NCBI GenBank assembly: GCA_964507275.1
Contig: CAZDPG010000001.1
Coordinates: 404,577-468,576 of the forward strand
DNA from: an uncultured Candidatus Saccharibacteria bacterium
GTDB lineage: Bacteria > Patescibacteriota > Minisyncoccia > Phycocordibacterales > Phycocordibacteraceae
Length of the DNA: 64,000 nt
Direction of reading: 5' to 3'
In this document: one piece after another, positions 1 to 64,000 of the stretch
Layout of the letters: each line of letters opens with the position of its first letter
How positions within the stretch are numbered: position 1 is the stretch's first letter
Made by a program: the position numbers and the translations under genes
The notes under the pieces: generated by a model
Databases searched by the model: none
Told to the model about the DNA's origin: nothing
Seen by the model: the letters and a program-made list of their open reading frames with translations, nothing else

Positions 1-998
1 TCGAAGCCGTCCATCTCGACGAGTATCTGATTGAGGGTCTGTTCGCGCTCATCGTTCCCGCCACCCATACCGCTCCCGCGCACACGACCGACCGCGTCGA
101 TTTCATCGACGAAGATGATTGCTGGTGCCGCCTTCTTCGCGAGTTGGAAGAGGTCGCGCACCCTTGAAGCCCCGACTCCCACGAACATCTCAACGAATTC
201 GGAGCCCGAGATAGAGAAGAATGGAACACCCGCTTCGCCCGCAACCGCGCGTGCAAGGAGCGTCTTGCCGGTACCAGGAGCACCCATGAGAAGGATACCC
301 TTCGGGATGCGCGCGCCGATATCGAGGAACTTCTTTGGGCTCTTGAGGAAGTCCACGATTTCAAGAAGTTCTTCTTTCGCCTCCCGCGACCCAGCGACGT
401 CCGCGAAGGTGACCCGTTGCGATATGTCAGCAGGATCTATGACACGCGCCTTCGACTGCCCGAAGCTAAATGCCTGCATACCCGCGCCTCGCACCTGGCG
501 CGAAAGGAACCAGAAGAGGAACACGATGAAGAGTATCGGAATGAAGATCGGTGCGAGATTCAAGAACCAGAACGTGAATCCTGACTGTCCCTGTATCGTG
601 ATAGAAACTTTGGTCAGCTCTTCTGGAGTGACGCCATAGGTCGCAAGCGTCTCAGGAAGACCGGCGGAAGGGTCTTTGCGAGACAGCTTCGTCGAGCCAT
701 CGGTGTACTCGAGCTCGAGCGAATCGCCATTGACGACGACTGCCTTCACCTTCCCTTCTCCGACGTCGGTCGCAACGACTGAAAGTGGGATAGTGGTGCT
801 CGATGTGGCGAAGCTCTCGACAAGCGAATACACGCTCATGAGAAGGAGGAATATGAGAACCGTCGTCAGAAGATTGCCGAAGAAAGACGGTCCTTTGAAA
901 AAAGTCTTCAACCCCCGCCGCTTCGCCCCTTTTGATGAGAGGAAAGGAGGATTCCCAGGCTTCTTCATCTTCGGTTTCTTTGGAGATATCGCTGCCAT
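1..998 (-). CDS. ftsH: ATP-dependent zinc metalloprotease FtsH (N-terminal part; gene continues beyond window start)
   Basis: Reverse-strand translation from ATG at 998-996 gives MAAISPKKP..., two TM segments, then the AAA module [51 protein letters not shown]...[12 protein letters not shown] (Walker A/B). It is absent from the ORF track because the window edge truncates it. The + strand ORF 31..639 is its shadow. Confidence 0.85.
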
Positions 999-1021
999 AG
1001 AAAATACTATACTCTATACCT

Positions 1022-1465
1022 ATGACTCTCGTCGAATATAAGAAGGCGCTCCTGAAGTTCGCTCCTATCGAGACGTTCTCGGCTGGTCTCGAACTCATCG
1101 GGTCCGAAGTGAAGGCGCTCAGGAGCAAGCTCGGCTCGCTCGATGGCGCACGCGTTGTGGTGCGCGGCGGCGAAGCGTTCATCGTCGGCATGACCATCCC
1201 GCCCTACCAGGCAGCCAACACGCCGAAGGACTATGACCCGGAGCGGGTGCGCCGTCTTCTCCTCACGAAGAAAGAGATCAACACACTCCTCATCGAGGAA
1301 GCGAAGAAAGGGTTGACAATCGTACCTCTTGAGGTGTATTCTAGTGGCAGACTCGTGAAAGCCCGTATCGCTATCGCTCGCGGCAAAGGGAAAGCCGACC
1401 GTCGCGAAGATTTGAAAAAGCGCGATGCAGGACGAGAGACCGCTCGCGTTCTGAAAAATCGCTAG
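1022..1465 (+). CDS. smpB: SsrA-binding protein SmpB
   Basis: 147 aa. The stretch KKALLKFAPIETFSAGLELIGSEVKALR...GARVVVRGGEAFIV is typical SmpB. It lies directly upstream of the tmRNA. Confidence 0.9.
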   Translation: MTLVEYKKALLKFAPIETFSAGLELIGSEVKALRSKLGSLDGARVVVRGGEAFIVGMTIPPYQAANTPKDYDPERVRRLLLTKKEINTLLIEEAKKGLTIVPLEVYSSGRLVKARIAIARGKGKADRREDLKKRDAGRETARVLKNR

Positions 1466-1512
1466 AGCCTATCAGTCGCAGAAAGTACGTGATGTTCTAT
1501 CATGTGTTTCCT

Positions 1513-1917
1513 GGGGGTGACCGGCTTTGACGGTCTGTACTTTGAAAGACGTGCGACGCAGTGCACTCTCGCCTACCACTCTAATCTAGCGAGAAAACAT
1601 ACTTGCAAAGAACACTCTTGCAAGCGTGAAGTCGCCATACTTCGGTATGAAGGACTTCACGTTCGCTTTCGCGACTGCCTAACCGCACCTCGCCAAGCGA
1701 CGTCTGTATCCTTGGGTTCCTTCAGTTGAGGATACAGGCGGAATTATCTGAAGGATCGATGCCCGGCCTCCCGCCCGGCGCATCTAAATAAGGGATCGGG
1801 CAGGAATGGTTTCGTTGGCGTTCCTCGCATCCTGCCTCAAACTTTAACGCCGACTATGCGTCGTAGACTCGCTTTCATAGCCAGATTCGGACCGGAGTTC
1901 AACTCTCCGCACCTCCA
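1513..1917 (+). ncRNA. ssrA: tmRNA (ssrA), one-piece, about 405 nt; CCA not encoded
   Basis: The 5' end GGGGGTGACCGGCTTTGACGG matches the canonical GGGGCTGATTCTGGATTCGACGG. The 3' end is GGACCGGAGTTCAACTCTCCGCACCTCCA with a T-arm TTCAA and an acceptor 3' strand CACCTCC that pairs with the 5' GGGGGTG, including a G3:U wobble (alanine identity). It sits next to smpB. The putative tag ORF is GCA(1605)...TAA(1680-1682). Confidence 0.8.
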
Positions 1918-1926
1918 CAACTATAA

Positions 1927-1963
1927 ACACAAAGGCCCAGAGTATCCCTCTGGGCCTTTGTGT
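1927..1963 (+). terminator. Hairpin terminator just 3' of the tmRNA
   Basis: Perfect 16-bp stem acacaaaggcccagag / ctctgggcctttgtgt with a 5-nt loop tatcc, 10 nt after the tmRNA 3' end. Confidence 0.65.
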
Positions 1964-1976
1964 ATGGCTTTGAGCG

Positions 1977-1987
1977 GGTTCTAATAT
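1977..1987. repeat. 11-bp direct repeat ggttctaatat (copy 1); copy 2 at 3296..3306
   Basis: Identical 11-mers at 1977-1987 and 3296-3306 bracket the low-GC two-gene islet exactly. Confidence 0.35.
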
Positions 1988-2008
1988 CCTCAGAGATCCC
2001 TGGACTAT

Positions 2009-2593
2009 TTATTCCATCAACCTGAACCAATCCCTGACAGCTAAGCGCAGGCGCTCAATTTCGTCTTCAGCGAGAGGACTGCAGTGCGCAATCGGTCCTC
2101 GCAGTATGTTCAGATTCGCCATCACACGCTCAACCGCTTTCACACTTGAGAAAATCGAGGCAAAGACATCCCAATTGCCTTTAATAATCTGACCCAGCTC
2201 GCCAAACGTGCAGAAATCGATCGGCTCATCCGAGCGTGGTGTGACACCAGAATCAATCTCTCTTTGCTGACGACCTTCCGCCTCAGTCCGCAAATCATTT
2301 GATACCCGAGTATTCCACCAATTTGGATCTGCAGCGACCAGTGTATCCACGATGAGACGCCTCACCGTTTTTTCGAGCGAATAGAACGTTTCATAGTGAG
2401 GTGCCATCGTGGCGGCCTCACTCCGAATATCCTGCTCGATCTGCGGATAATACGACTTATCGACAACAAGCACACTACTATGTTCCCTTCCCAAATCGAG
2501 GTTGTATTTAGCCTCAATCTCATCGAGGTTGTGCTCGATGAGCTGGCTTGTCATCGCAAATTCCTTTAGAGACGAGGAGGTGTTGCTCTTCAT
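2009..2593 (-). CDS. HEPN-like protein (R-x4-H motif LRGPIAHCSPL near the C-terminus); candidate RNase toxin
   Basis: 194 aa, in a ~47% GC islet. The C-terminal NLNILRGPIAHCSPLAEDEIERL fits the HEPN Rx4-6H catalytic motif and looks Swt1/Abi-like. Its start overlaps the stop of the upstream gene (ATGA). Confidence 0.5.
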   Translation of the reverse strand: MKSNTSSSLKEFAMTSQLIEHNLDEIEAKYNLDLGREHSSVLVVDKSYYPQIEQDIRSEAATMAPHYETFYSLEKTVRRLIVDTLVAADPNWWNTRVSNDLRTEAEGRQQREIDSGVTPRSDEPIDFCTFGELGQIIKGNWDVFASIFSSVKAVERVMANLNILRGPIAHCSPLAEDEIERLRLAVRDWFRLME

Positions 2594-3249
2594 TAGCTTA
2601 AGAGATGATCCTTCAGGCTTTTAAAAATTGCATTGAATACCGCGATATCCGAAGTGGCTGGTAGGTTCAAATTGATTGTATATCCTAGCTTGAGGTCTAC
2701 AGCCGTCCTAACTTTAGGCGGCCGCTCTTCCTGTACTCCAGATACTTCTTCTTCTCTCTCTTCAACTCCCGAGGGTTCTTCGCCGGTAGCATCGAAATTA
2801 GCAAGACTTTTCAAAGCTTCGAAAGATCCAATAATTCCCCTAACTGTACTGGAATTCGCTTCAAGACCAGTCGCTTGTACAACGACCCCCTTCAATTCAT
2901 TTGCCTTCAAATCGTGAGCGTATTCATTCAACTCGTAAAGCGCCGCGTACCCCGCCTTCACCGCTTGAGCTGCTGCACTAGACCGGAGTGCGGGGTTGCG
3001 AAATCTCTTATAAAGATCAGTTGGGGTCCCATCTCCATTGAGAAAACCGGTACGCTTCAGAAAAGGTATGATTGGTTTTGCTGTACCTCCTTTTTGACCC
3101 AACTTTGTAGCGAGAAAATCCTGGGTAAACCGATCGGGTGTCGCCGCTTGGACAACACGCTCAAGCGTCTTAGTTATGACGCCGTAAGCATTCATGTAGG
3201 GAATTTTTATGCTCCCGTTTGCACTACGCTTAGTTTCTCCGTCAGCCAT
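2593..3249 (-). CDS. Hypothetical protein, proximal gene of the two-gene islet operon (possible partner or antitoxin of the HEPN protein)
   Basis: 218 aa with no domain I can name. The stop and start overlap by 1 nt with the HEPN gene. Low-GC context directly downstream of the tmRNA. Confidence 0.5.
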   Translation of the reverse strand: MADGETKRSANGSIKIPYMNAYGVITKTLERVVQAATPDRFTQDFLATKLGQKGGTAKPIIPFLKRTGFLNGDGTPTDLYKRFRNPALRSSAAAQAVKAGYAALYELNEYAHDLKANELKGVVVQATGLEANSSTVRGIIGSFEALKSLANFDATGEEPSGVEEREEEVSGVQEERPPKVRTAVDLKLGYTINLNLPATSDIAVFNAIFKSLKDHLLS

Positions 3250-3295
3250 GGTACATATAGTCCTCCTTTTAGCAGAAAAAGCAAGTCTTTTAGCA

Positions 3296-3306
3296 GGTTC
3301 TAATAT
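3296..3306. repeat. 11-bp direct repeat ggttctaatat (copy 2)
   Basis: See copy 1 at 1977..1987. Confidence 0.35.
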
Positions 3307-3427
3307 TTGACCTTATTACCCCCGCCAAATGACCCCTCGGTCGGCTCAGGTTCACTCAAATTAGGCAGATGTATTGCTCCGCCATATATCAAACAGGTTC
3401 TAACATCCTTTAGGAAGTCCCACATAT

Positions 3428-3469
3428 AGAAACTAAGAACCCTCGCACGTGCGAGGGTTCTTAGTTTCT
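3428..3469. repeat. 42-bp perfect palindrome (20-nt arms, CG centre) in a divergent intergenic region, with a third AGAAACT half-site at 3498-3504
   Basis: agaaactaagaaccctcgca|cg|tgcgagggttcttagtttct is an exact reverse complement. It lies between the divergent genes 2593..3249(-) and 3579..4238(+), so it is a candidate operator or strong hairpin. Confidence 0.8.
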
Positions 3470-3578
3470 GAAACAATCGCAGTATCTTGCGTGTACTAGA
3501 AACTGAGAGCAGAAGAACCACCCGCTTCTCCCTCGCGTCATGGCACTCCTTATCGGGCATCTCGTAACATTCATCATT

Positions 3579-4238
3579 ATGATTGACTTCAAAAAAATTG
3601 CGGCCGTCCCTGTATTAGCAGCAACCTTTATCGTGGGCGGTGCAGTAACTGCTCTTGCGACCACCGCTTCCGCGGCAAATCAGGACGGAACCGGGCCAGC
3701 ACAGAGTGCCCAGAGAGCCCACGGGAGAGGTCCCGGCATCGGCGGCACTATCACCGCGATACAGGGTTCGACTATTACCATCACCGATAAGCGCGATGCC
3801 AAGACATACACCATCGACGCGAGCGGCGCGACAGTGAAGAAGATGTCGATAGGCACAGCGCCGGTAACCGAGACGCTCGCTGATCTCGCTGTCGGAGAAA
3901 TGATCATGGTCCGCGGAACCGTCTCCGGCACTTCGGTCACCGCGACAGAAGTCATGGAGGGCGACTTCCGTTTCGACGGCACAAGGCCGATGCAGGGTAA
4001 CCGACCAGGCGTCATAGGAACCGTCACTGCTGTACAGGGTTCGACTATCACGGTCACGAACATGGATGGCACCGTGCATACGATCGATGCGAGCGAAGCC
4101 ATTGTCGAGAAGCATGTGAGTAGCTCCCTTTCAGACATCACTGTCGGTGTCCGCATCAACGCGATGGGCACCATTTCCGGCACTTCAGTGAAAGCGAAAG
4201 TAATAGTAACCGGCGCTCCAATACTTCCCGTACGGTAG
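3579..4238 (+). CDS. Secreted protein with two internal ~75-aa tandem repeats (DUF5666-like); the ORF-track start 3540 is an alternative
   Basis: Signal peptide MIDFKKIAAVPVLAATFIVGGAVTALATTASAA. Repeats GTITAIQGSTITITD...TIDASGATV and GTVTAVQGSTITVTN...TIDASEAIV. It is the first gene of the ECF sigma cluster. Confidence 0.6.
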   Translation: MIDFKKIAAVPVLAATFIVGGAVTALATTASAANQDGTGPAQSAQRAHGRGPGIGGTITAIQGSTITITDKRDAKTYTIDASGATVKKMSIGTAPVTETLADLAVGEMIMVRGTVSGTSVTATEVMEGDFRFDGTRPMQGNRPGVIGTVTAVQGSTITVTNMDGTVHTIDASEAIVEKHVSSSLSDITVGVRINAMGTISGTSVKAKVIVTGAPILPVR

Positions 4239-4265
4239 ATTCAGCAGTAGCTCTTGCGCCACCCT

Positions 4266-4299
4266 AACGACAAGCCCTGCATGGGGCTTGTCGTTTTTT
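4266..4299 (+). terminator. Rho-independent terminator or attenuator
   Basis: Stem aacgacaagccc / gggcttgtcgtt followed by tttttt, between 3579..4238 and the ECF sigma gene. Confidence 0.6.
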
Positions 4300-4328
4300 G
4301 AAACAAAATCGCCACTCGCCTGTACTAT

Positions 4329-4898
4329 ATGAAGGTGGATACCACCCATCAAAACCCGACAGATGAGGAGATTGCTCTACGCGTCCAGCAAGGAGATTCT
4401 GAAGTCTTTGGTGTGTTAGTCGATCGCTACGAACAGAAGCTGCTGCGATACGGCAGAAAATTCCTCTCACGCCCTGAAGACGTACAGGATATCGTGCAAG
4501 ATGTTTTCATCCGCGCTTATCGGAATATCCAGAGCTTCGATCCGGCCCAGCGCTTCAATCCGTGGATCTACCGCATCGCGCACAATGCCTACCTGAACAC
4601 AATGCGACGTAATTCACTCGCGCCCCTTTCAGTCGACTTCGATACGGTACTGATTCACTTCAAATACGATGATCCGTCCGAGTCGGAACGCGAGCAGAAG
4701 GATATGCGCGACCTGATCGAACGTAGTATGAACGACATTCCCGCTAAGTATCGCGAAGTACTCATCCTTCATTATTTTGAAGAGATGCCTTATAAAGATA
4801 TCGCTGACGTACTAGAGATACCGGTCGGGACAGTCAGCATACGTCTCAGGCGAGCACGAGAAGCACTCAAAAAGAAAATTAACCCCGCACACCTATGA
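4329..4898 (+). CDS. ECF-family RNA polymerase sigma-70 factor
   Basis: 189 aa. Region 2 (DIVQDVFIRAYRNIQSFD...FNPWIYRIAHNAYLN) and region 4 (YREVLILHYFEEMPYKDIADVLEIPVGTVSIRLRRARE). The stop TGA overlaps the next ATG (ATGA). Confidence 0.85.
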   Translation: MKVDTTHQNPTDEEIALRVQQGDSEVFGVLVDRYEQKLLRYGRKFLSRPEDVQDIVQDVFIRAYRNIQSFDPAQRFNPWIYRIAHNAYLNTMRRNSLAPLSVDFDTVLIHFKYDDPSESEREQKDMRDLIERSMNDIPAKYREVLILHYFEEMPYKDIADVLEIPVGTVSIRLRRAREALKKKINPAHL

Positions 4899-5641
4899 AC
4901 CCTCACTCCCCCGAAGAAAAACCATCTGCACTCAGAGAACAGATACTCCGTGAGATTGGCTCAGGCAAGGTCGCCATGCGTCCGAAACTATACTTCTCTC
5001 TCAAAGTCTTCGCGACTATCTCCGTCGCTCTCGGCATCCTCATACTTTCAACATTCCTATTCAACTTCATACTCTTCAGTATCCGCATCAACGGACAAGA
5101 CGCCCTACTCGGATTCGGACCTCGTGGCATGCACGCTTTCCTGCGCTTCTTCCCATGGACACTCCTCATAGCTGACATTCTGCTCGTCGTGCTTCTCGGA
5201 AAACTCGTCCGGCGATTCCGTTTCGGCTACAAGACCCCGACCCTGCTCGTACTCGGGACTGTCTTCATCGGCACAATACTGATGGCAACCTTTCTCGACC
5301 GTGGGACCCATATGAACGACCGTCTCTTCAGAGCATCTCGCCAGCAGCACCTCCCCTCCCCCATGAATTCGCTCTATAGAGGTGCTCGCTTCGCCCCACC
5401 TCCCGTTGGGGGCATCCACAAAGGGGAGATCCTATCCATAACGGGGAGTTCCCTTGTCGTCAGACTTCTCGATGAAGAAAGTCGCACGGGCACCACGACC
5501 ATCACGGTCTTGTTGCCATTGGACAATTTCCGAGCAACCACGACAGGACTACGCTCCGGCGACACTGTCCTCATCGCCGGCGACGAGTCCGACGGCTTTT
5601 TGCGAGCCTTCGGTATCCGGAACATCACATCGGAAAATTAA
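4895..5641 (+). CDS. Putative membrane anti-sigma factor
   Basis: 248 aa, translationally coupled to the ECF sigma gene. An N-terminal cytoplasmic segment, then TM helices, then a C-terminal domain. Confidence 0.5.
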   Translation: MNPHSPEEKPSALREQILREIGSGKVAMRPKLYFSLKVFATISVALGILILSTFLFNFILFSIRINGQDALLGFGPRGMHAFLRFFPWTLLIADILLVVLLGKLVRRFRFGYKTPTLLVLGTVFIGTILMATFLDRGTHMNDRLFRASRQQHLPSPMNSLYRGARFAPPPVGGIHKGEILSITGSSLVVRLLDEESRTGTTTITVLLPLDNFRATTTGLRSGDTVLIAGDESDGFLRAFGIRNITSEN

Positions 5642-5688
5642 AAACATCGCGAGATAAAGCAACGCTAATTTTTGCTATACTTCCTGAA

Positions 5689-6252
5689 ATGAGTTTCCAG
5701 AACCGCAGGAACGGATTCTTGTTGCAGGATGTATTGATTATCGCAGCAAGTATTGGCATTGCGGTGTTCCTGACACAGACAGACACTCTCGTGACACTGC
5801 TCGTATCCACGAAAGAATTGGAGTTCCTCGGAAGCTTTCTAGCCGGGCTCTTCTTCACATCGGTCTTCACCACCGCCCCGGCGATAGTGACTCTCGGTGA
5901 GATTGCGCGTGCTAATTCGCTCGTGCCGGTCGTCGTATTCGGAACTCTCGGAGCCGTGATCGGCGACCTGCTCATATTCCGATTCGTGCGCGATCGGTTC
6001 TCGGAACACTTACTGGAGCTGGCGGGCCACAGAAGCATCGCGCGCCGTGCGCATGCACTGTTCAAGATGCGACTCTTCCGATGGCTCTCGCTCTTCGTCG
6101 GCGGAGTGATCATCGCCTCGCCATTCCCAGACGAGCTCGGCATCGGCCTCTTCGGTCTCGCGAAGGTAAAAACGTCGTGGTTCATCCCGCTCTCAGTCCT
6201 GTTCAATGCTCTCGGTATCCTCGCGATAGGAATCGTCGCACGAACGCTATGA
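5689..6252 (+). CDS. Small polytopic membrane protein (hypothetical)
   Basis: 187 aa with about 5 hydrophobic helices. Its TGA stop overlaps the start of the P-type ATPase gene. Confidence 0.5.
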   Translation: MSFQNRRNGFLLQDVLIIAASIGIAVFLTQTDTLVTLLVSTKELEFLGSFLAGLFFTSVFTTAPAIVTLGEIARANSLVPVVVFGTLGAVIGDLLIFRFVRDRFSEHLLELAGHRSIARRAHALFKMRLFRWLSLFVGGVIIASPFPDELGIGLFGLAKVKTSWFIPLSVLFNALGILAIGIVARTL

Positions 6253-8870
6253 CGATACGTAGCACAGATATCGATAAACTTCTGTCGCATCCTTTCTGGA
6301 TGCTGCCAGCATCGGAAGTCGCTGCCCTCCTGAAAACAAACATACAGGAAGGGCTTTCCGAGCACGAGGCCGAGAGGCGGCTTGCGATCTTTGGGCCGAA
6401 CATTATCGAGGAATCGCGGAAGGCTCCGTGGCTCCTCATCCTCCTCAACCAATTCAAGAGTCCGCTTATCCTGATTCTGTTGTTCGCTGGCACAGCCACG
6501 GTCTTCATCGCTCACTACCGCGACGCGCTCTTCATTTTCTCTACCATCGTCGTCAATGCGCTCCTCGGCTTCTATCAGGAACATAAAGCTGAGAAGGCGC
6601 TCTCCGAAATAAAGACTTATCTCAAACAGCGATCGCGTGTCATCCGCGATGGTGTCGAGCGTGATATAGATGCAGCGCAGGTAGTTCCGGGAGATGTGAT
6701 ACGCATCGCGCAGGGCGATCGCGTGAGCGCAGACGGACGACTCGTGTTCGTAAACGATCTCCAAATCGACGAAGCGATTCTCACCGGAGAATCGCTCCCT
6801 TCAGCGAAATCAGCAAGCCCTGCGAGTCTCTCCGCAGGGCTTGCTGATCAGCGCTCTATGGCCTTCGCAGGGACACTCGTCACGCAAGGTATCGGCACGG
6901 CGATAGTATGCCGAACCGATTTCTCAACCGAGCTGGGAAAGATTGCAGCGCTCGTCGGCGAATCACACCGGGAGGAGACGCCGCTTCAGAAAGCAATTAA
7001 GACATTCAGCCTTCAAGCGGGAGTCCTCTTGAGCATCCTCACGCTCGCGGTTTTCGGTGCGGGGATTGCTCTTGGGTATTCCCATATGGACATGTTCCTC
7101 ACGTCCGTCGCCATTGCCGTCTCGGCGGTTCCCGAGGGCTTACCAGTGGCGATGACGGTCATCCTCGCAATAGGTGTGCAGCGCATGGCACGGCGCAAAG
7201 GCGTCATACGGAAACTCATCGCTGCCGAAGCACTCGGGAGCACGACGATTATCCTGACCGATAAGACCGGGACGCTCACCATGGCGAACATGGCGCTTAG
7301 CAAGCTATTGCCCACCCTAGGCGAAACTGAGGAATCGTTGCTCGACATGGCACTCCTCAATACGGACGTCCTCGTGGAGAACCCTGATGATCCTCCCTCA
7401 GAGTGGCGCATGAGCGGACGCGTACTGGAGGCCGCACTCACGCGCTCTGCGGCAGGGCGGGGTGGGAGAACTGCTGTGGAGATAAAGCTCGCGACTCCCG
7501 TCTTGAGCTTTCTGCCGTTCAATGCCGTTAATAAATTCTCCGCCTCGCTCACACACCTCCATGGGAAATATCTGCTGACCTTCTTCGGAGCGCCTGAAAC
7601 ATTCATCATGCACTCGACACTCTCACCAGTGGAGCAAGAAGAGGCTCTCAAGAAAATCGATGAGCTCGCACAATCGGGCGAACTCGTCATGGGTATAGCG
7701 ACGAAAGAGATCGAGAAGCCTGATGACTTCACGTTCTCGAATGACTTGAAATTCTCCCACCTTTCTTTCAGAGGGCTACTGACCTTGCGCGACCCTATCC
7801 GCCCGAATGTCAAAGAAGCCATACGCGATGTTGAGTTGGCGGGGATACGGACGATTATCATGACGGGAGATCATCGTGGCACAGCCGAGGCAATCGCACG
7901 CGAAGTCGGTATGGAAATCGACGAGCATAGCATCCTCGACGCCGGAGAGCTTCGTGGATTGACGGATGAGGAGCTGAAAGAGCGGTTGCCGCATATTCGC
8001 GTCATCGCGCGCGTCTCACCGCTCGACAAGATGCGTATCGTACAGATGTTTCAAAGCATGGGCGAAATCGTAGCGATGACTGGCGACGGGGTGAACGACG
8101 CGCCAAGCATTAAGCAAGCGGATATCGGCATCGCTATGGGATCAGGCACGGAAGTTTCTCGTAGCGTCGCGGACCTGGTACTCCTGGATGATAATTTTGA
8201 AACCATCGTCGCTGCCGTCGAAGAAGGACGGCAGATCATGCATAACATACGCAAGGTACTGGTGTACCTCCTCTCCTCTGTGGCAGACGAGCTCTTTCTT
8301 ATCGGCGGGGCGCTCGCAACCGGTCTTGTGCTCCCGCTGAATGCGCTCCAGATACTTTGGGTGAATTTCTTTTCAGATAGCTTCCCGGCGGTTGCATTCG
8401 CTTTCGAGAAGAATGCTGACGGACGGATGACCCGCCGACCGCAGAGCATACGCGACGGATTGTTCGATCCGGTGATGCGGTTTCTCATCCTTTCTATCGG
8501 CCTCTCCACAAGCGTCCTGCTCTTCTTCTTGTACTGGGCACTCCTGCGCGCAGGATTCCCTGAGGACATCGTGCGCACGTTCATCTTCGCAAGCTTCGGG
8601 AGCTATTCCTTATTCCTCGCGTTTTCTTTGCGGAGCTTGGAGAAGAGTATCTTCAGCTTCTCCCTGTTTTCTAATCGCTATCTGGTCGGCGGCGTGGGGA
8701 TCGGCATCACACTCTTGGGCATAGCGATCTATGTGCCTTTCTTCCAATCAATCCTCGACACTGTCGCCCTATCGCTTCCATGGGTTCTCGGCGTGGCGTC
8801 TGTCGGTGTGATAAATATCGTCGCAGTGGAGCTCGGTAAGTGGTTTTTCAGTCGGCGGCAGGCAGTATAG
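6249..8870 (+). CDS. P-type cation-transporting ATPase (P2-type Ca2+/Mg2+-like)
   Basis: DKTGTLT phosphorylation motif, TGDGVNDAPSIKQADIGIAMG hinge motif, cation-ATPase N-terminal and C-terminal TM bundles. The ORF track begins at 6081; the true start is ATG 6249 (MTIRSTDIDKLL...). Confidence 0.9.
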   Translation: MTIRSTDIDKLLSHPFWMLPASEVAALLKTNIQEGLSEHEAERRLAIFGPNIIEESRKAPWLLILLNQFKSPLILILLFAGTATVFIAHYRDALFIFSTIVVNALLGFYQEHKAEKALSEIKTYLKQRSRVIRDGVERDIDAAQVVPGDVIRIAQGDRVSADGRLVFVNDLQIDEAILTGESLPSAKSASPASLSAGLADQRSMAFAGTLVTQGIGTAIVCRTDFSTELGKIAALVGESHREETPLQKAIKTFSLQAGVLLSILTLAVFGAGIALGYSHMDMFLTSVAIAVSAVPEGLPVAMTVILAIGVQRMARRKGVIRKLIAAEALGSTTIILTDKTGTLTMANMALSKLLPTLGETEESLLDMALLNTDVLVENPDDPPSEWRMSGRVLEAALTRSAAGRGGRTAVEIKLATPVLSFLPFNAVNKFSASLTHLHGKYLLTFFGAPETFIMHSTLSPVEQEEALKKIDELAQSGELVMGIATKEIEKPDDFTFSNDLKFSHLSFRGLLTLRDPIRPNVKEAIRDVELAGIRTIIMTGDHRGTAEAIAREVGMEIDEHSILDAGELRGLTDEELKERLPHIRVIARVSPLDKMRIVQMFQSMGEIVAMTGDGVNDAPSIKQADIGIAMGSGTEVSRSVADLVLLDDNFETIVAAVEEGRQIMHNIRKVLVYLLSSVADELFLIGGALATGLVLPLNALQILWVNFFSDSFPAVAFAFEKNADGRMTRRPQSIRDGLFDPVMRFLILSIGLSTSVLLFFLYWALLRAGFPEDIVRTFIFASFGSYSLFLAFSLRSLEKSIFSFSLFSNRYLVGGVGIGITLLGIAIYVPFFQSILDTVALSLPWVLGVASVGVINIVAVELGKWFFSRRQAV

Positions 8871-8986
8871 TCTTTATTGACTTCCCTCCTGTTTTTACGT
8901 AAGGTAACCCTGCAATTAGCCGGATTTCCGGGTGTAATTCGCTGATCTTCAAGCAGCCAATCCCCCACCAACCAGAGGAGAGCTAT

Positions 8987-9631
8987 ATGAACGAACTTGA
9001 ACAAGCCAAGATGATTCTCACCCAGATGGGAGCGGTCATCACCGACAGTCACGTCGTCTACCCGTCGGGCAAACATGGCTCGACGTACATCGAGAAGGAT
9101 TTGCTCTATCCCTATCCATGGAAGACAGCCCGGCTCTGCGGGATAATCGCCGATCATTTCTGCGACGATAACGTGCGCGTGGTCATCGCTCCGTCGGCCG
9201 ATGGCATCGCCCTGTCCCAATGGACGGCGCATTTCCTTTCTCTCCCAATCGGAGCCCCTGAAATACTTGCTGTGCATGCCGATGAAGTCGAGGGCGACCT
9301 CATCATCAGCCGCGTTTACGAAAGGTTCATCCGCGACAAGCGCGTCCTCGTGGTCGACCACTCCCTCACCACTGATAGCGTCGTGAAGGATACGGTGAAA
9401 GCGGCACGGACGGCTGGCGGCATCGTCGTCGGTGTTGGCGTCCTCTGCAACTGCTGTGGCGAGGCGGCGCTCGATCTCGCCAGCGTCCCGAAGATCCTCG
9501 CGGTCGTAAACACGCCATTCGACTCGTGGAGCGAGGCAGACTGCCCGCTCTGCAAGCAGGGCATGCCGATCAATACGGATGTCGGCAAGGGACGCGAGTT
9601 CCTCGACGCGAAGATGCTGTATCAGGCGTGA
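8987..9631 (+). CDS. Type I phosphoribosyltransferase-domain protein (orotate-PRTase-like)
   Basis: 214 aa with a PRPP-binding loop KRVLVVDHSLTTDSVV. A good RBS gaggagagctatATG. The opposite-strand ORF 8729..9652 is R/D-rich shadow. Confidence 0.6.
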   Translation: MNELEQAKMILTQMGAVITDSHVVYPSGKHGSTYIEKDLLYPYPWKTARLCGIIADHFCDDNVRVVIAPSADGIALSQWTAHFLSLPIGAPEILAVHADEVEGDLIISRVYERFIRDKRVLVVDHSLTTDSVVKDTVKAARTAGGIVVGVGVLCNCCGEAALDLASVPKILAVVNTPFDSWSEADCPLCKQGMPINTDVGKGREFLDAKMLYQA

Positions 9632-9650
9632 TCTTCCGGTCCGCCTACTC

Positions 9651-9690
9651 AAGGCTCGTACTGTGTAGTGCGAGCCTTTCTTTATTTATC
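9651..9690 (+). terminator. Hairpin plus T-tract terminator after the PRTase gene (between convergent genes)
   Basis: aaggctcgtac tgtgta gtgcgagcctt followed by tctttatttat. Confidence 0.5.
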
Positions 9691-10810
9691 GTACGCTCGT
9701 GTAGCCGCCAGGGATGCCGGAGGGCGAAAGGACGATCTGCCAGAGATGAATCTTGCGGGCGCGGAATGCTCCAGCGCAGGAGAGCAGATAGTATTTCCAC
9801 ATCCTATAAAACCTCTCTCCATACTTCTCTTTCAAGTTCGGCCACGCCGCATCGAAGTTCTTGAACCACGCCATGAGCGTTGTATCATAATCCGGACCGA
9901 AATTGTGCCAGTCCTCCATCACGAAAAGACCCTCGCTCGCTTCCCCTATCCCCTGAATCGAAGGAATCACACCACCTGGAAAGATGTATTTATTAATCCA
10001 TGGGTCGCTCGTCGTGCGCGAAATATTATCGCCGATGGTGTGCAGGAGGAAGAGTCCGTCAGGCTTCAAGCAGCGGCGTGCGACTTCGAAATAGGTGCGG
10101 TAATTCTTCACGCCTACATGCTCGAACATGCCTAGGGAAACGATATGATCGAACTCCTCACGCATTTCGCGATAATCCTGAACGCGAATGTCGATAGGAA
10201 GACCTTTGCAGCGCTCACGTGCGAGCGCTGCCTGCTCTACTGAGACGGTGATACCGACAACCGTCGCTCCGTATTTCTCTGCAGCGAACTTCGCGAAACT
10301 CCCCCACCCGCACCCGATGTCCAATATCCTATCTCCCGACTTCAGTCCTATCTTCCGGCACACTAAATCAAGCTTCGCCTCCTGCGCTTCATCAAGCGTC
10401 GTTGCATCCTTCCAGTACCCGCACGTGTAGACCATTCGTTTGTCCAGCATCGCCTCGTATAGATCGTTCCCGAGATCGTAATGTGCCTCGCCCACGACGA
10501 ACGCGCGGGCACTCGATTGCAGATTGAATAGAAATGCCTTAGCGATAGCGAAGACGGATGCAACATTGAATTTAATCTCCTCTTCCAAACGCGCCGAGAG
10601 CACGTTATGGATGAACGCATCGATATGCTTTGCATCCCACCAGCCGTCCATGTATGCCTCGCCGAGACCGAGCGTTCCGAAGCGGATAACGCGATTGAAG
10701 AGCCGCCCGTCGTGGACGGTAATATCCTGCGGACGATTTCCCCCGATGGTTACATCGACTGTCTTGAGAAGATCCTCGACGAAGGCGCGGGCAGAAGCCA
10801 TACGCCGCAC
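9686..10810 (-). CDS. cfa: Cyclopropane-fatty-acyl-phospholipid synthase family SAM-dependent methyltransferase
   Basis: 374 aa with the SAM motif ILDIGCGWGSFAKFAAEKYGATVVGIT and the Cfa signature HIVSLGMFEHVG...YFPGGVIPS. Confidence 0.85.
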   Translation of the reverse strand: MRRMASARAFVEDLLKTVDVTIGGNRPQDITVHDGRLFNRVIRFGTLGLGEAYMDGWWDAKHIDAFIHNVLSARLEEEIKFNVASVFAIAKAFLFNLQSSARAFVVGEAHYDLGNDLYEAMLDKRMVYTCGYWKDATTLDEAQEAKLDLVCRKIGLKSGDRILDIGCGWGSFAKFAAEKYGATVVGITVSVEQAALARERCKGLPIDIRVQDYREMREEFDHIVSLGMFEHVGVKNYRTYFEVARRCLKPDGLFLLHTIGDNISRTTSDPWINKYIFPGGVIPSIQGIGEASEGLFVMEDWHNFGPDYDTTLMAWFKNFDAAWPNLKEKYGERFYRMWKYYLLSCAGAFRARKIHLWQIVLSPSGIPGGYTSVR

Positions 10811-10833
10811 TATACCCCGGTAATTATAAAAAG

Positions 10834-12618
10834 CTAGCGTCGTGCTTTCGCGCGATCGTTCTCCGTCAAATACTGTTTACGCAATCTCACCGACAGCGGC
10901 GTGACCTCGAGATACTCGTCTTCGTTCATGATCTCCATGCCGCGCTCGATCGAAAGGTCGAAGATCGGCACGAGTGTAAGAGCCTCGTCCATACCCGATG
11001 AGCGGACGTTCGACTGGTTCTTGCCCTTCGTGGGATTCGCAAGCATTTCCTCGCCCTTTGAAGTATTGCCGATGACCATACCCTCGTACACTTCGGTCGC
11101 TGGCTTGATGTAGAGCTGGCCTCGATCCTGCAAGTACCAGAGCGAGTAGCCGAGCGCCTTGCCGCTTGCCATCGAAATCATCGAACCGACTTGGCGGCGC
11201 TTGATCTCGCCGGCGTACGGCTTGAACTCGATGAAGCGCGAAGAGAGGATGCCCTCGCCCTTGGTGTCGACGACGAAGATGTTCTTGTAGCCAAGGAGTC
11301 CGCGGGTTGGCCCGAGCATCGTGAGGCGCACGAGGTTCTCGTGCTGGGTGAGGTTCTGGAGCACGAAAGCGCGCATGCCGAGCTTCTCAATGATAGCGCC
11401 CTGGAACTCGCTCGGCGTATCGATGATGACTTCCTCGAACGGTTCCATCTTCACGCCGTTCTCCTCGCGGATGATGACCTGCGGCTGAGAAACCTGGAGC
11501 TCATACCCCTCGCGACGCATGTTCTCAATCAAGACCGCAATGTGGAGCTCGCCACGACCGGAGACCTTGAAGGATTCTGAGCCGGAGAAGTCGACCTTGA
11601 GACCGACGTTCACCTCGAGCTCTTTCTCGAGGCGGTCGCGAATCTGGCGGCTCGTCACATACTTGCCTTCTCGCCCGGCAAAAGGAGAGTTATTCACGAG
11701 GAAGTTGAGCGAGATTGTCGGCTCATCCACCGCAATAGCCGGGAGTGGCGTTGCGTTCTCGTCAGACGTGATGGTCTCGCCGATATAGGTATCAGGGAGG
11801 CCGGCGATGAGCACAATGTCGCCTGCTTTTGCCTCAGCAGTCTCGACGCGCTCGAGACCCTTGAAGGTAAACATCTTCGTAATCTTGCCCGGGATTGTCT
11901 CGCCATTCGTTTTCTTCTCGAACACGTTCTGATTCGTACGTACCGTACCCGCGTAGATACGAGCAACGGCAAGTCGACCCAAGAAATTGTCATAAGCGAG
12001 ATTGAAAGGCTGCATCATGAGCGGTGCCTCGGCATCGGCGTGCATGTTTGCTGCCGGGACCTTCTCGAGGATCATGTCGAGGAGCGGAGTGAGATCCTTA
12101 CGCTCGTCCGAGAGATTCTTCATCGCAAGACCTTCGCGACCGATTGAATAGATTACCGGGAAATCACACTGTTCGTCAGAAGCCCCGAGTTCCATGAAAA
12201 GTTCGAGCACCTGGTCATGCGCGCGCGCAGGATCGGCTGCTGGTTTGTCGATCTTGTTCAAGACGACAATAGGCTTCAATCCGAGATCGAGCGACTTCTT
12301 GAGTACGAAACGGGTCTGCGGCATCGGACCCTCCTGAGCATCGACGACAAGGAGCACCGAGTCGATCGAGCGGAGCACGCGCTCCACCTCGCTACCGAAG
12401 TCAGCGTGGCCCGGTGTGTCGACGATGTTGATCTTGGTGCCCTTGTACTCGACGGCCGCATTCTTGGCATAGATGGTGATGCCGCGCTCGCGTTCGATAG
12501 TATTGCTGTCCATCGTGGTGCCCTCGGGTGAGGCGCCGGTCTGCTTAAGAATAGCGTCAGTCAAAGCCGTCTTCCCGTGGTCGACGTGCGCGATGATAGC
12601 GATATTGCGTATTTCCAT
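10834..12618 (-). CDS. typA: Translational GTPase TypA/BipA
   Basis: 594 aa with G1 [23 protein letters not shown], and EF-G-like domains. Confidence 0.9.
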
Positions 12619-12628
12619 AAAAATAAAA

Positions 12629-12642
12629 AAGGCCCGTGGGCG
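12629..12642 (-). terminator. Small hairpin plus T-run downstream of mntH (weak)
   Basis: On the minus strand cgcccacgggcc is followed by ttttttatttttat. Confidence 0.3.
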
Positions 12643-12682
12643 ATAGATTCACTATATAACAAATCGTTGTGGATGCAAGTCT

Positions 12683-14062
12683 TTAGAGAAAGAGGGTCGC
12701 AACCGCGGCAATGCCTGAAATTGCCATGATGACGATAGTGACCCAGCCGATGCCGGACGCAAGCGGCCCGTTCGCATGCTCACCCATAAGCCGCTTATTC
12801 CCCGAGAGCCGGACGACGAAATACAGTATGACCGGCGCGATGATCCCATTGGCGACGGCGGCATAGATAAGCGCCTTGATGGGGTCGAGGTGCACGAAGT
12901 TCGCGGCAATGCCGAGAACCATGGAGATGATGATGACGCCATAAAACGCGTGCGCTTGCTTCAGTTTGCGGTAGAGACCGTACTTCCACCCGAAGCTCTC
13001 ACTAATCGCGTACGCGGTCGAGCCGGCGAATATTGGCACGGCGAGCAGTCCCGTTCCGACGATACCGAGAGCGAAGAGGAGGAACGCGAACTCGCCGAAC
13101 GGCTTCAGGGCAGATGCCGCCTGATCCGCCGTCGCAATGTCCGTGATGCCGTTCACATACAGCGTGCCGGCACAAGCGGCGAAGATGAAGAATGAAACGA
13201 TGTTGGAGAACGCCATGCCGCTCCACACGTCGATCCTCATGTTCTTGATCGCCTCCGGATTCACTTGCGCGCGCCGCGCGGCGATGGTCGTTTCGCCTCG
13301 CAAGATATCTTCCTCAACTTCTTGGGAGGTCTGCCAGAAGAAGAGATACGGTGAGATAGTTGTCCCGAGCACGGCGCAGATGAGGAATATCTGCTCTTTC
13401 GAGAACGAGAGTGAGGGGATGAGCGTGTGCCGCAGGACGTCAGCCCAGTCGAGATTCACTGAGAACGCGACGACGACATAGGAAAGAAGTACGAATGTCA
13501 GGTATTTGAGATATCTTGCGTACTGCGCGTACGACGTGAATATCTGGAGCACGAGACTCACGAGAGCGAAGAACACGACGAGCGAACCGAAACCGATACG
13601 CGGGAAGAGCAGCTGCGATGCGGCCGCCATCGCTCCCAGGTCAGCGGCGATGTTGAGCGTATTGGCGAAGAAAAGGAGCCCCGTCGCCACATAGAGCGCA
13701 CGCGGTGAGTAATGCTTGCGGATATTGGCTGCAAGCCCCTGGCCTGAGACCAGGCCGATGCGGGCACACATCTCCTGCACGGTTGCCATGAGCGGATAGG
13801 TGAACAGGGAAAGCCAAATAAGTTGCAATCCGTACTTAGCCCCCACCTGCGAATACGTCGCAATGCCGGACGGATCGTCGTCGGCAGCCCCGGTGGTGAG
13901 CCCCGGACCGAGTGTCTTCCAGTATTCCCGAGCGCGCTTCAGAGGGAATCGGGTAACGACGATTTCTTCCTCTCGTTCTATGAAAACAACACTCTCTTCC
14001 AGCACGCGCGCGGGCGCTCCCATTGCCTGTTCGAAATCCTTGCCAAGCGCATCTTTCTTCAT
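12683..14062 (-). CDS. mntH: NRAMP-family divalent metal (Mn2+/Fe2+) transporter
   Basis: 459 aa with 11-12 TM helices and NRAMP motifs (DPSGIATYSQ...GAKYGLQLIW; MGAAS-like region). Confidence 0.85.
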   Translation of the reverse strand: MKKDALGKDFEQAMGAPARVLEESVVFIEREEEIVVTRFPLKRAREYWKTLGPGLTTGAADDDPSGIATYSQVGAKYGLQLIWLSLFTYPLMATVQEMCARIGLVSGQGLAANIRKHYSPRALYVATGLLFFANTLNIAADLGAMAAASQLLFPRIGFGSLVVFFALVSLVLQIFTSYAQYARYLKYLTFVLLSYVVVAFSVNLDWADVLRHTLIPSLSFSKEQIFLICAVLGTTISPYLFFWQTSQEVEEDILRGETTIAARRAQVNPEAIKNMRIDVWSGMAFSNIVSFFIFAACAGTLYVNGITDIATADQAASALKPFGEFAFLLFALGIVGTGLLAVPIFAGSTAYAISESFGWKYGLYRKLKQAHAFYGVIIISMVLGIAANFVHLDPIKALIYAAVANGIIAPVILYFVVRLSGNKRLMGEHANGPLASGIGWVTIVIMAISGIAAVATLFL

Positions 14063-14140
14063 GTTGGTGCCATTATCATACCCTGTAATGCCGGCCTCAC
14101 CATTGTGGTGGCTGGATAAGGGAGTGGTTGCCGGACGTGG

Positions 14141-15607
14141 TTATTTCTCCAAATCGAGAATGTCGTCGATACGAATCTGTTCGACGAATTCCGGCACGTG
14201 CGAGACGAGAATCATCGCTCCTTCGTAGGCACTGAGAGCCTTGGCGATGATGGGTAAGTGGCGGAAGTTGATGTGATTCGTCGGTTCGTCGAGGATGAGG
14301 AGTCCGGGGCGCTCGAGCACCAACGAAGCAAAGGCGACCAGACCCTTCTGTCCTTCCGAGAGACTGCCGATCTTGGTGTAGACGACATCGCCCGTAAGCA
14401 GGAATCCGGCAGCAACCGTACGCATTCGCTTTTCATCTGGTTGCCCCATCGCGACCATGAGCGCGTCGAAGACGGTCTGGTTGAAGTCGAGCGTCGAGAA
14501 GTCTTGGCGGTAATAGCCGACCTTCACACCCTCAGTGATAGTCGCGCCCTCTGCCACCCCCTTCGCGATTGCTTCCAAGAGGGTGCTCTTACCGATGCCG
14601 TTCGGTCCGCGCAGGAGCAAGTGATTATTCTTACGGAGCGCGATGTTCGCCTTCTTCTCGACCGGTTTTCCTTTCGGCGATAGCACCGAGTATCCCGAGA
14701 GAGCGAAGACGACGCCGCTCAAGTCTTCTTGCGCGGGAATCGTGAACGGACGAATAGTCCTGTCCTCTTTGCGCACATCGACCTTCTCCTCTTCCATCTC
14801 CTCAACTTCGGTGCGCATCTTCTTGGCAACGAGACGCATCTTCCCTCCCTTCTGCGCGAAGAAGTTCGCCTTATCCTTGTTCTCCTGGATCTTCTTCTCG
14901 AGCTGAGCGTTCTTCCGATTCTCCTTGTCGATACGAATCAGGATGTCGCGCTGCACATCGTGATAGTTGCCCGGATACTGCTCTATCTTGCGAGTGAAGA
15001 CGTCGAGATAGAGGACCCCAGTGGTGAATGCGTTTAAGAACTCAGCATCGTGCGAAATGACGACACAGGTCTTGTCATAATCGACGAGGAACTGTGTGAG
15101 GTGCTCGATACCCGCCTTGTCGAGGTTGTTCGTAGGCTCATCCAAGAGCAGTAGATCGGGGTCCTGGATGAGTGCCGAGGCGAGAAGAAGACGTGCCTGC
15201 TGCCCACCCGAGAAACTCTTCACAATCCTCTCATGCAGTTTCTCGTGGTGTTTCAGATTCACCACCTCGAGCACCTCATCGATCTTCGGGTCAATATCGT
15301 ACACCTTCTTATCGAAATAGGATTGGAAGAAATCGCGGACGGTGAGCTCCATCTTCTCGCGAGGAATCACCTGCGACGCTATCGCTACCTTCATACCATG
15401 CGATGTGTGTATCTCGCCGTTCTCAGGCTTCAAGCTGCCCGTCATGAGCGAGAAGAGCGTCGACTTCCCTGCGCCGTTCTGACCCATCACGGCCATCTTC
15501 ATCCCGCGGCGCAGCGTAAAGCTCACCTCGTCGAGGATCGGCTTGTTGTGTCCGTATTCGAAGGAGACTTCTTCGAAATTAATAACGCTCTCTTCGCGTG
15601 CCATCAT
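14141..15607 (-). CDS. ABC-F family ATPase (two ABC domains, no TMD; EttA/Uup-like translation factor)
   Basis: 488 aa with two Walker A motifs (GQNGAGKST, GPNGIGKST), two LSGGQ-like signatures and an inter-domain linker. Confidence 0.85.
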   Translation of the reverse strand: MMAREESVINFEEVSFEYGHNKPILDEVSFTLRRGMKMAVMGQNGAGKSTLFSLMTGSLKPENGEIHTSHGMKVAIASQVIPREKMELTVRDFFQSYFDKKVYDIDPKIDEVLEVVNLKHHEKLHERIVKSFSGGQQARLLLASALIQDPDLLLLDEPTNNLDKAGIEHLTQFLVDYDKTCVVISHDAEFLNAFTTGVLYLDVFTRKIEQYPGNYHDVQRDILIRIDKENRKNAQLEKKIQENKDKANFFAQKGGKMRLVAKKMRTEVEEMEEEKVDVRKEDRTIRPFTIPAQEDLSGVVFALSGYSVLSPKGKPVEKKANIALRKNNHLLLRGPNGIGKSTLLEAIAKGVAEGATITEGVKVGYYRQDFSTLDFNQTVFDALMVAMGQPDEKRMRTVAAGFLLTGDVVYTKIGSLSEGQKGLVAFASLVLERPGLLILDEPTNHINFRHLPIIAKALSAYEGAMILVSHVPEFVEQIRIDDILDLEK

Positions 15608-15696
15608 TCCACCCTACCTTACTTCGCATTAAAATGGAAAGGCTGTATAGTGCCCGTATGCCAAAGACGCCTCCCGAAGCTAAAGACGGATACCCA

Positions 15697-16407
15697 ATGC
15701 GCATCAACAAATACCTCGCCCATGAGGGTATCGCGACGCGCCGGGCAGCTGACGAGCTCATCGCCAAGAAGCGCGTGCTCATAAACGGCAAGGTTGCCGT
15801 CCTCGGCGGCAAGGTGATGGAGAGCGACCGAGTCGAGCTCGTCGGCACGATGACGCCGAAGAAGTTCCTCTACTTCGCGTACAACAAGCCAATCGGCGTC
15901 ATCACCCACTCGCCGCAGATGGGCGAGAAAGATATCAAGCAGAGCGTTGCGGGAGCGAAGAGGAAAAACAGTGAGATGTCAGACGTCTTCCCCGTCGGCC
16001 GCCTCGACAAGGACTCGAGCGGACTCATCATTCTCACCAACGATGGTCGCGTGACCGACCGCCTCCTCAATCCTGACTATGATCACGACAAAGAATACCG
16101 CGTACGTACCCTCGAACCTTTGCGCGAGAGTTTCAAGAAAGCGATGGAAGGCGGCGTGAACATCGAAGGCTACCTGACCGCGCCGTGCTCGGTGCGCAAG
16201 ACTGGCCCGAAGAGTTTCAATATCACCCTCACTGAGGGCAAGAAGCACCAGATCCGCCGCATGGTTGCCGCGCTCCATAACCAAGTCGTTGATCTCGAGC
16301 GCGTACGCATTCTTAATATCCGGCTCGAGGACCTCGCCCCGAACGCCACGCGCCCTATCACGGGCGACGAGCTCACGACATTCCTCTCGACTATCGGGAT
16401 GAAATAA
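15697..16407 (+). CDS. RsuA/RluB-family 16S/23S rRNA pseudouridine synthase (S4 domain plus PseudoU_synth_2)
   Basis: MRINKYLAHEGIATRRAADELI (S4), then the catalytic PVGRLDKDSSGLIILTNDG. The ORF track starts at 15598; in-frame ATGs occur at 15634, 15658 and 15697, and the last aligns with canonical RsuA N-termini. Confidence 0.75.
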   Translation: MRINKYLAHEGIATRRAADELIAKKRVLINGKVAVLGGKVMESDRVELVGTMTPKKFLYFAYNKPIGVITHSPQMGEKDIKQSVAGAKRKNSEMSDVFPVGRLDKDSSGLIILTNDGRVTDRLLNPDYDHDKEYRVRTLEPLRESFKKAMEGGVNIEGYLTAPCSVRKTGPKSFNITLTEGKKHQIRRMVAALHNQVVDLERVRILNIRLEDLAPNATRPITGDELTTFLSTIGMK

Positions 16408-17337
16408 TTAGATTTCGTAACCGAAATCACGAACCAATTCTTCAAAAGTCATCAGTTTCCTCCTATCAACCTTTGACTGCGCTCTCTGGATATTAGCATC
16501 GAAGTGGGTGAAGAGTCTCCGAATGGAGCGCTCCATGTCCTCAGGAAGACCTTCCAACTCTTTGTCGAGCGATGCTTCGCGGCCCTGCGCGAACGCAATC
16601 TGATTCGCTGTCCAATCGAGCATTCTCTTTGTGAGCGCCTCTTTCTGCTCATCAGAGAGCGTCTGCGGCGACTGGAGCGCTTCAAGCACGTCGATATTTT
16701 CTTCGCGGAAAATCGCGTTCCCGTCATGCACGAAAGAATCCGGTTCTTCCATGCCCGCCGTCCCGAGATCAGCGAGTGCAAGTGCTCGTGTCACGAGTTC
16801 CGATGTTCTCGTCATGAGTCGCTCCTGCACCGTCGCGGCATCGATACTCTCAATCAGGTTCGGCTGCGTGGCCGTCTTCTTTTCCATATCGAAGCCAGGA
16901 ATCGTCGCCTGAATGGCTTCGCGCACCGTCTCCATATCTTCCTCATCGAAAATCGAAGGATAGGTGCGCATAAACGCAACCGCTTCGTCAGCACTCGCGT
17001 CCTCGTTCTTCTCGATAAACCGAACCCGCTTTTTCACGCCGCTGTTCGCATCCACGGTTATCTCGTATTCCTGGACGGTGTCGTGACTCGCCGCGACGAA
17101 TTCCCCAAGCCGGACGAGGCGCTCGCTCGCCCCCACCGCTTCAAGGATCTTTTTTGTCCGCTCGATGACGCCCCTGGTGTGTTGGGTATTGTGAAAGGCG
17201 AGATTATCAAACGGATTGTCCGAGTACTCAAACCGCTGACTGATAATCGTAAGCGCCTTGATAATACCGTCCTCAATAGCCTTCTCAAACGTGACGCGGT
17301 GCGCTTCTGGTGCCCCGCCAACATGTAGCCATTCCAT
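16408..17337 (-). CDS. Hypothetical acidic protein
   Basis: 309 aa with normal amino-acid composition. The opposite-strand ORF 16504..17328 is Arg-rich shadow. Confidence 0.45.
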   Translation of the reverse strand: MEWLHVGGAPEAHRVTFEKAIEDGIIKALTIISQRFEYSDNPFDNLAFHNTQHTRGVIERTKKILEAVGASERLVRLGEFVAASHDTVQEYEITVDANSGVKKRVRFIEKNEDASADEAVAFMRTYPSIFDEEDMETVREAIQATIPGFDMEKKTATQPNLIESIDAATVQERLMTRTSELVTRALALADLGTAGMEEPDSFVHDGNAIFREENIDVLEALQSPQTLSDEQKEALTKRMLDWTANQIAFAQGREASLDKELEGLPEDMERSIRRLFTHFDANIQRAQSKVDRRKLMTFEELVRDFGYEI

Positions 17338-17365
17338 ATCTGATTAGTATATCAGGATACCAGTC

Positions 17366-18109
17366 TCACCCCATCCGCAATACCATCACCCCATCATGAC
17401 CATAGGGGTCATTCCAGAATTCCCAGTTCCAGTCAGTATCAGCGAGCATTTTCTTGAGTTCCTCGGCTTGCGTCATATCGCACTCGACGTAGAGCACACC
17501 ACGCTCGGTGAGATACTTCTTCCCTTCCCGTATGAGTTCGCGATGATGACCATAGCCATCGCTTGAGCCGAAGAAAGCGATGTGCGGTTCATACTTCATC
17601 TCAGGATCCATGTCTGCTTCGCCCGCGGGATCGACATACGGCGGATTCGCACAGATGATGTCGAACGTGCCGGTGATCTTCTCCAGACTGTCGCCGACGA
17701 TAAGCGTCGCACGTGAGGCGTCGATGCCATTGCGCTCCAGCGACTTCGCGATTTGTGGCATGAGGTTTGCATCGATTTCATTGAACGTCACGTGTGATTC
17801 AGGCAAGTACTTCAGGAGCGCAATGCCGATGTTACCCGCACCCGCGTACGCATCGAGTGCCGTAATCGACCCTTTATCTTTCCATTCTTCTATTACTCTC
17901 TTCGTCCAAAAGGCCGTCTCGTCGCGCGGGACCATCGGCTTGTAGGAGAGGTCAATGCGACAATCGAGGAAGTCGGCATAACCGAGTATATATTCAAATG
18001 GCTCATGTGCATCGATGCGCGCGCAATCAGCGCAGTAAGCATCGTTCTCGACTCCTCCGTATTTCTCTCTTAGCACCTTCTGCTTCGCTGCTTCGTCTGA
18101 CAGATACAT
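17366..18109 (-). CDS. prmC: Release-factor glutamine N5-methyltransferase (HemK/PrmC family)
   Basis: 247 aa with the NPPY motif (ICANPPYVD) and the SAM-binding LDAYAGAGNIG. Confidence 0.8.
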   Translation of the reverse strand: MYLSDEAAKQKVLREKYGGVENDAYCADCARIDAHEPFEYILGYADFLDCRIDLSYKPMVPRDETAFWTKRVIEEWKDKGSITALDAYAGAGNIGIALLKYLPESHVTFNEIDANLMPQIAKSLERNGIDASRATLIVGDSLEKITGTFDIICANPPYVDPAGEADMDPEMKYEPHIAFFGSSDGYGHHRELIREGKKYLTERGVLYVECDMTQAEELKKMLADTDWNWEFWNDPYGHDGVMVLRMG

Positions 18110-18111
18110 GA

Positions 18112-18705
18112 CTAGTCTTCAAGAATCTTCTGTATGAGCGCGTCTCGCTCTTTCGGCGTTGCCTTCACTGCTGAATACAGCACGACCGTTGCCTCATGGG
18201 CCGCTTCCTTTATCGCGCGCATCTGTGCGATCGTCTCTTTCTGATTCAACTTGTCGGCTTTGTTCGCGACGATGAGATACGGATGTCCCTGTTCGCGGAG
18301 CACACGTATCATCTCTTCGTCGAAAGCTGTGAGTCCTGCCTTGCTGTCGAGGATGAGCACGATCTTCGCAATCGTCGCCTCCGAGTACATGAGGTACCAC
18401 AGGATAAGCTTCTCGATACTCTCTTTCTGCTTGGGTGATGCCTCAGCATAGCCGTAGCCAGGCAGGTCGACGAAGTAGCACTTCTTCCCATTCACACCGA
18501 AGAAATTAATCTCGGTCGTCTTACCCGGCTTCTTGCCGACCTTCACCAAATCCTTGCGGTTGACGACCGAATTGACGAGGCTCGACTTGCCGACATTTGA
18601 GCGCCCGACGAAAGCGTACTCAGGTACGCCATCATAGAGGATTTCGTCCGTCCCAACGATTCCCTTCAGGAACTCTGCCGAATTAATCTTCGTAATGACT
18701 GCCAT
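18112..18705 (-). CDS. engB: Ribosome biogenesis GTP-binding protein EngB/YsxC
   Basis: G1 GRSNVGKSSL, G3 DLPGYG, G4 NKADK. The likely start is MAVITKINS at 18705; the ORF track extends to 18780. Confidence 0.8.
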   Translation of the reverse strand: MAVITKINSAEFLKGIVGTDEILYDGVPEYAFVGRSNVGKSSLVNSVVNRKDLVKVGKKPGKTTEINFFGVNGKKCYFVDLPGYGYAEASPKQKESIEKLILWYLMYSEATIAKIVLILDSKAGLTAFDEEMIRVLREQGHPYLIVANKADKLNQKETIAQMRAIKEAAHEATVVLYSAVKATPKERDALIQKILED

Positions 18706-18898
18706 ATATCCAAACACTACCCTACTCCCTGATTTTTGCGAATTATAAAAAACGGCACGCCATAATAGCGCGCCTCCCATATCAACGTCAGAGACCTATT
18801 TCAAGGGTGGCTCCGCATCACCTGGCGACAATGCTTCACAGCCTCAGTCCTATCCTACACAAACATCGATGTGGTTTCGTGACTTTACCATAAAACTA

Positions 18899-20143
18899 TT
18901 ACGCGTGGCTACCGGCAACGTAGCCAGTCGTCCAACAGAGCTGGAGCGAGTAGCCACCTGAGGGACGGCTGATATGGAGCAGGTCGCCCGTGATGAAAAG
19001 ATTATCGAGGATCTTGCTCTTCATCGTGTGCGTATCCACTTCAGTGAGGGGAAGCCCGCCATCAGCGACAACCGCACGATCGAGACCCATGAGTCCGGTG
19101 ATAGTCATCGGCAGGCATTTGAGCAGTGCGCCCAGCGACTTGCGATTCTCCTTCGTCACGCTATGCACTTTTGTTTCCGGATTGATGTCCGGTGTGAGCG
19201 ATAAAAGCGTTTCAGACATGCCAGGCGGTACGATGTCTTTCAGGACGTTCTTCAACAGCTTGTTCTTATTCGTATCAAAAATCTCGGTGATTTTTCTATC
19301 GAGCGCCCCGATATCCATCCCCGGGAAGAGATCGACGGTCGCCGTGACGACACCTTCCGGAAGCAAGCTCGCCACCTTCCCTGCACTGTTCAAGACCGTC
19401 GGACCCGAGATGCCGAAGTGCGTGAACAAGAGCGGACCAGTCTTCGAGAACTGCTTCACTCTATCGACGCAGAACGTAATCTTCATCGCACTGAGCGAGA
19501 CGCCCGCGAGCGCCTTCACCCACCCCTCCTGCACCTTCAAAGGTACGATGGTCGGTGTCGGCTTCGCTACAGTGTGCCCGAGCTCTTTGAGCCAAGCGAA
19601 GCCGTCGCCCGTCGAACCAGTCTCCGGATGTGAGACGCCCCCGGTCGCGAGGATATACGAGTGCGCAGAGAAGTCTCCGGCACTCGTCTCTACCCTCACT
19701 ATATGACCGCCGGCGACGACGATCTTCTTCACGGTCACCCCGGTGCGCACCTCGACTTTCCCCTGTGTGAGATACTTCTCAAGCGCCCTGACCACATCGC
19801 TCGCGCGTTCACTCGCAGGGAATGCCCGCTTATATGCCTGGACCACCAGCGGCAGACCGTGTGATTCAAAAAATGAAAATGTGTCCTTCATGCCGAATTG
19901 CGAGAAGGCTGAATACAAAAACTTATCAGCTACTCCGTACCTCGCGAGCAACACACGCTCGTCCTCTTCGGCATTCGTGATGTTACAGCGCCCGCCGCCC
20001 GTTATAGAGAGCTTAGCACCGAGCTCTGCGTTCTTCTCAATGAGAAGAACGCTCTTTCCGAGCTCTGCGGCACGCCCCGCCGTCATCATACCGGACGCCC
20101 CGCCGCCGATTACCAGCACGTCGTAGGAAGAGAGAGACCTCAT
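18899..20143 (-). CDS. HI0933-like FAD-dependent oxidoreductase (aminoacetone oxidase family)
   Basis: 414 aa. The N-terminal GxGxxG is YDVLVIGGGASGMMTAGRAAELG, and a C-terminal ITGGxxN-type motif is present. Confidence 0.75.
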   Translation of the reverse strand: MRSLSSYDVLVIGGGASGMMTAGRAAELGKSVLLIEKNAELGAKLSITGGGRCNITNAEEDERVLLARYGVADKFLYSAFSQFGMKDTFSFFESHGLPLVVQAYKRAFPASERASDVVRALEKYLTQGKVEVRTGVTVKKIVVAGGHIVRVETSAGDFSAHSYILATGGVSHPETGSTGDGFAWLKELGHTVAKPTPTIVPLKVQEGWVKALAGVSLSAMKITFCVDRVKQFSKTGPLLFTHFGISGPTVLNSAGKVASLLPEGVVTATVDLFPGMDIGALDRKITEIFDTNKNKLLKNVLKDIVPPGMSETLLSLTPDINPETKVHSVTKENRKSLGALLKCLPMTITGLMGLDRAVVADGGLPLTEVDTHTMKSKILDNLFITGDLLHISRPSGGYSLQLCWTTGYVAGSHA

Positions 20144-20161
20144 AGAGGCTTGCTGCGCTTA

Positions 20162-20500
20162 CTACTGATCCGAGATGACGCGCGTCTGCGCCTCAATAGC
20201 GGAGATGAGTCGGTCGAGCTTCGTGTTCAAGATGCTGAACTGCTTCTTCAGATCGTTTGAGCCGTCTTCCTTGTATTCGGTCGGACGAGAAAATGGCTGT
20301 CCCGTGAAAGACGTCGTAGTCTCCTTGCCTTTGTAGCAGTTGCGGCAATAGACCGGTTTCTTGCCGTTTGGCTTGAATGGAACTTCGCATGGCGCGTGGC
20401 ACCCGTCGCAAGTCGTCTTGTGCGTCTCATTCGAGCGGTCGTCAGAACCGAAGGAAGGACGTCTCGGGCCGAAGCTATGTGATTTCTTAAAGTCTTTCAT
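20162..20500 (-). CDS. Small zinc-ribbon (CxxC...CxxC) protein
   Basis: TTCDGCHAPCEVPF...PVYCRNCY. Start MKDFKK chosen; the ORF track extends to 20530. Confidence 0.4.
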   Translation of the reverse strand: MKDFKKSHSFGPRRPSFGSDDRSNETHKTTCDGCHAPCEVPFKPNGKKPVYCRNCYKGKETTTSFTGQPFSRPTEYKEDGSNDLKKQFSILNTKLDRLISAIEAQTRVISDQ

Positions 20501-20605
20501 GGAGGTGATGATTAAACTGCAAAATAACATATTTCCTAAAGAAAGGCAAGGAGCATGAGAAAAGCCGCTTCGGATGCGGCTTTTCTGTACAAAGCACTCG
20601 AATTC

Positions 20606-21004
20606 CTATTCCGTCGTATGACCGTCGAAATGTTCCCCTTCGTCAGCCTCGGCGTCAGCCTTCGTCGCATGGACGGTGCCGTCCTTATGGTTCGGCGGAG
20701 CGTAGATTGTGTAGAGCTTCATCGGCTGGTCAGAAGAGGTGTTGACGATGTTATGCATCGCTCCATGCGGTACGACGATGGCGGAGCCGTCTTTTAGTTC
20801 GTGGGTGACGCCGTCCAGAATCGCCTGCCCTTCCCCTGCCTCGACGCGGATGAACTGATCCAAGTGGTGCACCTCCGCACCGATCTCCTCACCTGGTGCG
20901 AGACTCATCAGTACCAGCTGCACGTGCTGTCCGGTGTAGAGCACTTTTCTAAAATGCTCGTTTTCGATGGATGCTTGTTCTATGTTGGTGACGAATCCTT
21001 TCAT
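20606..21004 (-). CDS. Cupin-domain protein
   Basis: 132 aa with cupin motifs (G..H.H; P.G..H...N). Confidence 0.6.
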   Translation of the reverse strand: MKGFVTNIEQASIENEHFRKVLYTGQHVQLVLMSLAPGEEIGAEVHHLDQFIRVEAGEGQAILDGVTHELKDGSAIVVPHGAMHNIVNTSSDQPMKLYTIYAPPNHKDGTVHATKADAEADEGEHFDGHTTE

Positions 21005-21013
21005 ACCTCCAGA

Positions 21014-21868
21014 TTACTTCAAACGAACCGGTATCTCAAGCGCATCGTCATGCTCGGGCAGGCCAGAAGGATTGTCTTTCTTCAAGATGAGCGTGCCACT
21101 ACGCGAATACTGCCCCGATATGAGAGCGGTGTCGAAGGTGAGCGTTGCTTTGAAGGGAACGAATTCGGTCGTCATCCAGTCACTCTCTGCTTCCGCAATT
21201 CCCTGACCGATTATCTTTCCATCCCAGTCGGTGAGGAATATGGGGAAACTGGCCTCGAAATACCAATTGCCACGTGCTTCTCCGGTGATGGTCACGGGGC
21301 TTCCTATCTCGGCGTTAGGAAGCGGACTCGTGAGCCGGATCAGATGACTCTTGTCGATAACAAGAATCGTCCCTTCGACTTTCAGATACTTGCTCACGCC
21401 AACGGATGGCTGGGTGGTCATCGGCTCACCAGACCTCCTGTCTGCGTAATTCACGATCAGCTGACCCTCTCTGATCTCCGTCGTCTGCGGAGCGATCCTG
21501 TCGCCGAGCAATACTGCGTTCGTACCCTGATATCCATCACTTGTCTTAAGGGCAACAACCGAGTAATAGAATGTTCCACTCCCACCTGCGTCCTGCGTGA
21601 GGAGGAACGCGACATCAGGCATGCCGTCATTATTCAGGTCTCCGGTCGCCTCATTACCGAAGTACTGCGTCACCATCTTGGAGGCCGAGCCTGGTGCGGC
21701 GACTGTCTCTGCACGACCATCGATGAGCGTCACCGACTGCCCTTCGATGATGTACGTGGCGTTTTTGTAATCTGCCTGGGGTACTACTACTTGATCCTGG
21801 CTCATCCAAAACCATACTCCGATAATAAGAAGCAACGCAGCACCTCCCACTGTTATCGATGTTTTCAT
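21014..21868 (-). CDS. Membrane-anchored extracytoplasmic protein (hypothetical; Gmad2-like Ig fold possible)
   Basis: N-terminal TM helix MKTSITVGGAALLLIIGVWFW followed by a beta-rich domain. The opposite ORF 20801..21910 is shadow. Confidence 0.55.
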   Translation of the reverse strand: MKTSITVGGAALLLIIGVWFWMSQDQVVVPQADYKNATYIIEGQSVTLIDGRAETVAAPGSASKMVTQYFGNEATGDLNNDGMPDVAFLLTQDAGGSGTFYYSVVALKTSDGYQGTNAVLLGDRIAPQTTEIREGQLIVNYADRRSGEPMTTQPSVGVSKYLKVEGTILVIDKSHLIRLTSPLPNAEIGSPVTITGEARGNWYFEASFPIFLTDWDGKIIGQGIAEAESDWMTTEFVPFKATLTFDTALISGQYSRSGTLILKKDNPSGLPEHDDALEIPVRLK

Positions 21869-21919
21869 ACCGTAAGTATACCAACTCGGATAGCGAACCT
21901 CGGCGGATGACGTGCTACC

Positions 21920-23341
21920 CTATCTCGTTCCTTCTTCTGTAAATATTTCCTCCGAGACCCTCTCAATCAGGACTTCTTCTGCACCGATGAGTCGCTTTTT
22001 CTTCCAGTCCCCTCGTGCGTATATGCCGACCGTAACCAGAGCGATGATGATGCTTGAAATCGGAAATGCCCACCAGATGCCGACGGTACCCAGTGCGGTA
22101 TGTTTTGAGAGAATATATGCGAGCGGGAATTGAAGGACCCACTGCGACACGAGCGTGAGGATCATAGCGGTGACCATGTTCCCCGAAGCACGCAGTACCC
22201 CGGTAAGTGCAAGCTGCGCGCCCATGAAGCCCCATGACAGTGCCACGATACGCAGGAACACTGAACCGGCGGCAATGACATCAGGAGCACCAGGAATGAA
22301 GAACGAAATGATTTGCGATGCGAACAGAAACACGACAACGCCCAAACCGGTAAGCATCCCGAACCCGAGCCAGGCCCCGAGCCGTCCAATACGCGCTGCG
22401 CGATCGACATTACCAGCGCCGATATTCTGACCAACGAGGGTAGAGACCGCCATCGAGAGACCCATGGCAGGAATCATGATGACCTGCAGCACCGTTGATC
22501 CGACTCCGTAGGCGGCAATGGCGAGCGTTCCGAAACTCGTGATGAGAAACGTCATCATAGTAAGTCCGAGTGCTCGAGCCGATTGCTCGATCGATGCCGG
22601 GAAACCGAGGAGAAAGGCTCGTTGTATGTACTCAAAATCGGGTATGAAATCTTTGCGCCGGACATGCACGCCGCTCTTCCCGAGCCATAGTACTGCCATG
22701 CCGATGATTGCGGCGATGCCCTGCGTACTGAGAGTAGCAATGGCCGCGCCCATGACGCCGTACGCTTTAATCGGTCCCCATCCGAATATGAGTAGCGGGT
22801 CAAGGACGAAGTTGAGCAGAACGGTGCCGGACACGATGTAAATAGGAAGAGTTACGTTGCCGACGCCGCGCATGATCGCCTGGAAGACAAAGAACGTGAA
22901 GTTGAAAATGAGCGCAATGAAGGACACGCGCATGAAGCCGAGTGCTCCAGCATACACGTCCGGCGCGACGCCCATGAGCCGCAGCAGAGTTGGCGCGGCG
23001 ATGTATCCGATAGCCCCGAGGACAACCGAGACAACTGCGACCATAAGAAGTGTCTGCGCTGCGACATGACTCACCATCTCGTGATTTCTTGCACCGATAT
23101 ATTGCGCGATAAGGGTCGAACCGGCTATGGCCAGTCCCGCACCCAATGCAATCATCAAAAAGGTCACTGGGAAGCTGACCGACACGGCAGCGACTGCGGC
23201 ATCGCCCAACCGGCCGACCCAAAAGGCGTCAGTAATCTGATAACCTGCCTGGAGAATATTCGCCGCCACAATCGGTATTGCGAGCGTAAGAAGTGAACGA
23301 AGGATAGAACCTTCGAACAGCGCGTTGTTTCGTTCAGGCAT
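21920..23341 (-). CDS. MATE-family multidrug/oligosaccharide efflux transporter
   Basis: 12 TM helices; MATE repeats. The true start MPERNNALFEG is at 23341 (cat at 23339-41); the ORF track extends to 23584. Confidence 0.85.
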   Translation of the reverse strand: MPERNNALFEGSILRSLLTLAIPIVAANILQAGYQITDAFWVGRLGDAAVAAVSVSFPVTFLMIALGAGLAIAGSTLIAQYIGARNHEMVSHVAAQTLLMVAVVSVVLGAIGYIAAPTLLRLMGVAPDVYAGALGFMRVSFIALIFNFTFFVFQAIMRGVGNVTLPIYIVSGTVLLNFVLDPLLIFGWGPIKAYGVMGAAIATLSTQGIAAIIGMAVLWLGKSGVHVRRKDFIPDFEYIQRAFLLGFPASIEQSARALGLTMMTFLITSFGTLAIAAYGVGSTVLQVIMIPAMGLSMAVSTLVGQNIGAGNVDRAARIGRLGAWLGFGMLTGLGVVVFLFASQIISFFIPGAPDVIAAGSVFLRIVALSWGFMGAQLALTGVLRASGNMVTAMILTLVSQWVLQFPLAYILSKHTALGTVGIWWAFPISSIIIALVTVGIYARGDWKKKRLIGAEEVLIERVSEEIFTEEGTR

Positions 23342-23406
23342 AGATTTGTTGATTATACACAGGGTGATTCTAATCACCCGATGTGCTACGACATGACTTC
23401 CGTTTC

Positions 23407-23820
23407 CTAAATCATGAGAACCGCCCCGATGGTTATCAGAGCCGCCCCGAAGAGCGCCTTCCAAGAAAACTGCGTACCTAGAAATAAGAGGGAGAGGAGG
23501 AGGACAAACACGACGCTTGTCCGGTCGATGGCAGACACGCCAGGCGCCGGACCAATCTTGAGTGCAGAGAACATGGCGAGCCACGAGAGCGCGCCAGCGA
23601 TGCCAGAGAGCGTAATGAAAAGAAGCGCCCGCCCGTGCGGCAAAGATGCGAGATTAATCTTACCCAACCCTAAAGATACGACGACGAGGAATCCCGCCAT
23701 TATGACCGCCCGTACTGTCGTCGCGACGGTCGTATCAACACCCTGAAGACCGATTTTCCCGAGCACTGCCACCAGAGCAGCAAAGACTGCCCCGACGAGT
23801 GCCAGCAACATCCATGTCAT
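23407..23820 (-). CDS. EamA-like (DMT superfamily) small membrane protein
   Basis: 137 aa with 4 TM helices and an EamA-type signature. Confidence 0.55.
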   Translation of the reverse strand: MTWMLLALVGAVFAALVAVLGKIGLQGVDTTVATTVRAVIMAGFLVVVSLGLGKINLASLPHGRALLFITLSGIAGALSWLAMFSALKIGPAPGVSAIDRTSVVFVLLLSLLFLGTQFSWKALFGAALITIGAVLMI

Positions 23821-23841
23821 AGGGAAATCATACCGCGCGAA

Positions 23842-24429
23842 TTACTCCTGGCCAGGATTCGGTATGAAATGGATTGACTCAAGAAGCGGCTGGAAATCGC
23901 GTCGAATGTCGGAGTCCTTGTCCAAGAACTGTCCTGTTATGACGTAAACACTGTCTCCATGAGCAACCACGGCGTTCTCTGATGCATAGAGGCCGTCTGC
24001 TATATAGCGTATCGCATTGGCTCCACCAACCGTAGTCTCTGAAACATCGCCCGTCTTGAGGTTGATATTGCTGTACGGAATGTGTGTATCAGCCCACGTC
24101 TGCGGCCACTGCTTCTGCGGATTCTCAAAGATATATATCGCTATGACCGCAGGTCCCTCGCCGCCGACAGGCATTTCTCGCGACGCGTCCTCGGCACGGA
24201 TGAGAGTGAGTGCCTTCACGAGACCCGCTTGCGCATCTGCAGGCGCTGATTCTTCGAGCACATAGCCCTGCGGCCCAGAACGATAAGAAAACTCAATGCC
24301 AAGCTCGCTACTACTAAAGGTCGAGTACTGAGTATTTAGTCCCAGATTAATTTCTGTGACATCTGTTCGAAGCAGGACGAGCCCTGCCACGGCGAGCACT
24401 GCCACAAGGATGAGTAGCATTTTCTTCAT
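23842..24429 (-). CDS. Secreted hypothetical protein
   Basis: Signal peptide MKKMLLILVAVLAVAGLVLL. The ORF track extends to 24456. Confidence 0.5.
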   Translation of the reverse strand: MKKMLLILVAVLAVAGLVLLRTDVTEINLGLNTQYSTFSSSELGIEFSYRSGPQGYVLEESAPADAQAGLVKALTLIRAEDASREMPVGGEGPAVIAIYIFENPQKQWPQTWADTHIPYSNINLKTGDVSETTVGGANAIRYIADGLYASENAVVAHGDSVYVITGQFLDKDSDIRRDFQPLLESIHFIPNPGQE

Positions 24430-24436
24430 GTTCACA

Positions 24437-24718
24437 TCAGATCTGCGCGCCGTCACCGAGATTCACCTCAGCCTTATAACGCTCAATTACCTCAGGATGC
24501 TTGCCTTCTTTGCACTCAGCGACGAATTTCTCAGCACTCGCGCCATCGGGGAAGGTCATGTAAGAGAGAGATCCCTCGCACACCGCATTGATGTCGATCT
24601 TGCCCTGTGAAGCCGTATCGGTTTGCCTTTGTGTGGAGAGACCATAGCCTATACCCACAATAACGAGCCCTGCAAGAATAATTAAAGCTGTTTTCATAGC
24701 GGCGAGTGTTTTCCTCAT
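24437..24718 (-). CDS. Small secreted or membrane-anchored protein
   Basis: 93 aa with an N-terminal TM/signal and two Cys. Confidence 0.4.
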   Translation of the reverse strand: MRKTLAAMKTALIILAGLVIVGIGYGLSTQRQTDTASQGKIDINAVCEGSLSYMTFPDGASAEKFVAECKEGKHPEVIERYKAEVNLGDGAQI

Positions 24719-24878
24719 GATGATAATTATACGCTCCTAACCCGTCTAGGTCGCCGGGTACCAAAAACTAAGCTGCTGGCCTCCTCGGATTCGTACATTG
24801 TACCGTGAGGCACTATAAGGGTTTTCTGGCGCCTTTTTTCAGCCCCTTTCGACCCTCCTCGGAATGGCGCTTTCGTCG

Positions 24879-25421
24879 CTAAATGTTACTAACTCTATTG
24901 TGGATATACGCTGACGCCTCCTGACGGAAGGATTCAATAAATTCGTTGGGGATATTGTGTTCTCCTCGTATCGCATAAGCTCTCATATTACTCAGGTACT
25001 CCCACTCAACTATCGCCATAATGACTTGTTCGAGAGTTTTGTTTGGAAGCTGAATTAGATCAGTGTAATAACCGTCTGCACCGAGGTCTTGTGCATCGAA
25101 CTTTCTCCGAGTATCAAGAATGATATTTAGGATATCGTTTTCCGAATATGACGGAACAAACTTATTTTCAGCATTTTCTTGCCTGAATTTCTTTATATCC
25201 CCAACCGTCGCATCATTCCGGAGCCCACTTTCATTTGTGAGGCTCTCAATGTTAACAGACGGTTTTGCGGTTTTTGCCCATGCTTTAAAAGCGGAAGAAT
25301 TCTCATCCTTCAGCTTCTTATAAATCCTTATCTGGTGGCTTACTACTCCCTTATATCCAAGAAACGGCAATGCCTTTACGAGCAATCCGGCGAGAAATCC
25401 CCTAGAATTCAAAATCTGCAT
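24879..25421 (-). CDS. Hypothetical protein in the ~40% GC islet
   Basis: 180 aa with no recognisable domain. Strongly AT-shifted codon usage relative to the flanks. Confidence 0.45.
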   Translation of the reverse strand: MQILNSRGFLAGLLVKALPFLGYKGVVSHQIRIYKKLKDENSSAFKAWAKTAKPSVNIESLTNESGLRNDATVGDIKKFRQENAENKFVPSYSENDILNIILDTRRKFDAQDLGADGYYTDLIQLPNKTLEQVIMAIVEWEYLSNMRAYAIRGEHNIPNEFIESFRQEASAYIHNRVSNI

Positions 25422-25483
25422 TTCTGTATTTTATCACCTTCAAACTCCCGATGGGTCAAAGTGGCCAATCTCCTTCATGATTG

Positions 25484-26173
25484 TTACTTCATATATCCTC
25501 CTCCAGAACCCATTTGCTCTCCAAATTTATATAAGAAATTCTGTTGCGTCTCATATGTCTTCTCAGGAAAACCGGCAATGGCGGCGTTATACTTAATGGT
25601 AAGCGAACAAACCATATCTTCACCGCCCTGCAAACTTATAGATTTTACGATACTTTGGTTGATGCCTATAACATCATTTTTCGACACAAACGTCGGTGGT
25701 TCTTTAGACGGACAATCCATAGCCTGGTATAAAATTCTTGCAGGTAAATTCCCAGAATTTTTTATAAAAATCCGATAGTCTGATTTTTTAGATACTAAAT
25801 CCGTATTTCCTTCAACATTTTCAATTGTCAGGTATGGTCTCGTCCTGAGTTCGAATTCAATGCCTGCTCTTTGTGTCGCAAGCCAAGAGAAAATCATACT
25901 TGAAACAGCAACAATGGCTAAAATTCTATTTGTTAAAATTGAATTTCTTCTTTCCAAATTTATTGCTTCATTTTCTTTTTCGTAAACGTTTGATTTTTCA
26001 ATCTCCATATCCATCTCATCCTTAAAATCATCCGCTAGGCTCTTTTCGGCTCTTTCTCTCACACTGGAAAAGGCAAGTCCACGTTCAGCGAAGTTGTTTT
26101 GCATCTCTAACAAATCCCGGTCGTGCTTTCTTTTACGGAACCTTAACCAAATCTCAAGATATTTATGATTCAT
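25484..26173 (-). CDS. Hypothetical single-pass membrane protein in the low-GC islet
   Basis: Start MNHKYLEIW at 26173, only 14 nt from the tRNA-Gln 3' end. A cytoplasmic helical N-terminus, then TM ILAIVAVSSMIFSWL, then a ~130-aa external domain. Confidence 0.45.
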   Translation of the reverse strand: MNHKYLEIWLRFRKRKHDRDLLEMQNNFAERGLAFSSVRERAEKSLADDFKDEMDMEIEKSNVYEKENEAINLERRNSILTNRILAIVAVSSMIFSWLATQRAGIEFELRTRPYLTIENVEGNTDLVSKKSDYRIFIKNSGNLPARILYQAMDCPSKEPPTFVSKNDVIGINQSIVKSISLQGGEDMVCSLTIKYNAAIAGFPEKTYETQQNFLYKFGEQMGSGGGYMK

Positions 26174-26186
26174 ATTGTGATCTCTG

Positions 26187-26257
26187 CTGCGGGTCAGGGA
26201 CTCGAACCCCAATACCATCCTCCAGAGGGATGTGTCCTACCATTAGACGAACCCGCA
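26187..26257 (-). tRNA. tRNA-Gln (anticodon CTG); CCA not encoded
   Basis: TGCGGGTTCGTCTAATGGTAGGACACATCCCTCTGGAGGATGGTATTGGGGTTCGAGTCCCTGACCCGCAG. U1:A72, anticodon loop CTCTGGA, T-loop TTCGAGT, discriminator G, all as in bacterial tRNA-Gln. Confidence 0.85.
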
Positions 26258-26324
26258 AGAGCACGACACCGAAGTGCCGTGCTCCATAGAAGATACTTGA
26301 AAACGGTCCTTTATTCAACCAGCA

Positions 26325-26864
26325 CTATTGAGTCCAGAACAGGTGGTAGATAAATGAAACGAGAGGATCGGCATCCGGACCGTAGACGATAGCTGCGCCG
26401 AGTGCCCCAGTTATAGTCATACCAACGAGAGCAATGAGCGCGAGGAGGGGCAGGAACCAGGTATCAAGCACGAGGTGAGTAAAGTATCGTCTGAGACTGA
26501 GAACGCGCAGCAAGAAAGGATTCGTCCCGAAGATACGATTGCTCCACCCTCTCTGATCACAGATGCGCGTGAGGTAGGCCGCGGCAAGCACGAGATACAC
26601 GAGTGTCGTTGCAGCAGCAAAAGGTGCATGCACTTCAAGAATGAAATCATTGGGAACAAGTCCTTCGACGAGTTCCTCTGCCATACCGCCAGTGACGAGA
26701 GCCGCAAAGGCCGCGAGTACGCCAGCAAAGAGAAGGAAGGCTTTTACTGGGAATGCCCATGCCTGGCGACGTACCATGGGGAACGCATAGACGCCTAGCT
26801 CAAGGAGCGAATATACCGCGAGCAGGCCTATCGGGAAATGCACAAAGAGAGGGTGGATGTTCAT
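26325..26864 (-). CDS. DUF2231-like membrane protein
   Basis: N-terminal HPLFVHFPIGLL motif with 4-5 TM helices. Confidence 0.6.
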   Translation of the reverse strand: MNIHPLFVHFPIGLLAVYSLLELGVYAFPMVRRQAWAFPVKAFLLFAGVLAAFAALVTGGMAEELVEGLVPNDFILEVHAPFAAATTLVYLVLAAAYLTRICDQRGWSNRIFGTNPFLLRVLSLRRYFTHLVLDTWFLPLLALIALVGMTITGALGAAIVYGPDADPLVSFIYHLFWTQ

Positions 26865-26875
26865 GTTTACTATGG

Positions 26876-28534
26876 TTATCTTCGCTTCCTAGTAGCGACG
26901 GCAGCCTTCAGGAACTCCGTGAAAAGAGGGTGTGGATCGAGTGGGCGTGCCTGCAGCTCCGGATGGAATTGCGTACCCAACATGAACGGATGCACCGTGC
27001 GTGGGAGCTCGGCGATTTCCATAAGGACACCATCGGGACTCGTACCCGAGAACACTAGACCAGCATCCTGGAGCGGCTTCACGTATTCAAAATTGATCTC
27101 GTATCGGTGCCGGTGCCGCTCTTCAACAAGTTCTTTCTTGTACGCGGCGCGAGCGAGCGTTCCCTTCTTCAGGTACGCAGGATAGGCACCGAGACGCATC
27201 GTACCGCCGTACTTGTTCGCCGCGAGATGCTTCTTCTGCTCGAGCATCACGTCCACCACCGGATCCTGCGCGTTCTTCTGAATCTCGGTCGTGTGCGCAT
27301 TCTTGAGCTTGAGCACATTGCGAGCGTACTCTATGACCATGAGCTGCATGCCGTAGCAGAGACCGAAATACGGAATCTTATGCTCGCGTGCGAACTGTAT
27401 CGCTTTAATCTTCCCTTCAATGCCACTCTCGCCGAAACCGCCCGGGACGATAATGCCGTCGAAGCCGGCAAGCAGCGCCGAAGGTTTCGCACCGGCTTTC
27501 TCAAGATGCTTCGAGTTGATCCAGGTAATCTTCGGATAGCGCCCGAGCTTGGCAGCCGAGAACTTGATAGCTTCGATGACCGACAGATACGCATCGGAAA
27601 GCACGAAATCGCCCGAATCGAAATATTTCCCGACAATCGCTATGGAAACCTCAGGAGCTTTCTTATTCGCCACCGCCGTAGCGAACTTTCTCCATGCCGC
27701 GAGCGACGCCTTCCTCTTCTCAGGCAGCCTGAGCGCATCGAGGAGCGTATCACTGAACTTGTCCTTCTCGAAATTGAGAGGAGCTTCGTAGATGCTGCTG
27801 ATATCCGGAGCAGCGATGATGCGATCCTTGCGCACATTACACCAGACAGCGAGCTTCTCCTTACGCTTTTCGTCGATGGGTTCCTTGGAACGAGCCACGA
27901 TGAAGTCCGGCTGGACGCCATATGAGTTCAGGTCGCGCACGGCCGACTGAGTCGGCTTCGTCTTCATCTCGCCGAGCGTACCGGGCGTCGGTAGGTACGT
28001 GACCATAACGAACAACACGTCCTCTGGATAATTCATCTTCAAGACACGGGCGGCCTCGATGAAGAGTGCGTTCTGGAAATCGCCTATCGTGCCGCCGATC
28101 TCGATGACGGACATGCGGCTGCCATTATGCGCTGCGGCGGCCTCAATGCGATGTAATATCTCATCGCGCACGTGGGGAATCGCTTCGACGCACTTGCCGC
28201 CGTACTCAAGTGCGCGCTCACGGGCGATAACCGATTGGTACACCATACCGCTTGTCATATAGTCCTCATTCGTGAGATCGCGCCCGAGGAAGCGCTCGTA
28301 GTTCCCCATGTCCTGGTCGGTCTCGAGCCCGCTCCGGAGCACGAAGGTCTCGCCATGCTCGGTCGGATTCATCGTACCGGCATCGACATTCAGATACGGA
28401 TCGACCTTCACCAGATTCACCGGATACCCTTTCTGTTGGAGCAGGAGACCGATCGAACTCGTAACGACACCCTTCCCGACGCCGCTCATGACACCGCCCA
28501 GGACGAATATATATTTGTGACCTTGTTTTGCCAT
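26876..28534 (-). CDS. pyrG: CTP synthase
   Basis: 552 aa. N-terminal synthetase domain MAKQGHKYIFVLGGVMSGVGKG and a C-terminal GATase with GLCYGMQ. Confidence 0.92.
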   Translation of the reverse strand: MAKQGHKYIFVLGGVMSGVGKGVVTSSIGLLLQQKGYPVNLVKVDPYLNVDAGTMNPTEHGETFVLRSGLETDQDMGNYERFLGRDLTNEDYMTSGMVYQSVIARERALEYGGKCVEAIPHVRDEILHRIEAAAAHNGSRMSVIEIGGTIGDFQNALFIEAARVLKMNYPEDVLFVMVTYLPTPGTLGEMKTKPTQSAVRDLNSYGVQPDFIVARSKEPIDEKRKEKLAVWCNVRKDRIIAAPDISSIYEAPLNFEKDKFSDTLLDALRLPEKRKASLAAWRKFATAVANKKAPEVSIAIVGKYFDSGDFVLSDAYLSVIEAIKFSAAKLGRYPKITWINSKHLEKAGAKPSALLAGFDGIIVPGGFGESGIEGKIKAIQFAREHKIPYFGLCYGMQLMVIEYARNVLKLKNAHTTEIQKNAQDPVVDVMLEQKKHLAANKYGGTMRLGAYPAYLKKGTLARAAYKKELVEERHRHRYEINFEYVKPLQDAGLVFSGTSPDGVLMEIAELPRTVHPFMLGTQFHPELQARPLDPHPLFTEFLKAAVATRKRR

Positions 28535-28535
28535 G

Positions 28536-29462
28536 TTACACCGTCAGATACTTACGAATAGCCAAGACGGAAGCCACGGCACCGAGTACGATGCCCGAAA
28601 ACATGACGATGGCGAAGACGAGGAAGAAGTGATCGCCGTAGTAGCTTGCGATATTGAACCCGCCGAACCATGTTGCCGTCTTCATCCCTGCATACCAGGT
28701 CGCCGGATACAGAAGGACGAGCACGATGGCTGCCGCAGTAACGCCAGTGATAATCCCGGTGACGATAAATGGGCCCTGGATATAGGCGTTACTCGCGCCC
28801 ACGAGCCGCATCACCGCTACTTCATCCTTAGCGACATAGATTGCAAGGCGGATCGTCGCAAAGGCAATGAGAATTGAAGCTATTGCAAAGAGGATGACCA
28901 CGGCGAACCCAATCTCCCGCGTTGCGCGTATGGCGAGCGAGAGCCGGTCGATAACGTCCTTGTTCTGAGCATAGTTGATCCTATCGACGATCGACGCGCC
29001 GCCGGTCGAGAGCGTCGGCGATGCCTCGAGGAACTTCACGATGCTTTCGTATTCTGAGGGATCCTTCGCGCGTATCTCAAGCGATGCATCGAGCGGGTTA
29101 CCGCCGAGTTCATCGAGCGCCTGAAGCGTGAGCTGATCATTCGCATGACGCTCGCGGAACGCAAGGAGCGTTTCCTCTGCAGACGTGTAGGAGACGTTTG
29201 CCACCTGCGGTAGTTTCTCGAGCTGACTCTTCACGGCGAGGATGTCCGCTTCGCTCGCTGTCGTCACGAAGTACACCGACACGTCGACCTTTTCCTTAAT
29301 CGTCGTCAACGTGAAGGTGAGAAGCGCCGAGAGGAAGATGAGCGAGCTAATAATCGCAAGCGTCACCGTCATGATGAGCACTGTCGCAGCCGACACGGCA
29401 CCGCCGCGTCTAAAGCTCTTACCGCCGCTTATGAGCACCCGTTTGAAAATCATCCAGTCCAT
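28536..29462 (-). CDS. ftsX: Cell-division ABC permease FtsX
   Basis: Start MDWMIFKRVL at 29462, 4 nt after the ftsE stop; 4 TM helices plus a periplasmic domain. The ORF track extends to 29597. Confidence 0.8.
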   Translation of the reverse strand: MDWMIFKRVLISGGKSFRRGGAVSAATVLIMTVTLAIISSLIFLSALLTFTLTTIKEKVDVSVYFVTTASEADILAVKSQLEKLPQVANVSYTSAEETLLAFRERHANDQLTLQALDELGGNPLDASLEIRAKDPSEYESIVKFLEASPTLSTGGASIVDRINYAQNKDVIDRLSLAIRATREIGFAVVILFAIASILIAFATIRLAIYVAKDEVAVMRLVGASNAYIQGPFIVTGIITGVTAAAIVLVLLYPATWYAGMKTATWFGGFNIASYYGDHFFLVFAIVMFSGIVLGAVASVLAIRKYLTV

Positions 29463-29466
29463 ATAG

Positions 29467-30144
29467 CTACAGTATATACTTCCCGCCCATGTCATCACGC
29501 ACCATCTTCCCGCGGTCGATAGTGATGACGCGCTTCCCGATGGCGTCGACAATACCCTTGTTGTGAGTCGTGATGATGATCGTCGTGCCGAGTTCATTTA
29601 TCTTCTTGAGGATCTCGACGATCTCATATGTATTAATAGGGTCGAGATTCCCCGTCGGCTCGTCGGCGATGATGAGGTCCGGCTGATTGACGATCGCACG
29701 GCCGATGGCGATGCGCTGCTTCTCGCCCCCTGAGAGCTGATCAGGGAAATGCTTCGCCTTGTCAGCGAGATTCACGAGCTCAAGGATGTAGGGCACATCG
29801 CTCGCTATCTCATCGTCCGAACGGCCGGCGGCTTCCATCGCAAAGGCGATATTCTCATAGGCCGTCTTATTAGGAATCAGACGGAAGTCCTGGAACACCA
29901 TGCCTATCTTGCGACGGTAGTGGTGCAACGCTGAGCTCGGCAGGTCATTCACATCAATCGACTCAAAGAAAACATTGCCGTTGGTCGGACGCTCCTCTGC
30001 CAAGAGCAGCTTGAGGAGTGTCGTCTTGCCTGCGCCCGAGTGGCCGACGATGGAAACGAATTCTTTCGGGGCGACAGAGAGCGTGATATCCTCGAGCGCT
30101 GCGGTGTCTCCGTACTGTTTCGTTACCTTGTCGAAATAGATCAT
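29467..30144 (-). CDS. ftsE: Cell-division ABC ATPase FtsE
   Basis: Walker A GHSGAGKTT, LSGGEKQR, Walker B LIIADEPT. Confidence 0.9.
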   Translation of the reverse strand: MIYFDKVTKQYGDTAALEDITLSVAPKEFVSIVGHSGAGKTTLLKLLLAEERPTNGNVFFESIDVNDLPSSALHHYRRKIGMVFQDFRLIPNKTAYENIAFAMEAAGRSDDEIASDVPYILELVNLADKAKHFPDQLSGGEKQRIAIGRAIVNQPDLIIADEPTGNLDPINTYEIVEILKKINELGTTIIITTHNKGIVDAIGKRVITIDRGKMVRDDMGGKYIL

Positions 30145-30153
30145 GCGTTCCTC

Positions 30154-31032
30154 CTATTGTACCGTACTCGCGGCGGCTGCGTCTATAAACCCATCAAGGT
30201 CTCCCTCAAGCACTTTCTCTGGATTGGAGGATTCATACCCGGTGCGATGGTCTTTGACCATCTTATACGGGTGGAGCACGTAGGAGCGGATCTGGCTTCC
30301 CCACTCGTTTGCCGTCGTCGCGGCGATTGAGCGGCCTTTCGCCTCAGCCTGGCGCTGTGCCTCTTCTTTGGCAAATATCTTCGCCTTCAAGAGTTCCATC
30401 GCCTTCTCGCGGTTGGCCAACTGACTGCGCTCTGAAGAGACATGCACTGCGAGGCCCGTCGGCTTGTGGAGGAGACGCACTGCCGTCTCGACTTTGTTCA
30501 CATTCTGACCGCCGGCGCCGCCCGAGCGCGCGAAGGAGACCTCGATATCAGCCGGATTGATAGCAACCGCGTCGGTCGCGACCAGGGCTGGCAGGACTTC
30601 GACAAGCGCAAAGCTCGTCTGACGCTTCGCATTAGCATTGAAGGGCGAGATGCGCACAAGCCGGTGCACGCCCGCTTCATGCTTCAAGCGCCCGTACGCA
30701 CCGACACCACTTATCTCAAGCAGCACGTTGCGGTACCCGCCTTTATCGTTCTCATTAGCGTGCAGCTCGCGAACGCGCCAGCCCTGCCGAGCAGCGTATC
30801 CCTCATACATGCGGCGGAGCAGATGCGCGAAGTCTTCGGCGTCATCACCACCAGCGCCAGCGAGCACCGCGAGCGTCGCGTCGCCTGCGTCATGAGGATC
30901 GCCCGAGCCGCCTTCCTTCAAGTTCTGATACTCCCGCACGAGCTCTTGTGCTTTGTCCTTGTCCGCCCAGAAATCAGGCGATGCCATCATCGCTTCCAAT
31001 TCGGCAAGCCGTGTTTCCCGTTCGTCAGGCAT
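30154..31032 (-). CDS. prfB: Peptide chain release factor 2 (as annotated from the first ATG; see findings for the in-frame TGA upstream)
   Basis: SPF motif ([15 protein letters not shown]), GGQ motif ([18 protein letters not shown]) and the peptidyl-tRNA hydrolase domain. The N-terminal [17 protein letters not shown] aligns to E. coli RF2 residues ~30-47. Confidence 0.85.
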
Positions 31033-31044
31033 TATGCACGAGAA

Positions 31045-31410
31045 TCAATGAACGGTATCGTTGTCCACGCTGCCGCCCATCGCCTCTATTTTCTCTTTCA
31101 ATTCTGCCTTGTTCGCTTCAAGATCCTCAATCTCACCAGTGATTTTCCTGCCGAGCTCGATAAGCCCGTTGCGAAAGGCTTCCGCCTGGGGATCTTCCCT
31201 ATCCACCGCGATATGAATGCTCTGGATGCCCTTATCGCGACTATCTCGTAATTCAATGAGTTTCATCTGCACCTCCCGATATTCCCGACGAAGTCCCTGG
31301 AGCTCTATCTTTTCCAGTTCTTCCCTATGCTCGGCAGCTCTCACCACCGCCCGAGGATTCTCTCGATGCGGTACCGCCTCGTCTCCTTGCGCGCTTTTCA
31401 GGTTTTCCAT
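31045..31410 (-). CDS. 121-codon coiled-coil ORF in the same frame as prfB, separated from it by a single TGA (31047-31045)
   Basis: Both ORFs are in the same frame (31410 and 31032 are both multiples of 3), with only the codons TGA-TTC-TCG-TGC-ATA between them. GAGG lies 3 nt before the ATG at 31410. Confidence 0.45.
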   Translation of the reverse strand: MENLKSAQGDEAVPHRENPRAVVRAAEHREELEKIELQGLRREYREVQMKLIELRDSRDKGIQSIHIAVDREDPQAEAFRNGLIELGRKITGEIEDLEANKAELKEKIEAMGGSVDNDTVH

Positions 31411-31463
31411 ATGCCTCGTATTCTACGAGTTTTAGAGGGTATGCACAACTGCGATTACTGCTG

Positions 31464-31536
31464 AGCCGCCTCCCAGGTTTGAACTGGGGACCTACGGTTT
31501 ACGATACCGTCGCTCTACCAACTGAGCTAAGGCGGC
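31464..31536 (-). tRNA. tRNA-Thr (anticodon CGT); CCA not encoded
   Basis: GCCGCCTTAGCTCAGTTGGTAGAGCGACGGTATCGTAAACCGTAGGTCCCCAGTTCAAACCTGGGAGGCGGCT with anticodon loop ATCGTAA. Confidence 0.85.
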
Positions 31537-31582
31537 AATCCCTCATTTCTAGCACAGAAACCGATTCTGAAAAAGTGAGTCC

Positions 31583-32167
31583 CTATTCTTTATCGGCAAA
31601 GACGACGAGACGCTTAGCATAGCTTCTGGAAACAGTGTTCCAGGCCCCACCGCACGTAACGAGATTGAGATGCGCCTTTCCGTCGAGTGAACCGAACACC
31701 TCCGGGACATCTTCATATTCCCCATAGATTCGAAGTTCGCGCACCACAAATGCAGTGCGTACTCCGTTCTCGTCTTCAACATACACAGTATCCCCTCTCT
31801 GCAATGCAGACAGATTGTCAAACACTGCCGGCAAACCATCTTTCCATCCGTAGTGTCCGGCGATGACGGCACTGCCTTCCTCGCCGGGGCGCGGACCGAG
31901 GGAGAACCATGCCGCATTCACGGGACCTGTAGGCACATCCATTGCTCCCTTCGGGGTGAGGCCTACCGACTCCAGAGCCGTATCGACGCCGATGCTTGGT
32001 ATCGTCAGGCGTGCCGGCAATCCAGATCGTATTTCTTCCTCTCCAAGAGACGGCAACGGACCACTCTCTCCGGGGCTTTTCAGGCCAAAGGAGAAAAGTA
32101 TCAGAACGAGCGCGCACCCAGTAAGGGCGGCTACGAGCTGCGAGTTTTGTTTCTCGTGTCTTTCCAT
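31583..32167 (-). CDS. Sortase (class E/F-like transpeptidase)
   Basis: N-terminal TM; catalytic His region AVIAGHYGW; TLxTC motif (LVTCGGAW) and an Arg near the C-terminus. Confidence 0.75.
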   Translation of the reverse strand: MERHEKQNSQLVAALTGCALVLILFSFGLKSPGESGPLPSLGEEEIRSGLPARLTIPSIGVDTALESVGLTPKGAMDVPTGPVNAAWFSLGPRPGEEGSAVIAGHYGWKDGLPAVFDNLSALQRGDTVYVEDENGVRTAFVVRELRIYGEYEDVPEVFGSLDGKAHLNLVTCGGAWNTVSRSYAKRLVVFADKE

Positions 32168-32502
32168 CCAGCTTTTAGTTTCTTCGCGAGCGCTTTTATT
32201 TCCGGCGCATGTTCCTTGTATTGTTTGCTATAGGTTGCGGCAACGGTGTCGATCGCCTCCCGATACAGCGGCAGAGTGACGCTCTTTGTCTTCTTAAGCT
32301 TCTTCTCGATGTCTGTTTCCATCTTCGTCATCCAGACCTCAGCTTTTTCCCGATGCTGTTTCCCTTTCGGTCCGAGGAAGTAATACGCCCCGGCACCCAC
32401 AGCCGCTACGCCCACGCCGATTGCTGCCGCTGTGCCTGCCGACATTCCGCTTTTCTTCTTTTTCACGACTTTTTTCTTTGTCACTGCTTTTTTCTTTGTC
32501 AT
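32131..32502 (-). CDS. Lys-rich small single-pass membrane protein (hypothetical)
   Basis: MTKKKAVTKKKVVKKKKSGMSAGTAAAIGVGVAAVGAGAYYFL.... The start is ambiguous (32502 or 32634). Confidence 0.35.
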   Translation of the reverse strand: MTKKKAVTKKKVVKKKKSGMSAGTAAAIGVGVAAVGAGAYYFLGPKGKQHREKAEVWMTKMETDIEKKLKKTKSVTLPLYREAIDTVAATYSKQYKEHAPEIKALAKKLKAGWKDTRNKTRSS

Positions 32503-32524
32503 AAGAGGGGTAGGTAATTGGAGA

Positions 32525-32782
32525 TTAATGAGTACTGCTTTTCTGTTTTCTTTTCCGTCGGAAGAGGAATTGAAAGACACTGCTCTCTCGCATATCGTCG
32601 AGCATCTCTTTCGTCGTATCGCCGATGGCATCAATGTCTTTTTCCGCTTTTTCCAATATCCTCGAGAACGCGCGAAATGCGCGAAGGATGAAGACCAGGA
32701 TGGCGGTGGTCAACACCCCCAGGATGATGAACCCTATCGAGGAGATGAAGAAGAATATCTCTGATTGCATTAGGGTAGTCAT
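32525..32782 (-). CDS. Small membrane protein (hypothetical)
   Basis: 85 aa with one TM helix. Confidence 0.3.
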   Translation of the reverse strand: MTTLMQSEIFFFISSIGFIILGVLTTAILVFILRAFRAFSRILEKAEKDIDAIGDTTKEMLDDMRESSVFQFLFRRKRKQKSSTH

Positions 32783-32813
32783 GCGTTCATTTTGACTACT
32801 GGTACAGCTGAGG

Positions 32814-34628
32814 TTATGCAGTACGCTTCTTCAGCGTGACGCTCCGCACTGCCGCGATAACTCCGAGGATGCCAGCGAGAAGGACGACATTCCAGGGAGT
32901 TGTCGCGCGAGGAGGGAGTCCTGTGCTCGGCAGTTTCGGCGAAGCGACGACGACTGTCGCAAACGCGAGGTCTGTTGCGGTCAGCCCATTTGCGCTTCCC
33001 GAGGCTGTCGCAATGTTCGTTGTCGTTTGCGTCAGGTTCGTTTTGCAGGAGAACACCCACGACTCATTGCTTTCAAGCAGGTTGTTCTTATTCAGGTCTC
33101 CTGGATGATCCGAGACGCGTCCAGGCAATCCGGTACACTTATCGTCAGTGATGCTGACGTTGCTCAGGGTCGCAGTACCGGGGTTGCTCACGATATACCG
33201 ATAGGTAACCGCACCGGGGGCGGAAAGCGTCAGTACGCTCGGCACCTTCTCCACGTGAATGAGCGGCGACACAATTGATGCGCCGACGACAACCGTAGCG
33301 CTTGCAACATCGATTGCGCTAATGCCGTTCGCCCATCCGGTCGCGGTGACGGTGTTCGTGTGCGTCACAGAAAGTGTTGTAGAGCATCGGTATACCCAAG
33401 TCTCGTTCACCTCGAGCTTACCGTTTGCATTTGCGTCTCCAGAGGAGAGCACGAGCGGGCTGCAACTATCGCCGACCATCGTGATGGAGGACACCGGAAC
33501 TGTTCCGGTATTGCGAAGTGTGTAGGTGTAGGTCACCGGTCCGGGACCGCTGGGAAGTGCCATAGGATTTGCCGTCTTCACCACATCGATTAGTGGCGGC
33601 ACGACGGGTGCAGGCACACCGATGTCGTTGTTCGTGATAACACAGATCTTATTGTCGCCCGGGGAGAGCGTCAGACGGCCATTGCTGTCGCACGCACCAG
33701 AGAACGTCCGTGTGTAGTTGGCATTGCCGGTTTCAGTCACGGTGTACACAGCTGCTGGCGCCGGGAACGTGTTGGTCACGCCCGAGATGACCGGTTTGCC
33801 ATTCACAAAGAGTGGGAAGTCGGTAACAGTCTTCGTCCCGCCACTATCGTTGATGACCGTCTTGACGACGTTGATTGTCCCCTGCTGCGGATTGCTTCCC
33901 GGTATCGTAGTTCCGGTCGCACATCCGGAAATATCGGTAACACCGGCCGTTGACAGAGTTCCGGTAAGCGCCATTAGTCGACCGACAACGGTTGCTCCGG
34001 ACACCAGAGATACGTTGTTGTTCGCAATAAGCGTTCCGACAAACTGATTGCCGGGACTCCCGTTGATGGTAGCGTCTCGATCAATCTGCCAATAGACGTT
34101 GCAGGCATTCACTCCGGCACCCAAGACGACTGTGGCGGCATTCGTGAACGTAAGGTCGTTATTGATTTGGAAAATCCAGATCGACGAAGCATCGCCGTTC
34201 AATGTAAGAGTGGTGCTAATCGTAGCGTCACCGGAGCGGGTGTACAGGCCTGGTACCGGAGTCATATCAGGAGGAGAGGCGGGGTCCCAGGTAGTACCGA
34301 GGGGCTGGTTCGTGGGATTCATACTTGTCCAAGCGGCCGTAGCGGCCGTCTTGGCAGTCCCCGACAGACCACCGGTGCCGAAGTATCTTGTACCTCCTAC
34401 GGTCCAGGGTCCGCTTACCGAGAGACCCGGATTAACACCGAGATCACCAGCGACCGTGGCACCCAGGGCATCGGCAGTCATCGCCGAGCCGGCAAAGACC
34501 GAGAAGCTCGCCGCTGTCCCGAGATCCGGCGCTACTGCCGCTGTTGCGAAGGCAGTCGTTGGTCCGACAAGAATAAGCACCAGAGAAACGGTGAGCGCAC
34601 TTATCGCGATTTTGTGAGATAGGTTCAT
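32814..34628 (-). CDS. LPXTG-anchored surface protein with an N-terminal ice-binding-like (DUF3494) domain and DUF11-type repeats
   Basis: Signal peptide, then AVAPDLGTAASFSVFAGSAMT (DUF3494-like), two repeats ...VTYTYTLRNTG / ...VTYRYIVSNPG, and C-terminal LPSTG plus a hydrophobic segment plus KKRTA. Confidence 0.8.
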   Translation of the reverse strand: MNLSHKIAISALTVSLVLILVGPTTAFATAAVAPDLGTAASFSVFAGSAMTADALGATVAGDLGVNPGLSVSGPWTVGGTRYFGTGGLSGTAKTAATAAWTSMNPTNQPLGTTWDPASPPDMTPVPGLYTRSGDATISTTLTLNGDASSIWIFQINNDLTFTNAATVVLGAGVNACNVYWQIDRDATINGSPGNQFVGTLIANNNVSLVSGATVVGRLMALTGTLSTAGVTDISGCATGTTIPGSNPQQGTINVVKTVINDSGGTKTVTDFPLFVNGKPVISGVTNTFPAPAAVYTVTETGNANYTRTFSGACDSNGRLTLSPGDNKICVITNNDIGVPAPVVPPLIDVVKTANPMALPSGPGPVTYTYTLRNTGTVPVSSITMVGDSCSPLVLSSGDANANGKLEVNETWVYRCSTTLSVTHTNTVTATGWANGISAIDVASATVVVGASIVSPLIHVEKVPSVLTLSAPGAVTYRYIVSNPGTATLSNVSITDDKCTGLPGRVSDHPGDLNKNNLLESNESWVFSCKTNLTQTTTNIATASGSANGLTATDLAFATVVVASPKLPSTGLPPRATTPWNVVLLAGILGVIAAVRSVTLKKRTA

Positions 34629-34650
34629 AAGTAATTATGTTTTAGACGTT

Positions 34651-35898
34651 CTAGTAGGTACTAGCGTTGACTGCCTCGCGTGTAAGCGGCCCGAAATATC
34701 CGCTTGCCGGAATGATGCCCTTCGCCTTCTGATATTTCACGAGGGCCGCCCTCGTTGCTGCACCAAAGGTCGCTGTCTCATTCCCCGAAGAACCTGCACC
34801 GCTCGTGGCAACGGTATAGCCATGCGCGTTCAGGAATTCCTGAAGGGCCTTTACCTCCTTCCCGAGAGAACCGACCGTGAGATTCGCTTTGAACACGGCT
34901 ACAGCCGCACTCGTCACCGAGCCGGTGGCAGTACCCCCGAGCGAAGCTTTCACATTCGCAATGACTGAGGCATCGGCGTTGAACGATGCGAGTACGTCAA
35001 GAATTGCCTGGACCTGTGAGGTCGAGAGTCCCGAAGCGGATGATGCCGATGTCGTCTGCTGTGTCGAGGGAGTTGCTGGCGTAGCGGGAGTGGCCGGCGT
35101 TGTCGTTGTCGTTGCTGGCGTAGCGGGAGTGGTAGCAGTTGTGGTTGGCGCAGTAACGGTATTCGCGTCGAGCGTAACCGCGGCCTGTGCGAGCGCTCGG
35201 CCGTTCAGTACGGCGCCGGTATTCAGCACAATCGACGTTTGGTCCAATATAGTCCCGTTCATGACGGCGGTCGTGCCGAGAGTCGTCTGCCCCGCGACCT
35301 GCCAGAAGACATTGGAGGCCTGTGCACCACCGGAGAGAGTAACGCGCGCACCGGAACTCATAGTAAGATTCTGCGCTATCTGGAAGATCCAAACGTCTTG
35401 CGCACTGCCCGAGAGTGTAACGTCCGTCGGTATGGTGACACCGGTACTCCATTTGTAGAGACCCGGAGCAAGCGTCATGCCGCCGATATTCCCGGCACCG
35501 AGCTCAGTCGCGGTTGGGTTGGTTCTTCCAGCGGCGTCAGTGTAAGCGTTTTGCATATCGAGTACCGCGGTGGTAAGAATCGCGGGCGTCGGATCCGCAT
35601 ATCCAGGTGCATATACTTTCCCGGAAACTATGGCCGACGTAGAGAACGCACCCGCCGAAGGAAGCGTGAGCGCAAATCCGGTCAGATAGCTCGCAGCCGC
35701 CGGACTGAGACCGACATCTCCGGTAATGGAGGTAGCTCCGGTCGTTGAGACACCTGTCTTTGCCAAGATGGTATACCCACCGGATGTTCCGAGGTTTACC
35801 GCTGACGGGCCGGCCGCAAGCGCGACCATCGGCCCCGTAAGAACGAGTGCTAAGGAAAAAACAGACGTGGCGATAGAAACGCTTGTAGCTGTTTTCAT
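34651..35898 (-). CDS. Secreted DUF3494 (ice-binding-like) protein with a Thr/Pro linker and a C-terminal peptidoglycan-binding domain
   Basis: Signal peptide; GPSAVNLGTSGGYTILAKTG; linker TPATPATTTTTPATPATPATP; C-terminal LQEFLNAHGYTV...FGAATRAALVKYQKAKGI (PG_binding_1-like). Confidence 0.75.
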   Translation of the reverse strand: MKTATSVSIATSVFSLALVLTGPMVALAAGPSAVNLGTSGGYTILAKTGVSTTGATSITGDVGLSPAAASYLTGFALTLPSAGAFSTSAIVSGKVYAPGYADPTPAILTTAVLDMQNAYTDAAGRTNPTATELGAGNIGGMTLAPGLYKWSTGVTIPTDVTLSGSAQDVWIFQIAQNLTMSSGARVTLSGGAQASNVFWQVAGQTTLGTTAVMNGTILDQTSIVLNTGAVLNGRALAQAAVTLDANTVTAPTTTATTPATPATTTTTPATPATPATPSTQQTTSASSASGLSTSQVQAILDVLASFNADASVIANVKASLGGTATGSVTSAAVAVFKANLTVGSLGKEVKALQEFLNAHGYTVATSGAGSSGNETATFGAATRAALVKYQKAKGIIPASGYFGPLTREAVNASTY

Positions 35899-36099
35899 AC
35901 CTGCAATTGATTATGTGTAAGACCTTTTCTGACGGAGTGACATTATCGTGCGTACTCAAGCTAGCACACGCACAGAACGCTACCTTCAGTATAGCACTTT
36001 CTCATGGTCTTTTTGTGTCAATACCCTTCCTGTTGATAACAAGCTCAAAATACCCCGAGAAACCCCGGTGTGTCAGGAGAATTCCGTTATCTTTGATTC

Positions 36100-36175
36100 T
36101 GGAGCCGAGAGTCGGGATTGAACCGACGACCTGCGCCTTACCATGGCGCTGCTCTACCAACTGAGCTATCTCGGC
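36100..36175 (-). tRNA. tRNA-Thr (anticodon GGT); CCA encoded
   Basis: GCCGAGATAGCTCAGTTGGTAGAGCAGCGCCATGGTAAGGCGCAGGTCGTCGGTTCAATCCCGACTCTCGGCTCCA. Confidence 0.85.
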
Positions 36176-36322
36176 GAGCGAGGAAACGTGGGAGGACACG
36201 CCTTCGTGTATTCCCACGTTCTCCGAGCGAGCCGAGACAAGCGTGCAAGCAATGCTTATATCGGCGAACTCGTATTTCCCGCACCTGTGCATACTAGCCG
36301 AGTTTCCCTATTCTTTCAATTT

Positions 36323-36652
36323 TTAATACAGCAGCACGCCGACGACTATTACGCAGTTAGAGAGTCCCATGAGGACATTTGCGAGGAATATATGCTTGTC
36401 TTTGTGCACCGCGCCATATGTGGCCCACAGCACGTTGATGAGGACGAACAAGAGCCATGACGGCAGCGATAGGCCATCGCCGTTTTTCGTCGTGTAGATC
36501 TGGAGTATCTGCGGCACGAGCGCCAGGGGCGCGAAGACACCGACGCCGTACATAAGATAGTCGAGGAAGCGCTTCGGCAAGCTTCGTGCAGGGAATGGTT
36601 CGAGTCCTTGCGTAGCGAGCGCACGCGAGCGCATGTGGTGGAGACCGAGCAT
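36323..36652 (-). CDS. SemiSWEET (PQ-loop/MtN3-like) small sugar transporter
   Basis: FAPLALVPQILQIYTTKNGDGLSLPSWLLFVL...; 3 TM helices. The true start is probably internal (MYGVG.. or MRSRA..). Confidence 0.6.
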   Translation of the reverse strand: MLGLHHMRSRALATQGLEPFPARSLPKRFLDYLMYGVGVFAPLALVPQILQIYTTKNGDGLSLPSWLLFVLINVLWATYGAVHKDKHIFLANVLMGLSNCVIVVGVLLY

Positions 36653-36682
36653 AGAGTACGGAAAGCTTGATATACTTATACC

Positions 36683-37048
36683 ATGGAAGGCCTAGCCCAG
36701 TATGAAAAAGAAGAACGCCCGTGGGGAAACTTTGAACGCTTCACCATGAATGAGAAAACGACGGTCAAACTCGTGACGGTCAACGCTGGAGAATCTATCA
36801 GCCTGCAGACCCACGATAATCGCGACGAGTTCTGGCGCATCATTAAAGGAACTGGCATCATCACTATTGACGACACTGCGCATGATGCCAAAGAAGGCGA
36901 CGCATTCTTCACCCCGCGACACTCGAAGCACCGCGTCTCTGGCGGTCCAGAGGGACTCTCCTTCCTTGAGATAGCCTTCGGTGACTTCGACGAGCACGAT
37001 ATCAAACGTCTCGAAGATCTCTACGGGCGCACAACGAAAGTCGGTTAG
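36683..37048 (+). CDS. Cupin-2 domain protein
   Basis: 121 aa; GESISLQTHDNRDEFWRIIKGTG...GDAFFTPRHSKHRV. Confidence 0.6.
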   Translation: MEGLAQYEKEERPWGNFERFTMNEKTTVKLVTVNAGESISLQTHDNRDEFWRIIKGTGIITIDDTAHDAKEGDAFFTPRHSKHRVSGGPEGLSFLEIAFGDFDEHDIKRLEDLYGRTTKVG

Positions 37049-37100
37049 CGCAGGACCCACACAAAATACAAAAGACCCGGAAAGGGTCTTTTGTATTTTG

Positions 37101-37174
37101 CGCGAGGGACGGGACTCGAACCCGCAACCTTCCGCGTGACAGGCGGATGCTCTAACCAGTTGAGCTACCCCCGC
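37101..37174 (-). tRNA. tRNA-Asp (anticodon GTC); CCA not encoded
   Basis: GCGGGGGTAGCTCAACTGGTTAGAGCATCCGCCTGTCACGCGGAAGGTTGCGGGTTCGAGTCCCGTCCCTCGCG. Confidence 0.85.
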
Positions 37175-37232
37175 AGTTTCTACCTGCGCGCACGAACGTC
37201 ATCTTACCAAACTCTCTCAGAAATGTCCTCTG

Positions 37233-37306
37233 TGCCGGTGGCAGGGATCGAACCTGCGACCTCAGCTTTATGAATGCTGTGCTCTAACCAACTGAGCTAC
37301 ACCGGC
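37233..37306 (-). tRNA. tRNA with CAT anticodon (elongator Met or Ile2/lysidine); CCA not encoded
   Basis: GCCGGTGTAGCTCAGTTGGTTAGAGCACAGCATTCATAAAGCTGAGGTCGCAGGTTCGATCCCTGCCACCGGCA. G1:C72 pairs, so it is not an initiator; there is an A31-A39 mismatch. Confidence 0.8.
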
Positions 37307-37374
37307 ATGCAAACTCCGAGTCTGGCGAAAGCACGTGAGAAACGCTTACGCCCGACTCTTAAGACACTAGCAAA

Positions 37375-38949
37375 TTATGCAGGTAATTCAACGATAAACG
37401 TCGAACCCTTCCCCTGTCCTTCGCTTTCAGCACGGATGGTACCGCCATGTGCCTCAGTGATTTGCTTCGCGATGAAGAGCCCATAGCCGGTGGAGTGGAC
37501 GTTCACCCTCTGTGAATCCTTGCCATGACCGCCCTCCGTGAAGAGCTTCTTCTTGTCCTCGGCATCTATCCCGATGCCCGTATCCTGTACTGAGAACAAT
37601 ATCTTCCCTGCCTCCTTCTTGAGCGACACGATGATGGAGCCCGAGAGGGTGTAATTTATTGAATTGTCGATAAGATTGCGCAACACATGATCGCCTATCT
37701 CGCCTCTATCTCCAATGAATGAGAAGTGTTCATCTCCCGCTATGAAGGAGAGCATGAGGCCTTTCTTTTCGGCCGCGGCCTTCGACTTCTCTACTACTTC
37801 GGTCGCGAGTGCCTTGAAATCGAATGGCTCTTTCACATAGAGCACCGTCCCCTTCTTCAGGTTCGAGGCCTTAAGGATGCTCGAGACTGATTCCACGCCA
37901 TGACGCGTCTCCAAAAGAGAGTTCTCGACGAACGGCTTGAGTTCTTCCGGCAATGCACCGAAATCACCATCGGTAAGCGAAGCGAACGCGCCCTCAGCCT
38001 TGGTGAGGAATCCTTTCACTTCGTGTCCAATGAAGTGGATGAGTCCTTCTTGTCGGTCATTGGTCTCCCTGAGTTCCTCGGCGAGTCTCTTGAGACTGAG
38101 AGTGTCGAGCACAATCCTAAAGCTCCCGATGAGCACGATGAGAAACGCTGTGATATTCATGGCGATCTCGCTCGTATCGGTCGAGTAGAGGATGTTCACG
38201 AACGTGAATATCGTCACCATAAACCCGAGGAATGTCGTCGTCGCGACCTTCAAGTCGAAGAGATTGTGGCGATGAATCGCGTAGGACGTCATTATCACGA
38301 ACGGAAGCAGGAAGAGCGCGCCGAGCGGAATGAACCGGGGATTATTGAATACTGCCGGTATGATGAAATTGAATATGAGAAGGAGGACGAATGTTAGGAC
38401 TATCCCTGAGAGCATCAATGAGTAAGGGCGACGTTGTTCTTTCGGTGCCCGAGCCGTCTTCTGAACCATCTTCCAGATGGCCGAGATGATGAGGCTGAAG
38501 ACGAGTATCCCAAACAAGGGGATAGCCGGACCATTCTGTACTCCGCCGATCGCACCGTCGACACCGACTATGTTCACCCGCTCGAAGACGTAAGAGGAAA
38601 GCGTCAGTACCGATACGACACCTGTAAGCGGGATCAGCAGGAACGTGTGCCAGAAGGGCTGATCGTACTTGTCCTCCGGGAAGACACTCGCGAGATGGAA
38701 GAACGTGAACGCGTGCCACACAGCAAAACACATCACCCCCCGAAGTAGCCAGAGGGCGGCATCGCCAGCGGGTAGCTGATAGTAAGAATAATTGAGGATA
38801 CTCCAACACACCGATATAACCGCGAAGTAGAAGAAGGATCGATTCGTCGCGGATCGGATATCATTAAGGAGAATAGCGAATCCGAGCAGACCGATACCCG
38901 CGACGGAGATGCCGACGGAGAGGAGATCAAGGTGGGAGATCGCGTTCAT
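37375..38949 (-). CDS. Membrane sensor histidine kinase (multi-TM sensor plus HisKA plus HATPase_c)
   Basis: About 10 TM helices at the N-terminus, the H-box LIHFIGHEVKGFL, and G-boxes GYGLFIAKQITEAHGG. Confidence 0.8.
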   Translation of the reverse strand: MNAISHLDLLSVGISVAGIGLLGFAILLNDIRSATNRSFFYFAVISVCWSILNYSYYQLPAGDAALWLLRGVMCFAVWHAFTFFHLASVFPEDKYDQPFWHTFLLIPLTGVVSVLTLSSYVFERVNIVGVDGAIGGVQNGPAIPLFGILVFSLIISAIWKMVQKTARAPKEQRRPYSLMLSGIVLTFVLLLIFNFIIPAVFNNPRFIPLGALFLLPFVIMTSYAIHRHNLFDLKVATTTFLGFMVTIFTFVNILYSTDTSEIAMNITAFLIVLIGSFRIVLDTLSLKRLAEELRETNDRQEGLIHFIGHEVKGFLTKAEGAFASLTDGDFGALPEELKPFVENSLLETRHGVESVSSILKASNLKKGTVLYVKEPFDFKALATEVVEKSKAAAEKKGLMLSFIAGDEHFSFIGDRGEIGDHVLRNLIDNSINYTLSGSIIVSLKKEAGKILFSVQDTGIGIDAEDKKKLFTEGGHGKDSQRVNVHSTGYGLFIAKQITEAHGGTIRAESEGQGKGSTFIVELPA

Positions 38950-38955
38950 GACGAT

Positions 38956-40026
38956 TTAATGTGCTTCGGTGATGGCGGGCTGGACGCGGAATGACACCGC
39001 GCTTGGCGGTGCGGCACGGCCCACGCGGAATGTGAGGAACGGCTCGTCCTCGCCTCCGAGAACCTCACGTATCCGCTTACTCGCGTGCCGTACGCTTGCG
39101 CGCTCCTGCGCAGAGAAGACATCCGAGCTGTTGTGCTCCAATGCACGCGCAAGGAATAGCAGTCCCGTCACAATCTGGAGAGACAGGCCACGTGCGGCCG
39201 CTGCCAGCCAAACCCGCTCAAGCAAGCGCCCGGCCTCGATGTAGTTCTTCCGGTCGAAATGATCAATCGTAATGACACCGAACGCCGAAGCGCTTGCGTT
39301 CTGTCGCGCGTTCGTCTCAGCGACCATACGCGGGAAGCCAATCTTCGCGAGAAGCGACGCGACCGGCCAATACGGCAACACTTTAAAAAGAAGCTGTGCC
39401 GGTGGTGGCAACTCAAGCGTTTTTATAAATAGACCATGCCCCCCTGCGACATTCCTCTCTTCCGACCAGAAGATGCTCTCGAAGAAAATCTTATGGAGCG
39501 TCTTATTCTTGAGCGCTATCTCTTCCATGGTCGTGAGCGCACGCGAGATGCGAGACATGGACTCCCTGTCCTCGACGAGCGCAAGTGAGACTCCCTCTGT
39601 CTCCCCTGCTGCTTCGATTAATGCCCGTCGAACATCTTCCGCTAAGGGGACCTTCTCATATGCTTTCCGGTTCGTGTGTCGAAGAGGTATCGCCCGCTGG
39701 AGCTCCTGCTCCATTCTGGAAAGATTTCCTTCTCCATGAAAGACGAATGTCGCAGTAAGCGAGTCCTCAGCGCCGTAACGGATCTCTGGATTGAATCCGA
39801 GTGCTTTAGCTTCGAGCTCGGCATTCTGAATAGCCGCACCAAGCGCTATAAACGTCCCGCTGTCGTCGACGTTCAACAGAGCATTATCCCGCTCTGGCAG
39901 GGCGTGGAACTCGAGCATGTCCGGAGCGCGGAAGACGAAGCGCCACGGCTGCGAATTATCCCCAGAAGGGGCCGTCGCGGCCGCCGTGACTATCTTCGTC
40001 AACTTCTCCTTATATGCCGTATCCAT
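38956..40026 (-). CDS. Nitroreductase-fold (tandem, SagB/McbC-like dehydrogenase-type) protein
   Basis: 356 aa. The N-terminal TAPSGDNSQPWRFVF is a nitroreductase signature, with a second degenerate half. It is the last gene of the five-gene operon. Confidence 0.65.
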   Translation of the reverse strand: MDTAYKEKLTKIVTAAATAPSGDNSQPWRFVFRAPDMLEFHALPERDNALLNVDDSGTFIALGAAIQNAELEAKALGFNPEIRYGAEDSLTATFVFHGEGNLSRMEQELQRAIPLRHTNRKAYEKVPLAEDVRRALIEAAGETEGVSLALVEDRESMSRISRALTTMEEIALKNKTLHKIFFESIFWSEERNVAGGHGLFIKTLELPPPAQLLFKVLPYWPVASLLAKIGFPRMVAETNARQNASASAFGVITIDHFDRKNYIEAGRLLERVWLAAAARGLSLQIVTGLLFLARALEHNSSDVFSAQERASVRHASKRIREVLGGEDEPFLTFRVGRAAPPSAVSFRVQPAITEAH

Positions 40027-40031
40027 AGGGA

Positions 40032-41153
40032 CTAAAGGCCGATCGTTGAAAAGAAATCCGCTCGAGCCTTCTCACGACCGGCCTTCACGTGCGGCAAGTG
40101 GTGGTCCGGATCGAGAAGCGCGTCAAGACTGATTTCGCATTTCTCTTCGTTTACGGCCTGCCCGAGCGCAAGACGCTTCAGGATGTACGCGATCGCGACG
40201 CCGGACAGCGTCGCAGCGTCGCCGAGCTGGGGCCAGGAGTAGATCTCGCGACCGACCTGCAAGAGCGAACTCATCATGCGTTCGGTCACGAACTGCGGCC
40301 CAGCGATTTTCGTCGCGAGCTTCGGCAGATCTGATGGTGTGAACGACTTGAACATCTCAAGGTTCACTTCGCCGATGACGCCATTGAAGAGCTCTTTCGA
40401 TGTATCAAGGTCGAATCGTTCGACTTCGACGATGATGTTATCTCCATTGTCTGTTGCCATGACAACCGGAAGCCCTCGCTTACGTGCCTCAAGCCGCAGC
40501 CGTATCTTCACTTCGAGATTATCGGTCTCTTCTACGACGACGTCGGCATCCTTGAAGAAAGCATCCATGTTCTCCTCGTTTACTCCAGCATCGAACGTCT
40601 CGATCTCGGCATACGGATTCAGCTGGTACACGTACTCACGCACGAGATCCGTCTTCTTGCGGCCGACTGCGAGGAAATCGAAACGGATGCGGTTCAAGTT
40701 CGACGGCGACACCTCGTCCGGATCAGCGATCTTGATGCGGCGCGCGCCGCCCATGAGCGCGAACGTGAGTGCACCATGACTGCCAACACTGAGACCAGCA
40801 TAGGCGACGGTGAGGTCATAGAGCTTCTGCTGTTCCTCCTCCGTTATGATGTTGCGATTGCGGGCAGTCCGTATCTCCTGATGCTCTTCATGCGGCAAAT
40901 AGTGCGCAAGAGTCTTGTTCCATGGAAAGAAGAACCACTCTCCTACCTCGTCGAGAGGCTTTCCTGCACAGTATTCACGAGAGAAGTCCTCGACTTCGCT
41001 CGCATGGTCTTTGATGAACTTGAACCGCGGATTCCGGATAAGAAATAGATCTTCGAGAAGAAGATCATAGCGATCGATGATGACTAAGGGGTGAAGGCGC
41101 TCACGAAATGCAGCGAGAGATTCTCTCGTACGATCAAGACGTTCTGGTGTCAT
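40032..41153 (-). CDS. ThiF/MoeB-family E1-like adenylyltransferase with an ~100-aa N-terminal extension
   Basis: Rossmann/ATP loop LSVGSHGALTFALMGGARRIKIADPDEVSPSNLNRI and an N-terminal extra domain (possible substrate clamp). Confidence 0.75.
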   Translation of the reverse strand: MTPERLDRTRESLAAFRERLHPLVIIDRYDLLLEDLFLIRNPRFKFIKDHASEVEDFSREYCAGKPLDEVGEWFFFPWNKTLAHYLPHEEHQEIRTARNRNIITEEEQQKLYDLTVAYAGLSVGSHGALTFALMGGARRIKIADPDEVSPSNLNRIRFDFLAVGRKKTDLVREYVYQLNPYAEIETFDAGVNEENMDAFFKDADVVVEETDNLEVKIRLRLEARKRGLPVVMATDNGDNIIVEVERFDLDTSKELFNGVIGEVNLEMFKSFTPSDLPKLATKIAGPQFVTERMMSSLLQVGREIYSWPQLGDAATLSGVAIAYILKRLALGQAVNEEKCEISLDALLDPDHHLPHVKAGREKARADFFSTIGL

Positions 41154-41178
41154 ACCAGAATGGTACCACGTCCGATGA

Positions 41179-42726
41179 TTAGGACTGATGCACTACCCAC
41201 GACTGCTTGATGCCCGGTTTGAAATACAGCGGATCTTCGTAGGACCAGAAGACGAGTCTCGGTTCGGCGCGTTTTCCAAGGAAATTCGAGAGTTCGTGGA
41301 ATTCTGAATTCTTCTCGCGCAGGTTCTTCACTATCTCGGTCACCAGTTGTGCCGAGAGGGTCTTGTGTATATCCGCATTCGGTTTCCGTTCAAGATTGAT
41401 TTCCAGATACTGGTCTTGGTTATCATCATATTTCGTAATGAGCGTGAGCTTGCCCGTGAGATATTCGACGAACCGCTTATCCAGAAGAACTTCCTTGATG
41501 GTCTCAGGGTATACCTGCAGCCCGTACAGCGTCGTCGCGAGGTCAATGCGCTCATAGACGTACACAAATGGCAGTTCATGTACGTGCTTCTTGATACCCG
41601 CCGTGGAGGCCTCCTTCATGAGGTCGACACCATGCGCTTTGAAGCATTCGATGAGTTCGCGGAATGAGTACACGCCTCCATGATCGCCGATGGAGTAGCG
41701 CAAAAGAGGGAGCGCGCTGTCTCCTGAGATGAGGATTTCGCCATTCGGCGCTTCGAACGAAACGAAGTTCGGGATGTACTGTGCAAAGGTCGGTGTCTTC
41801 GATGTGCCGCCGAAGAGATCTGCAAACAACTTCTCATTCTTGAGAGCGAGACGACGAGCAAGGATTGAGATCGGCGTCTCGAACGCCATGGAGCCGATGT
41901 CCGCACTGCCATAGATATTAATGGCATCGGTAAGCGGGTTCTCTATACCAACCTTCTTGGCAAGATGATCACGGAAGTTCTCGGTGAAAGCTTCGGCAGC
42001 AAAAAGGAGCGCTACCTTATGCTTTGCGAATGAGATGCCGCGTGCGAGCGCTTCGTCAATAACATCCTTCAGGAAGGGCGGGTACCCGGCAAGAATAATC
42101 TGCTCATACTGCGGTGCAATGTCCGTGAGAGCCTTCAATATCTCCGCTTTGTTGATACCCGGCGTAATCACTGATATCGGATACCCGCGGCGCCCCATGA
42201 ATTCAAACGCCTGGTACGTAATGAGGCCGCCAATCCATACGCCCATACCAAAGCACACGATGACGAGCGTTGATTTTTCTTCTTTCAGGGAACTAGTACG
42301 AAAAATAAGCTCATGGATGAAGGACGAGTGTTGGTCGACCTCATACGAGCGCGCGAAATATGTCGGCTTCCCCGTCGAACCAGAAGTGGAGGTGAGCACT
42401 TGCGGCAGTCGAAGGGAGCCGTCCCAGAACAGGTCGTGGAATTCGTTCTGGGAGAGATAATTCGCTTTAGATATCGGAGGCACCGTAGCGAAGTCCTTAG
42501 CCGTATGGATGTCTTCCTTCCGCACATTATTCGCTCGAAGGAAACGCTTATAGGCAGGAACTTGGGCCGACATTCGTTTGAAAAGCGATGGGAGATACGT
42601 CTTCTGGACGCGAGACCAGTCGTCACTCTTATTGATGTTCAGCTTCGTAAAGAAAGGATGCACGACAATTGGAGAACGAGACTTCTTTACCGGATTTGCA
42701 CGAACCGGCGAACGACTAGGGCGCAT
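41179..42726 (-). CDS. PaaK/coenzyme-F390-synthetase-like adenylate-forming ligase
   Basis: AMP-binding core TSTSGSTGKPTYF, ANL superfamily, PaaK/CapK-like size. The start may be internal (MSAQVPAYKRFL, ~42573). Confidence 0.7.
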   Translation of the reverse strand: MRPSRSPVRANPVKKSRSPIVVHPFFTKLNINKSDDWSRVQKTYLPSLFKRMSAQVPAYKRFLRANNVRKEDIHTAKDFATVPPISKANYLSQNEFHDLFWDGSLRLPQVLTSTSGSTGKPTYFARSYEVDQHSSFIHELIFRTSSLKEEKSTLVIVCFGMGVWIGGLITYQAFEFMGRRGYPISVITPGINKAEILKALTDIAPQYEQIILAGYPPFLKDVIDEALARGISFAKHKVALLFAAEAFTENFRDHLAKKVGIENPLTDAINIYGSADIGSMAFETPISILARRLALKNEKLFADLFGGTSKTPTFAQYIPNFVSFEAPNGEILISGDSALPLLRYSIGDHGGVYSFRELIECFKAHGVDLMKEASTAGIKKHVHELPFVYVYERIDLATTLYGLQVYPETIKEVLLDKRFVEYLTGKLTLITKYDDNQDQYLEINLERKPNADIHKTLSAQLVTEIVKNLREKNSEFHELSNFLGKRAEPRLVFWSYEDPLYFKPGIKQSWVVHQS

Positions 42727-42752
42727 GATGCGCGCACACTACCATATAAATA

Positions 42753-43784
42753 CTACCTTGTGAATAGACCCGAGAGGACAGTGATGAAATCCGGTAGGTC
42801 GCGAGGAGCTGGTACAGCGATACGCAGTGTGTCTTTCAGAAGCGCCTTTGCCTCAGGGAAATGACTCATAGGTTCACCAAGCGCGACACGGATATTCTGC
42901 TCCAAAAGCTCGTCGCGAACGCGAGAAGCATGTGCTACGCGCACAAGAACGAAGTTGGTTTTCGACGGATATACTACAACCCCCGAGATGGAGCTCAGCA
43001 TCTCTGCAAAGTGGTCACGTGCGGCGAGGACAATCGTGCGACGTTCCTCAACCTTGTCTGCCTGTGCGAGAAGTGTGAGCGCAGCTGCGGCGCTCGGGTG
43101 GGCGACCGGCCAGGGTAGCATGAGCTGTTCGATCCGCTTCACTACGAAGGGAGCAGCGATTGCGTACCCGACACGCGCACCTGAAAGAGCAAAGGACTTC
43201 GAGAGACTCCTGATGATGACCAGATTCGGAAGTAGAGCGAGATACGGCAAGAACGATACCCCGGAAGAAAATTCAAAATAAGCTTCATCGGAGACGACAA
43301 GCGTCGTGCTCCCGCGCACGGCCTCCACAAGAGCTTCGATATCCCCTCTCGACAGCGGGCAACCGAGTGGATTATTCGGATGACAGAGGAATAATACCCC
43401 TGCCGCGTTACTTTTGAGCATCTCTATCGTCTTCGCGAGCGGAAATACAAACCGACCTTCTCGCTCTTCATATGCAATAGGTACAGTCTCCGCTCCAACG
43501 CGATCAAGAATAGTCTCGTAACCGTAGAACGTCGGCACGGGAAGTAGTGCCTTCCCGCCACTTCCCGCATACGAGCGCGCGATGTGCTCTATCGCAGCAT
43601 CGGATCCGGGTGTAACCAGCAGCTGGTCCTTCGATACGCCGGCATACGAGGCGAGCGCGTGCTTGAGAGCGGCATAATCCGGATAGGTTGAGAGCTCGCG
43701 CACACCGAGAGTGCCCGCCGCCTCTACGAGTTCGTCATCGAGCAACCAGTAGCTCTCATTCCGATCAAGCGGCATCATCTCCAT
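42753..43784 (-). CDS. Class I/II PLP-dependent aminotransferase (histidinol-phosphate aminotransferase-like)
   Basis: 343 aa; the PLP region LVVSDEAYFEF...RSLSKSFALSGARVGYAI has a Lys-bearing SKS motif. Confidence 0.8.
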   Translation of the reverse strand: MEMMPLDRNESYWLLDDELVEAAGTLGVRELSTYPDYAALKHALASYAGVSKDQLLVTPGSDAAIEHIARSYAGSGGKALLPVPTFYGYETILDRVGAETVPIAYEEREGRFVFPLAKTIEMLKSNAAGVLFLCHPNNPLGCPLSRGDIEALVEAVRGSTTLVVSDEAYFEFSSGVSFLPYLALLPNLVIIRSLSKSFALSGARVGYAIAAPFVVKRIEQLMLPWPVAHPSAAAALTLLAQADKVEERRTIVLAARDHFAEMLSSISGVVVYPSKTNFVLVRVAHASRVRDELLEQNIRVALGEPMSHFPEAKALLKDTLRIAVPAPRDLPDFITVLSGLFTR

Positions 43785-43820
43785 AATGGTATCACGCGAT
43801 ACCTACATGCGGACTCTATC

Positions 43821-44558
43821 TTATGAAAGAGCACCGAACCCGCTCGTCATAATCGCTCCGCCGTCCCTGTCGATCGCGTACCCATCGAAACCCGCGAGAC
43901 TCTCAATGAAAGCGATGCCCGTCTTCCCCATCGCAAAGGCCGCCGTCGCAAATCGATCAGCTTCAAGCACGTCTGGACCGATGACCGTGATACTCACAAT
44001 GTCTTCCAGCTTTTCTTCTGGCGCATGAGGGTTATAGATATGATCACCGCGAATGTATGAGCCCGAGGTCGCAATACCCTTCCCGCGCGGATATACCACC
44101 TTCACTATTTCGTGGATATTGAAAGGATTGCGGATGCCGACGCTCCATTCTTCGCCTCTAGCATTCTTGCCGCTCATCGCTATGTCACCACCAGCATTCA
44201 CGAAATAATCCTCGTATCCTGCTTCCCTAATGAGAGCCGCAGCATTCCGCACCGCCCACCCTTTCACGACACCTGACGGGTCGATAAGACCATCGGGGCG
44301 GCGAATGTCGAAATACCCGCGTGTCTCCACCTTCGTCTTCCCGGCAAGAGCGAAGACCTCGGACATCTCCGCGCTCAGGGCGTTGTTGGCGACCTCGCCA
44401 CGATTGATACGGGAAATCTCACTGTCTTCTTTATAGGTACTGAATCGGTTGTCGACAGAGGCAAAGTAGGCGAAGACTTCTTCGAGTGTTTCGCGCGCTC
44501 CAGCATCTACGATTTCAATCTCAATCGGCATGCCCATGATAATCCGCGTCTCTTTCAT
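43821..44558 (-). CDS. apbE: FAD:protein FMN transferase ApbE
   Basis: 245 aa; GGDIAMSG and DVLEADRFATAAFAMG motifs. Confidence 0.75.
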   Translation of the reverse strand: MKETRIIMGMPIEIEIVDAGARETLEEVFAYFASVDNRFSTYKEDSEISRINRGEVANNALSAEMSEVFALAGKTKVETRGYFDIRRPDGLIDPSGVVKGWAVRNAAALIREAGYEDYFVNAGGDIAMSGKNARGEEWSVGIRNPFNIHEIVKVVYPRGKGIATSGSYIRGDHIYNPHAPEEKLEDIVSITVIGPDVLEADRFATAAFAMGKTGIAFIESLAGFDGYAIDRDGGAIMTSGFGALS

Positions 44559-44611
44559 CTCTTCATATTACTACTTCACCTGCACTTCCATTTCACAGAA
44601 TCTGTTCTAGA

Positions 44612-45163
44612 ATGGGGAGCATGCACGACTACACCATACGCCAATCCGCATTTGCCCACTTCTTCACCGCAAACACTGCGAGCGCGCCGCTCTGGCTTCT
44701 TGTCCGTCTCTATCTCGGCTACGAGTGGCTCATGGCTGGCTGGGATAAGATGATGAACCCCGCCTGGTTCGGGAGTGACGCAGGAGCTGCGCTGAACGGA
44801 TTCGTGCAGGGGGCACTTGCCAAGACAGCCGGGGCTCATCCCGATGTGCAGATGTGGTACGCAGGATTTCTTAAGGCAACCGTCCTCCCTCATCTCGTCG
44901 TTTGGTCGAACATGGTCACTCTCGGCGAAGTACTCGTCGGACTCGGACTCATCGTCGGACTCTTCACTGGCGTTGCCGCACTCTTCGGCTTCTTCATGAA
45001 TCTCAATTTCATGCTTGCCGGGACAGTGAGCGTCAATCCTATATTCCTCGTACTTGCACTCGGCATCATGCTCGCCCACCGGGTCGCTGGCTACTGGGGT
45101 CTCGATCGGTTCGTTCTGCCGCGTCTGTGCCGACGCTCGCGCGGATTCCCCCCGAGGGCATAA
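44612..45163 (+). CDS. DoxX-family membrane protein
   Basis: 183 aa with 4 TM helices and a DoxX-like LYLGYEWLMAGWDK. Confidence 0.6.
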   Translation: MGSMHDYTIRQSAFAHFFTANTASAPLWLLVRLYLGYEWLMAGWDKMMNPAWFGSDAGAALNGFVQGALAKTAGAHPDVQMWYAGFLKATVLPHLVVWSNMVTLGEVLVGLGLIVGLFTGVAALFGFFMNLNFMLAGTVSVNPIFLVLALGIMLAHRVAGYWGLDRFVLPRLCRRSRGFPPRA

Positions 45164-45169
45164 CGTACT

Positions 45170-45691
45170 GTGGAAAAGTGGATTAAAGAATTGCCTATGT
45201 CGCGGGTAGCCTACCCGTCGTCGCTAGGTGACCGTTTTAAATTCTGGTTCTGGAAGGCGTATTCTCCGTTCCATCCGTTCGTGCGCGATATCTCGTACCG
45301 CATTGGTATCGGGAAGTTCCTCCTTACGCGCGTCGTCCCGGAGATACAGCATGTCGGACGTCAGGACTTCCTCCTTGGCGTACTGAATCCAATATATTCC
45401 GTTCAGGAATTCGTATCGTTCCTCATCAAGCAAGGGTTCGGTAACCACTTCGTTGCATGGAAGGATGCCGACGAGATCGTGAGCTTGCGTCGGACTGTCG
45501 AATTCAAGCATCAGTACCACCTCCGTATCTTCACGGATGGAGAGGTGCGCTGTCATTTTGAATACACGCCGGAATATCATCCCTTCCTCCACCTTGTGCG
45601 AGTCGGCTTCGAAGATAGAACGGCAGAATTCAAGGAACTCCTACACGGATGGATACTAGCCCCAGACAATTCCGAACGAACAAGCTCATAA
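45170..45691 (+). CDS. Hypothetical protein (preferred over the antisense ORF 45224..45592)
   Basis: It fits the tight co-directional + strand gene run (6-nt and 12-nt spacers to its neighbours). Composition is unremarkable. Ambiguous. Confidence 0.4.
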   Translation: MEKWIKELPMSRVAYPSSLGDRFKFWFWKAYSPFHPFVRDISYRIGIGKFLLTRVVPEIQHVGRQDFLLGVLNPIYSVQEFVSFLIKQGFGNHFVAWKDADEIVSLRRTVEFKHQYHLRIFTDGEVRCHFEYTPEYHPFLHLVRVGFEDRTAEFKELLHGWILAPDNSERTSS

Positions 45692-45703
45692 TCATCAGGT
45701 ATA

Positions 45704-47005
45704 GTGGAAGTAATGGATCGATCCATACGCAACTTCGAGTCGCTTGCCGAGAATGAACTGCGTCTCTCTGCGCTTGCCATTGCCGAAGCAGGCTATGCAG
45801 CTATCGATGTCGGTGCGGCGCTCATTCGGAAGCTTCATATCGAAAATGACGAGCTTCATATTAATGACACACGCTTCCGTCTCGCCGGCCGCCGTGTATT
45901 CTTCGTAGGAGTCGGCAAGTGCGCCGTCGCTGCGGCGGAAACGATAGAGACCTTGCTGGGTGACCGCCTTACCGGCGGCATTGCGCTCGACGTCGCATCT
46001 TCCACGCATTCAAATCTGACGAAAATAGAGACCCTCATCGGCACGCATCCGCTCCCGAGCGAGGCCAATGAAACCGCAACGGAGCGAATTATCTCACTTC
46101 TCTCTGGATGCACGGGGGATGATCTTGTGATTATGCTCATCTCAGGAGGAGGTTCGACACTACTCTGTTTGAACAAAGCTCCTATGACCTGTGTCGATGA
46201 GAGTATACTCTTCTCCAGTCTGACAGCACGCGGCGCATCGATACAGGATATAAATACAGTGCGGAAGCATACCTCGTTTGCGCGCGGCGGCGGACTCGCC
46301 AAGACAGCCTACCCGGCCGAAGTTATCTCGCTCATTGTCTCTGATGTTCCTGATAACGACATTGGATTCATCGCTTCTGGTCCAACCGTGCGCGACACAT
46401 CGACAATTGAAGACGCTCGAGCGATTCTCAAGCGGTACGACGTACTCCCGTCAGAAGGATTTGAATTCTTAGAAACACCAAAGGATCAGAAATATTTCGA
46501 CCACGTAGATAACATCCTCTTTCTTACAAACCAGGATGCCCTTTTCGCCATGAGAGAAGAGTCGGCGCGGCGAGGATACACTGCCACCATCATGGACGAT
46601 CACGTGACGGGAGAAGCGGCGCAGGTTGGACGCACCATTGTAGAAGCGCTTCATGGCGCTCCGTCAAAGAGCGTCCTTTTGTATGCTGGCGAGAGCACCG
46701 TGACGGTGAAAGGACGTTCTGGAGCAGGAGGACGCAATCAGGAAATGGCACTCAGTGCACTTGAGCATCTCCATCCTAACGAACTCCTGCTTCCTCTTGC
46801 CTCTGACGGCCATGACAATACCGATCATGCTGGCGCGATTGCTGACGCGACAACCCAGGCGCACGCCGATGCTCATAATCTCTCAATCAGAGAGCATCTC
46901 GACGTCCATGCTTCGTATGATTTCTTCACAACATCTGGCGATGCCGTTTTGACGGGCTATACTGGATCAAACGTGTCCGACATTATTATCGCTATAAAAG
47001 ACTAA
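45704..47005 (+). CDS. Glycerate 2-kinase (MOFRL family)
   Basis: 433 aa with DUF4147 at the N-terminus and MOFRL at the C-terminus (GGRNQEMALSAL). Confidence 0.8.
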   Translation: MEVMDRSIRNFESLAENELRLSALAIAEAGYAAIDVGAALIRKLHIENDELHINDTRFRLAGRRVFFVGVGKCAVAAAETIETLLGDRLTGGIALDVASSTHSNLTKIETLIGTHPLPSEANETATERIISLLSGCTGDDLVIMLISGGGSTLLCLNKAPMTCVDESILFSSLTARGASIQDINTVRKHTSFARGGGLAKTAYPAEVISLIVSDVPDNDIGFIASGPTVRDTSTIEDARAILKRYDVLPSEGFEFLETPKDQKYFDHVDNILFLTNQDALFAMREESARRGYTATIMDDHVTGEAAQVGRTIVEALHGAPSKSVLLYAGESTVTVKGRSGAGGRNQEMALSALEHLHPNELLLPLASDGHDNTDHAGAIADATTQAHADAHNLSIREHLDVHASYDFFTTSGDAVLTGYTGSNVSDIIIAIKD

Positions 47006-47008
47006 CTC

Positions 47009-49432
47009 ATGAATACCTACCCCAATATCCTCTGGATGCGCGACATCGGCATGGATGATGTGCCCCACGTGGGCGGGAAGAACGCCTCGCTTGGCGAGAT
47101 GATTCGCACGCTCGTCCCACAGGGTATCCGCGTTCCCGAGGGATTCTGCATCACAGCCGAGGCTTACTATTTTTATCTTAAAGAAACCGGGCTTGATGTT
47201 TTCATAGAGACGACACTTAAGGATCTTGACACAAGAAACCTAAAAGAACTCTCGCGTTCGGCAAAGCTTGTGCGCGAAAAGATGCGCGCCACGCCTTTCC
47301 CCGCGACTCTCGAAAAAGAGATCGCGGAAGCCTATGCGCTCATGGAGGAGCAGTATGGAAAGAACGTCGACTGCGCCGTCCGCTCTTCGGCAACAGCCGA
47401 AGACCTGCCGGGTGCTTCGTTCGCGGGAGAGCAAGAGACCTATCTCAATATCCGCGGCGAGAAAGATATCGTCCGCGCTGCCGTCTGGACGATGGCTTCC
47501 CTCTTTACCGACCGCGCTATCTCCTATCGCGCTGACAAGGGATTCGACCACATGAAAGTCGCCCTCTCTGTCGGCGTGCAGAAGATGGTCCGTTCGGATA
47601 AGGGTGCTTCTGGTGTCATGTTTTCGGTCGACACCGAGAGCGGTTTCCGCGATGTCGTCGTCGTGAATGCGACCTACGGCCTCGGAGAGATGATTGTACA
47701 AGGACACGTCACGCCGGACGAATACCTCGTCTCTAAATCGAGAATCGGCAAAGTACCATCACCCATCATCCTGAAGAAGCTCGGTACGAACCTCAAGAAG
47801 ATGATATACGACACCGGCAAGAGCGGTGTGCAGCAGACGAAAGTCATTGCGACGCCTCCTGCTCTCACACGGCGATTCGTGCTCACCGATGATGAAATCC
47901 TGACCATGGCTTCATGGGGAGCCCTCATCGAGAAGCACTACACCGAACGGGCACATACATGGACACCGATGGATATGGAGTGGGCAAAGGATGGTGTGAC
48001 CGGAGAGCTCTTCATCGTGCAGGCACGACCCGAGACCGTACAAGCCGAGCGCGATTACACCAAGCTCGTCGAATATAAAGTTACCAAGCAAGGCAAAGAG
48101 CTTGCTCGTGGCATCTCGGTCGGATCGAAGGTCGCCACCGGCACCGTGCACGTGATTATGAACCCAAAACAAATCAAAGAGTTTAAAGAGGGTGAAATCC
48201 TCGTCACGACGATGACCGATCCTGACTGGGAGCCAATTATGAAGATGGCGAGCGCCATCGTGACCGACAAGGGCGGCCGCACGAGCCACGCGGCCATCGT
48301 GTCGCGCGAGCTCGGTCTTCCCGCGATCGTAGGTACCGGAACTGCGACCCGCGTCCTGAAGAATGGCACGATGATTACTGTCGACACCACTGGAAGCGCC
48401 GGCATCATCACGGCCGGAAAAGCGAACATCGTGATGCACGAGCACTCGCTCGGAGCTCTTCCCCCGACGAAGACCAAGATCATGGTAAATATCGCTTCGC
48501 CGGATATCGCGTTCGAGCGGTCGTTCCTGCCAGTCGCAGGCGTCGGACTCGCACGCGAGGAGTTCATCATCGCGTCGACTATCGGCATGCACCCGCTCGC
48601 ACTCCTCAATTTCAAGAAGCTCTCACCGAAACTCCGTGCCGCCATCAAGGAGAAGATTGCCGGCTGGGATGATCCGGTCGAGTTCTACGTCGACAACCTC
48701 GCCTATGGCATCGCAAAGATTGGTGCCGCTTTCAGCCCACGTCCGGTCATCGTCCGATTCTCCGATTTCAAGACGAACGAATACTCCACGCTCCTCGGCG
48801 GTGAAGATTATGAACCGGATGAAGAGAATCCGATGATTGGCTGGCGCGGTGCTTCGCGCTATTACGACCCGAAATTCAAAGAAGCATTCGCGCTTGAGTG
48901 CCGCGCATTCGTGAAAGTTCGCGAAGAGATGGGACTCGATAATGTCATCCCGATGATTCCCTTCTGCCGCACCGTGCGTGAGGCGGAGCAGGTGCTCGCT
49001 ACCATGAAAGAGCACGGACTCGTCGCGAAATCGCTTGGGAAAGGAGGCGAAAAGACGACACCGGTCTATATGATGTGCGAGATACCGTCGAATGTACTCC
49101 TTGCGGAGGAATTCCTCGATCTGTTCGATGGCATGTCGATCGGGTCAAACGACCTCACCCAACTCACGCTCGGTCTCGATCGCGATTCTGGCATCGTCAC
49201 GCATATTGGTAACGAGAATGATGAAGCCGTCCGCGCGCTCATTAGCATGATCATCCGCAAGTGCCGTGCGCGCGGGAAATATCTCGGCATCTGCGGACAA
49301 GGACCTTCCGATCTCCCTGACTTCGCCGAGTTCCTCGTGAAGGAAGGTATCGAGAGTATGTCGCTCAACCCTGATTCCGTCGTGAAGACGGTCGAGCATG
49401 TCGCCCAGATAGAAGAACGACTCTCTCATTAA
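47009..49432 (+). CDS. ppsA: Phosphoenolpyruvate synthase (pyruvate, water dikinase)
   Basis: 807 aa. N-terminal ATP-grasp (VGGKNASLGEM), catalytic-His mobile domain (GGRTSHAAIVSRELGLPAIVG) and a C-terminal PEP-utilising TIM barrel. Confidence 0.9.
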   Translation: MNTYPNILWMRDIGMDDVPHVGGKNASLGEMIRTLVPQGIRVPEGFCITAEAYYFYLKETGLDVFIETTLKDLDTRNLKELSRSAKLVREKMRATPFPATLEKEIAEAYALMEEQYGKNVDCAVRSSATAEDLPGASFAGEQETYLNIRGEKDIVRAAVWTMASLFTDRAISYRADKGFDHMKVALSVGVQKMVRSDKGASGVMFSVDTESGFRDVVVVNATYGLGEMIVQGHVTPDEYLVSKSRIGKVPSPIILKKLGTNLKKMIYDTGKSGVQQTKVIATPPALTRRFVLTDDEILTMASWGALIEKHYTERAHTWTPMDMEWAKDGVTGELFIVQARPETVQAERDYTKLVEYKVTKQGKELARGISVGSKVATGTVHVIMNPKQIKEFKEGEILVTTMTDPDWEPIMKMASAIVTDKGGRTSHAAIVSRELGLPAIVGTGTATRVLKNGTMITVDTTGSAGIITAGKANIVMHEHSLGALPPTKTKIMVNIASPDIAFERSFLPVAGVGLAREEFIIASTIGMHPLALLNFKKLSPKLRAAIKEKIAGWDDPVEFYVDNLAYGIAKIGAAFSPRPVIVRFSDFKTNEYSTLLGGEDYEPDEENPMIGWRGASRYYDPKFKEAFALECRAFVKVREEMGLDNVIPMIPFCRTVREAEQVLATMKEHGLVAKSLGKGGEKTTPVYMMCEIPSNVLLAEEFLDLFDGMSIGSNDLTQLTLGLDRDSGIVTHIGNENDEAVRALISMIIRKCRARGKYLGICGQGPSDLPDFAEFLVKEGIESMSLNPDSVVKTVEHVAQIEERLSH

Positions 49433-49433
49433 T

Positions 49434-50621
49434 ATGCGTATCGACACGATTAGTGCCCGAACGATTCTCGACACGCGCGGACGTCCGACCATAGAGACGA
49501 CCCTTTCTTCCGAAAGTCTCTCGGCCACAGCTTCCGTTCCCTCAGGGAAGAGCACCGGCTCGCATGAAGCTCTTGAGCTGCGCGATACTGACGGCGGCGT
49601 TGCGACGGCGATTGAGCATGTAACCAATGAGATTGCACGGACCATCACTGGACGTGATTTCGCTTCACCTGACGAAATAGACGAGCTCCTCATTACTCTC
49701 GATGGCACACCGAACAAGTCACGGCTCGGAGCAAATGCGATTCTCTCAGTCTCAATCGCGACAGAGCGGCTTTTTGCAGCCGCAGCAGGTCAACCGCTTT
49801 GGAAAGCAATCGCCCATCGAGCCGGGACGACACCGCGTGCGCCGCGACTTTTTATGAACGTAATGAACGGCGGCGTTCATGCAGATTTCAAACTGCCATT
49901 TCAGGAATACATCCTTGTTGTCGAGGGTACGACAAGCGAGGCACTCCCTATTGCGCGCGAGGCATTTACGAAATTGGGAGAGCAGCTCGGCAATGTCCCC
50001 ATGGGCGACGAGGGGGGCTACGCTCCGACATTCGATACGCTCGAACGTCCCTTTGAATTGCTTGCCAGTATCGTCGCGGAGTTTCCAGGCACATCGATAG
50101 CGATCGACGCTGCTGCAAGCGAATTCTTCAAAGAAGACAGGTATCACCTCCTCGGAGCGTCATATACTGCCGAGGAGCTTTTGCGAATATACGAGAACCT
50201 GGTTGAACGCTTCCCCCTCAAGAGTATTGAGGATCCTTTTGACGAAGACGCGGCGAGCGACTTCGCGCGACTTACTTCCGCACTCTCCGAAAAGGCGCTC
50301 ATCGTCGGCGATGACTTCACCGTCACCAATCCCGCACGTATTGAGAGCGCGATAGCACAAAAGGCAATCAACGCGGTACTCATCAAACCGAACCAGATTG
50401 GTACGGTACGCGAAGTCATCCGTGCTGTGCAGATGACCCATGCCGCAGGACTCGAGACTATCGCGTCGCACCGGTCCGGAGAGACCGATGACACCTTCAT
50501 CGCGGACTTTGCCTATGGCACGAGTGCTTACGGCATTAAAGCCGGCGGTCTCGGCCAGAAGGAACGTCTGGAGAAATACGAGCGTCTGCTCGCCATAGAG
50601 CAAGAAAGCAAAACCGTGTAG
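49434..50621 (+). CDS. eno: Enolase
   Basis: 395 aa; ARTILDTRGRPTIE, the LIKPNQIGT...SHRSGETED signature. Confidence 0.95.
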   Translation: MRIDTISARTILDTRGRPTIETTLSSESLSATASVPSGKSTGSHEALELRDTDGGVATAIEHVTNEIARTITGRDFASPDEIDELLITLDGTPNKSRLGANAILSVSIATERLFAAAAGQPLWKAIAHRAGTTPRAPRLFMNVMNGGVHADFKLPFQEYILVVEGTTSEALPIAREAFTKLGEQLGNVPMGDEGGYAPTFDTLERPFELLASIVAEFPGTSIAIDAAASEFFKEDRYHLLGASYTAEELLRIYENLVERFPLKSIEDPFDEDAASDFARLTSALSEKALIVGDDFTVTNPARIESAIAQKAINAVLIKPNQIGTVREVIRAVQMTHAAGLETIASHRSGETDDTFIADFAYGTSAYGIKAGGLGQKERLEKYERLLAIEQESKTV

Positions 50622-50635
50622 AATATACAGCATCT

Positions 50636-51643
50636 ATGAAAATCCATTATTTCTCGAGCGAGTCGTGGGAGGAAGAGTTCGTCCGTGCGAGACTACCAGA
50701 TACCGAAATCGTCTTCCATGAAGACTCACTCGCCACATATCCGGATCTGACCGACTCGGATGCGACCGTGCTCTGCACGTTCATCGAATCCCCTATCGGG
50801 GCGACAGAGATGGACCGCTTCCCTTCTTTGAAGCTTATCGCAACACGCTCGACTGGCTTCGATCATATCGACCTCGCTGCCGCTGAGGAACGCGGTATCT
50901 TGGTGGCGAACGTCCCTTCGTATGGAGAGAACACGGTCGCTGAATTTACATTCGCGCTTATCCTCTCACTCTCACGACGCATCCCTGAGGCGCGTGAGAG
51001 CGTTGTGCGGGGGGCATTTTCACCGGCAGACCTGCGCGGCTTCGATCTTGCTGGGAAGACTCTCGGCGTCATCGGCTGCGGGCACATCGGTGCGCACGTC
51101 ATCCGCATGGCAAATGGCTTCGGCATGAACGTTCTCGGATTCGAGACGCATCAGGATGCGGAGCGGGCTCGCTCGCTCGGGTTCACCTATGCGTCGCTCC
51201 CTGATCTGCTCGCCGCCTCCGACGTCGTCTCGCTTCATGTCCCGTACAACGTCCATACGCATCACCTCATCAACAAAGAGAATATTGGTCTCCTGAAGAA
51301 AGGAGCGTACCTCATCAACACCGCCCGCGGTGCAGTCGTCGAGACGGAGGCACTCACTGCTGCACTCGAGAGCGGCGCGCTTGCCGGCGCAGGACTCGAC
51401 GTCCTCGAGGAGGAAGGCGACCTCGACGATGAAATGAAGCTCCTCTCAATGCCGCATCCAAATGCGGAGTCACTCAAGATTACACTTGAGAATCACTACC
51501 TGATCAGCCATCCACGCGTCCTCGTGACGCCACACCTTGCTTTCAACACGACTGAGGCTATTGAACGTATTCTCGATACCACGATTAGCAATATCAGTTC
51601 ATTCTCTGCCGGATCGCCAGTGAATACGGTTGCTCGCTCGTAG
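50636..51643 (+). CDS. D-isomer-specific 2-hydroxyacid dehydrogenase (NAD-binding)
   Basis: 335 aa; GxGxxG is LGVIGCGHIGAHV, plus the catalytic R/E/H region. Confidence 0.85.
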   Translation: MKIHYFSSESWEEEFVRARLPDTEIVFHEDSLATYPDLTDSDATVLCTFIESPIGATEMDRFPSLKLIATRSTGFDHIDLAAAEERGILVANVPSYGENTVAEFTFALILSLSRRIPEARESVVRGAFSPADLRGFDLAGKTLGVIGCGHIGAHVIRMANGFGMNVLGFETHQDAERARSLGFTYASLPDLLAASDVVSLHVPYNVHTHHLINKENIGLLKKGAYLINTARGAVVETEALTAALESGALAGAGLDVLEEEGDLDDEMKLLSMPHPNAESLKITLENHYLISHPRVLVTPHLAFNTTEAIERILDTTISNISSFSAGSPVNTVARS

Positions 51644-51653
51644 TAAATCTCGC

Positions 51654-52166
51654 ATGTCGATTCCAAAAAGACCGTTCCCGGGCAGTCATATCTTACTTTC
51701 CGTAGGGATGATACTCTCCTCATCCGCGTATGCGGTATGGCAATACATGCACGGACAGCAATCCGTCGTATCTCCGTCTGAACAATTTAGGAATGCAAAT
51801 AAGACCTTCCAAGAAGCGCTCCGGACTGGTCCGACACCGACTGGTTCGCCGATGATGGGCAGTGGGCCTATGATGCGTCTTGGTTCTTATGTCGACGGTT
51901 CATACACTGGAAGCACCGAAGACGCTTACTACGGCATGGTTCAAGTGAAGGCCATCGTGACGAATGGGAAGATCGTTGATGTGCAGTTCCTCCAGCATCC
52001 TAGTTCCCATGAGAACTCTATCTTCATCAACGGCCGCGCGATGCCGCTCCTCACCCAAGAAGCACTCCGAGTCCAGAGCGCACAAGTAGACGGCGTCTCT
52101 GGTGCGACCTTCACCAGCGGAGCTTTCAAGCAATCGCTTGCCACGGCTCTCGCGCAGGCACAATAA
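51654..52166 (+). CDS. FMN-binding-domain protein (likely ApbE flavinylation substrate)
   Basis: N-terminal TM; the motif DGVSGATFTSGAF matches the D-x-[ST]-GA-[ST] flavinylation site. The ORF track starts at TTG 51630; ATG 51654 is preferred. Confidence 0.65.
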   Translation: MSIPKRPFPGSHILLSVGMILSSSAYAVWQYMHGQQSVVSPSEQFRNANKTFQEALRTGPTPTGSPMMGSGPMMRLGSYVDGSYTGSTEDAYYGMVQVKAIVTNGKIVDVQFLQHPSSHENSIFINGRAMPLLTQEALRVQSAQVDGVSGATFTSGAFKQSLATALAQAQ

Positions 52167-52167
52167 T

Positions 52168-53667
52168 ATGCTGTCCTTCGTTGACACGTTCCTCAATAAG
52201 ATCACGATGTATCGCCTCGTGTTGCAGTACCTCATGGTCCTGCTCGGCGCTGCAGCCATTGCGAGTTTGTTCGGCCTTCTTTCATTCAGTTTCTTCGATC
52301 TCATATTCTCGACCGCAATCATCCTCGCGACATGCTGGATATCTAATGCGGTGTTCGCTCGAGGCTTTGGCGCAGCACGGAATGTCGAGTCTGCGTATAT
52401 CACCGGGTTCATCCTTGCACTCATCGTGAGTCCGGTCGCCCCTTCCGACGGCGCTGGCGTCGGGTTCCTTATCTTCGTTTCGGCATGGGCAATGGCTTCG
52501 AAATACATATTCGCCATCGGCAAGAAGCATATCTTCAATCCAGCCGCATTCGGTGTTGCGCTCGGCGCACTCATGCTCGGACAATCAGCGACCTGGTGGG
52601 TCGCAAGCAGCACGGTACTCATGCCGCTCGTCGTAATCGGCGGATTCCTCGTCGTCCATAAGATACGCCGATTCGACCTGGTAGCCGCCTTCTCGGTCGT
52701 GGCGCTCACGGCCGTCGTCGTCACATCCTCTTCTGGCGGTGCCCTGACTCATCTCGCGCAAACGGTTCTGTATTCCCCATTTTCTTTCCTTACGCTCGTG
52801 ATGCTCACCGAGCCCCTGACGATGCCGCCGAGTCGCTTCTTGCGGGTGGGATATGCAGCAATCGTCGGCGTCCTGTTTGGTTCCCTGTATCTATCGCCTG
52901 AGCTCGCGCTTCTTGTGGGGAACGTCTTCGTATATATAGTCAGTCCGAAGAGACGCTTTATCCTGACCCTAGTAGAGAAAAACAAGATTGCTGATGCCAC
53001 CTATGAATTCGTTTTCGCACCAGATCATGCACTCAGCTTCCGCCCAGGACAGTACTTAGAATGGACGCTCGGACACCCCGCTGCTGACAATCGCGGCAAT
53101 CGCCGGTTCTTCACGATCGCTTCATCACCGACCGAGAAGACCGTGCGGCTCGGAGTGAAATTCTATGCTCCCGAGAGCAGCTTCAAACAAGCGCTTCTGG
53201 CGATGCAGCCGGACGACACGATATCGGCCGCGCAGGTCGCAGGAGACTTCGTGATGCCACGCGATAAAAAGAAGAAGCTTGTCTTCATCGCTGGCGGCAT
53301 TGGTGTCACCCCCTTCCGCAGCATGGTGCAGTACCTCATCGATACTAAAGAGGAACGGGCAGTGACGCTCCTTTATTCAAACAAGACCGTGAACGAAGTC
53401 GCTTATAAGGACGTATTTGACCAAGCCGCACGAGAAATCGGCATGAAGACGGTCTATGCATTTACAGACGAACCGAATCCTGTACCGAATGCCCATAACG
53501 GATTCATTGACCGGGCACTCATCGAGAGAGAGCTTCCTGACTACAAAGATTGCGTCTTCTATATTTCCGGCCCACACGGCATGGTGGTCGCATTCAAGAA
53601 GACATTGAGCGATATGGGTGTATCCCGTTTCAACATCAAGACGGATTACTTCCCTGGTTTTGCTTAG
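52168..53667 (+). CDS. Membrane oxidoreductase: polytopic N-terminal domain fused to an FNR-type FAD/NAD(P)-binding reductase domain
   Basis: About 8 TM helices (HIFNPAAFG), then RFFTIASSP (FAD-binding RxYS-like) and GGIGVTPF (NAD-binding). The start ATG 52168 follows the upstream stop by 1 nt. Confidence 0.7.
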   Translation: MLSFVDTFLNKITMYRLVLQYLMVLLGAAAIASLFGLLSFSFFDLIFSTAIILATCWISNAVFARGFGAARNVESAYITGFILALIVSPVAPSDGAGVGFLIFVSAWAMASKYIFAIGKKHIFNPAAFGVALGALMLGQSATWWVASSTVLMPLVVIGGFLVVHKIRRFDLVAAFSVVALTAVVVTSSSGGALTHLAQTVLYSPFSFLTLVMLTEPLTMPPSRFLRVGYAAIVGVLFGSLYLSPELALLVGNVFVYIVSPKRRFILTLVEKNKIADATYEFVFAPDHALSFRPGQYLEWTLGHPAADNRGNRRFFTIASSPTEKTVRLGVKFYAPESSFKQALLAMQPDDTISAAQVAGDFVMPRDKKKKLVFIAGGIGVTPFRSMVQYLIDTKEERAVTLLYSNKTVNEVAYKDVFDQAAREIGMKTVYAFTDEPNPVPNAHNGFIDRALIERELPDYKDCVFYISGPHGMVVAFKKTLSDMGVSRFNIKTDYFPGFA

Positions 53668-53701
53668 AAATCAGCCGTCTTACCTGGTGCGTAGTCAACG
53701 C

Positions 53702-53729
53702 AAAAGCCGCTCTTTCGAGCGGCTTTTGC
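53702..53729 (+). terminator. Rho-independent terminator (bidirectional-looking)
   Basis: aaaagccgctc tttc gagcggctttt, flanked by an A-run and a T-run. Confidence 0.75.
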
Positions 53730-53762
53730 TTACGTGATGCCTGGCGGTACTGTGGCCGGTAC

Positions 53763-53806
53763 TGGTTCCTGGAGTCACAACCGTGTTGCGGGGTCCATTA
53801 TCGAAC
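53763..53806. repeat. Displaced, degenerate copy of the tRNA-Met(CAT) 3' end plus ~22-nt trailer (att-like direct repeat, copy 1; copy 2 at 56308..56350)
   Basis: tggttcctgGAGtcacaaccgtgttgcgggg-tccattatcgaac aligned with tggttcctgCGtcacaaccgtgttgcggggg-ccggaatcgaac. It contains CCCCGCAA (acceptor 3' strand plus A72 A73) and a T-arm remnant in the same orientation as the tRNA. Confidence 0.6.
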
Positions 53807-53904
53807 TGGACTTTCTACGGCCTAGATGCTCAAAGTCTTAGTTCGATTCCGGTGCCCGTCTTTCTCAATACTGAGAACCCGTGCTCATAAATTACTGCTA
53901 GAAT

Positions 53905-54327
53905 ATGATGGGAGCTTTTACTCAGACTAAATTAGGATATCTTATGGACATCACCGTATTTCTTGCTCAGATCTGGGGGCCAGTTATCATCGCAGTCGGA
54001 ATCGGCGTCTATACGAGTCGCAGTTACTACCTCAAGATCTACCATGAACTCGAGAATGAGGCGTTTGCTGTTCTTATCTTCGGTATGGTGGCTCTTGCGG
54101 CGGGTATTGTTCACATACAGGTTCATAACCTATGGGATACGCTTCCGCAGATTGTGGTGAGTCTTCTCGGTTGGGGACTTCTCCTTAAGGGAATTGTTTG
54201 CACCTCCTTCCCGCGTATTGCCGATCGCGCTGGGGACTGGTGGGTCAGTACGAAACTGATTCCTGTAGCTGGTGGTTTTATGTTCTTTCTTGGAGCATAT
54301 CTCTCTTGGTTCGGGTACTTCGCATAG
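53905..54327 (+). CDS. Hypothetical 4-TM membrane protein (islet cargo)
   Basis: 140 aa, hydrophobic. Confidence 0.45.
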   Translation: MMGAFTQTKLGYLMDITVFLAQIWGPVIIAVGIGVYTSRSYYLKIYHELENEAFAVLIFGMVALAAGIVHIQVHNLWDTLPQIVVSLLGWGLLLKGIVCTSFPRIADRAGDWWVSTKLIPVAGGFMFFLGAYLSWFGYFA

Positions 54328-54336
54328 TCTCTACTC

Positions 54337-55716
54337 GTGACGAACGGAAAGAGAACTTACGGGCTTGAAAGACGTGCATACACTACAACTCGGACGTTGC
54401 TTAGGTTATTGCGGTCTGAACCTATAAAACGCGTACCGAAGCAGTTAGCACGCAAGAAAATCAAGATCGCTTTTATTCATAACGAAAAGAAGATTCATGT
54501 CGGTGCGCATACTGGAGCCGCACAAATCAATCGGCTCATGTCTGCCGCGCTCGCAGAACATGGGATAGAGGTTCGCAACTTCTATCCACGAACACAACTC
54601 ACCGATACTCCCGTGCATTTGAAAGGTCTCGCTAATATCCTTTTCTTCTACTCCCTGCTTGAACATAAAGAGGCCATGCTCAAGTATGACATCATTCAAG
54701 GAACGACATATACTCCGCTCCCTCTTCTTTCATTCAACGTACCGACGGTATGCCACTTTGGATCAACCGCGCGAGGATACCTCGAATCTACCCCCCGCAC
54801 CTCGGACATGTCCGAAGAAGAGCGTAGTGTCTTCAAGGAAATATTGCGGCTCGCCATCATACCGGAGTTTGACCTTAAGACCATGCGTCCGATCGAGGAT
54901 ATTGCAGATATTGAAGCTATTACCGCGACACGCGCGACGGCCTGTATCGCCACATCGCAAAAAGTGCGAGACGAACTCATTCAGATAGGTGTTGCCGTCG
55001 ACCGTATTCGCGTTATTCATAACGCGATCGAAGATTATTGGTTTGACCCTCCGCGCGATGTCATTCGACAACCCCCACACTTAGTATTCCTCGGCCGGCT
55101 CGGTAATGATGTATTTACTCTCAAGCTAAAAGGACTGTCTCGGTTGGTGCAACTGTACCGAGCGTTTCCCGATACGCCTAAGACAACCGTCTGTATGACT
55201 ACGAATCGCAAACTCAAAGAGTGGTTGCGAGTCTCTTTCCCGAAGCACTATATGTACGTCAATCTTCGCAAGGACCTCATTCCGGGTGCGCTCGCGCCGC
55301 TGTACGGTAGCATCCTCCTCCTGACTTCTCGTTATGAAGGGTTCTCTCTTAGTCTTGTCGAGGGAATGTCGCAAGGACTTGTGCCGATTACGTTTTCTGT
55401 GGGGGTCGCGCCTGAAATCATCCGCCATGGAGAGAACGGATTTTTAGTATCAACGATGAGCGAAGCGATATCCTGCGTTAAGGAGCTGCTCGCTAACGAA
55501 GAGAAGCGTCTTGCTATGGCGGATGCCGCGAAGCAAACTGCTGAACAATTCCGAAGTACGCGTATCGCAATGGAACTTGAAATGCTCTACCGAAGTATTA
55601 AGGAAAATCGCATCTGCGAGAACCATTCTGCTCTTTCACCCGAATCAGAGAAAAAGAATCGCACAGACAAGAATGATGCTCGCCAGAATATTAAACACGG
55701 AAGCGATACCGAGTGA
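54337..55716 (+). CDS. GT4-family (GT-B) glycosyltransferase
   Basis: C-terminal EGFSLSLVEGMSQGLVPI (E-x7-E) motif. The N-terminal start is uncertain; the low-complexity C-terminal tail overlaps the convergent ORF by ~70 nt. Confidence 0.65.
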   Translation: MTNGKRTYGLERRAYTTTRTLLRLLRSEPIKRVPKQLARKKIKIAFIHNEKKIHVGAHTGAAQINRLMSAALAEHGIEVRNFYPRTQLTDTPVHLKGLANILFFYSLLEHKEAMLKYDIIQGTTYTPLPLLSFNVPTVCHFGSTARGYLESTPRTSDMSEEERSVFKEILRLAIIPEFDLKTMRPIEDIADIEAITATRATACIATSQKVRDELIQIGVAVDRIRVIHNAIEDYWFDPPRDVIRQPPHLVFLGRLGNDVFTLKLKGLSRLVQLYRAFPDTPKTTVCMTTNRKLKEWLRVSFPKHYMYVNLRKDLIPGALAPLYGSILLLTSRYEGFSLSLVEGMSQGLVPITFSVGVAPEIIRHGENGFLVSTMSEAISCVKELLANEEKRLAMADAAKQTAEQFRSTRIAMELEMLYRSIKENRICENHSALSPESEKKNRTDKNDARQNIKHGSDTE

Positions 55717-55953
55717 GATGAGTCCGCGGTGCAAGGCATATAAAAGCCACACGATGCTGTTCAGCAGAATCAGCAAAAAGGTCGGCAAAGAAACTCCAGC
55801 CGTTGAGCCGCTTGAGAGAACTGCCCACACTTGGGGGTACAGTGCGACACCGGACACGAAGCCGTTGAGGAGCGCAAGACGGTCGATAAAATGATGATGT
55901 AAAGTGGGCATGAACAAATAGTATAACGCAACCCTTGAAAGTCGCCTGACCAA
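55645..55953 (-). CDS. PQ-loop / SemiSWEET-like small membrane protein (islet cargo)
   Basis: LLNGFVSGVALYPQVWAVLSSGSTAGVSLPTFLLILL; 3 TM helices. Confidence 0.45.
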   Translation of the reverse strand: MVRRLSRVALYYLFMPTLHHHFIDRLALLNGFVSGVALYPQVWAVLSSGSTAGVSLPTFLLILLNSIVWLLYALHRGLISLGIASVFNILASIILVCAILFL

Positions 55954-56225
55954 ATAGCGATTATCACACTCTTGATGCCTATGAGTTAGGAGGTGCGATT
56001 TTTCTTATGCATGTATTTAAAGCATATCTCCGGTTTGAAGTTCAATACCTGCCCCCATGCACCAGGGCGGGAAGTAGGAACTGTGGTAGATGCTGGACGC
56101 CACCAGTTCGATTCCAATGCCCATGTTCAAAATCTGATGAATTTCGATGTGATTGCGACACGAAACACCGTTGAATACGAGAGTCGGAATCGAACTGGAA
56201 ATATGTTGGAAATGCTGCATGACAG

Positions 56226-56256
56226 AAAAAGCGCCTCTAGTATTTAGGCGCTTTTT
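56226..56256 (-). terminator. Bidirectional hairpin terminator 74 nt downstream of the tRNA-Met(CAT) gene
   Basis: aaaaagcgcct ctagtattt aggcgcttttt. Confidence 0.6.
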
Positions 56257-56329
56257 CTGGTGACCACGGGGGTCGGTACAGTACCGATTTTGCCATGGGG
56301 GCAGGAATGGTTCCTGCGTCACAACCGTG

Positions 56330-56400
56330 TTGCGGGGGCCGGAATCGAACCGGCGTCTGGAGGTTATGAGCCTCCCGAGGTACCTCTCCTCTACCCCGCT
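56330..56400 (-). tRNA. tRNA-Met (anticodon CAT), probably initiator type (A1·A72 mismatch, A73); CCA not encoded
   Basis: AGCGGGGTAGAGGAGAGGTACCTCGGGAGGCTCATAACCTCCAGACGCCGGTTCGATTCCGGCCCCCGCAA. It closely parallels E. coli tRNA-fMet at both ends. The short D-loop and A29:U41 are deviations. Confidence 0.75.
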
Positions 56401-56448
56401 ATTCGCCTAGTGTAATGAATTGCTTATATTTCCGCAACCTCAACGATT

Positions 56449-57030
56449 CTAAATCGCACGGAATTCGCGGAAGACCGCTTCATACTGTGCGATGGTGCGA
56501 CGAGCGAGCGTATCGGAAAGGTCGAATGCCGATCCTTGGTGTGCAATCTGATTGCGTACTTTATGCGCCTCCCATGCCTCGTTCAGAGTATTGAAGTCTG
56601 ACGACTCGACGGACTTCAATTTCTCACCGACACCCTCGCCGTCATATCCCTGCTTCGTGAGCATGTCATCGAGCATGATGTCCGCTTCGATAATCGCCGA
56701 GCGCCAATCGCTCGGGTTCACACTGCGAGCGAGTTCCTCAATGTGAAGCCAGCGCGGATTCACACCTCCCACACTCTCAGGTGCGAGGAGAATCGTGCCG
56801 TAATACTCCTCCTCACGATTGCGTAGTTCAAAGAGTCGTACCGTCGAGTAGATAATGAAAACCAAAGCCAGGATGGCGAGGATGTAGCCGATGATGATAA
56901 TCCAAATCCAGACATGCGCTATCCACGCCGAGAATTCCGTCAGGTCTACCGACCCGTAGCATGAGCCATGCAGGCACTCGTAGAGGAGACGAAACCAATA
57001 TTCAACGTTGGTCTGATTGCCGGCCATCAC
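56449..57030 (-). CDS. Membrane-anchored HEPN-like protein (R-N-x3-H motif; DUF4145/Abi-like)
   Basis: TM segment WIWIIIIGYILAILALVFIIY; C-terminal EAWEAHKVRNQIAHQGS carries the classic HEPN RNxxxH motif. Confidence 0.5.
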   Translation of the reverse strand: MMAGNQTNVEYWFRLLYECLHGSCYGSVDLTEFSAWIAHVWIWIIIIGYILAILALVFIIYSTVRLFELRNREEEYYGTILLAPESVGGVNPRWLHIEELARSVNPSDWRSAIIEADIMLDDMLTKQGYDGEGVGEKLKSVESSDFNTLNEAWEAHKVRNQIAHQGSAFDLSDTLARRTIAQYEAVFREFRAI

Positions 57031-57052
57031 TCTCTAGTATAAACGAAAAATA

Positions 57053-58489
57053 CTAGATGCTGCGCACCTTCTCCACCATACTGCTTGCAACAAAGAGAGC
57101 GCCTTCCGCTTGATGCGGCGCGGTGAAGTGGATGCCGACCGGGAGCGGCGATCCTTCCCGCTCGACCGTACCCATCGGAACGGAGATTGCTGGCATGCCA
57201 GTGAGGTTGGCGGTTACGGTAAATATATCCTCCAGATACATCGCTATCGGATCGCTCTTCTCACCGAACTTGAACGCTGGAGAGAGCGTCGTAGGGAAAG
57301 CGATGACATCGCATCTCTCGAACGCTTTGTCATATTCGCGGCGCAGCACTGCACGAGCAGCATCAGCCTTCTTGTAATAGGCATCGATGTAGCCCGAGGA
57401 GAGCACAAACGTGCCGAGCAAGATGCGGCGACGCGTCTCTTCGCCAAACCCTTCGGTGCGGGAGAGTAGGTAATCATCAAGCAGCGTCTCACCACGTGCG
57501 GCGTGGCCGTAGCGAATGCCATCGAGCCGGGCAAGATTCGCCGAGACCTCCGCAGGCATGATGACGTAATACGCCGCGAGAGCATGTGAGCTCATTGGCA
57601 GTTCGATATCGACGAGAGTGTTCCCTGCCGTCTCAAGCTGTGCGAGCGTCGCATCAAATGCGGCACGTACATCGGTATCAAGACCTTCGGTGAGCAGGTG
57701 GCGCGGTACACCGATACGTAGAGACGTTGCTGCCGGACGAGCAGGATACATACCATCAGCAATCGTCGTCGAATCGAGCACGTCTATACCCTGAATTGCT
57801 TCATACAGAATGCGGGCATCCTCGACAGTTTTCGTAAGAGGGCCGATTTGATCAAGCGACGAACCCATCGCGATGAGTCCTGAGCGCGAGACAGCCCCAT
57901 AGGTCGGCTTCAGTCCCACGAGGCCGGTAAGCGCAGCTGGCTGGCGGATAGAACCGCCCGTGTCAGAGCCGAGCGCTGCAATCGCAAGGTGCGCTGCGAC
58001 GGCAGCGGCAGACCCGCCAGACGATCCTCCTGGCACACGCGCAGTGTCGACTGGGTTGAGCGTCTTACCGAACGCCGAATGCTCGGTCGATGAACCCATG
58101 GCGAATTCATCCATATTAGTACGCCCGACGAAGAGTGCGCCGGCGTCTTTAAGCTTCTTTATCACCGTCGCGTCATACGTTGCGCGATAGTTCTCGAGCA
58201 TCTTGCTTGCCGCGCTCGCAATATGTCCTTCTATCAAAATATTGTCCTTAATCGCGAGCGGAATGCCGCAGAGAAACGGTGCGGACTCCCCTTCCGTATC
58301 AATACGTTCCTGCGCGCGAGCTATTGCCGCATCGTCGGCATCGAAAATCTCAAGATACGCGTTCAGTTCAGGATTCTTTTCTCGTGCCGCCGCGCTACAC
58401 GCATTCCACAGATCGCGCACAGAAATCTCCCTTGCGCGGAGTGCGCGGGCTGCTTCGGCTATCGAGAGCTCATTCGGTCGCTTAGTCAT
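57053..58489 (-). CDS. gatA: Glutamyl/aspartyl-tRNA amidotransferase subunit A
   Basis: 478 aa with the amidase signature (GGSSGGSAAAVAA, Ser-cisSer-Lys triad context). It overlaps the gatC stop by 8 nt. Confidence 0.9.
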   Translation of the reverse strand: MTKRPNELSIAEAARALRAREISVRDLWNACSAAAREKNPELNAYLEIFDADDAAIARAQERIDTEGESAPFLCGIPLAIKDNILIEGHIASAASKMLENYRATYDATVIKKLKDAGALFVGRTNMDEFAMGSSTEHSAFGKTLNPVDTARVPGGSSGGSAAAVAAHLAIAALGSDTGGSIRQPAALTGLVGLKPTYGAVSRSGLIAMGSSLDQIGPLTKTVEDARILYEAIQGIDVLDSTTIADGMYPARPAATSLRIGVPRHLLTEGLDTDVRAAFDATLAQLETAGNTLVDIELPMSSHALAAYYVIMPAEVSANLARLDGIRYGHAARGETLLDDYLLSRTEGFGEETRRRILLGTFVLSSGYIDAYYKKADAARAVLRREYDKAFERCDVIAFPTTLSPAFKFGEKSDPIAMYLEDIFTVTANLTGMPAISVPMGTVEREGSPLPVGIHFTAPHQAEGALFVASSMVEKVRSI

Positions 58490-58775
58490 GAGTGATAATC
58501 TGCTTCACAGCAAGCGCGTCGCCATCGCGAGCAGGAAACTGTTCAGCGACTTTCTCGGTAAATGCTCCGGTCGGATGCGGTTCGCCATCGATCCGCATCA
58601 CATTGCGCACAGGGGGTTTCTCTCCGGTGATATCAACGGGCATATCCAGCTTTTCGAGCTGTCCCACATACGCGAGGATTGCATCGAATTCGCTCGTGAA
58701 TTTCTCGAGATCTGCGTCGTTTATTCTGATCCGCGCCAATTCCGCGAGTTTCTTTACTTCTGCTACTGTCGCCAT
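58482..58775 (-). CDS. gatC: Glutamyl/aspartyl-tRNA amidotransferase subunit C
   Basis: 97 aa; VKKLAELARIRINDADLEKFTSEFDAILAYV is typical of GatC. Confidence 0.85.
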   Translation of the reverse strand: MATVAEVKKLAELARIRINDADLEKFTSEFDAILAYVGQLEKLDMPVDITGEKPPVRNVMRIDGEPHPTGAFTEKVAEQFPARDGDALAVKQIITHD

Positions 58776-58908
58776 GCTAGAGACTCTATCACTTTTGAGC
58801 TGATTTCGGAATTCGCGCCAGAAATGCCAGAGTGTTCAGAAAAAAGTATACCCTCTCCCGCGCAAAGCGAGAAAGGGTATGTTGACGCCCGAATACAGAG
58901 AACAGGGA

Positions 58909-59646
58909 TCAGAGTTTCGAAGCGCCCAAGTCGCGGATGAGGAAACAGCGGCCGCCAGAGTACCAACGATTTGGGTGGTCGAGCCTGCGGACGTGCGCGT
59001 TCCAACCGAGATTCTCGCAGTTGACCGCGCCAACCGAGACGGGATTGTTTCCATTGCCAGTCGCGACGAAAAAGAAATTGCCGTAACCGTCAATACCCAC
59101 ACCGGTCTTTTCGCCGAGACCGGTCTTTTTGACCATTTCTTCAGCTTGCGGCAAGGTCATGATGTAACCGTTTTCGATGAGCCTCTCACCCAGAAGTACG
59201 GGGTTCATCCGCGAGCTCACGCCGAGGATTGCAGCCGCTGCTTCTGCAAACGTCCATGTTTCGGTGAAACCAACCGCCGTGATGATGCATGCGGCGGATT
59301 CCGGCTGAGTGGATGGGAGCCACCTGTCGAAATCTTTGTCGCGGAATACGTATCGCGAGCTGGGGAAGCAATTCCTTGTTTCCTCGGCAGCAATTGCGAT
59401 GAGGTTGGTTGTGGCGATGATGGAAAACGAGGGATGCTCCCCCATCTCAACCGCGAGTGATTTGAAGCCGGCAAGAACTTGTTTCGTTCCTTCCGGGTCA
59501 TTCATCCAGCGGTCCATGTCCACATCGGACGGGACATTCTGGATGAGCCAGCCCGCGAACGCCGCGGTTTTTTTGCAGTAGGCCTTCGCATCCATGATGC
59601 GCTTCTCCTTGCTGGTAGCCCCGACCGAATAGTCGAGTTTCGCCAC
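58909..59646 (-). CDS. Hypothetical protein
   Basis: 245 aa with normal composition. The antisense ORF 58879..59460 is a shadow. Confidence 0.45.
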   Translation of the reverse strand: MAKLDYSVGATSKEKRIMDAKAYCKKTAAFAGWLIQNVPSDVDMDRWMNDPEGTKQVLAGFKSLAVEMGEHPSFSIIATTNLIAIAAEETRNCFPSSRYVFRDKDFDRWLPSTQPESAACIITAVGFTETWTFAEAAAAILGVSSRMNPVLLGERLIENGYIMTLPQAEEMVKKTGLGEKTGVGIDGYGNFFFVATGNGNNPVSVGAVNCENLGWNAHVRRLDHPNRWYSGGRCFLIRDLGASKL

Positions 59647-59736
59647 AGCAGAAAATGGCTTAGCATGTAGGCCTTTCTCTGCTGTGGCAAATGTACCCTC
59701 ACAACAAACTTGACTTCTAAAAGTTATGGTACGCTG

Positions 59737-62256
<2,520 letters not shown>

Positions 62257-62266
<10 letters not shown>

Positions 62267-62874
62267 GGTGTGAGATGACTGGTGACGGTCACGACATAGG
62301 GAGTCTCATGAAATGTCCACGACACCCTCGACACAATGCGCTCGTCTCCGGCTGAAACGTCAATCGCCTGAACCGTGCGGGTAAACGGCGTTCGTTCTGC
62401 CCCTCCGAGCTCGCTCTGTATAGTATAAATCCCATTCGTTAGATAGAGCGGTGAGCAAGTTTCCCCCGAGCACGGCACGAGCGCGAAACCGCTTCCCGAA
62501 CCCATGCTGCGGGACGGATCAAGCGTGCAGGTCGTTGTCCGGCACTGCGTAATCGATCCGGCGTTCGACCCGTTAAGGAAATTGCTCCACGCCGTGTCGG
62601 AAACGGTCGCCCCTCCCGTCTGATACGCCGCGAGATATTCAGTATCGCGCATAGCGCGCACATATTCGACGCCCTCCTGCGCGAGATACGACGCTGTCAA
62701 TTGGTCGCGGGCGATTTCCGCAGCAACAAGCGCACGGCTTGCGGTAAACAGCGGACCGGACACGGCAAACGTAAGAATGGTCACCGCAATCATGGTTTCG
62801 ATGAGCGTAAAGGCTCTCGGAGTTTTTACGTCGAGCGGTATATATGACCGGAGAATAGGTTTTTTCATGTTCAT
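62257..62874 (-). CDS. Type IV pilin / pseudopilin (prepilin N-terminal methylation motif)
   Basis: PRAFTLIETMIAVTILTFAV. Confidence 0.65.
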
Positions 62875-63413
62875 ATATCGGTGCCGCGCATTGTCGCGGA
62901 TGTCTCGACCGTGAATGGCTCTTCCTTCCCTGGCCCTGTCGAGACCGTACCCGACACGATGATAACGACACGAGACTGCTGATAATCGCTCGGCGCGGGG
63001 CTCGTACCGGAAGCATAGAACAGGAGCGATGAGATGGTGACCGACGGGTCAGTCAGTGTACTTTGTATCGAATTGCTCGTCTTCACGAGCGAAGCGCCGG
63101 AGAGGCTGTAGGAAACCAAAACGCCATGTCTATTCCTAAACACGAAGCTGCTTGCGCCGCTCGGACAATCGCCGATTCCTCCGCAGTTATATGCAGAGCC
63201 GGTTCGTATGTCGCGCGTCATGGTCTCGAGCGCGAAGGAGAGATCGTCGATCCCGGTCGCAACCCCCTGAGCCTGACGATTCAGACCGATCATCACGAGA
63301 TAAGCCCCGGAGGAAAGCGTCATGACAAAGGCGAACAGGCCGACCGCCACGATGAGCTCAACGAGAGTGTATCCCGAGTGCCGAGTATGTTTTTTCGCAG
63401 GGGTCATGGGCAT
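62871..63413 (-). CDS. Type IV pilin / pseudopilin
   Basis: SGYTLVELIVAVGLFAFVM. Confidence 0.65.
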   Translation of the reverse strand: MPMTPAKKHTRHSGYTLVELIVAVGLFAFVMTLSSGAYLVMIGLNRQAQGVATGIDDLSFALETMTRDIRTGSAYNCGGIGDCPSGASSFVFRNRHGVLVSYSLSGASLVKTSNSIQSTLTDPSVTISSLLFYASGTSPAPSDYQQSRVVIIVSGTVSTGPGKEEPFTVETSATMRGTDI

Positions 63414-63982
63414 GATGTGGCGTTTGCGGTTATGCGACCGGTGGAAGAAACCGCGACGTAGCGTTCTCCGCCGAGGGGAGAAGAGATTGTGAGACAGGCA
63501 TTCGTGACCGGAGAGAGAGCTGAATAAGCTCGGTTGACGCTCATAAACGGATCAGCATCCGGACGCGCAAACACAATGTCGAGGGCGGTCAGGCCGCCAC
63601 CCTGTGCATACGCGCACGACCATGCCCCGGATGCAAAGGCACAGAAATCACCAACGGTGATGTTGTTTCCGAGCGTATAAGTCGTCACCATCAGATCCTG
63701 TCCCGATTCATAACTGCAGTTCCCCGGCTGCGCATCAAGCGTGGACGGATCATCTACGGAATGGCAGACGGACAACGCGGACGGCGCGGGATAGGTGTCG
63801 GCAAAAAGAGTGAATGATCCAGGTGTCGATAATTCAAAGTGCATGCCGTACCCGGTCGGCATCATATTAATCGCATGTCCCCCGAGTCCGTAGGTTGCGG
63901 CGGAACGAAGCGAGAGCGCCACATCATACGCCGTATTCGCAAGAATAAGCGTCTTATTGAAAGCGCTCTGACTCGTGAGCAC
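63404..63982 (-). CDS. Cys-rich secreted protein in the pilin cluster (hypothetical; the N-terminus may lie near the window edge)
   Basis: 192 aa with 8 Cys. It overlaps the upstream pilin gene by 10 nt. Confidence 0.35.
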   Translation of the reverse strand: MLTSQSAFNKTLILANTAYDVALSLRSAATYGLGGHAINMMPTGYGMHFELSTPGSFTLFADTYPAPSALSVCHSVDDPSTLDAQPGNCSYESGQDLMVTTYTLGNNITVGDFCAFASGAWSCAYAQGGGLTALDIVFARPDADPFMSVNRAYSALSPVTNACLTISSPLGGERYVAVSSTGRITANATSCP

Positions 63983-64000
63983 GACCGACGTGATCGTGAC

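Follow-up and report, generated by a model that had tools for sequence, protein, structure and literature searches.

The closest described relative of the locus studied here is PDC-M34, a multi-gene phage defence candidate that was found by guilt-by-embedding, was derived from cassettes located within BREX, DISARM or RM systems and is entered in Table S8 of its source preprint as CAS_00130 (FAM_01148>>FAM_01657, count 97; Payne et al., bioRxiv 10.1101/2024.01.29.577857). In the preprint, PDC-M34 appears in Table S8 only and is not among the tested candidates that we found there (bioRxiv 10.1101/2024.01.29.577857), and we found no functional paper on DUF5343, PDC-M34 or HEPN_Swt1 in the literature; like many other predicted defence systems, PDC-M34 has apparently never been put to the test. 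We analyzed a window of 64,000 nucleotides, the whole stretch of DNA, from a Paceibacterota (CPR) host, a small groundwater bacterium for which the largest contig in the assembly spans only 673 kb. Two genes in this window, A and B, encode proteins that match the two PADLOC profiles nearly end to end and, as in PDC-M34, lie on one strand with A preceding B: protein A matches PDC-M34A (PDLC04589) at 4.2e-45 over residues 16-216 of 218, and protein B matches PDC-M34B (PDLC04592) at 6.4e-38 over residues 7-191 of 194. The locus belongs to the PADLOC candidate system PDC-M34. A sequence-only reading of the same DNA had left the pairing outside any named system; it does have a name, although this is the name of a bioinformatic candidate. 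The locus adds a clean example of a predicted, uncharacterised system and is not a new kind of system.

The cassette follows two genes of the trans-translation machinery. The native backbone gene smpB (1022-1465, plus strand) is an ORF with a Pfam SmpB match, and the 90% identity cluster of its product contains members named Candidatus Paceibacterota. Next comes ssrA, the tmRNA gene (1513-1920, plus strand), which ARAGORN places at 1513-1918 and Rfam at 1513-1920 (RF00023, 102.5 bits), and then gene A (2593-3249, 218 aa) and gene B (2009-2593, 194 aa), two overlapping minus-strand ORFs that, as the sequence-only reading had it, are the only genes of the islet. That reading also described a 1-nt overlap of stop and start within an ATGA at 2593; a base is indeed shared there, but the coding strand reads TAATG, a TAA stop and an ATG start with one A in common. 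Of the drop in GC content that it reported, from ~58-60% to ~47%, the lower value holds (47.4% for 1977-3306), whereas the flanks stand at ~55% and the window mean at 54.0% (sd 2.8, same-size windows). The dip is genuine, though modest (z = -2.3, within the lowest 3% of windows).

The two genes lie on an inserted segment of 1505 bp and ~47% GC, whose limits (1920-3424) were set from two close relatives, L177 and L180, because these share the flanking genes, with 87-93% DNA identity in the flanks (alignment, blastn), but lack the cassette. The cassette was horizontally acquired at the 3' end of ssrA, with a base-precise junction here and empty sites in the relatives. The foreign islet at ssrA proposed from the sequence is therefore borne out, and the pair is not a conserved feature of the site, being missing from L177 and L180 and found near ssrA in 0 of 80 further relatives. 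The proposed extent, 1977-3306, fell slightly short of the true insert, and its two limits correspond to the outermost positions of the exact cores in an internal direct repeat. The insert starts at or no more than 2 nt from the tmRNA 3' end (1918 by ARAGORN, 1920 by Rfam). Its left junction carries the attL-like sequence CCACAACTATAAAC (1915-1928, plus strand; alignment and blastn to L177 and L180), where CCACA makes up the final 5 nt in common with the empty sites, and its right junction carries the attR-like sequence CCACATATAGAAAC (3420-3433, plus strand), which L180 has in identical form at its empty site. Between the two ends, CCACA is repeated exactly and a 14-nt repeat imperfectly. The 1505 bp hold only the two genes and no integrase. 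We considered whether the insert, at its right end (~3384-3424), repeats the tmRNA 3' end in degenerate form and rejected this, since the local alignment did not stand out from shuffles (p ~0.35). Exact SmpB look-up recovered only cassette-carrying contigs, and contig breaks near 3457 among these are due to a perfect palindrome and not to strain variation. Among relatives with SmpB at 74-90% identity, the interval downstream of ssrA is variable, and we found neither right-flank synteny nor a clean empty site.

The insertion has rearranged the terminators around ssrA. The palindrome in question, with perfect 21-nt arms (3428-3469, plus strand, inverted repeat), is the native ssrA terminator; it lies directly 3' of ssrA in L177 and L180 and has here been moved 1.5 kb off. 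A hairpin with a 16-bp stem (1927-1963, minus strand; inverted repeat, terminator scan), terminator-like for the minus-strand operon, is missing from the empty sites and came with the insert, and it now also lies 3' of ssrA. The internal direct repeat has one copy, CTTTGAGCGGGTTCTAATAT, at 1968-1987, 21 nt past the HEPN stop codon, and a second, CTTTTAGCAGGTTCTAATAT, at 3287-3306 (both plus strand), which match at 18 of 20 positions, a score reached by 0 of 60 shuffles; a repeat search also located a third, partial copy of the core, GGTTCTAACATCCT, at 3396-3409 (plus strand). We rejected this 20-nt repeat as an att site and place it internal to the insert because it is missing from the empty sites and from L181, the closest cassette. 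The promoter-proximal region (3250-3306, minus strand), with a -10-like hexamer just upstream of the gene A ATG, is partly kept in L181. Two copies of CTGCTAAAAG lie in it, at plus-strand 3266-3275 and 3287-3296 with a spacing of 21 nt, and may act as an operator; as a general operator the motif was rejected, the arrangement not being general across cassettes. The cassette contains no tandem repeats, its intergenic space is under 180 nt, and the only Rfam match within 1-12000 is the tmRNA.

Protein A, in which the sequence-only reading recognised no domain, is a DUF5343 protein (Pfam, 1e-42, the sole Pfam family reported). It has a three-part layout, with a basic winged-helix-like domain (residues 17-155), an acidic disordered linker (156-186) and a C-terminal strand-helix (187-218). 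The Pfam DUF5343 model does not include these final 32 residues, whose helix is DIAVFNAIFKSL and which are almost invariant. Elsewhere, DUF5343 is found in fusion with a Ser/Thr kinase domain (P0282). For protein B, the proposed R-x4-H arrangement of a Swt1/Abi-like HEPN protein is upheld: residues 70-192 match Pfam PF18731 HEPN_Swt1 with 36.4 bits (E 7e-9) against a gathering score of 27.5, and the C-terminal NLNILRGPIAHCSPLAEDEIERL holds R165-x4-H170, with the catalytic-type residues N162, R165 and H170 showing no variation among 23 homologue sequences. Protein B has an all-alpha HEPN fold, with AbiF and yeast Swt1 as best fold matches, and a conserved 70-residue N-terminal extension. Because the R-x4-H is intact in a HEPN domain of the Swt1/Abi2 clade, we predict that protein B is most likely a metal-independent endoribonuclease that works as a dimer and, left uncontrolled, would arrest growth. 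NCBIfam, PDB sequence and PDB profile searches returned no match.

Across a comparative set of 80 genome loci, independent and drawn from many phyla, gene A stands immediately upstream of gene B on the same strand in ~74, and the two overlap at 47 of 75 junctions and are separated by 0-17 nt at 26 more, so that the coupled two-gene HEPN architecture read from this one locus is kept generally. A survey of neighbours found no conserved third gene beside the pair. One single ORF (L075), considered as a natural A-B fusion, was set aside, since it looks like stop-codon loss in a partly frameshifted gene. Both proteins retain 50-77% identity across phyla, which is unusually high for a defence or toxin-antitoxin module, and the distribution over many phyla is sparse and patchy, copies in other phyla being up to 76% identical. 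The pair is mobile: adjacency to tRNA and tmRNA genes, at their 3' ends, is strongly enriched (P = 4e-10), and the pair sometimes sits within integrase-bearing islets bounded by 43-49-nt tRNA-end repeats, integrases being encoded in the homologous islets L039, L081 and L026. Some copies adjoin Bub/Bil-like genes and serine recombinases, and others a TIR protein, an IS110 element and a DUF5343-kinase fusion. Defence genes are a small minority of immediate neighbours (GajA/OLD-like ATPases, for example, in 3-4 of 144), and many copies, the present one included, lie among housekeeping genes. Phage collections and PHROGs contained no match to the pair.

These observations suggest, with slightly better than even confidence on our part, a toxin-antitoxin-like abortive-infection RNase with B as effector and A holding B inactive; the RNase activity, toxicity, neutralisation by A, trigger and antiviral function are all what we infer for such a system. 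Protein A is translated first, in coupling with B, and would keep B inactive, probably via the invariant C-terminal strand-helix peptide carried on the acidic disordered linker, while nucleic acid would be bound by its basic winged-helix-like domain, so as to autoregulate the operon, sense the invader, or both. On phage infection, A would be lost or occupied, freeing the RNase and aborting the infection. We counted against this reading the high conservation across phyla, the few defence neighbours and the housekeeping settings, along with the lack of matches in phage, plasmid and PHROGs searches.

The same architecture would serve a plain type II toxin-antitoxin addiction module that, without any antiviral role, uses post-segregational killing to stabilise itself and its islets, a possible but unlikely account. 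The pair is often carried alone, by either a tiny insert or a small integrase islet, as selfish modules are, and most of its neighbours are not defence genes; yet the candidate family was defined from cassettes inside BREX, DISARM or RM, and some copies adjoin TIR, Bub/Bil-like or OLD-like genes. Addiction modules are usually common on plasmids, whereas the pair is missing from 72,556 plasmid records. On another view, to which we give similarly little weight, DUF5343 would be a modular invader sensor that has a BrxA-like fold, binds nucleic acid and works through varied effectors, the HEPN RNase in trans, via a C-terminal peptide possibly mimicking a HEPN helix, and a Ser/Thr kinase in cis, while the HEPN cassette itself would move integrase-less. 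Integrases supplied in trans would then capture the 1.3-1.5-kb cassette at the 3' ends of tRNA/tmRNA genes, which would account for its recurrence as sole cargo between target-derived direct repeats.

It is also rather improbable that the pair is a nuclease of two subunits in which DUF5343 does the sensing or targeting and recruits or activates the HEPN RNase on invader DNA or RNA, with B inert alone. The domain is highly conserved and modular, as its kinase fusion shows, and the strong conservation of both partners fits cooperating subunits better than a fast-evolving antitoxin. The similarity to BrxA, however, is weak and has no sequence-level link, and an acidic disordered linker with a short conserved C-terminal peptide is the classic layout of an antitoxin; the present data favour neither activation nor inhibition. 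That A and B are ancestral housekeeping genes, for instance an RNA-processing enzyme and its regulator that look island-like by local composition alone, would agree with the modest GC dip and the strong conservation of both proteins but is very improbable and effectively refuted by the empty sites, given relatives with 87-93% identical flanks and no such genes, the base-precise junction, the 80 relatives without the genes near ssrA, the patchy occurrence with close copies in other phyla, and the tRNA-end repeats and integrases that flank the pair elsewhere.

The locus is an unusually clean natural example, with an insertion defined to the base, empty sites in sister genomes and an operon that has its own terminator. 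CPR bacteria are thought to carry few defences; if the pair is a functional abortive-infection RNase, these bacteria acquire minimal immune cassettes at ssrA, and the comparative data suggest that two-gene cassettes spread through integration at tRNA/tmRNA ends. R165, H170, the invariant DUF5343 C-terminal peptide and the DUF5343-kinase fusion offer handles for experiments.

Among characterised proteins, the abortive-infection HEPN protein AbiF (Abi_2; PDB 8vz6) is one of the best fold matches of protein B. PbAbiF, of ~300 aa, is a dimer bound to an ncRNA; its sequence identity to protein B is 14%, and the partner here is a protein and not an ncRNA: no AbiF-type ncRNA, whether structured or repeated, accompanies the HEPN gene of the cassette, and the only Rfam family nearby is tmRNA. 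HEPN-MNT and other type II HEPN pairs (PDB 7ae2, 5yep) differ in the partner, since protein A is no nucleotidyltransferase and would not be expected to neutralise by AMPylation, and in that protein B, with its conserved N-terminal extension, belongs to a different HEPN clade. With type II toxin-antitoxin systems at large, the locus shares two small, co-directional, coupled genes, here overlapping by 1 nt. Protein A shows a weak fold similarity, in the score range of generic winged helices, to BrxA (DUF1819; PDB 7zge, 3bhw), a DNA-binding accessory protein of BREX; Pfam and the PDB profile search gave no sequence or profile link between them, and DUF5343, unlike BrxA, has the additional disordered linker and C-terminal peptide. 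As a genetic element, the insert resembles islets targeted to tRNA/tmRNA genes and their integrase-less, att-flanked remnants in its position at the ssrA 3' end, its absence from relatives and its short, imperfect junction repeats, and departs from such islets in having no integrase and a junction repeat of just 5 nt exact or 14 nt imperfect. Finally, whereas the copies that define PDC-M34 are embedded in BREX, DISARM or RM systems, the present copy stands alone, as a 1.5-kb insert at ssrA in the genome of a CPR bacterium.

At the 3′ end of ssrA, the tmRNA gene (1513-1918, plus strand, by ARAGORN; 1513-1920 by Rfam at 102.5 bits) that directly follows smpB (ORF at 1022-1465, plus strand), we found two minus-strand ORFs, gene A (2593-3249, 218 aa) and gene B (2009-2593, 194 aa). 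The sequence-only reading had them overlapping by one nucleotide, which is correct, as one base is common to the stop and the start; the junction it gave, ATGA, was wrong, the coding strand reading TAATG, in which the stop TAA runs into the start ATG. Some gene callers pick an internal Met14 as the start of gene B, but since K10 and F12, upstream of this residue, are kept in aligned homologues of ~195 aa, the overlapping ATG is the real start. The start codon of gene A, like that of its counterparts at four other loci (L183, L012, L010 and L008), is preceded at 5-9 nt by a TACAAT/TATAAT-like hexamer (window 3250-3270), often where a Shine-Dalgarno sequence is absent, and the operon mRNA may be leaderless. 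The reported drop in GC at ssrA is a real dip, with 1977-3306 at 47.4% against a window mean of 54.0% (sd 2.8 over windows of the same size; z = −2.3; lowest 3% of windows), although smaller than claimed because the flanks are at ~55% rather than 58-60%. The deepest GC trough of the window lies elsewhere, at 24600-26300 (39.5-42% vs the 54% mean), directly adjoining a tRNA-Gln gene (26186-26257, minus strand); the ORFs there (23842-24456, 24879-25421 and 25484-26218, all minus strand) had no Pfam match, and this may be a second tRNA-linked islet.

Two relatives from the same 90%-identity SmpB cluster as the window, L177 and L180, define the boundaries of the insertion. All three have the gene order FtsH, smpB, ssrA, orf219/232, an ECF sigma factor and a 248-aa ORF overlapping the sigma factor, followed by a P-type ATPase in L177, whose contig reaches that far, yet genes A and B are absent from both relatives. 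Each matches the window at 87-93% DNA identity over 1-1928/1934 and again from 3420 on. At these empty sites the tmRNA 3′ end (...CTCCACA) runs directly into TATAGAAAC (TACAAAAAC in L177) and then into a perfect palindrome corresponding to window 3428-3469. Because this palindrome directly follows ssrA in both relatives, we take 3428-3469 to be the native ssrA terminator and 1920-3424, 1505 bp, to be the insert. The left junction (1915-1928, CCACAACTATAAAC) and the right junction (3420-3433, CCACATATAGAAAC) match over 5 nt exactly or 14 nt imperfectly. A hairpin at 1927-1963, which scores as a terminator for the minus-strand operon, arrived with the insert, and the insert contains no integrase. 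The window derives from contigs of a groundwater metagenome (PRJNA292723). Several short-read (Logan) contigs break within the perfect 42-nt palindrome at 3428-3469, which looks like a hairpin assembly artefact rather than strain variation.

Conserved presence of the pair at ssrA across relatives would have spoken against an islet; besides the two empty sites, 80 further relatives (SmpB 74-90% identical) lack it in the flanking sequence retrieved on either side of smpB, which extended to at most 6 kb. The distance separating ssrA from a conserved CMAS-BipA-Nramp block also varies among relatives (window 1920-9700 compared with L099, L098, L111, L142 and L160), from ~0 kb in L099 and L111 to ~7.7 kb in the window, a stretch containing the ECF sigma module, the P-type ATPase and a 214-aa protein. 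The entire region downstream of ssrA is a hotspot of variation in this lineage.

Within the insert, an 18/20 direct repeat (1968-1987 and 3287-3306), whose score was reached by 0 of 60 shuffles, brackets genes A and B, and the limits given by the sequence-only reading, 1977 and 3306, coincide with its two copies. It belongs to a GGTTCTAAYAT-containing repeat with a third copy at 3396-3409. Copies of this type are absent from both empty sites and from L181, the closest cassette (HEPN protein 91% identical), and the repeats are therefore not duplications of the target, nor do they mark conserved ends of the cassette.

We next consider the pair in other genomes. At E ≤ 1e-3, 3663 matches were obtained for the gene A protein, a DUF5343 protein (2138 representative clusters at 50% identity), and 2045 for the HEPN protein encoded by gene B. 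A scan of one genome per species yielded 143 HEPN-protein relatives, and the 80 loci kept, with HEPN proteins 49-76% identical to that of the window, span Patescibacteria, Actinomycetota, Chloroflexota, Cyanobacteria, Planctomycetota, Nitrospirota, Gemmatimonadota, Acidobacteriota, Verrucomicrobiota, Bacteroidota, Pseudomonadota and others. In ~74 of the 80 the HEPN gene is directly preceded, on its own strand, by one for DUF5343, the exceptions being interrupted, truncated or degraded copies; the two genes overlap at 47 of 75 junctions and are separated by 0-17 nt at 26. The nearest neighbors are heterogeneous, many of them housekeeping genes (144 neighbor proteins, including Phage_integrase, 4; GajA/OLD-like ATPases, 3-4; PIN, 3; NYN, 2), which argues for a self-contained two-gene module. 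Conflict-type contexts comprise a Bub/Bil-like cluster with two serine recombinases adjoining P0006, and an islet carrying a second DUF5343 protein, fused to a Ser/Thr kinase, together with an IS110 element and a TIR protein. Searches of 72,556 plasmid and 50,697 phage records turned up no copy of the pair.

Cassettes lie close to tRNA and tmRNA genes: 13 of the 29 such genes in the 80 loci are within 350 nt of the cassette, compared with 1.4 expected (P = 4e-10), and 11 of these 13 have their 3′ end towards it. Longer repeats of the tRNA 3′ end occur at five loci, four of them perfect, bounding a 7.9-kb (L039, 43 nt) and a 6.2-kb (L081, 49 nt) islet with a tyrosine integrase, a 5.2-kb islet with an rve transposase (L062, 45 nt) and a 2.55-kb islet with a PIN toxin (L030, 43 nt); in the fifth (L026, 43 nt at 95%) the repeat is part of a second tRNA-Leu gene and a tyrosine integrase lies beside the cassette. 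In L181, similarity to the window is confined to genes A and B, as far as the gene B stop, plus the 58 nt preceding gene A, and a tRNA/tmRNA-like 3′ end lies ~190 nt beyond the HEPN gene, oriented as in the window. From the enrichment, the tRNA-end repeats and the layout of L181, site-specific integration at tRNA/tmRNA 3′ ends is the recurrent route. Elsewhere, significant direct repeats flank the cassette alone: a 57-nt degenerate tRNA-Ala half in L051, 29 nt in L009, and perfect repeats of 25 nt in L045 (~9130-9160 and ~10700-10730), 23 nt in L044 and 16 nt in L076, the last three with no integrase between the repeats and no tRNA detected. Either the window copy is a minimal remnant, or it was mobilized in trans.

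The gene B protein matches Pfam HEPN_Swt1 (residues 70-192; 36.4 bits vs a gathering score of 27.5) and PADLOC PDC-M34B (6.4e-38). N162, R165 and H170 (LRGPIAHC), along with much of the protein, are invariant across 23 aligned homologues. Its AlphaFold2 model is all-helical (mean pLDDT 78.8, >90 across much of the core) and matches AbiF (8vz6; score 7.9, 150 residues), the yeast Swt1 C-terminal domain (4pqz; 6.3), TTHA0636 (1wwp; 6.2), HI0074 (1jog; 5.8) and, at 4.8-5.4, HEPN-MNT toxins, Cas13b, sacsin HEPN and Csm6. These matches and invariant residues place it in the Swt1/Abi2 clade of HEPN proteins, as Anantharaman et al. 2013 (PMC3710099) use the term; in HEPN domains an intact R-x4-6-H is established as the mark of a metal-independent endoRNase working as a dimer. 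The protein is acidic (pI 4.95).

The gene A protein matches Pfam DUF5343 (1e-42) and PADLOC PDC-M34A (4.2e-45). Its alignment has three parts: the conserved, basic DUF5343 domain (residues 17-155, pI 9.6), a variable acidic linker (pI 4.3), and 32 nearly invariant C-terminal residues outside the Pfam model (DLKLGYTINLNLPATSDIAVFNAIFKSLxxHLL). The model (pLDDT 75.6) shows helices, a short hairpin at 70-77, disorder at 159-186 and a terminal helix modeled with confidence (202-217). The invariant stretch of this helix, IAVFNAIFKSLK (residues 202-213), resembles an invariant HEPN segment, WDVFASIFSSVK (gene B residues 141-152), in a marginal profile match (hhalign P = 0.025, 12 columns) that hints at helix mimicry between the partners and is only a lead. 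No solved relative was detected by sequence for either family, and NCBIfam and PHROGs searches gave no match for either protein. In one protein (P0282, L184:5001-6374) DUF5343 is joined to a Ser/Thr protein kinase domain, and its gene lies 2.6 kb from a canonical pair, beside an IS110 transposase and a TIR-domain protein; on account of this fusion DUF5343 looks modular.

The module is an instance of a candidate family already cataloged, with a predicted function: Payne et al. put forward PDC-M34 as a multi-gene 'phage defence candidate' after a guilt-by-embedding screen that drew its candidates from cassettes of genes lying within BREX, DISARM or RM systems, and their Table S8 lists CAS_00130 (FAM_01148>>FAM_01657; count 97; 'Assign as candidate PDC-M34') (bioRxiv 10.1101/2024.01.29.577857). 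Other papers call PDC systems unpublished or awaiting validation, and full-text literature searches found no functional study of DUF5343, PDC-M34 or HEPN_Swt1. Overall, the observation made by the sequence-only reading is confirmed and its interpretation supported. What the locus adds is a clean pairing of insertion and empty site for a CPR genome, comparative evidence on the coupling, mobility and domain modularity of the pair, and the specific experiments that these make possible.

Four features resemble type II toxin-antitoxin systems: the A-then-B order, the coupling of the two genes in translation, a basic helical domain that leads into a disordered acidic linker, and a short invariant C-terminal peptide. 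By this analogy we lean towards a type II toxin-antitoxin arrangement serving abortive infection, in which the gene A protein would restrain the gene B protein until a trigger removed or occupied it. That the same pair is a purely selfish addiction module strikes us as unlikely. We consider it marginally less likely still that the gene A protein is a subunit that senses or activates, not one that inhibits, a reading favored by the DUF5343-kinase fusion and by the fold of the gene A protein, which is weakly like that of BrxA.

Follow-up and report, generated by a model that had tools for sequence, protein, structure and literature searches.

A small AT-rich two-gene islet at the 3' end of tRNA-Gln(CTG) in a Paceibacterota genome

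The DNA analysed here is a stretch of 64 kb, referred to below as the window, in which two protein-coding genes, ORF1 and ORF2, lie on the minus strand directly behind the 3' end of a tRNA-Gln(CTG) gene. The host has been described as a tiny groundwater bacterium of the CPR/Paceibacterota. The features of the locus, in the order in which they are read on the minus strand, are the following.

26325-26864, minus strand: DUF2231 membrane protein (Pfam PF09990), a conserved core gene next to the tRNA on its upstream side
26186-26257, minus strand: tRNA-Gln(CTG), intact (ARAGORN), its 3' end forming the proximal border of the islet
26174-26185, minus strand: spacer of 12 nt between tRNA and ORF1, reading AGAGATCACAAT on the coding strand, without a terminator and with no room for a promoter
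25484-26173, minus strand: ORF1, 229 amino acids (list of open reading frames)
25934-26173, minus strand: ORF1 residues 1-80, conserved charged helical module, predicted to be cytoplasmic (alignment, AF2)
25874-25930, minus strand: ORF1 residues ~82-100, the sole predicted transmembrane helix, NRILAIVAVSSMIFSWLAT (hydrophobicity, AF2)
25487-25858, minus strand: ORF1 residues 106-229, predicted extracytoplasmic beta-sandwich (AF2, Foldseek)
25422-25483, minus strand: spacer of 62 nt between ORF1 and ORF2 (from the coordinates), without a site resembling a terminator on the minus strand
24879-25421, minus strand: ORF2, 180 amino acids (list of open reading frames; AF2 model)
25143-25301, minus strand: ORF2 residues 41-93, lineage-variable insert (alignment A1)
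24719-24878, minus strand: distal border, non-coding, where GC is back at host level (GC profile)
23345-24718, minus strand: w93, w204 (lipoprotein-like) and EamA, with host-like GC, the remainder of the variable interval up to the conserved MatE

The islet, from 24879 to 26185, has a GC content of 0.389 as compared to 0.54 for the whole window, and is its deepest GC trough. In steps of 400 nt the values range from 0.34 to 0.43 across 24800-26200 and from 0.52 to 0.58 on either side, and when measured over 300 nt GC falls below 0.45 in just one other place, 2601-3600, where the lowest value is 0.44. The low GC, the drop being the sharpest of the window, and the contact with the 3' end of the tRNA (ARAGORN, Rfam and the sequence itself) had all been pointed out in a first-pass annotation and proved to be correct. 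GC is 0.368 for ORF1 and 0.414 for ORF2, with GC3 values of 0.34 and 0.43, the GC3 of the six flanking genes being 0.53-0.70. Since GC3 is also shifted, the deviation lies in codon choice and goes beyond amino acid content alone. Paralogs of the two genes were sought in the window and also in ~1.7 Mb of related DNA, and none was found. At the distal border (24719-24878) no att-like repeat, tRNA fragment, canonical terminator or significant structure was detected (fold z-score -0.31). The window harbours a second islet, located beside the tmRNA gene, which carries DUF5343 and HEPN_Swt1.

The tRNA gene is recognised at full length by Rfam RF00005 at 26187-26257 with 53.2 bits. Its 3' 34 nt are identical in the relatives L020, L029, L030, and L070, and the similarity to these four ends directly after ...CCCGCAGC. 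The distance from the tRNA end to the start of ORF1, previously put at 14 nt, amounts to 12 nt (26174-26185), and to 13 nt if the Rfam end is used. Some gene callers report a longer frame of 244 amino acids starting at 26218, which overlaps the tRNA. The ATG at 26173 is taken as the true start because relatives sharing the N-terminal module start in the same register: 22 of the 24 other aligned sequences begin with MN and the remaining two with MD or MS. A terminator on the minus strand was not found in 24300-26500, and at the position of the spacer a hairpin resembling a terminator is seen in the relatives L017, L019, L020, and L029. As the spacer is too short to house a separate promoter for ORF1, co-transcription with the tRNA appears to be the simplest reading, and expression of ORF1 by read-through from the tRNA is likely. 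With the ATG located 12 nt past the tRNA and the hairpin of the relatives absent, read-through of both genes is most likely; ORF1 and ORF2 would then be transcribed from the tRNA-Gln promoter and the tRNA would be freed by 3' processing. Promoters of CPR bacteria are poorly known, which counts against certainty on this prediction.

Neither ORF1 nor ORF2 matches a family in Pfam, NCBIfam, PADLOC, or PHROGs, in agreement with the first-pass description of two products with no recognisable domain. Two matches to ORF1, DUF2746 (E 0.02) and Cas6d (E 0.007), were taken as composition artefacts because they are located in the charged helical region. Homologs of ORF1 are P0002, with 55% identity, and 69 representatives at E<=1e-3. 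Judged from its sequence and its AF2 model (pLDDT 74.5 overall), ORF1 is predicted to be a single-pass membrane protein with its N-terminus inside, belonging to an unannotated family that shuffles modules. The N-terminal module, with the motif MNxKxFEIFxKWRxxKYxRDLExLxxDLAxRGLxxSxxR..., is common to more than 30 proteins with unrelated C-terminal parts and aligns in register from Met1. The model places helices at residues 3-30 and 37-111, and the hydrophobicity peak of 1.6 at residues 78-96 puts the transmembrane segment inside the second, long helix. While the family keeps this module it swaps at least four to five unrelated outer domains, and the beta-sandwich of the ORF1 type is also found behind other N-terminal modules. 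A winged-helix identity for the alternative N-terminus of P0022-like proteins was dropped, as it had no Pfam support. A word-indexed search with the N-module alignment A4 yielded only four proteins, and sequence-profile searches of the PDB with alignments A1 and A4 gave nothing meaningful.

The outer part of ORF1 is modelled with six strands within residues 115-215 (seven at most), the pLDDT in the sandwich domain being only ~65-80, and contains the motifs RPY and KNxGxxPA, tyrosine 195, and the cysteine pair C154/C189. Within the family both cysteines occur in 24 members, neither in eight, and never a single one, and the sandwich is probably disulfide-bonded. A Foldseek search of the PDB found ApaG (1xq4, E 6e-5, target-normalised TM 0.65), and further the luminal domain of TMEM106B (8b7d is also listed), TRAP-beta, LEA-2, CARDB, and 3idu, with a probability of 1.0 for several of these sandwich folds. 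At Pfam gathering scores the sandwich does not belong to the CARDB, LEA-2 or ApaG-like families, and among 70 members of the ORF1 family only single ones touch DUF11, DUF1573 or TRAP_beta. ORF1 thus resembles Ig-like or LEA-2-type type II membrane proteins such as TMEM106B, TRAP-beta and ApaG/CARDB-like proteins in its N-in topology, single transmembrane segment and C-terminal sandwich, but these have no counterpart to its long cytoplasmic helical module and share no sequence family with it.

ORF2 is modelled as an all-helical protein (pLDDT 85, pTM 0.70) whose fold has no match in the PDB (best E 0.8) or in BFVD (best E 0.5). The earlier description of ORF2 as a soluble protein could not be upheld clearly. 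A helix of borderline hydrophobicity (Kyte-Doolittle ~1.2-1.4) spans residues 8-27, with a basic patch behind it, a sequence feature by which the protein is probably attached to the membrane or otherwise associated with it. Its family is an orphan one of ~15 clusters with conserved residues, and the insert at residues 41-93 is complete in four of 15 members and partial in one more.

For comparison of the locus the DUF2231 gene was used as an anchor, which gave 49 related loci, nearly all of them labelled Patescibacteria (CPR). At 15 DUF2231-anchored and 80 MatE-anchored loci, about 95 related loci altogether, neither ORF1 nor ORF2 is present; they are absent from relatives with an FtsE 88-91% identical. 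The w93, w204, and EamA proteins likewise gave no tblastn match in these two sets of loci. Upstream, the interval from tRNA-Gln to MatE is bordered by prfB-ftsEX-pyrG-DUF2231, and its accessory content differs per genome. Behind tRNA-Gln(CTG), L017 has a HAD gene and a gene for 94 amino acids (GC 0.44-0.46); L029 has HD, HAD, an unannotated gene for 174 amino acids and a VanY-like gene (GC 0.44-0.48); L030 has an unannotated protein of 677 amino acids, two likely DNA methyltransferases recognised by sequence motifs, and a large serine recombinase; L070 has a low-GC DUF2200 gene starting 28 nt past the tRNA; and L002 has a PD-T7-4-like gene, three other genes, and a homolog of ORF2. L019 and L020 have no low-GC cargo at this place. 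In L070, which with a MatE 82% identical is the closest relative found, the linkage of tRNA-Gln to MatE is kept and the gene set between them is wholly different, with four other genes in the interval occupied here by w93, w204, and EamA. In Paceibacterota, the region on the 3' side of tRNA-Gln(CTG) is a place of gene turnover, its content differing among seven related genomes and being mostly low in GC.

Homologs of ORF1 and ORF2 are AT-rich in every host examined, genes of the ORF2 family averaging 12 GC points below their locus, and gene GC correlates loosely with host GC (r ~0.5). Two of the homologs are again found downstream of a tRNA-Gln, in L001 (TTG) and in L002 (CTG). The latter, in a distant relative, occupies the orthologous spot and is 48% identical to ORF2, the core proteins there being 35-55% identical. 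As this divergence is core-like, ORF2 may possibly be an old resident which has been lost repeatedly, and not a recent arrival. Every assembly of the sampled population carries the islet at 100% identity and there is no strain with an empty site among them, so the insertion event itself was not observed; look-ups of the exact proteins of the neighbours DUF2231 and w204 returned only the islet-bearing arrangement. An alternative junction suggested by short contigs which break inside the tRNA on both sides was discarded, as tRNA k-mers shared among co-occurring species explain these contigs better. Relatives have a conserved element after tRNA-Gln which mimics the 3' end of the tRNA, and this element is found neither in the window nor in viral contigs.

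The first-pass annotation had proposed that the two genes form a defence or abortive-infection module, and this was not supported, the pair being not conserved and matches in PADLOC being noise only. Homologs of ORF1 (L001, L066) never adjoin homologs of ORF2 (L002, L012/L067, L014, L015, L068, L069), and the families do not co-occur in ten other contexts or in 1.7 Mb of related DNA. Because the homologs are never found together elsewhere, the genes are not a fixed pair. In PADLOC, ORF1, ORF2, and the other 83 family members (70 and 15 per family) reach only noise level (E ~0.003-0.02, single members). A toxin-antitoxin pair was not recognised either, the pair being not conserved and neither protein matching a toxin or antitoxin family or fold. 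Genes of defence, restriction-modification or toxin-antitoxin systems are located within a few genes of the homologs in L001, L002, L014, L066, and L068, and not in L012/L067, L015, or L069, an association which is anecdotal. By such guilt by association a defence or abortive-infection role is possible. The hotspot cargo in other relatives is mostly metabolic (HAD, HD, DUF2200).

A dedicated module, with one protein as a membrane sensor and the other as an effector, is nevertheless suggested by the genes being adjacent on the same strand with a gap of 62 nt and no terminator between them, by both products being probably membrane-associated, by the islets of L002 and L001, in which a PD-T7-4-like gene (E 9e-9) stands alongside the ORF2 homolog and a PDC-S32/AbiJ_NTD4 gene (E 2e-15) alongside the ORF1 homolog, by Mrr_cat near P0012 and the YafQ and MNT/HepT toxin-antitoxin genes near P0025, and by the content of the tmRNA-side islet. 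With the families never co-occurring, all 85 members lacking a PADLOC match and the neighbourhood evidence being anecdotal, we consider such a module distinctly unlikely. With single-gene defence cargo and defence islands of the type of PD-T7-4/DUF4145 and the AbiJ-like PDC-S32, ORF1 and ORF2 share small size, AT-richness and sporadic occurrence, and their homologs reside in small variable islets which carry such genes (L001, L002); they differ in that no PADLOC model matches them.

As to the origin of the islet, no recombinase family of Pfam was found among the genes within +/-8 kb and no such domain in ORF1 or ORF2, which bears out the earlier statement, here for Pfam-annotated genes in this range, that an integrase is lacking. 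The weak far-side repeat that had been noted at 24773-24795 is at chance level. Local alignment of the 3' half of the tRNA with 24719-24878 gave a score of 13, the null from 794 control windows and 1000 shuffles being 13.5 +/- 2.4; 59-61% of the control windows and shuffles equal or beat this score, and Rfam finds no tRNA fragment. The longest exact repeat of the tRNA end within 9 kb downstream measures 10 nt and is located ~8.7 kb off, far past the islet. Phage relatives of ORF1 or ORF2 were not found in IMG/VR or INPHARED, and PHROGs gave noise only. A decayed prophage or integrative element which had entered at tRNA-Gln and left the two genes behind as moron or cargo genes, possibly in decay themselves, would fit the tRNA 3' end as a classic integration site, the AT-rich composition, and the serine recombinase of L030, which together with the likely methyltransferases is located ~4 kb from the same tRNA. 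The missing recombinase, att duplication, tRNA fragment and viral homologs weigh against it, as do the two intact frames and the conserved residues of the families, which are consistent with selection, and we regard such a remnant as very unlikely. Still less probable, to a degree that we give it little credence, is that we are dealing with native genes, passed on vertically and restricted to the lineage, whose low GC arises from constraints of their own such as a composition rich in lysine, asparagine, isoleucine, and glutamate or weak expression. This would accommodate the L002 homolog with its core-like divergence at the orthologous spot, the fixation of the islet in the sampled population, and the GC offset in every host, but GC3 values of 0.34 and 0.43 stand against 0.53-0.70 in the neighbours, the genes are missing in relatives with an FtsE 88-91% identical, and members of the families turn up sporadically, in genomic surroundings unrelated to one another.

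We consider it rather probable that the islet is horizontally acquired, AT-rich hotspot cargo with two independent genes expressed by read-through and coding for accessory envelope-associated products. In this joint reading 24879-26185 would be the proximal part of a hotspot at the 3' end of tRNA-Gln(CTG), and ORF1 and ORF2 would be separate pieces of cargo with no fixed module. Since neither a recombinase gene nor an att duplication remains, the cargo may have been delivered by one of two routes. The carrier may have been an element directed to the 3' end of the tRNA, whose recombinase and distal site were lost afterwards, or homologous recombination via the conserved flanks may have swapped the cargo, as in hotspots that lack an integrase. 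The islet shares with tRNA-linked genomic islands of the integrase type the foreign composition, an intact tRNA 3' end, a content varying among relatives, and, in one relative (L030), the proximity of a large serine recombinase to this tRNA; it differs from them in lacking an integrase or recombinase, a duplicated tRNA 3' end, and mobility genes, and in comprising only 1.3 kb and two genes. Many hotspots of horizontal gene transfer have neither integrases nor mobile elements, with recombination at the core genes that flank them, and tRNA and tmRNA genes often lie next to them (Oliveira, Touchon and Rocha 2017, PMC5635113). The locus resembles these hotspots in its variable accessory genes between fixed core flanks, the absence of a mobile element and the tRNA at the edge, L030 with its serine recombinase being the exception; the clades of that survey do not include reduced CPR genomes, and here the cargo begins within 12-28 nt of the tRNA.

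The least certain step is function, for which ORF1 and ORF2 are proposed to be accessory envelope-associated proteins. If one guess is to be singled out, exclusion of phages or defence at the cell surface comes first in plausibility, with cell-cell or host contact close behind; prophage superinfection-exclusion proteins presumably have a topology similar to that of ORF1. Surface proteins for host interaction of an episymbiotic CPR cell, with the outer domain of ORF1 binding a ligand of the partner cell or of the environment and no link to phages, would go along with a family which keeps its cytoplasmic module and swaps outer domains, with a fold resembling binding or adhesion-type sandwiches (CARDB, DUF11, TRAP-beta), and with the P0025 homolog at the end of a cluster for surface-glycan biosynthesis (NeuB, UDP-glucose dehydrogenase). 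As no adhesin family is matched, the proteins are small, ORF2 is left unexplained, and masking of phage receptors fits the same features equally well, we consider this to be unlikely. More speculative, and somewhat less likely, is a wider picture in which the ORF1 family is a CPR-specific transmembrane system of a conserved cytoplasmic module and interchangeable outer domains, which together with the ORF2 family possibly represents undescribed envelope-level anti-phage cargo moving between tRNA-Gln-linked spots and expressed from tRNA-mRNA co-transcripts. Related to it is the idea that the mimic of the tRNA 3' end in relatives may mark a site of cargo exchange which needs no locally encoded recombinase, in which case a recombination event joining the tRNA 3' end with this mimic could be the source of the direct fusion of tRNA and cargo in the window.

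CPR/Patescibacteria have tiny genomes with an accessory gene pool that is poorly understood and, to our knowledge, mostly no CRISPR. Small and of an ordinary type, the genomic islet is well supported and located at a kind of hotspot which is already known. It indicates that reduced CPR genomes still retain a classic gene-turnover spot flanked by a tRNA, and it places two orphan, AT-rich, and sporadic protein families in the flexible gene pool. If ORF1 or ORF2 were indeed a factor of phage exclusion or host contact, this would add to the few known means by which episymbionts cope with phages or attach to their hosts.

The islet between 24879 and 26185 is the compositionally most deviant part of the window. 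Mean GC of the window is 54%, and 400-nt windows drop to 0.34–0.43 across approximately 24880–26185, the deepest trough in the 64 kb, with the sole other dip below 0.45 found at 2601–3600. This confirmed the sharpest GC drop which the first-pass annotation had placed here. Synonymous positions deviate strongly, GC3 being 0.34 for ORF1 and 0.43 for ORF2 as compared to 0.53–0.70 in six flanking genes. The islet is laid out as follows:

26186–26257, minus strand: tRNA-Gln(CTG), called by ARAGORN and matched by Rfam as a full-length tRNA (53 bits)
25484–26173, minus strand: ORF1, 229 amino acids, 3' of tRNA-Gln
24879–25421, minus strand: ORF2, 180 amino acids, following ORF1

ORF1 does begin close to the tRNA 3' end, the gap between the tRNA and the ATG at 26173 being 12 nt rather than the 14 nt given earlier. 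The family alignment of the N-module, the charged helical cytoplasmic residues 1–80, begins there in register and bears this start out: 22 of 24 other sequences start with MN in the same register and the remaining two with MD or MS. A start at 26218 inside tRNA-Gln (244 amino acids), of the kind which gene callers chose in several public assemblies (242–244 amino acids), was rejected as an artefact which overlaps the tRNA and contradicts the family alignment. Between the DUF2231 stop codon and the 5' end of tRNA-Gln an 11-bp inverted repeat (GAGCACGACAC / GTGCCGTGCTC, 4-nt loop, 26259–26284, minus strand) follows TTGAAT-17-TATCTT, a possible weak promoter. No terminator-like site was found on the minus strand in 24300–26500, and the 160-nt region 3' of ORF2 has no significant structure (z-score −0.31).

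The lack of an integrase was borne out, as no recombinase family occurs among the genes within 8 kb on either side of the islet. The candidate far-side repeat proposed at approximately 24773–24795 was not upheld. The best local alignment of the tRNA-Gln 3' half to 24719–24878 scores 13 (null 13.5 ± 2.4), a score reached or exceeded by 59–61% of control windows and shuffles, and Rfam detects no tRNA fragment in this stretch. The islet is therefore without detectable att duplication.

By exact-sequence look-up the locus was found in contigs from groundwater metagenomes, up to 673 kb long, and its arrangement is the same, at 100% identity, in every assembly of the source population. Short contigs from Logan break inside tRNA-Gln from both sides (26214–26250); because the 3' 34 nt of the tRNA are identical across loci L020, L029, L030, and L070 from other genomes, these breaks are most simply read as tRNA k-mers common to co-occurring species. 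No alternative tRNA-Gln junction was seen in the population assemblies or Logan contigs, so that within the sampled population the islet is fixed.

The locus was compared with 15 loci anchored on DUF2231, the conserved neighbour upstream of the tRNA (CTP synthase 84–88% identical, and FtsE 88–91% identical in the four where it was measured), and with 80 loci anchored on MatE, the conserved gene at the far end (MatE 56–82% identical). The relatives obtained through DUF2231 are nearly all labelled Patescibacteria (CPR), including Paceibacterota, Kaiserbacteria, "Saccharibacteria", and others. In none of these 95 loci was a homolog of ORF1, ORF2, or the intervening genes w93, w204 (lipoprotein-like), and EamA found. 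In most compared loci tRNA-Gln(CTG) lies near DUF2231, and the content directly 3' of it is different each time:

L017: HAD hydrolase gene and a 94-aa gene (GC 0.44–0.46)
L029: HD, HAD, an unannotated 174-aa gene, and a VanY-like gene (GC 0.44–0.48)
L030, 9499–14562: unannotated 677-aa protein, two likely DNA methyltransferases (by sequence motifs, one DPPY), and a large serine recombinase (Resolvase, Recombinase, and Zn_ribbon_recom domains)
L070: low-GC DUF2200 gene, its start 28 nt past the tRNA, followed by a membrane protein, an ArsR-like regulator, a likely FMN reductase (the latter two by sequence), and MatE
L002: DUF4145 gene of PD-T7-4-like type, three small genes, and a homolog of ORF2
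L020 and L019: no low-GC cargo

The content of L030 looks like a genuine mobile element of restriction-modification type at the same hotspot. The closest relative found, L070 (MatE 82% identical), keeps the linkage of tRNA-Gln to MatE; therefore the entire 2.8-kb interval 23345–26185 is the variable spot in the window, and ORF1 and ORF2 are its tRNA-proximal, compositionally foreign portion. The spot matches the integrase-less hotspots of a published survey, where an integrase was encoded by fewer than half of the hotspots and, for many, recombination was seen at the core genes flanking them (PMC5635113). The orientation of tRNA-Gln(CTG) relative to DUF2231 flips between L018, L019, L022, and L028 on the one hand and L017, L020, L023, L029, and L030 on the other, and their distance ranges from 7 nt to approximately 6 kb in these closely related genomes, which suggests repeated inversions or rearrangements at the tRNA.

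Four of the relatives share a conserved element of approximately 120 nt directly 3' of tRNA-Gln(CTG) (nhmmer E 1e-27 to 1e-36):

L017, 9063–9235, minus strand
L020, 8654–8825, minus strand
L029, 8830–9005, minus strand
L019, 8547–8712, minus strand

Behind a terminator-like hairpin it opens with the 3' half of the tRNA (T-arm and acceptor) as an inverted copy, runs on for approximately 90 nt with conserved hairpins, and closes with the tRNA 3' end as a direct copy, such as GGTCCCTGACCCGTAGC. Both copies follow lineage-specific changes of the tRNA acceptor stem. RNAalifold yielded 44 pairs, 16 of them compensatory, from only four sequences and with pairing partly automatic from the tRNA-derived arms. 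Rfam has no family for the element and ARAGORN makes no call on it, and neither the window nor viral contigs contain it; it may represent either a structured RNA or the att-like scar of a recombination event. Low-GC cargo starts approximately 25 nt past its terminal repeat in L017 and L029. Hypothetically, recombination between the tRNA 3' end and the terminal repeat would give the direct tRNA–cargo fusion of the window and L070.

The two genes had been taken for a possible defence module. In the homolog contexts examined (L001, L002, L012, L014, L015, and L066–L068) the two families never co-occur, and neither matches PADLOC above noise, which leaves this reading unsupported; ORF1 and ORF2 form no module and their families are distributed independently. 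An ORF1 homolog lies downstream of tRNA-Gln(TTG) in L001, adjoining a hydrolase, an unannotated 291-aa protein, and an AbiJ_NTD4/PDC-S32 protein, and an N-module relative in L066 lies between a glycan-synthesis cluster and the following YafQ and MNT/HepT genes. ORF2 homologs form lone-gene inserts (L012, 358–885, and L067, 3509–3886) between the rpsP operon and an SMC-like ATPase gene in two different genomes, with GC 0.32 vs 0.49; one of the copies has an insert of approximately 50 residues which is missing from the other, and in L012 an RNase III gene follows the ATPase gene. In L014 and L068, near ParB-methyltransferase/DUF5677 genes or an Mrr gene, the ORF2 homolog directly follows a conserved acidic protein of 89 amino acids (L014, 7435–7704; L068, 2072–2341; 87% identical between contigs), which overlaps the homolog's start in L014 and may be a partner gene in this subclade; no family matches it, and the window lacks a counterpart. 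The homolog of L015 adjoins a PaaX-like gene. All homologs are AT-rich relative to their own locus, the ORF2 family by 12 points on average. The ORF2 homolog of L002, a distant relative, sits inside a tRNA-Gln(CTG) islet with the same synteny from prfB-ftsEX to tRNA-Gln. Because its identity to ORF2 (48%) is similar to that of core proteins (35–55%), ancient residence of ORF2 followed by repeated loss could also account for its distribution.

ORF1 and ORF2, and likewise the 70 and 15 members of their families, gave no match above noise in Pfam, NCBIfam, PADLOC, and PHROGs, and no relatives of either were found in IMG/VR and INPHARED. Only two close ORF1 homologs occur in 5.8 billion clusters; a profile search of 1.84 billion representatives yielded 69 relatives. 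The N-terminal 80–100 residues (charged helical module, then transmembrane helix) are found again in over 30 proteins whose C-terminal parts are unrelated, and the transmembrane helix and C-terminal domain are also found behind other N-termini, which shows ORF1, as judged from its relatives' sequences, to be modular. Its AF2 model (pLDDT 74.5) has two long helices and a six-strand sandwich, with Foldseek matches to ApaG (E 6e-5), the TMEM106B luminal domain, TRAP-beta, LEA-2, and CARDB-type sandwiches. RPY, KNxGxxPA, and Y195 are kept family-wide. Two cysteines are both present in 24 members, both absent in eight, and never single, as would be expected of a disulfide and would fit an extracytoplasmic location. 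In P0022, P0023, P0032, P0038, P0045, P0068, and P0073 the helix and sandwich follow another conserved cytoplasmic domain of approximately 90 residues (MTxKEKxxLKxLV...GYVEEV); in architecture these proteins are like membrane-tethered one-component regulators, with no Pfam support for a DNA-binding domain. The 14 relatives of ORF2 are 35–57% identical, with a core of 130 residues, and a variable insert of approximately 50 residues occurs complete in four of the family's 15 members and partially in a fifth. The AF2 model of ORF2 is all-helical (pLDDT 85), and no matching fold was found in either PDB or BFVD; residues 8–27 are borderline hydrophobic and followed by a basic patch, and the C-terminal bundle is acidic.

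As a candidate defence or abortive pair, the genes in the window's other low-GC stretch (GC 0.44–0.49) are more convincing than those of the islet:

2009–3249, minus strand: two-gene operon with abutting frames directly downstream of tmRNA (1513–1918), encoding DUF5343 (E 1e-42) and then a Swt1-like HEPN protein (E 7e-9, RGPIAH motif)

A milder GC dip (0.49) at 54000–56400 adjoins tRNA-Met (56329–56400) and may be a third tRNA-adjacent variable spot.

The islet next to the tRNA was thus confirmed with minor corrections, and its acquisition by horizontal transfer is well supported. What is seen is foreign composition at a hotspot position, no mobility genes or repeats, and independent distribution of the two families. 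The cargo may have arrived with an element specific for the tRNA 3' end whose recombinase has since been lost, or by homologous exchange via the conserved flanks. ORF1 and ORF2 would be expressed by read-through from the tRNA-Gln promoter; the terminator-like hairpin after tRNA-Gln in L017, L019, L020, and L029 is missing in the window. Both proteins probably act at the membrane. Defence or exclusion is the best single guess for their function, a doubtful one drawn from neighbourhood anecdotes only, and a surface-contact role is nearly as likely. The locus is of an already known kind, a small tRNA-flanked flexible spot, and its two proteins represent unannotated families.

Follow-up and report, generated by a model that had tools for sequence, protein, structure and literature searches.

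RF2-decoded stop codons conserved in front of and across the prfB start in a groundwater Parcubacteria clade: a possible termination-reinitiation relay

The prfB gene of the window (the 64,000-nucleotide stretch of DNA analysed here) follows a UGA codon that closes an upstream protein gene in the same frame, and its start codon sits within a seven-codon mini-ORF that closes at another UGA. Comparison of the locus among 16 lineages lends support to the view that selection acts in this clade on the RF2-specific stops preceding prfB. The reading that we tentatively favour, while giving it somewhat less than an even chance, is that a leaderless transcript could carry a three-ORF translational relay with prfB as its final cistron. 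A first-pass annotation of the locus had raised an in-frame variant of RF2 autoregulation; its underlying intuition gains comparative support from the conserved RF2-specific stops, which mark a non-classical relative of that autoregulation.

The identity of prfB (30154..31032, minus strand, own stop TAG) as the gene for a 292-aa RF2 is based on Pfam, NCBIfam, alignment to PDB structures and an AF2 model. The product matches the Pfam domains PCRF (4.9e-41) and RF-1 (2.7e-37), scores 348 bits with the NCBIfam prfB model TIGR00020 as against 238 bits for prfA, the former lying below the curated cut-off of 370, and carries both the SPF (RISPFNA) and the GGQ (GGAGGQ) motif. Residues 4–41 align with residues 27–64 of B. 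subtilis RF2 and 25–61 of E. coli RF2, and from residue ∼44 on the protein aligns with canonical residues from ∼117; these offsets imply an RF2 that lacks helix alpha-1 and ∼45 internal residues of domain 1. This is seen in the PDB alignment, where canonical residues 1–24 and about 65–104 are absent, and in the AF2 model, where domain 1 consists of two short N-terminal helices only and the full-length domain, a helical bundle of about 110 aa, is not present. Short RF2 proteins of 289–296 aa are common to thousands of Paceibacteria homologues, so that an RF2 of ∼292 aa from the homologous methionine is the norm in Paceibacteria, and the 292-aa form of the window has its predicted start at ATG 31032. 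This ATG is kept in 16/16 lineages. Of the two options offered by the first-pass annotation, the first, a 292-aa RF2 that starts at this ATG with no Shine–Dalgarno (SD) sequence and with its N-terminal helix missing, and that is coupled over a 12-nt spacer to the coiled-coil gene before it, is supported. In outgroup Paceibacteria, which are distant RF2 loci among the matches listed in the contig scan, the same short RF2 starts right after tRNA-Thr and has no upstream ORF. The tRNA-Thr gene is a conserved neighbour 5′ of prfB across Paceibacteria; its 3′ end lies 0–3 nt from the prfB ATG in the outgroups L025, L027, L030 and L032, and in the window ARAGORN places tRNA-Thr(CGU) at 31463..31536 on the minus strand.

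The upstream ORF (31045..31410, minus strand, 121 aa, stop TGA at 31047–31045) encodes a predicted antiparallel helical hairpin, with helices at residues 19–65 and 74–110 in an AF2 model of pLDDT 77, and its conservation marks it as a separate protein gene and not the N terminus of RF2. Its family comprises stand-alone proteins of 105–135 aa that share a conserved C-terminal tail, GG-x-x-x-(D/Y)-T-V-(H/Q). The ORF evolves at a dN/dS of 0.06–0.18 (dS >1.3), indicating purifying selection, which acts on prfB as well. No significant fold or Pfam match was obtained for the protein (best Foldseek E-value 0.1). An assignment to Seryl_tRNA_N (PF02403) was rejected, with 23.6 bits against a threshold of 28.2 and matches in 4/14 family members, and this likeness is generic helical-hairpin similarity. 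The suggestion that the ORF might be homologous to the RF2 N-terminal domain, or represent a split domain 1, does not hold: hhalign gives a probability of 0.3% against canonical RF2 residues 1–120, and the TIGR00020 score gains 0.7 bit when the protein is fused to RF2. Among 1.84 billion representative proteins, a profile search recovered proteins of 105–135 aa only and no natural fusion of ∼400 aa that joins the upstream protein to RF2. The part of the first option that treated the upstream coiled-coil gene as a separate gene is in keeping with these observations.

A putative promoter at 31420..31448 on the minus strand (−35 TTGTGC at 31448–31443, 17-nt spacer, −10 TAGAAT at 31425–31420) was read directly from the sequence and appears to be shared in five lineages (L010, L013, L105, L107 and L096), where the −35/−10 arrangement and spacing are kept; it was not reported by the consensus scan, and its −35 matches at 3/6 positions only. 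The −10 box ends 9 nt before the ATG of the upstream ORF, implying a leaderless or near-leaderless transcript. An internal promoter for a leaderless prfB mRNA was considered and rejected, the 18 nt upstream having no suitably spaced TAnnnT box. Downstream of prfB, and in the same unit, lie ftsE (29467–30144, minus strand, Pfam ABC_tran), which has a GGAGG SD in front, and ftsX (28536–29462, minus strand, from the gene call).

The upstream ORF and prfB are in the same frame, the distance 31410–31032 being 378 nt or 126 codons, and TGA 31047–31045 is the only stop between them, as first described; it is followed by TTC TCG TGC ATA ATG. The 12-nt spacer from this stop to the prfB ATG (TTCTCGTGCATA, 31033..31044, minus strand) is pyrimidine-rich, its in-frame amino acids are not conserved, and no SD-like, GGAGG-like or GGGGG-like tract is found in the spacers of the 16 lineages. 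Fourteen lineages share the 12-nt length, with a shorter spacer of 9 nt in L096 and a longer one of 18 nt in L100; the length is always a multiple of 3 nt, and its changes are of whole codons. The stop of the upstream ORF is TGA in 15/16 lineages, TAA in one (L100) and TAG in none, these counts overstating independence since the lineages are phylogenetically related, and the TGA is kept although identity of the upstream protein falls to 10–45%. Other stops in the same loci are less constant: prfB itself ends in TAG in seven, TAA in two and TGA in one, the ftsE stops are mixed, and the near-identical loci L007 and L009 differ in the prfB stop (TAA versus TAG). At the window's other same-strand junctions of 1–40 nt, TGA occurs at 1/20, and the window uses the standard code, with TGA ending 9/53 long ORFs. 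The base at +4 of the upstream TGA is U in 10/16 lineages and never C. A second in-frame TGA is present in the spacers of L094 and L105, and in-frame TAA or TAG is absent from the spacers of all 16 lineages. The idea that TGA is kept to avoid a −10 box was discarded, as substitution by TAA or TAG would create TAnnnT in no lineage. The last codon of the upstream ORF, CAG rather than CAA, is not significant alone (background CAG 73%). RNAalifold revealed no conserved RNA structure at the junction, neither a SECIS-like element nor a start-masking hairpin, and no covarying pairs; single-sequence folds were inconsistent.

The mini-ORF bridges this junction in the −1 frame (31025..31048, minus strand; TTG ATT CTC GTG CAT AAT GCC TGA), with seven sense codons and the prfB ATG within it. 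Its start overlaps the upstream stop (T-TGA, an NUGA overlap of 4 nt), and its own stop, TGA-C at 31027–31025, overlaps prfB codons 2–3 (AUGNNUGA, an overlap of 8 nt). The first-pass annotation had seen no short ORF0 in the other frames, which is true of ATG starts and overlooks this TTG-initiated ORF of seven codons (31048–31025). Because the NUG start overlaps the upstream stop, that stop has to be TGA, and a step of −1 followed by one of +1 brings prfB back into the frame of the upstream ORF. In 14/16 lineages the mini-ORF is intact, with start and stop positions fixed and 6–7 sense codons, and it is absent in L099 and L100; its peptide is not conserved. It starts with GTG in nine lineages, TTG in four and CTG in one, and it stops with TGA in 13 and TAA in one, the +4 base being C in 13/14. 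The lineage with CUG as its sole overlapping start speaks against a relay. Within prfB, codon 2 ends in T in 14/16 lineages although its amino acid varies among P, A, D and T (CCT, GCT, GAT and ACT), compared with 15–21% for T-ending Ala, Pro and Thr codons in the background, and as codon 3 12 lineages use GAC and one GAT (background GAC 47%). An off-frame stop at +6 to +8 is found in just 4/54 other genes, and a bridging ORF from an upstream stop to a downstream start occurs at no other junction in the window.

In the relay, ribosomes that release the upstream protein at its UGA would start again on the G/UUG that overlaps this stop, read seven codons, stop at the second UGA, which lies over the prfB AUG, and initiate once more at that AUG. 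RF2 synthesis would thus pass two RF2-decoded stop codons, and prfB is probably reachable only that way. In favour of this reading, the TGA, the mini-ORF and the T of codon 2 persist and neighbouring stops turn over. The two overlaps, of −4 and −8 nt, belong to the classes associated with termination-reinitiation, and coupling is variable over 11–20 nt and almost completely abolished at about 20 nt (PMC10666635); the direct gap of 12 nt between the upstream ORF and prfB falls in the variable zone. The relay would not be obligatory, as L099 and L100 have no mini-ORF and one of them has TAA. A further point against a pure relay is that RF2 synthesis would then have a positive dependence on RF2 itself, and this would not be homeostatic. 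The second UGA, in a weak UGA-C context and in a layout that resembles classical prfB, with a +1-frame body that opens with GAC, likely doubles as an RF2 sensor, though this is unproven: a shortage of RF2 could let ribosomes that pause there slip by +1 into the prfB frame, and rare read-through of the first UGA would also give an RF2-containing product. The junction has no CUU slippery codon and no SD-like stimulator, which weighs against such a +1 escape; known prfB sites carry both almost without exception (PMC12421855). At the P site the mini-ORF has GCC, GGC, GGA or GAC, with poor re-pairing in the +1 frame. Ribosome hopping from CAU or CAG was set aside, no matching in-frame landing codon being found.

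A bolder reading is that the junction may be a functioning descendant of the prfB recoding site, made independent of a slippery sequence and adapted to an SD-poor organism that depends on leaderless mRNAs. A seven-codon ORF0 would then be translated only by coupling to the upstream gene's stop, and low RF2 would lead to a +1 shift into prfB at UGA-C with neither CUU nor an SD-like stimulator; we regard this two-UGA version as rather unlikely. Alternatively, classical-type autoregulation may operate in disguise, with the mini-ORF as a shortened, coupling-driven ORF0, a +1 frameshift at NNN-UGA-C making most of the RF2 when RF2 is low, termination stopping synthesis when RF2 is high and the prfB AUG serving basal expression only. 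The geometry is the same as in classical prfB (an ORF0 stop UGA, a +4 C, a +1 body and GAC first) (PMC12421855). The first-pass statement that no classical +1 frameshift architecture exists calls for a qualification: this arrangement of ORF0, UGA-C, +1 body and GAC is present, and the CUU and SD-like elements are indeed missing. The dominance of the +4 C, the preference for GAC over GAT by 12 to 1, the retention of a canonical CTTTGA site in the Parcubacteria relative L049 and the homeostatic feedback that it gives all speak for this alternative, as does the order of mini-ORF stops, with TGA far above TAA and no TAG, which mirrors the classical 98.6%, 1.4% and 0% (PMC12421855). However, CUU or UUU and an SD-like element, which are functionally required in studied systems (PMC12421855), are absent, the variable P-site codons re-pair poorly, the conservation of the prfB ATG in 16/16 lineages is left unexplained, and the mini-ORF stop is missing in two lineages. 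We consider it unlikely. Given the same weight is an ordinary operon in which prfB starts independently by SD-independent internal initiation and in which inheritance or incidental constraint accounts for the TGA, the spacing and the off-frame stop, none of them having a part in RF2 control; in a variant, tight spacing might help two interacting proteins to be made in stoichiometric amounts. SD sequences are scarce in the genome as a whole, with SD-like 4-mers before 6/53 starts, in-frame short gaps are common by chance (7/21), short RF2 works with no upstream ORF in most Paceibacteria, and close gene pairs are enriched for complex subunits (PMC10666635). Yet synonymous sites are saturated and stops turn over while the TGA, the length of the mini-ORF and the T of codon 2 persist, and this persistence amounts to nucleotide-level selection for which protein function does not account.

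The second option of the first-pass annotation was in-frame read-through of the upstream UGA at low RF2, yielding a 418-aa hairpin-RF2 fusion with RF2 activity. It finds some support in the RF2-specific stop in 15/16 lineages, in a spacer that is always a multiple of three, in the restriction of extra in-frame spacer stops to TGA (L094 and L105), never TAA or TAG, and in a precedent in kind, since plant eRF1 is autoregulated via stop-codon read-through (PMC5397192). As the main device it is not sustained by our observations, and we judge it distinctly improbable: the mini-ORF overlaps already account for both the frame and the TGA, and read-through is lowered by a U at +4 (10/16, never C) (PMC5289835). 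In two lineages the tandem in-frame UGA would make the fusion quadratically rare, the stop of L100 is TAA, the amino acids of the spacer are unconstrained, and the conserved T of prfB codon 2 is left unexplained. No fusion of ∼400 aa is seen among the 1.84 billion proteins, homology between the hairpin and RF2 domain 1 is not detected, and RNAalifold gives no conserved structure at the junction. That the locus reflects an error of assembly or sequencing, or the decay of a long prfB into a pseudogene, has a negligible chance of being correct; the sequencing error at the TGA that the first-pass annotation had raised is contradicted by an identical locus on 20 contigs from independent samples and assemblers, by the presence of the architecture in 16 divergent lineages and by purifying selection on both ORFs.

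Compared with classical prfB +1 programmed frameshifting (E. coli codon 26, CUU UGA C), the mini-ORF likewise has as its stop an RF2-decoded UGA with C after it, the +1 frame likewise holds the RF2 body, whose first codon is GAC (Asp) at the homologous protein position, and TGA likewise predominates over TAA among the stops, TAG never being used. The differences are that the window site has no CUU/UUU slippery codon, in agreement with the first-pass annotation, no CTTTGA, CTTTAA, CTTTAG or TTTGA being found in 30800–31470 on the coding strand; that it has no AGGGGG-type tract 3 nt upstream of the slippery position; that ORF0 has 6–7 codons instead of ∼25 and does not encode helix alpha-1; that it has no initiation signal of its own, its G/UUG start overlapping the upstream gene's stop; and that prfB retains a conserved AUG inside it. 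The arrangement also resembles termination-reinitiation coupling at ATGA/TGATG and −8 overlaps (PMC6728339, PMC10666635) in its NUGA 4-nt and AUGNNUGA 8-nt overlaps, and in a downstream start that lacks an SD at distances within the working range. It differs in that two overlaps are chained via a seven-codon ORF and do not form a direct gene-gene overlap, and in that the first start is GUG or UUG and not the AUG of ATGA-type coupling. To our knowledge, and in the literature searched, no relay that chains two overlaps through a bridging ORF has been described. The tnaC leader, which has 24 codons and is UGA-terminated, senses tryptophan: inhibited RF2 action stalls the ribosome and controls the downstream genes by Rho-dependent termination of transcription some 200 nt ahead of tnaA. 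The locus shares with tnaC a possible regulatory use of RF2-dependent UGA termination and an upstream ORF with a conserved C-terminal peptide; its upstream ORF differs in encoding a folded protein of ∼120 aa, and the action would be translational and within 20 nt. As in plant eRF1, expression of a release-factor gene would hinge on how its product handles a stop before or inside its own message, but read-through, which together with NMD operates in plants (PMC5397192), is less likely here given the strong +4 U and the tandem UGA.

RF2 autoregulation via the CUU-UGA-C frameshift is the textbook bacterial recoding event. Recent surveys of >12,000 genomes have treated prfB as having either the CUU-UGA-C motif or no autoregulation (PMC12421855). 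The locus of this groundwater Parcubacteria clade represents a third state, in which RF2-decoded stops are conserved at the nucleotide level before and over the prfB start and the classical geometry persists without the classical stimulators, tied to an upstream protein gene by a mini-ORF. If the descendant reading is true, RF2 homeostasis would be achieved by a two-UGA relay of an undescribed kind. If functional, the arrangement would mean that selection linking RF2 synthesis to UGA termination can be met by different molecular means, would allow termination-reinitiation relays and non-slippery +1 shifting to be examined in a natural setting, and would add to the unusual features of CPR translation, among them a truncated RF2 domain 1, few SDs and leaderless or tRNA-processed mRNAs.

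The locus lies on the minus strand and runs from a sortase gene (31583-32167) through tRNA-Thr(CGU) (31463-31536), a 121-codon upstream ORF ending in TGA (31045-31410) and a 12-nt spacer to prfB (292 codons, stop TAG; 30154-31032), followed by ftsE and ftsX. As the first-pass annotation described, the upstream ORF and prfB share one frame, and the sole stop between them is the TGA at 31047-31045, followed by TTC TCG TGC ATA ATG. The sequencing error that this annotation had considered at the junction is excluded, since 20 contigs, drawn from different groundwater samples and different assemblers, carry exactly this protein and locus. TGA is a normal if rare stop here, ending 9 of the 53 long ORFs of the window. 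A 604-aa protein (32814-34628, minus strand) with Ice_binding (PF11999) and weak CLIPPER_2 matches, encoded upstream of the sortase gene, may be a sortase substrate or a surface protein, and its synteny is kept in related contigs (the equivalents in loci L001 and L107). The window also carries a tmRNA gene (1513-1918, plus strand) whose predicted tag peptide, AKNTLASVKSPYFGMKDFTFAFATA, is unusually long at 25 residues.

The product of ORF 30154-31032 is RF2, with PCRF and RF-1 domain matches, SPF and GGQ motifs, and a score of 348 bits against the prfB model versus 238 bits for prfA. Its residues 4-41 align to residues 27-64 of B. subtilis RF2, and the rest aligns to solved RF2 structures from about position 105-117 onwards, so that helix alpha-1 and approximately 45 residues of domain 1 are missing; the AF2 model (pLDDT 64) places merely two short N-terminal helices ahead of domain 2. 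Among the best 120 of thousands of homologues, lengths are 277-320 aa, nearly all 289-296 aa, and the source names, where given, are Paceibacteria, Kaiserbacteria or Minisyncoccia. More distant Paceibacteria have an RF2 of this short form too, beginning at the homologous Met without any ORF ahead, the usual neighbour being tRNA-Thr(CGU). The start at ATG 31032, one of the two possibilities originally proposed, thus has good support, and the lack of the N-terminus is a trait of the whole class, not a peculiarity of this locus. Throughout Paceibacteria, RF2 has a uniform length of about 292 aa and a domain 1 trimmed to two short helices, and it scores below the NCBI prfB cut-off, which is why several source records name it just 'PCRF domain-containing protein'. 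Two close homologues of 320 aa (P0024 and P0036, 87-88% identical) have 27 additional N-terminal residues (MRDGGRILIQQTTTVLAVTCEVVYTGA…) that bear no relation to the upstream-ORF family, probably because the gene call was extended in a lineage whose upstream region differs.

Sequence comparison indicates that the upstream ORF is a real gene separate from prfB. Its family consists of small, stand-alone proteins of 105-135 aa, and in the subgroup that includes the window's protein, dN/dS is 0.06-0.18 with saturated synonymous sites (dS 1.3-3.3). AF2 predicts an antiparallel helical hairpin (helices 19-65 and 74-110, pLDDT 77) with no significant structural match, the best being the SerRS N-terminal arm (E = 0.1), and Pfam similarity is below threshold and inconsistent. 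The idea that the ORF might encode the RF2 N-terminal domain is not borne out, as comparison with domain 1 of canonical RF2 showed no homology (hhalign probability 0.3%). The best conserved part is the C-terminal tail, GG(N/T)P(S/E)(D/E)YTVQ, or GGSVDNDTVH in the window's subgroup (window 31078-31047), which ends exactly at the UGA; conservation is at the amino-acid level, with variable third codon positions, and the tail could have a role in the protein itself or influence termination as a nascent peptide. Between the window and the related locus L007, dS is 1.30 for the upstream ORF against 0.40 for the neighbouring prfB in the same two genomes, a roughly threefold difference that may reflect strong codon constraint on prfB or recombination inside the locus.

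The evidence on the junction is comparative throughout and draws on 16 distinct junctions (the window, L007, L010, L012, L013, L094 to L100, L102, L103, L105 and L107), whose counts are not independent because the lineages are related. Upstream-protein identity falls to 10-45% among them, and L105, chosen solely by its RF2, has an upstream ORF without recognisable homology yet the same junction layout. The upstream stop is TGA in 15 and TAA in one, never TAG; 14 lineages have a 12-nt spacer, which measures 9 nt in L096 and 18 nt in L100; prfB starts with ATG in every lineage, and none of the 16 has an SD-like sequence at the junction. In comparison, prfB's own stop at the compared loci is TAG in seven, TAA in two and TGA in one, differing between L007 and L009 even though their upstream proteins are identical; ftsE stops are likewise mixed, and TGA occurs at only 1 of 20 other same-strand junctions of 1-40 nt in the window. 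Such fast turnover elsewhere argues that the upstream TGA is under selection. No conserved RNA structure was found at the junction, and the bias towards CAG at the last sense position does not reach significance by itself, given a background CAG use of 73%.

The first-pass annotation correctly noted the absence of a CUU-UGA-C slippery context, but missed a -1-frame mini-ORF of 6-7 codons that bridges the upstream stop and the prfB start (in the window TTG ATT CTC GTG CAT AAT GCC TGA, 31048-31025, minus strand). The mini-ORF's start codon combines the UG of the upstream ORF's stop with the base just before it, the last of the final sense codon; this overlap reads GUG-A in nine lineages, UUG-A in four and CUG-A in one, with a UGAUG overlap present as well in L010, L012 and L013. 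Of the 16 lineages, 14 keep the mini-ORF intact, L099 and L100 lacking it; its stop is TGA in 13 of these and TAA in one, with C as the next base in 13 of the 14. At prfB itself, codon 2 is CCT, GCT, ACT or GAT in 14 of 16 lineages, T-ending over four amino acids, and codon 3 in these is GAC (12), GAT (1) or AAC (1); background T-ending Ala, Pro and Thr codons amount to 15-21%, and GAC to 47% of Asp codons. This excess reflects nucleotide-level selection for U-GA-C, a -1-frame stop. Elsewhere in the window, no junction is bridged by an ORF running from upstream stop to downstream start, and among 54 other genes only 4 carry an out-of-frame stop at positions +6 to +8.

In-frame read-through of the upstream UGA to give a hairpin-RF2 fusion (418 aa in the original proposal) was prompted by the TGA and the shared frame, both of which the mini-ORF overlaps can explain more simply. 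The 4-nt NUGA overlap is possible with TGA alone, and since the frame moves by -1 at the first overlap and by +1 at the second (AUGNNUGA, 8-nt), the upstream ORF and prfB automatically share a frame. Gain or loss of whole mini-ORF codons would change the spacer by multiples of three, as fits the 9 nt of L096; in L100, which has no mini-ORF, the 18-nt spacer likewise differs by whole codons. Read-through is further disfavoured by the +4 base, which is U, known to lower read-through (PMC5289835), in 10 of 16 lineages and C in none, by the TAA stop of L100, by unconstrained spacer amino acids and by a second in-frame TGA in the L094 and L105 spacers. Among 1.84 billion representative proteins, a profile search turned up neither natural hairpin-RF2 fusions nor any long protein bearing the upstream-ORF family as a domain. 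The second TGA is the third spacer codon in these two unrelated lineages (L094 490-501, TGA GTA ATG TGA ATA ATG; L105 1489-1500, TGA ACG CAG TGA TTA ATG), and the hexamer CAGTGA is duplicated in L105.

SD-like 4-mers precede only 6 of 53 longest-ORF starts in the window, ftsE (30144), with GGAGG, being an exception. TATAAT-like hexamers often lie 5-12 nt before start codons (e.g. 10810, 14062, 34628, 35898, 45704, 50636, 61731), which suggests frequent leaderless mRNAs, and a promoter-like pair (TTGTGC, 17 nt, TAGAAT) 9 nt before the upstream ATG, kept in several lineages, implies that the first cistron may be leaderless. In such an SD-poor genome, an internal SD-less prfB start plausibly needs ribosomes to be brought to it. 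tRNA-Thr(CGU)-prfB synteny is widespread across Paceibacteria, and in at least four outgroups a gap of 0-3 nt separates the tRNA 3' end from the prfB ATG (L025 2401-2479, L027 87-163, L030 2423-2503, L032 2406-2485), so that tRNA 3' processing would yield a leaderless prfB mRNA, resembling mitochondrial 'tRNA punctuation'.

We tentatively propose, at somewhat less than an even chance, a relay combined with an RF2 sensor. A ribosome ending the hairpin protein at UGA would re-initiate at the overlapping G/UUG, translate the seven mini-ORF codons, terminate at UGA-C right over the prfB AUG and re-initiate there. Overlaps of -4 and -8 nt are classes tied to termination-reinitiation, while coupling over 11-20 nt is variable and nearly abolished at about 20 nt (PMC10666635). 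Both hand-overs would need RF2, and the relay by itself would make RF2 synthesis depend positively on RF2; in a homeostatic view, a ribosome paused at UGA-C when RF2 is low would instead shift +1 into prfB. The second stop reproduces the geometry of a classical prfB site, with the mini-ORF as the short ORF0, a weak UGA-C, the body in +1 and GAC as first body codon at the homologous Asp, and the stop spectrum at the junction (TGA far more often than TAA, no TAG) parallels the 98.6% TGA, 1.4% TAA and 0% TAG of canonical sites (PMC12421855). However, the junction lacks the CUU slippery codon and SD-like stimulator that are nearly invariant in those sites (PMC12421855). Neither this arrangement nor prfB of Patescibacteria came up in full-text literature searches or in a 2025 domain-wide prfB survey. 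That RF2 expression can be tied to RF2-decoded stops is known; the arrangement here has an unusual bridging mini-ORF.
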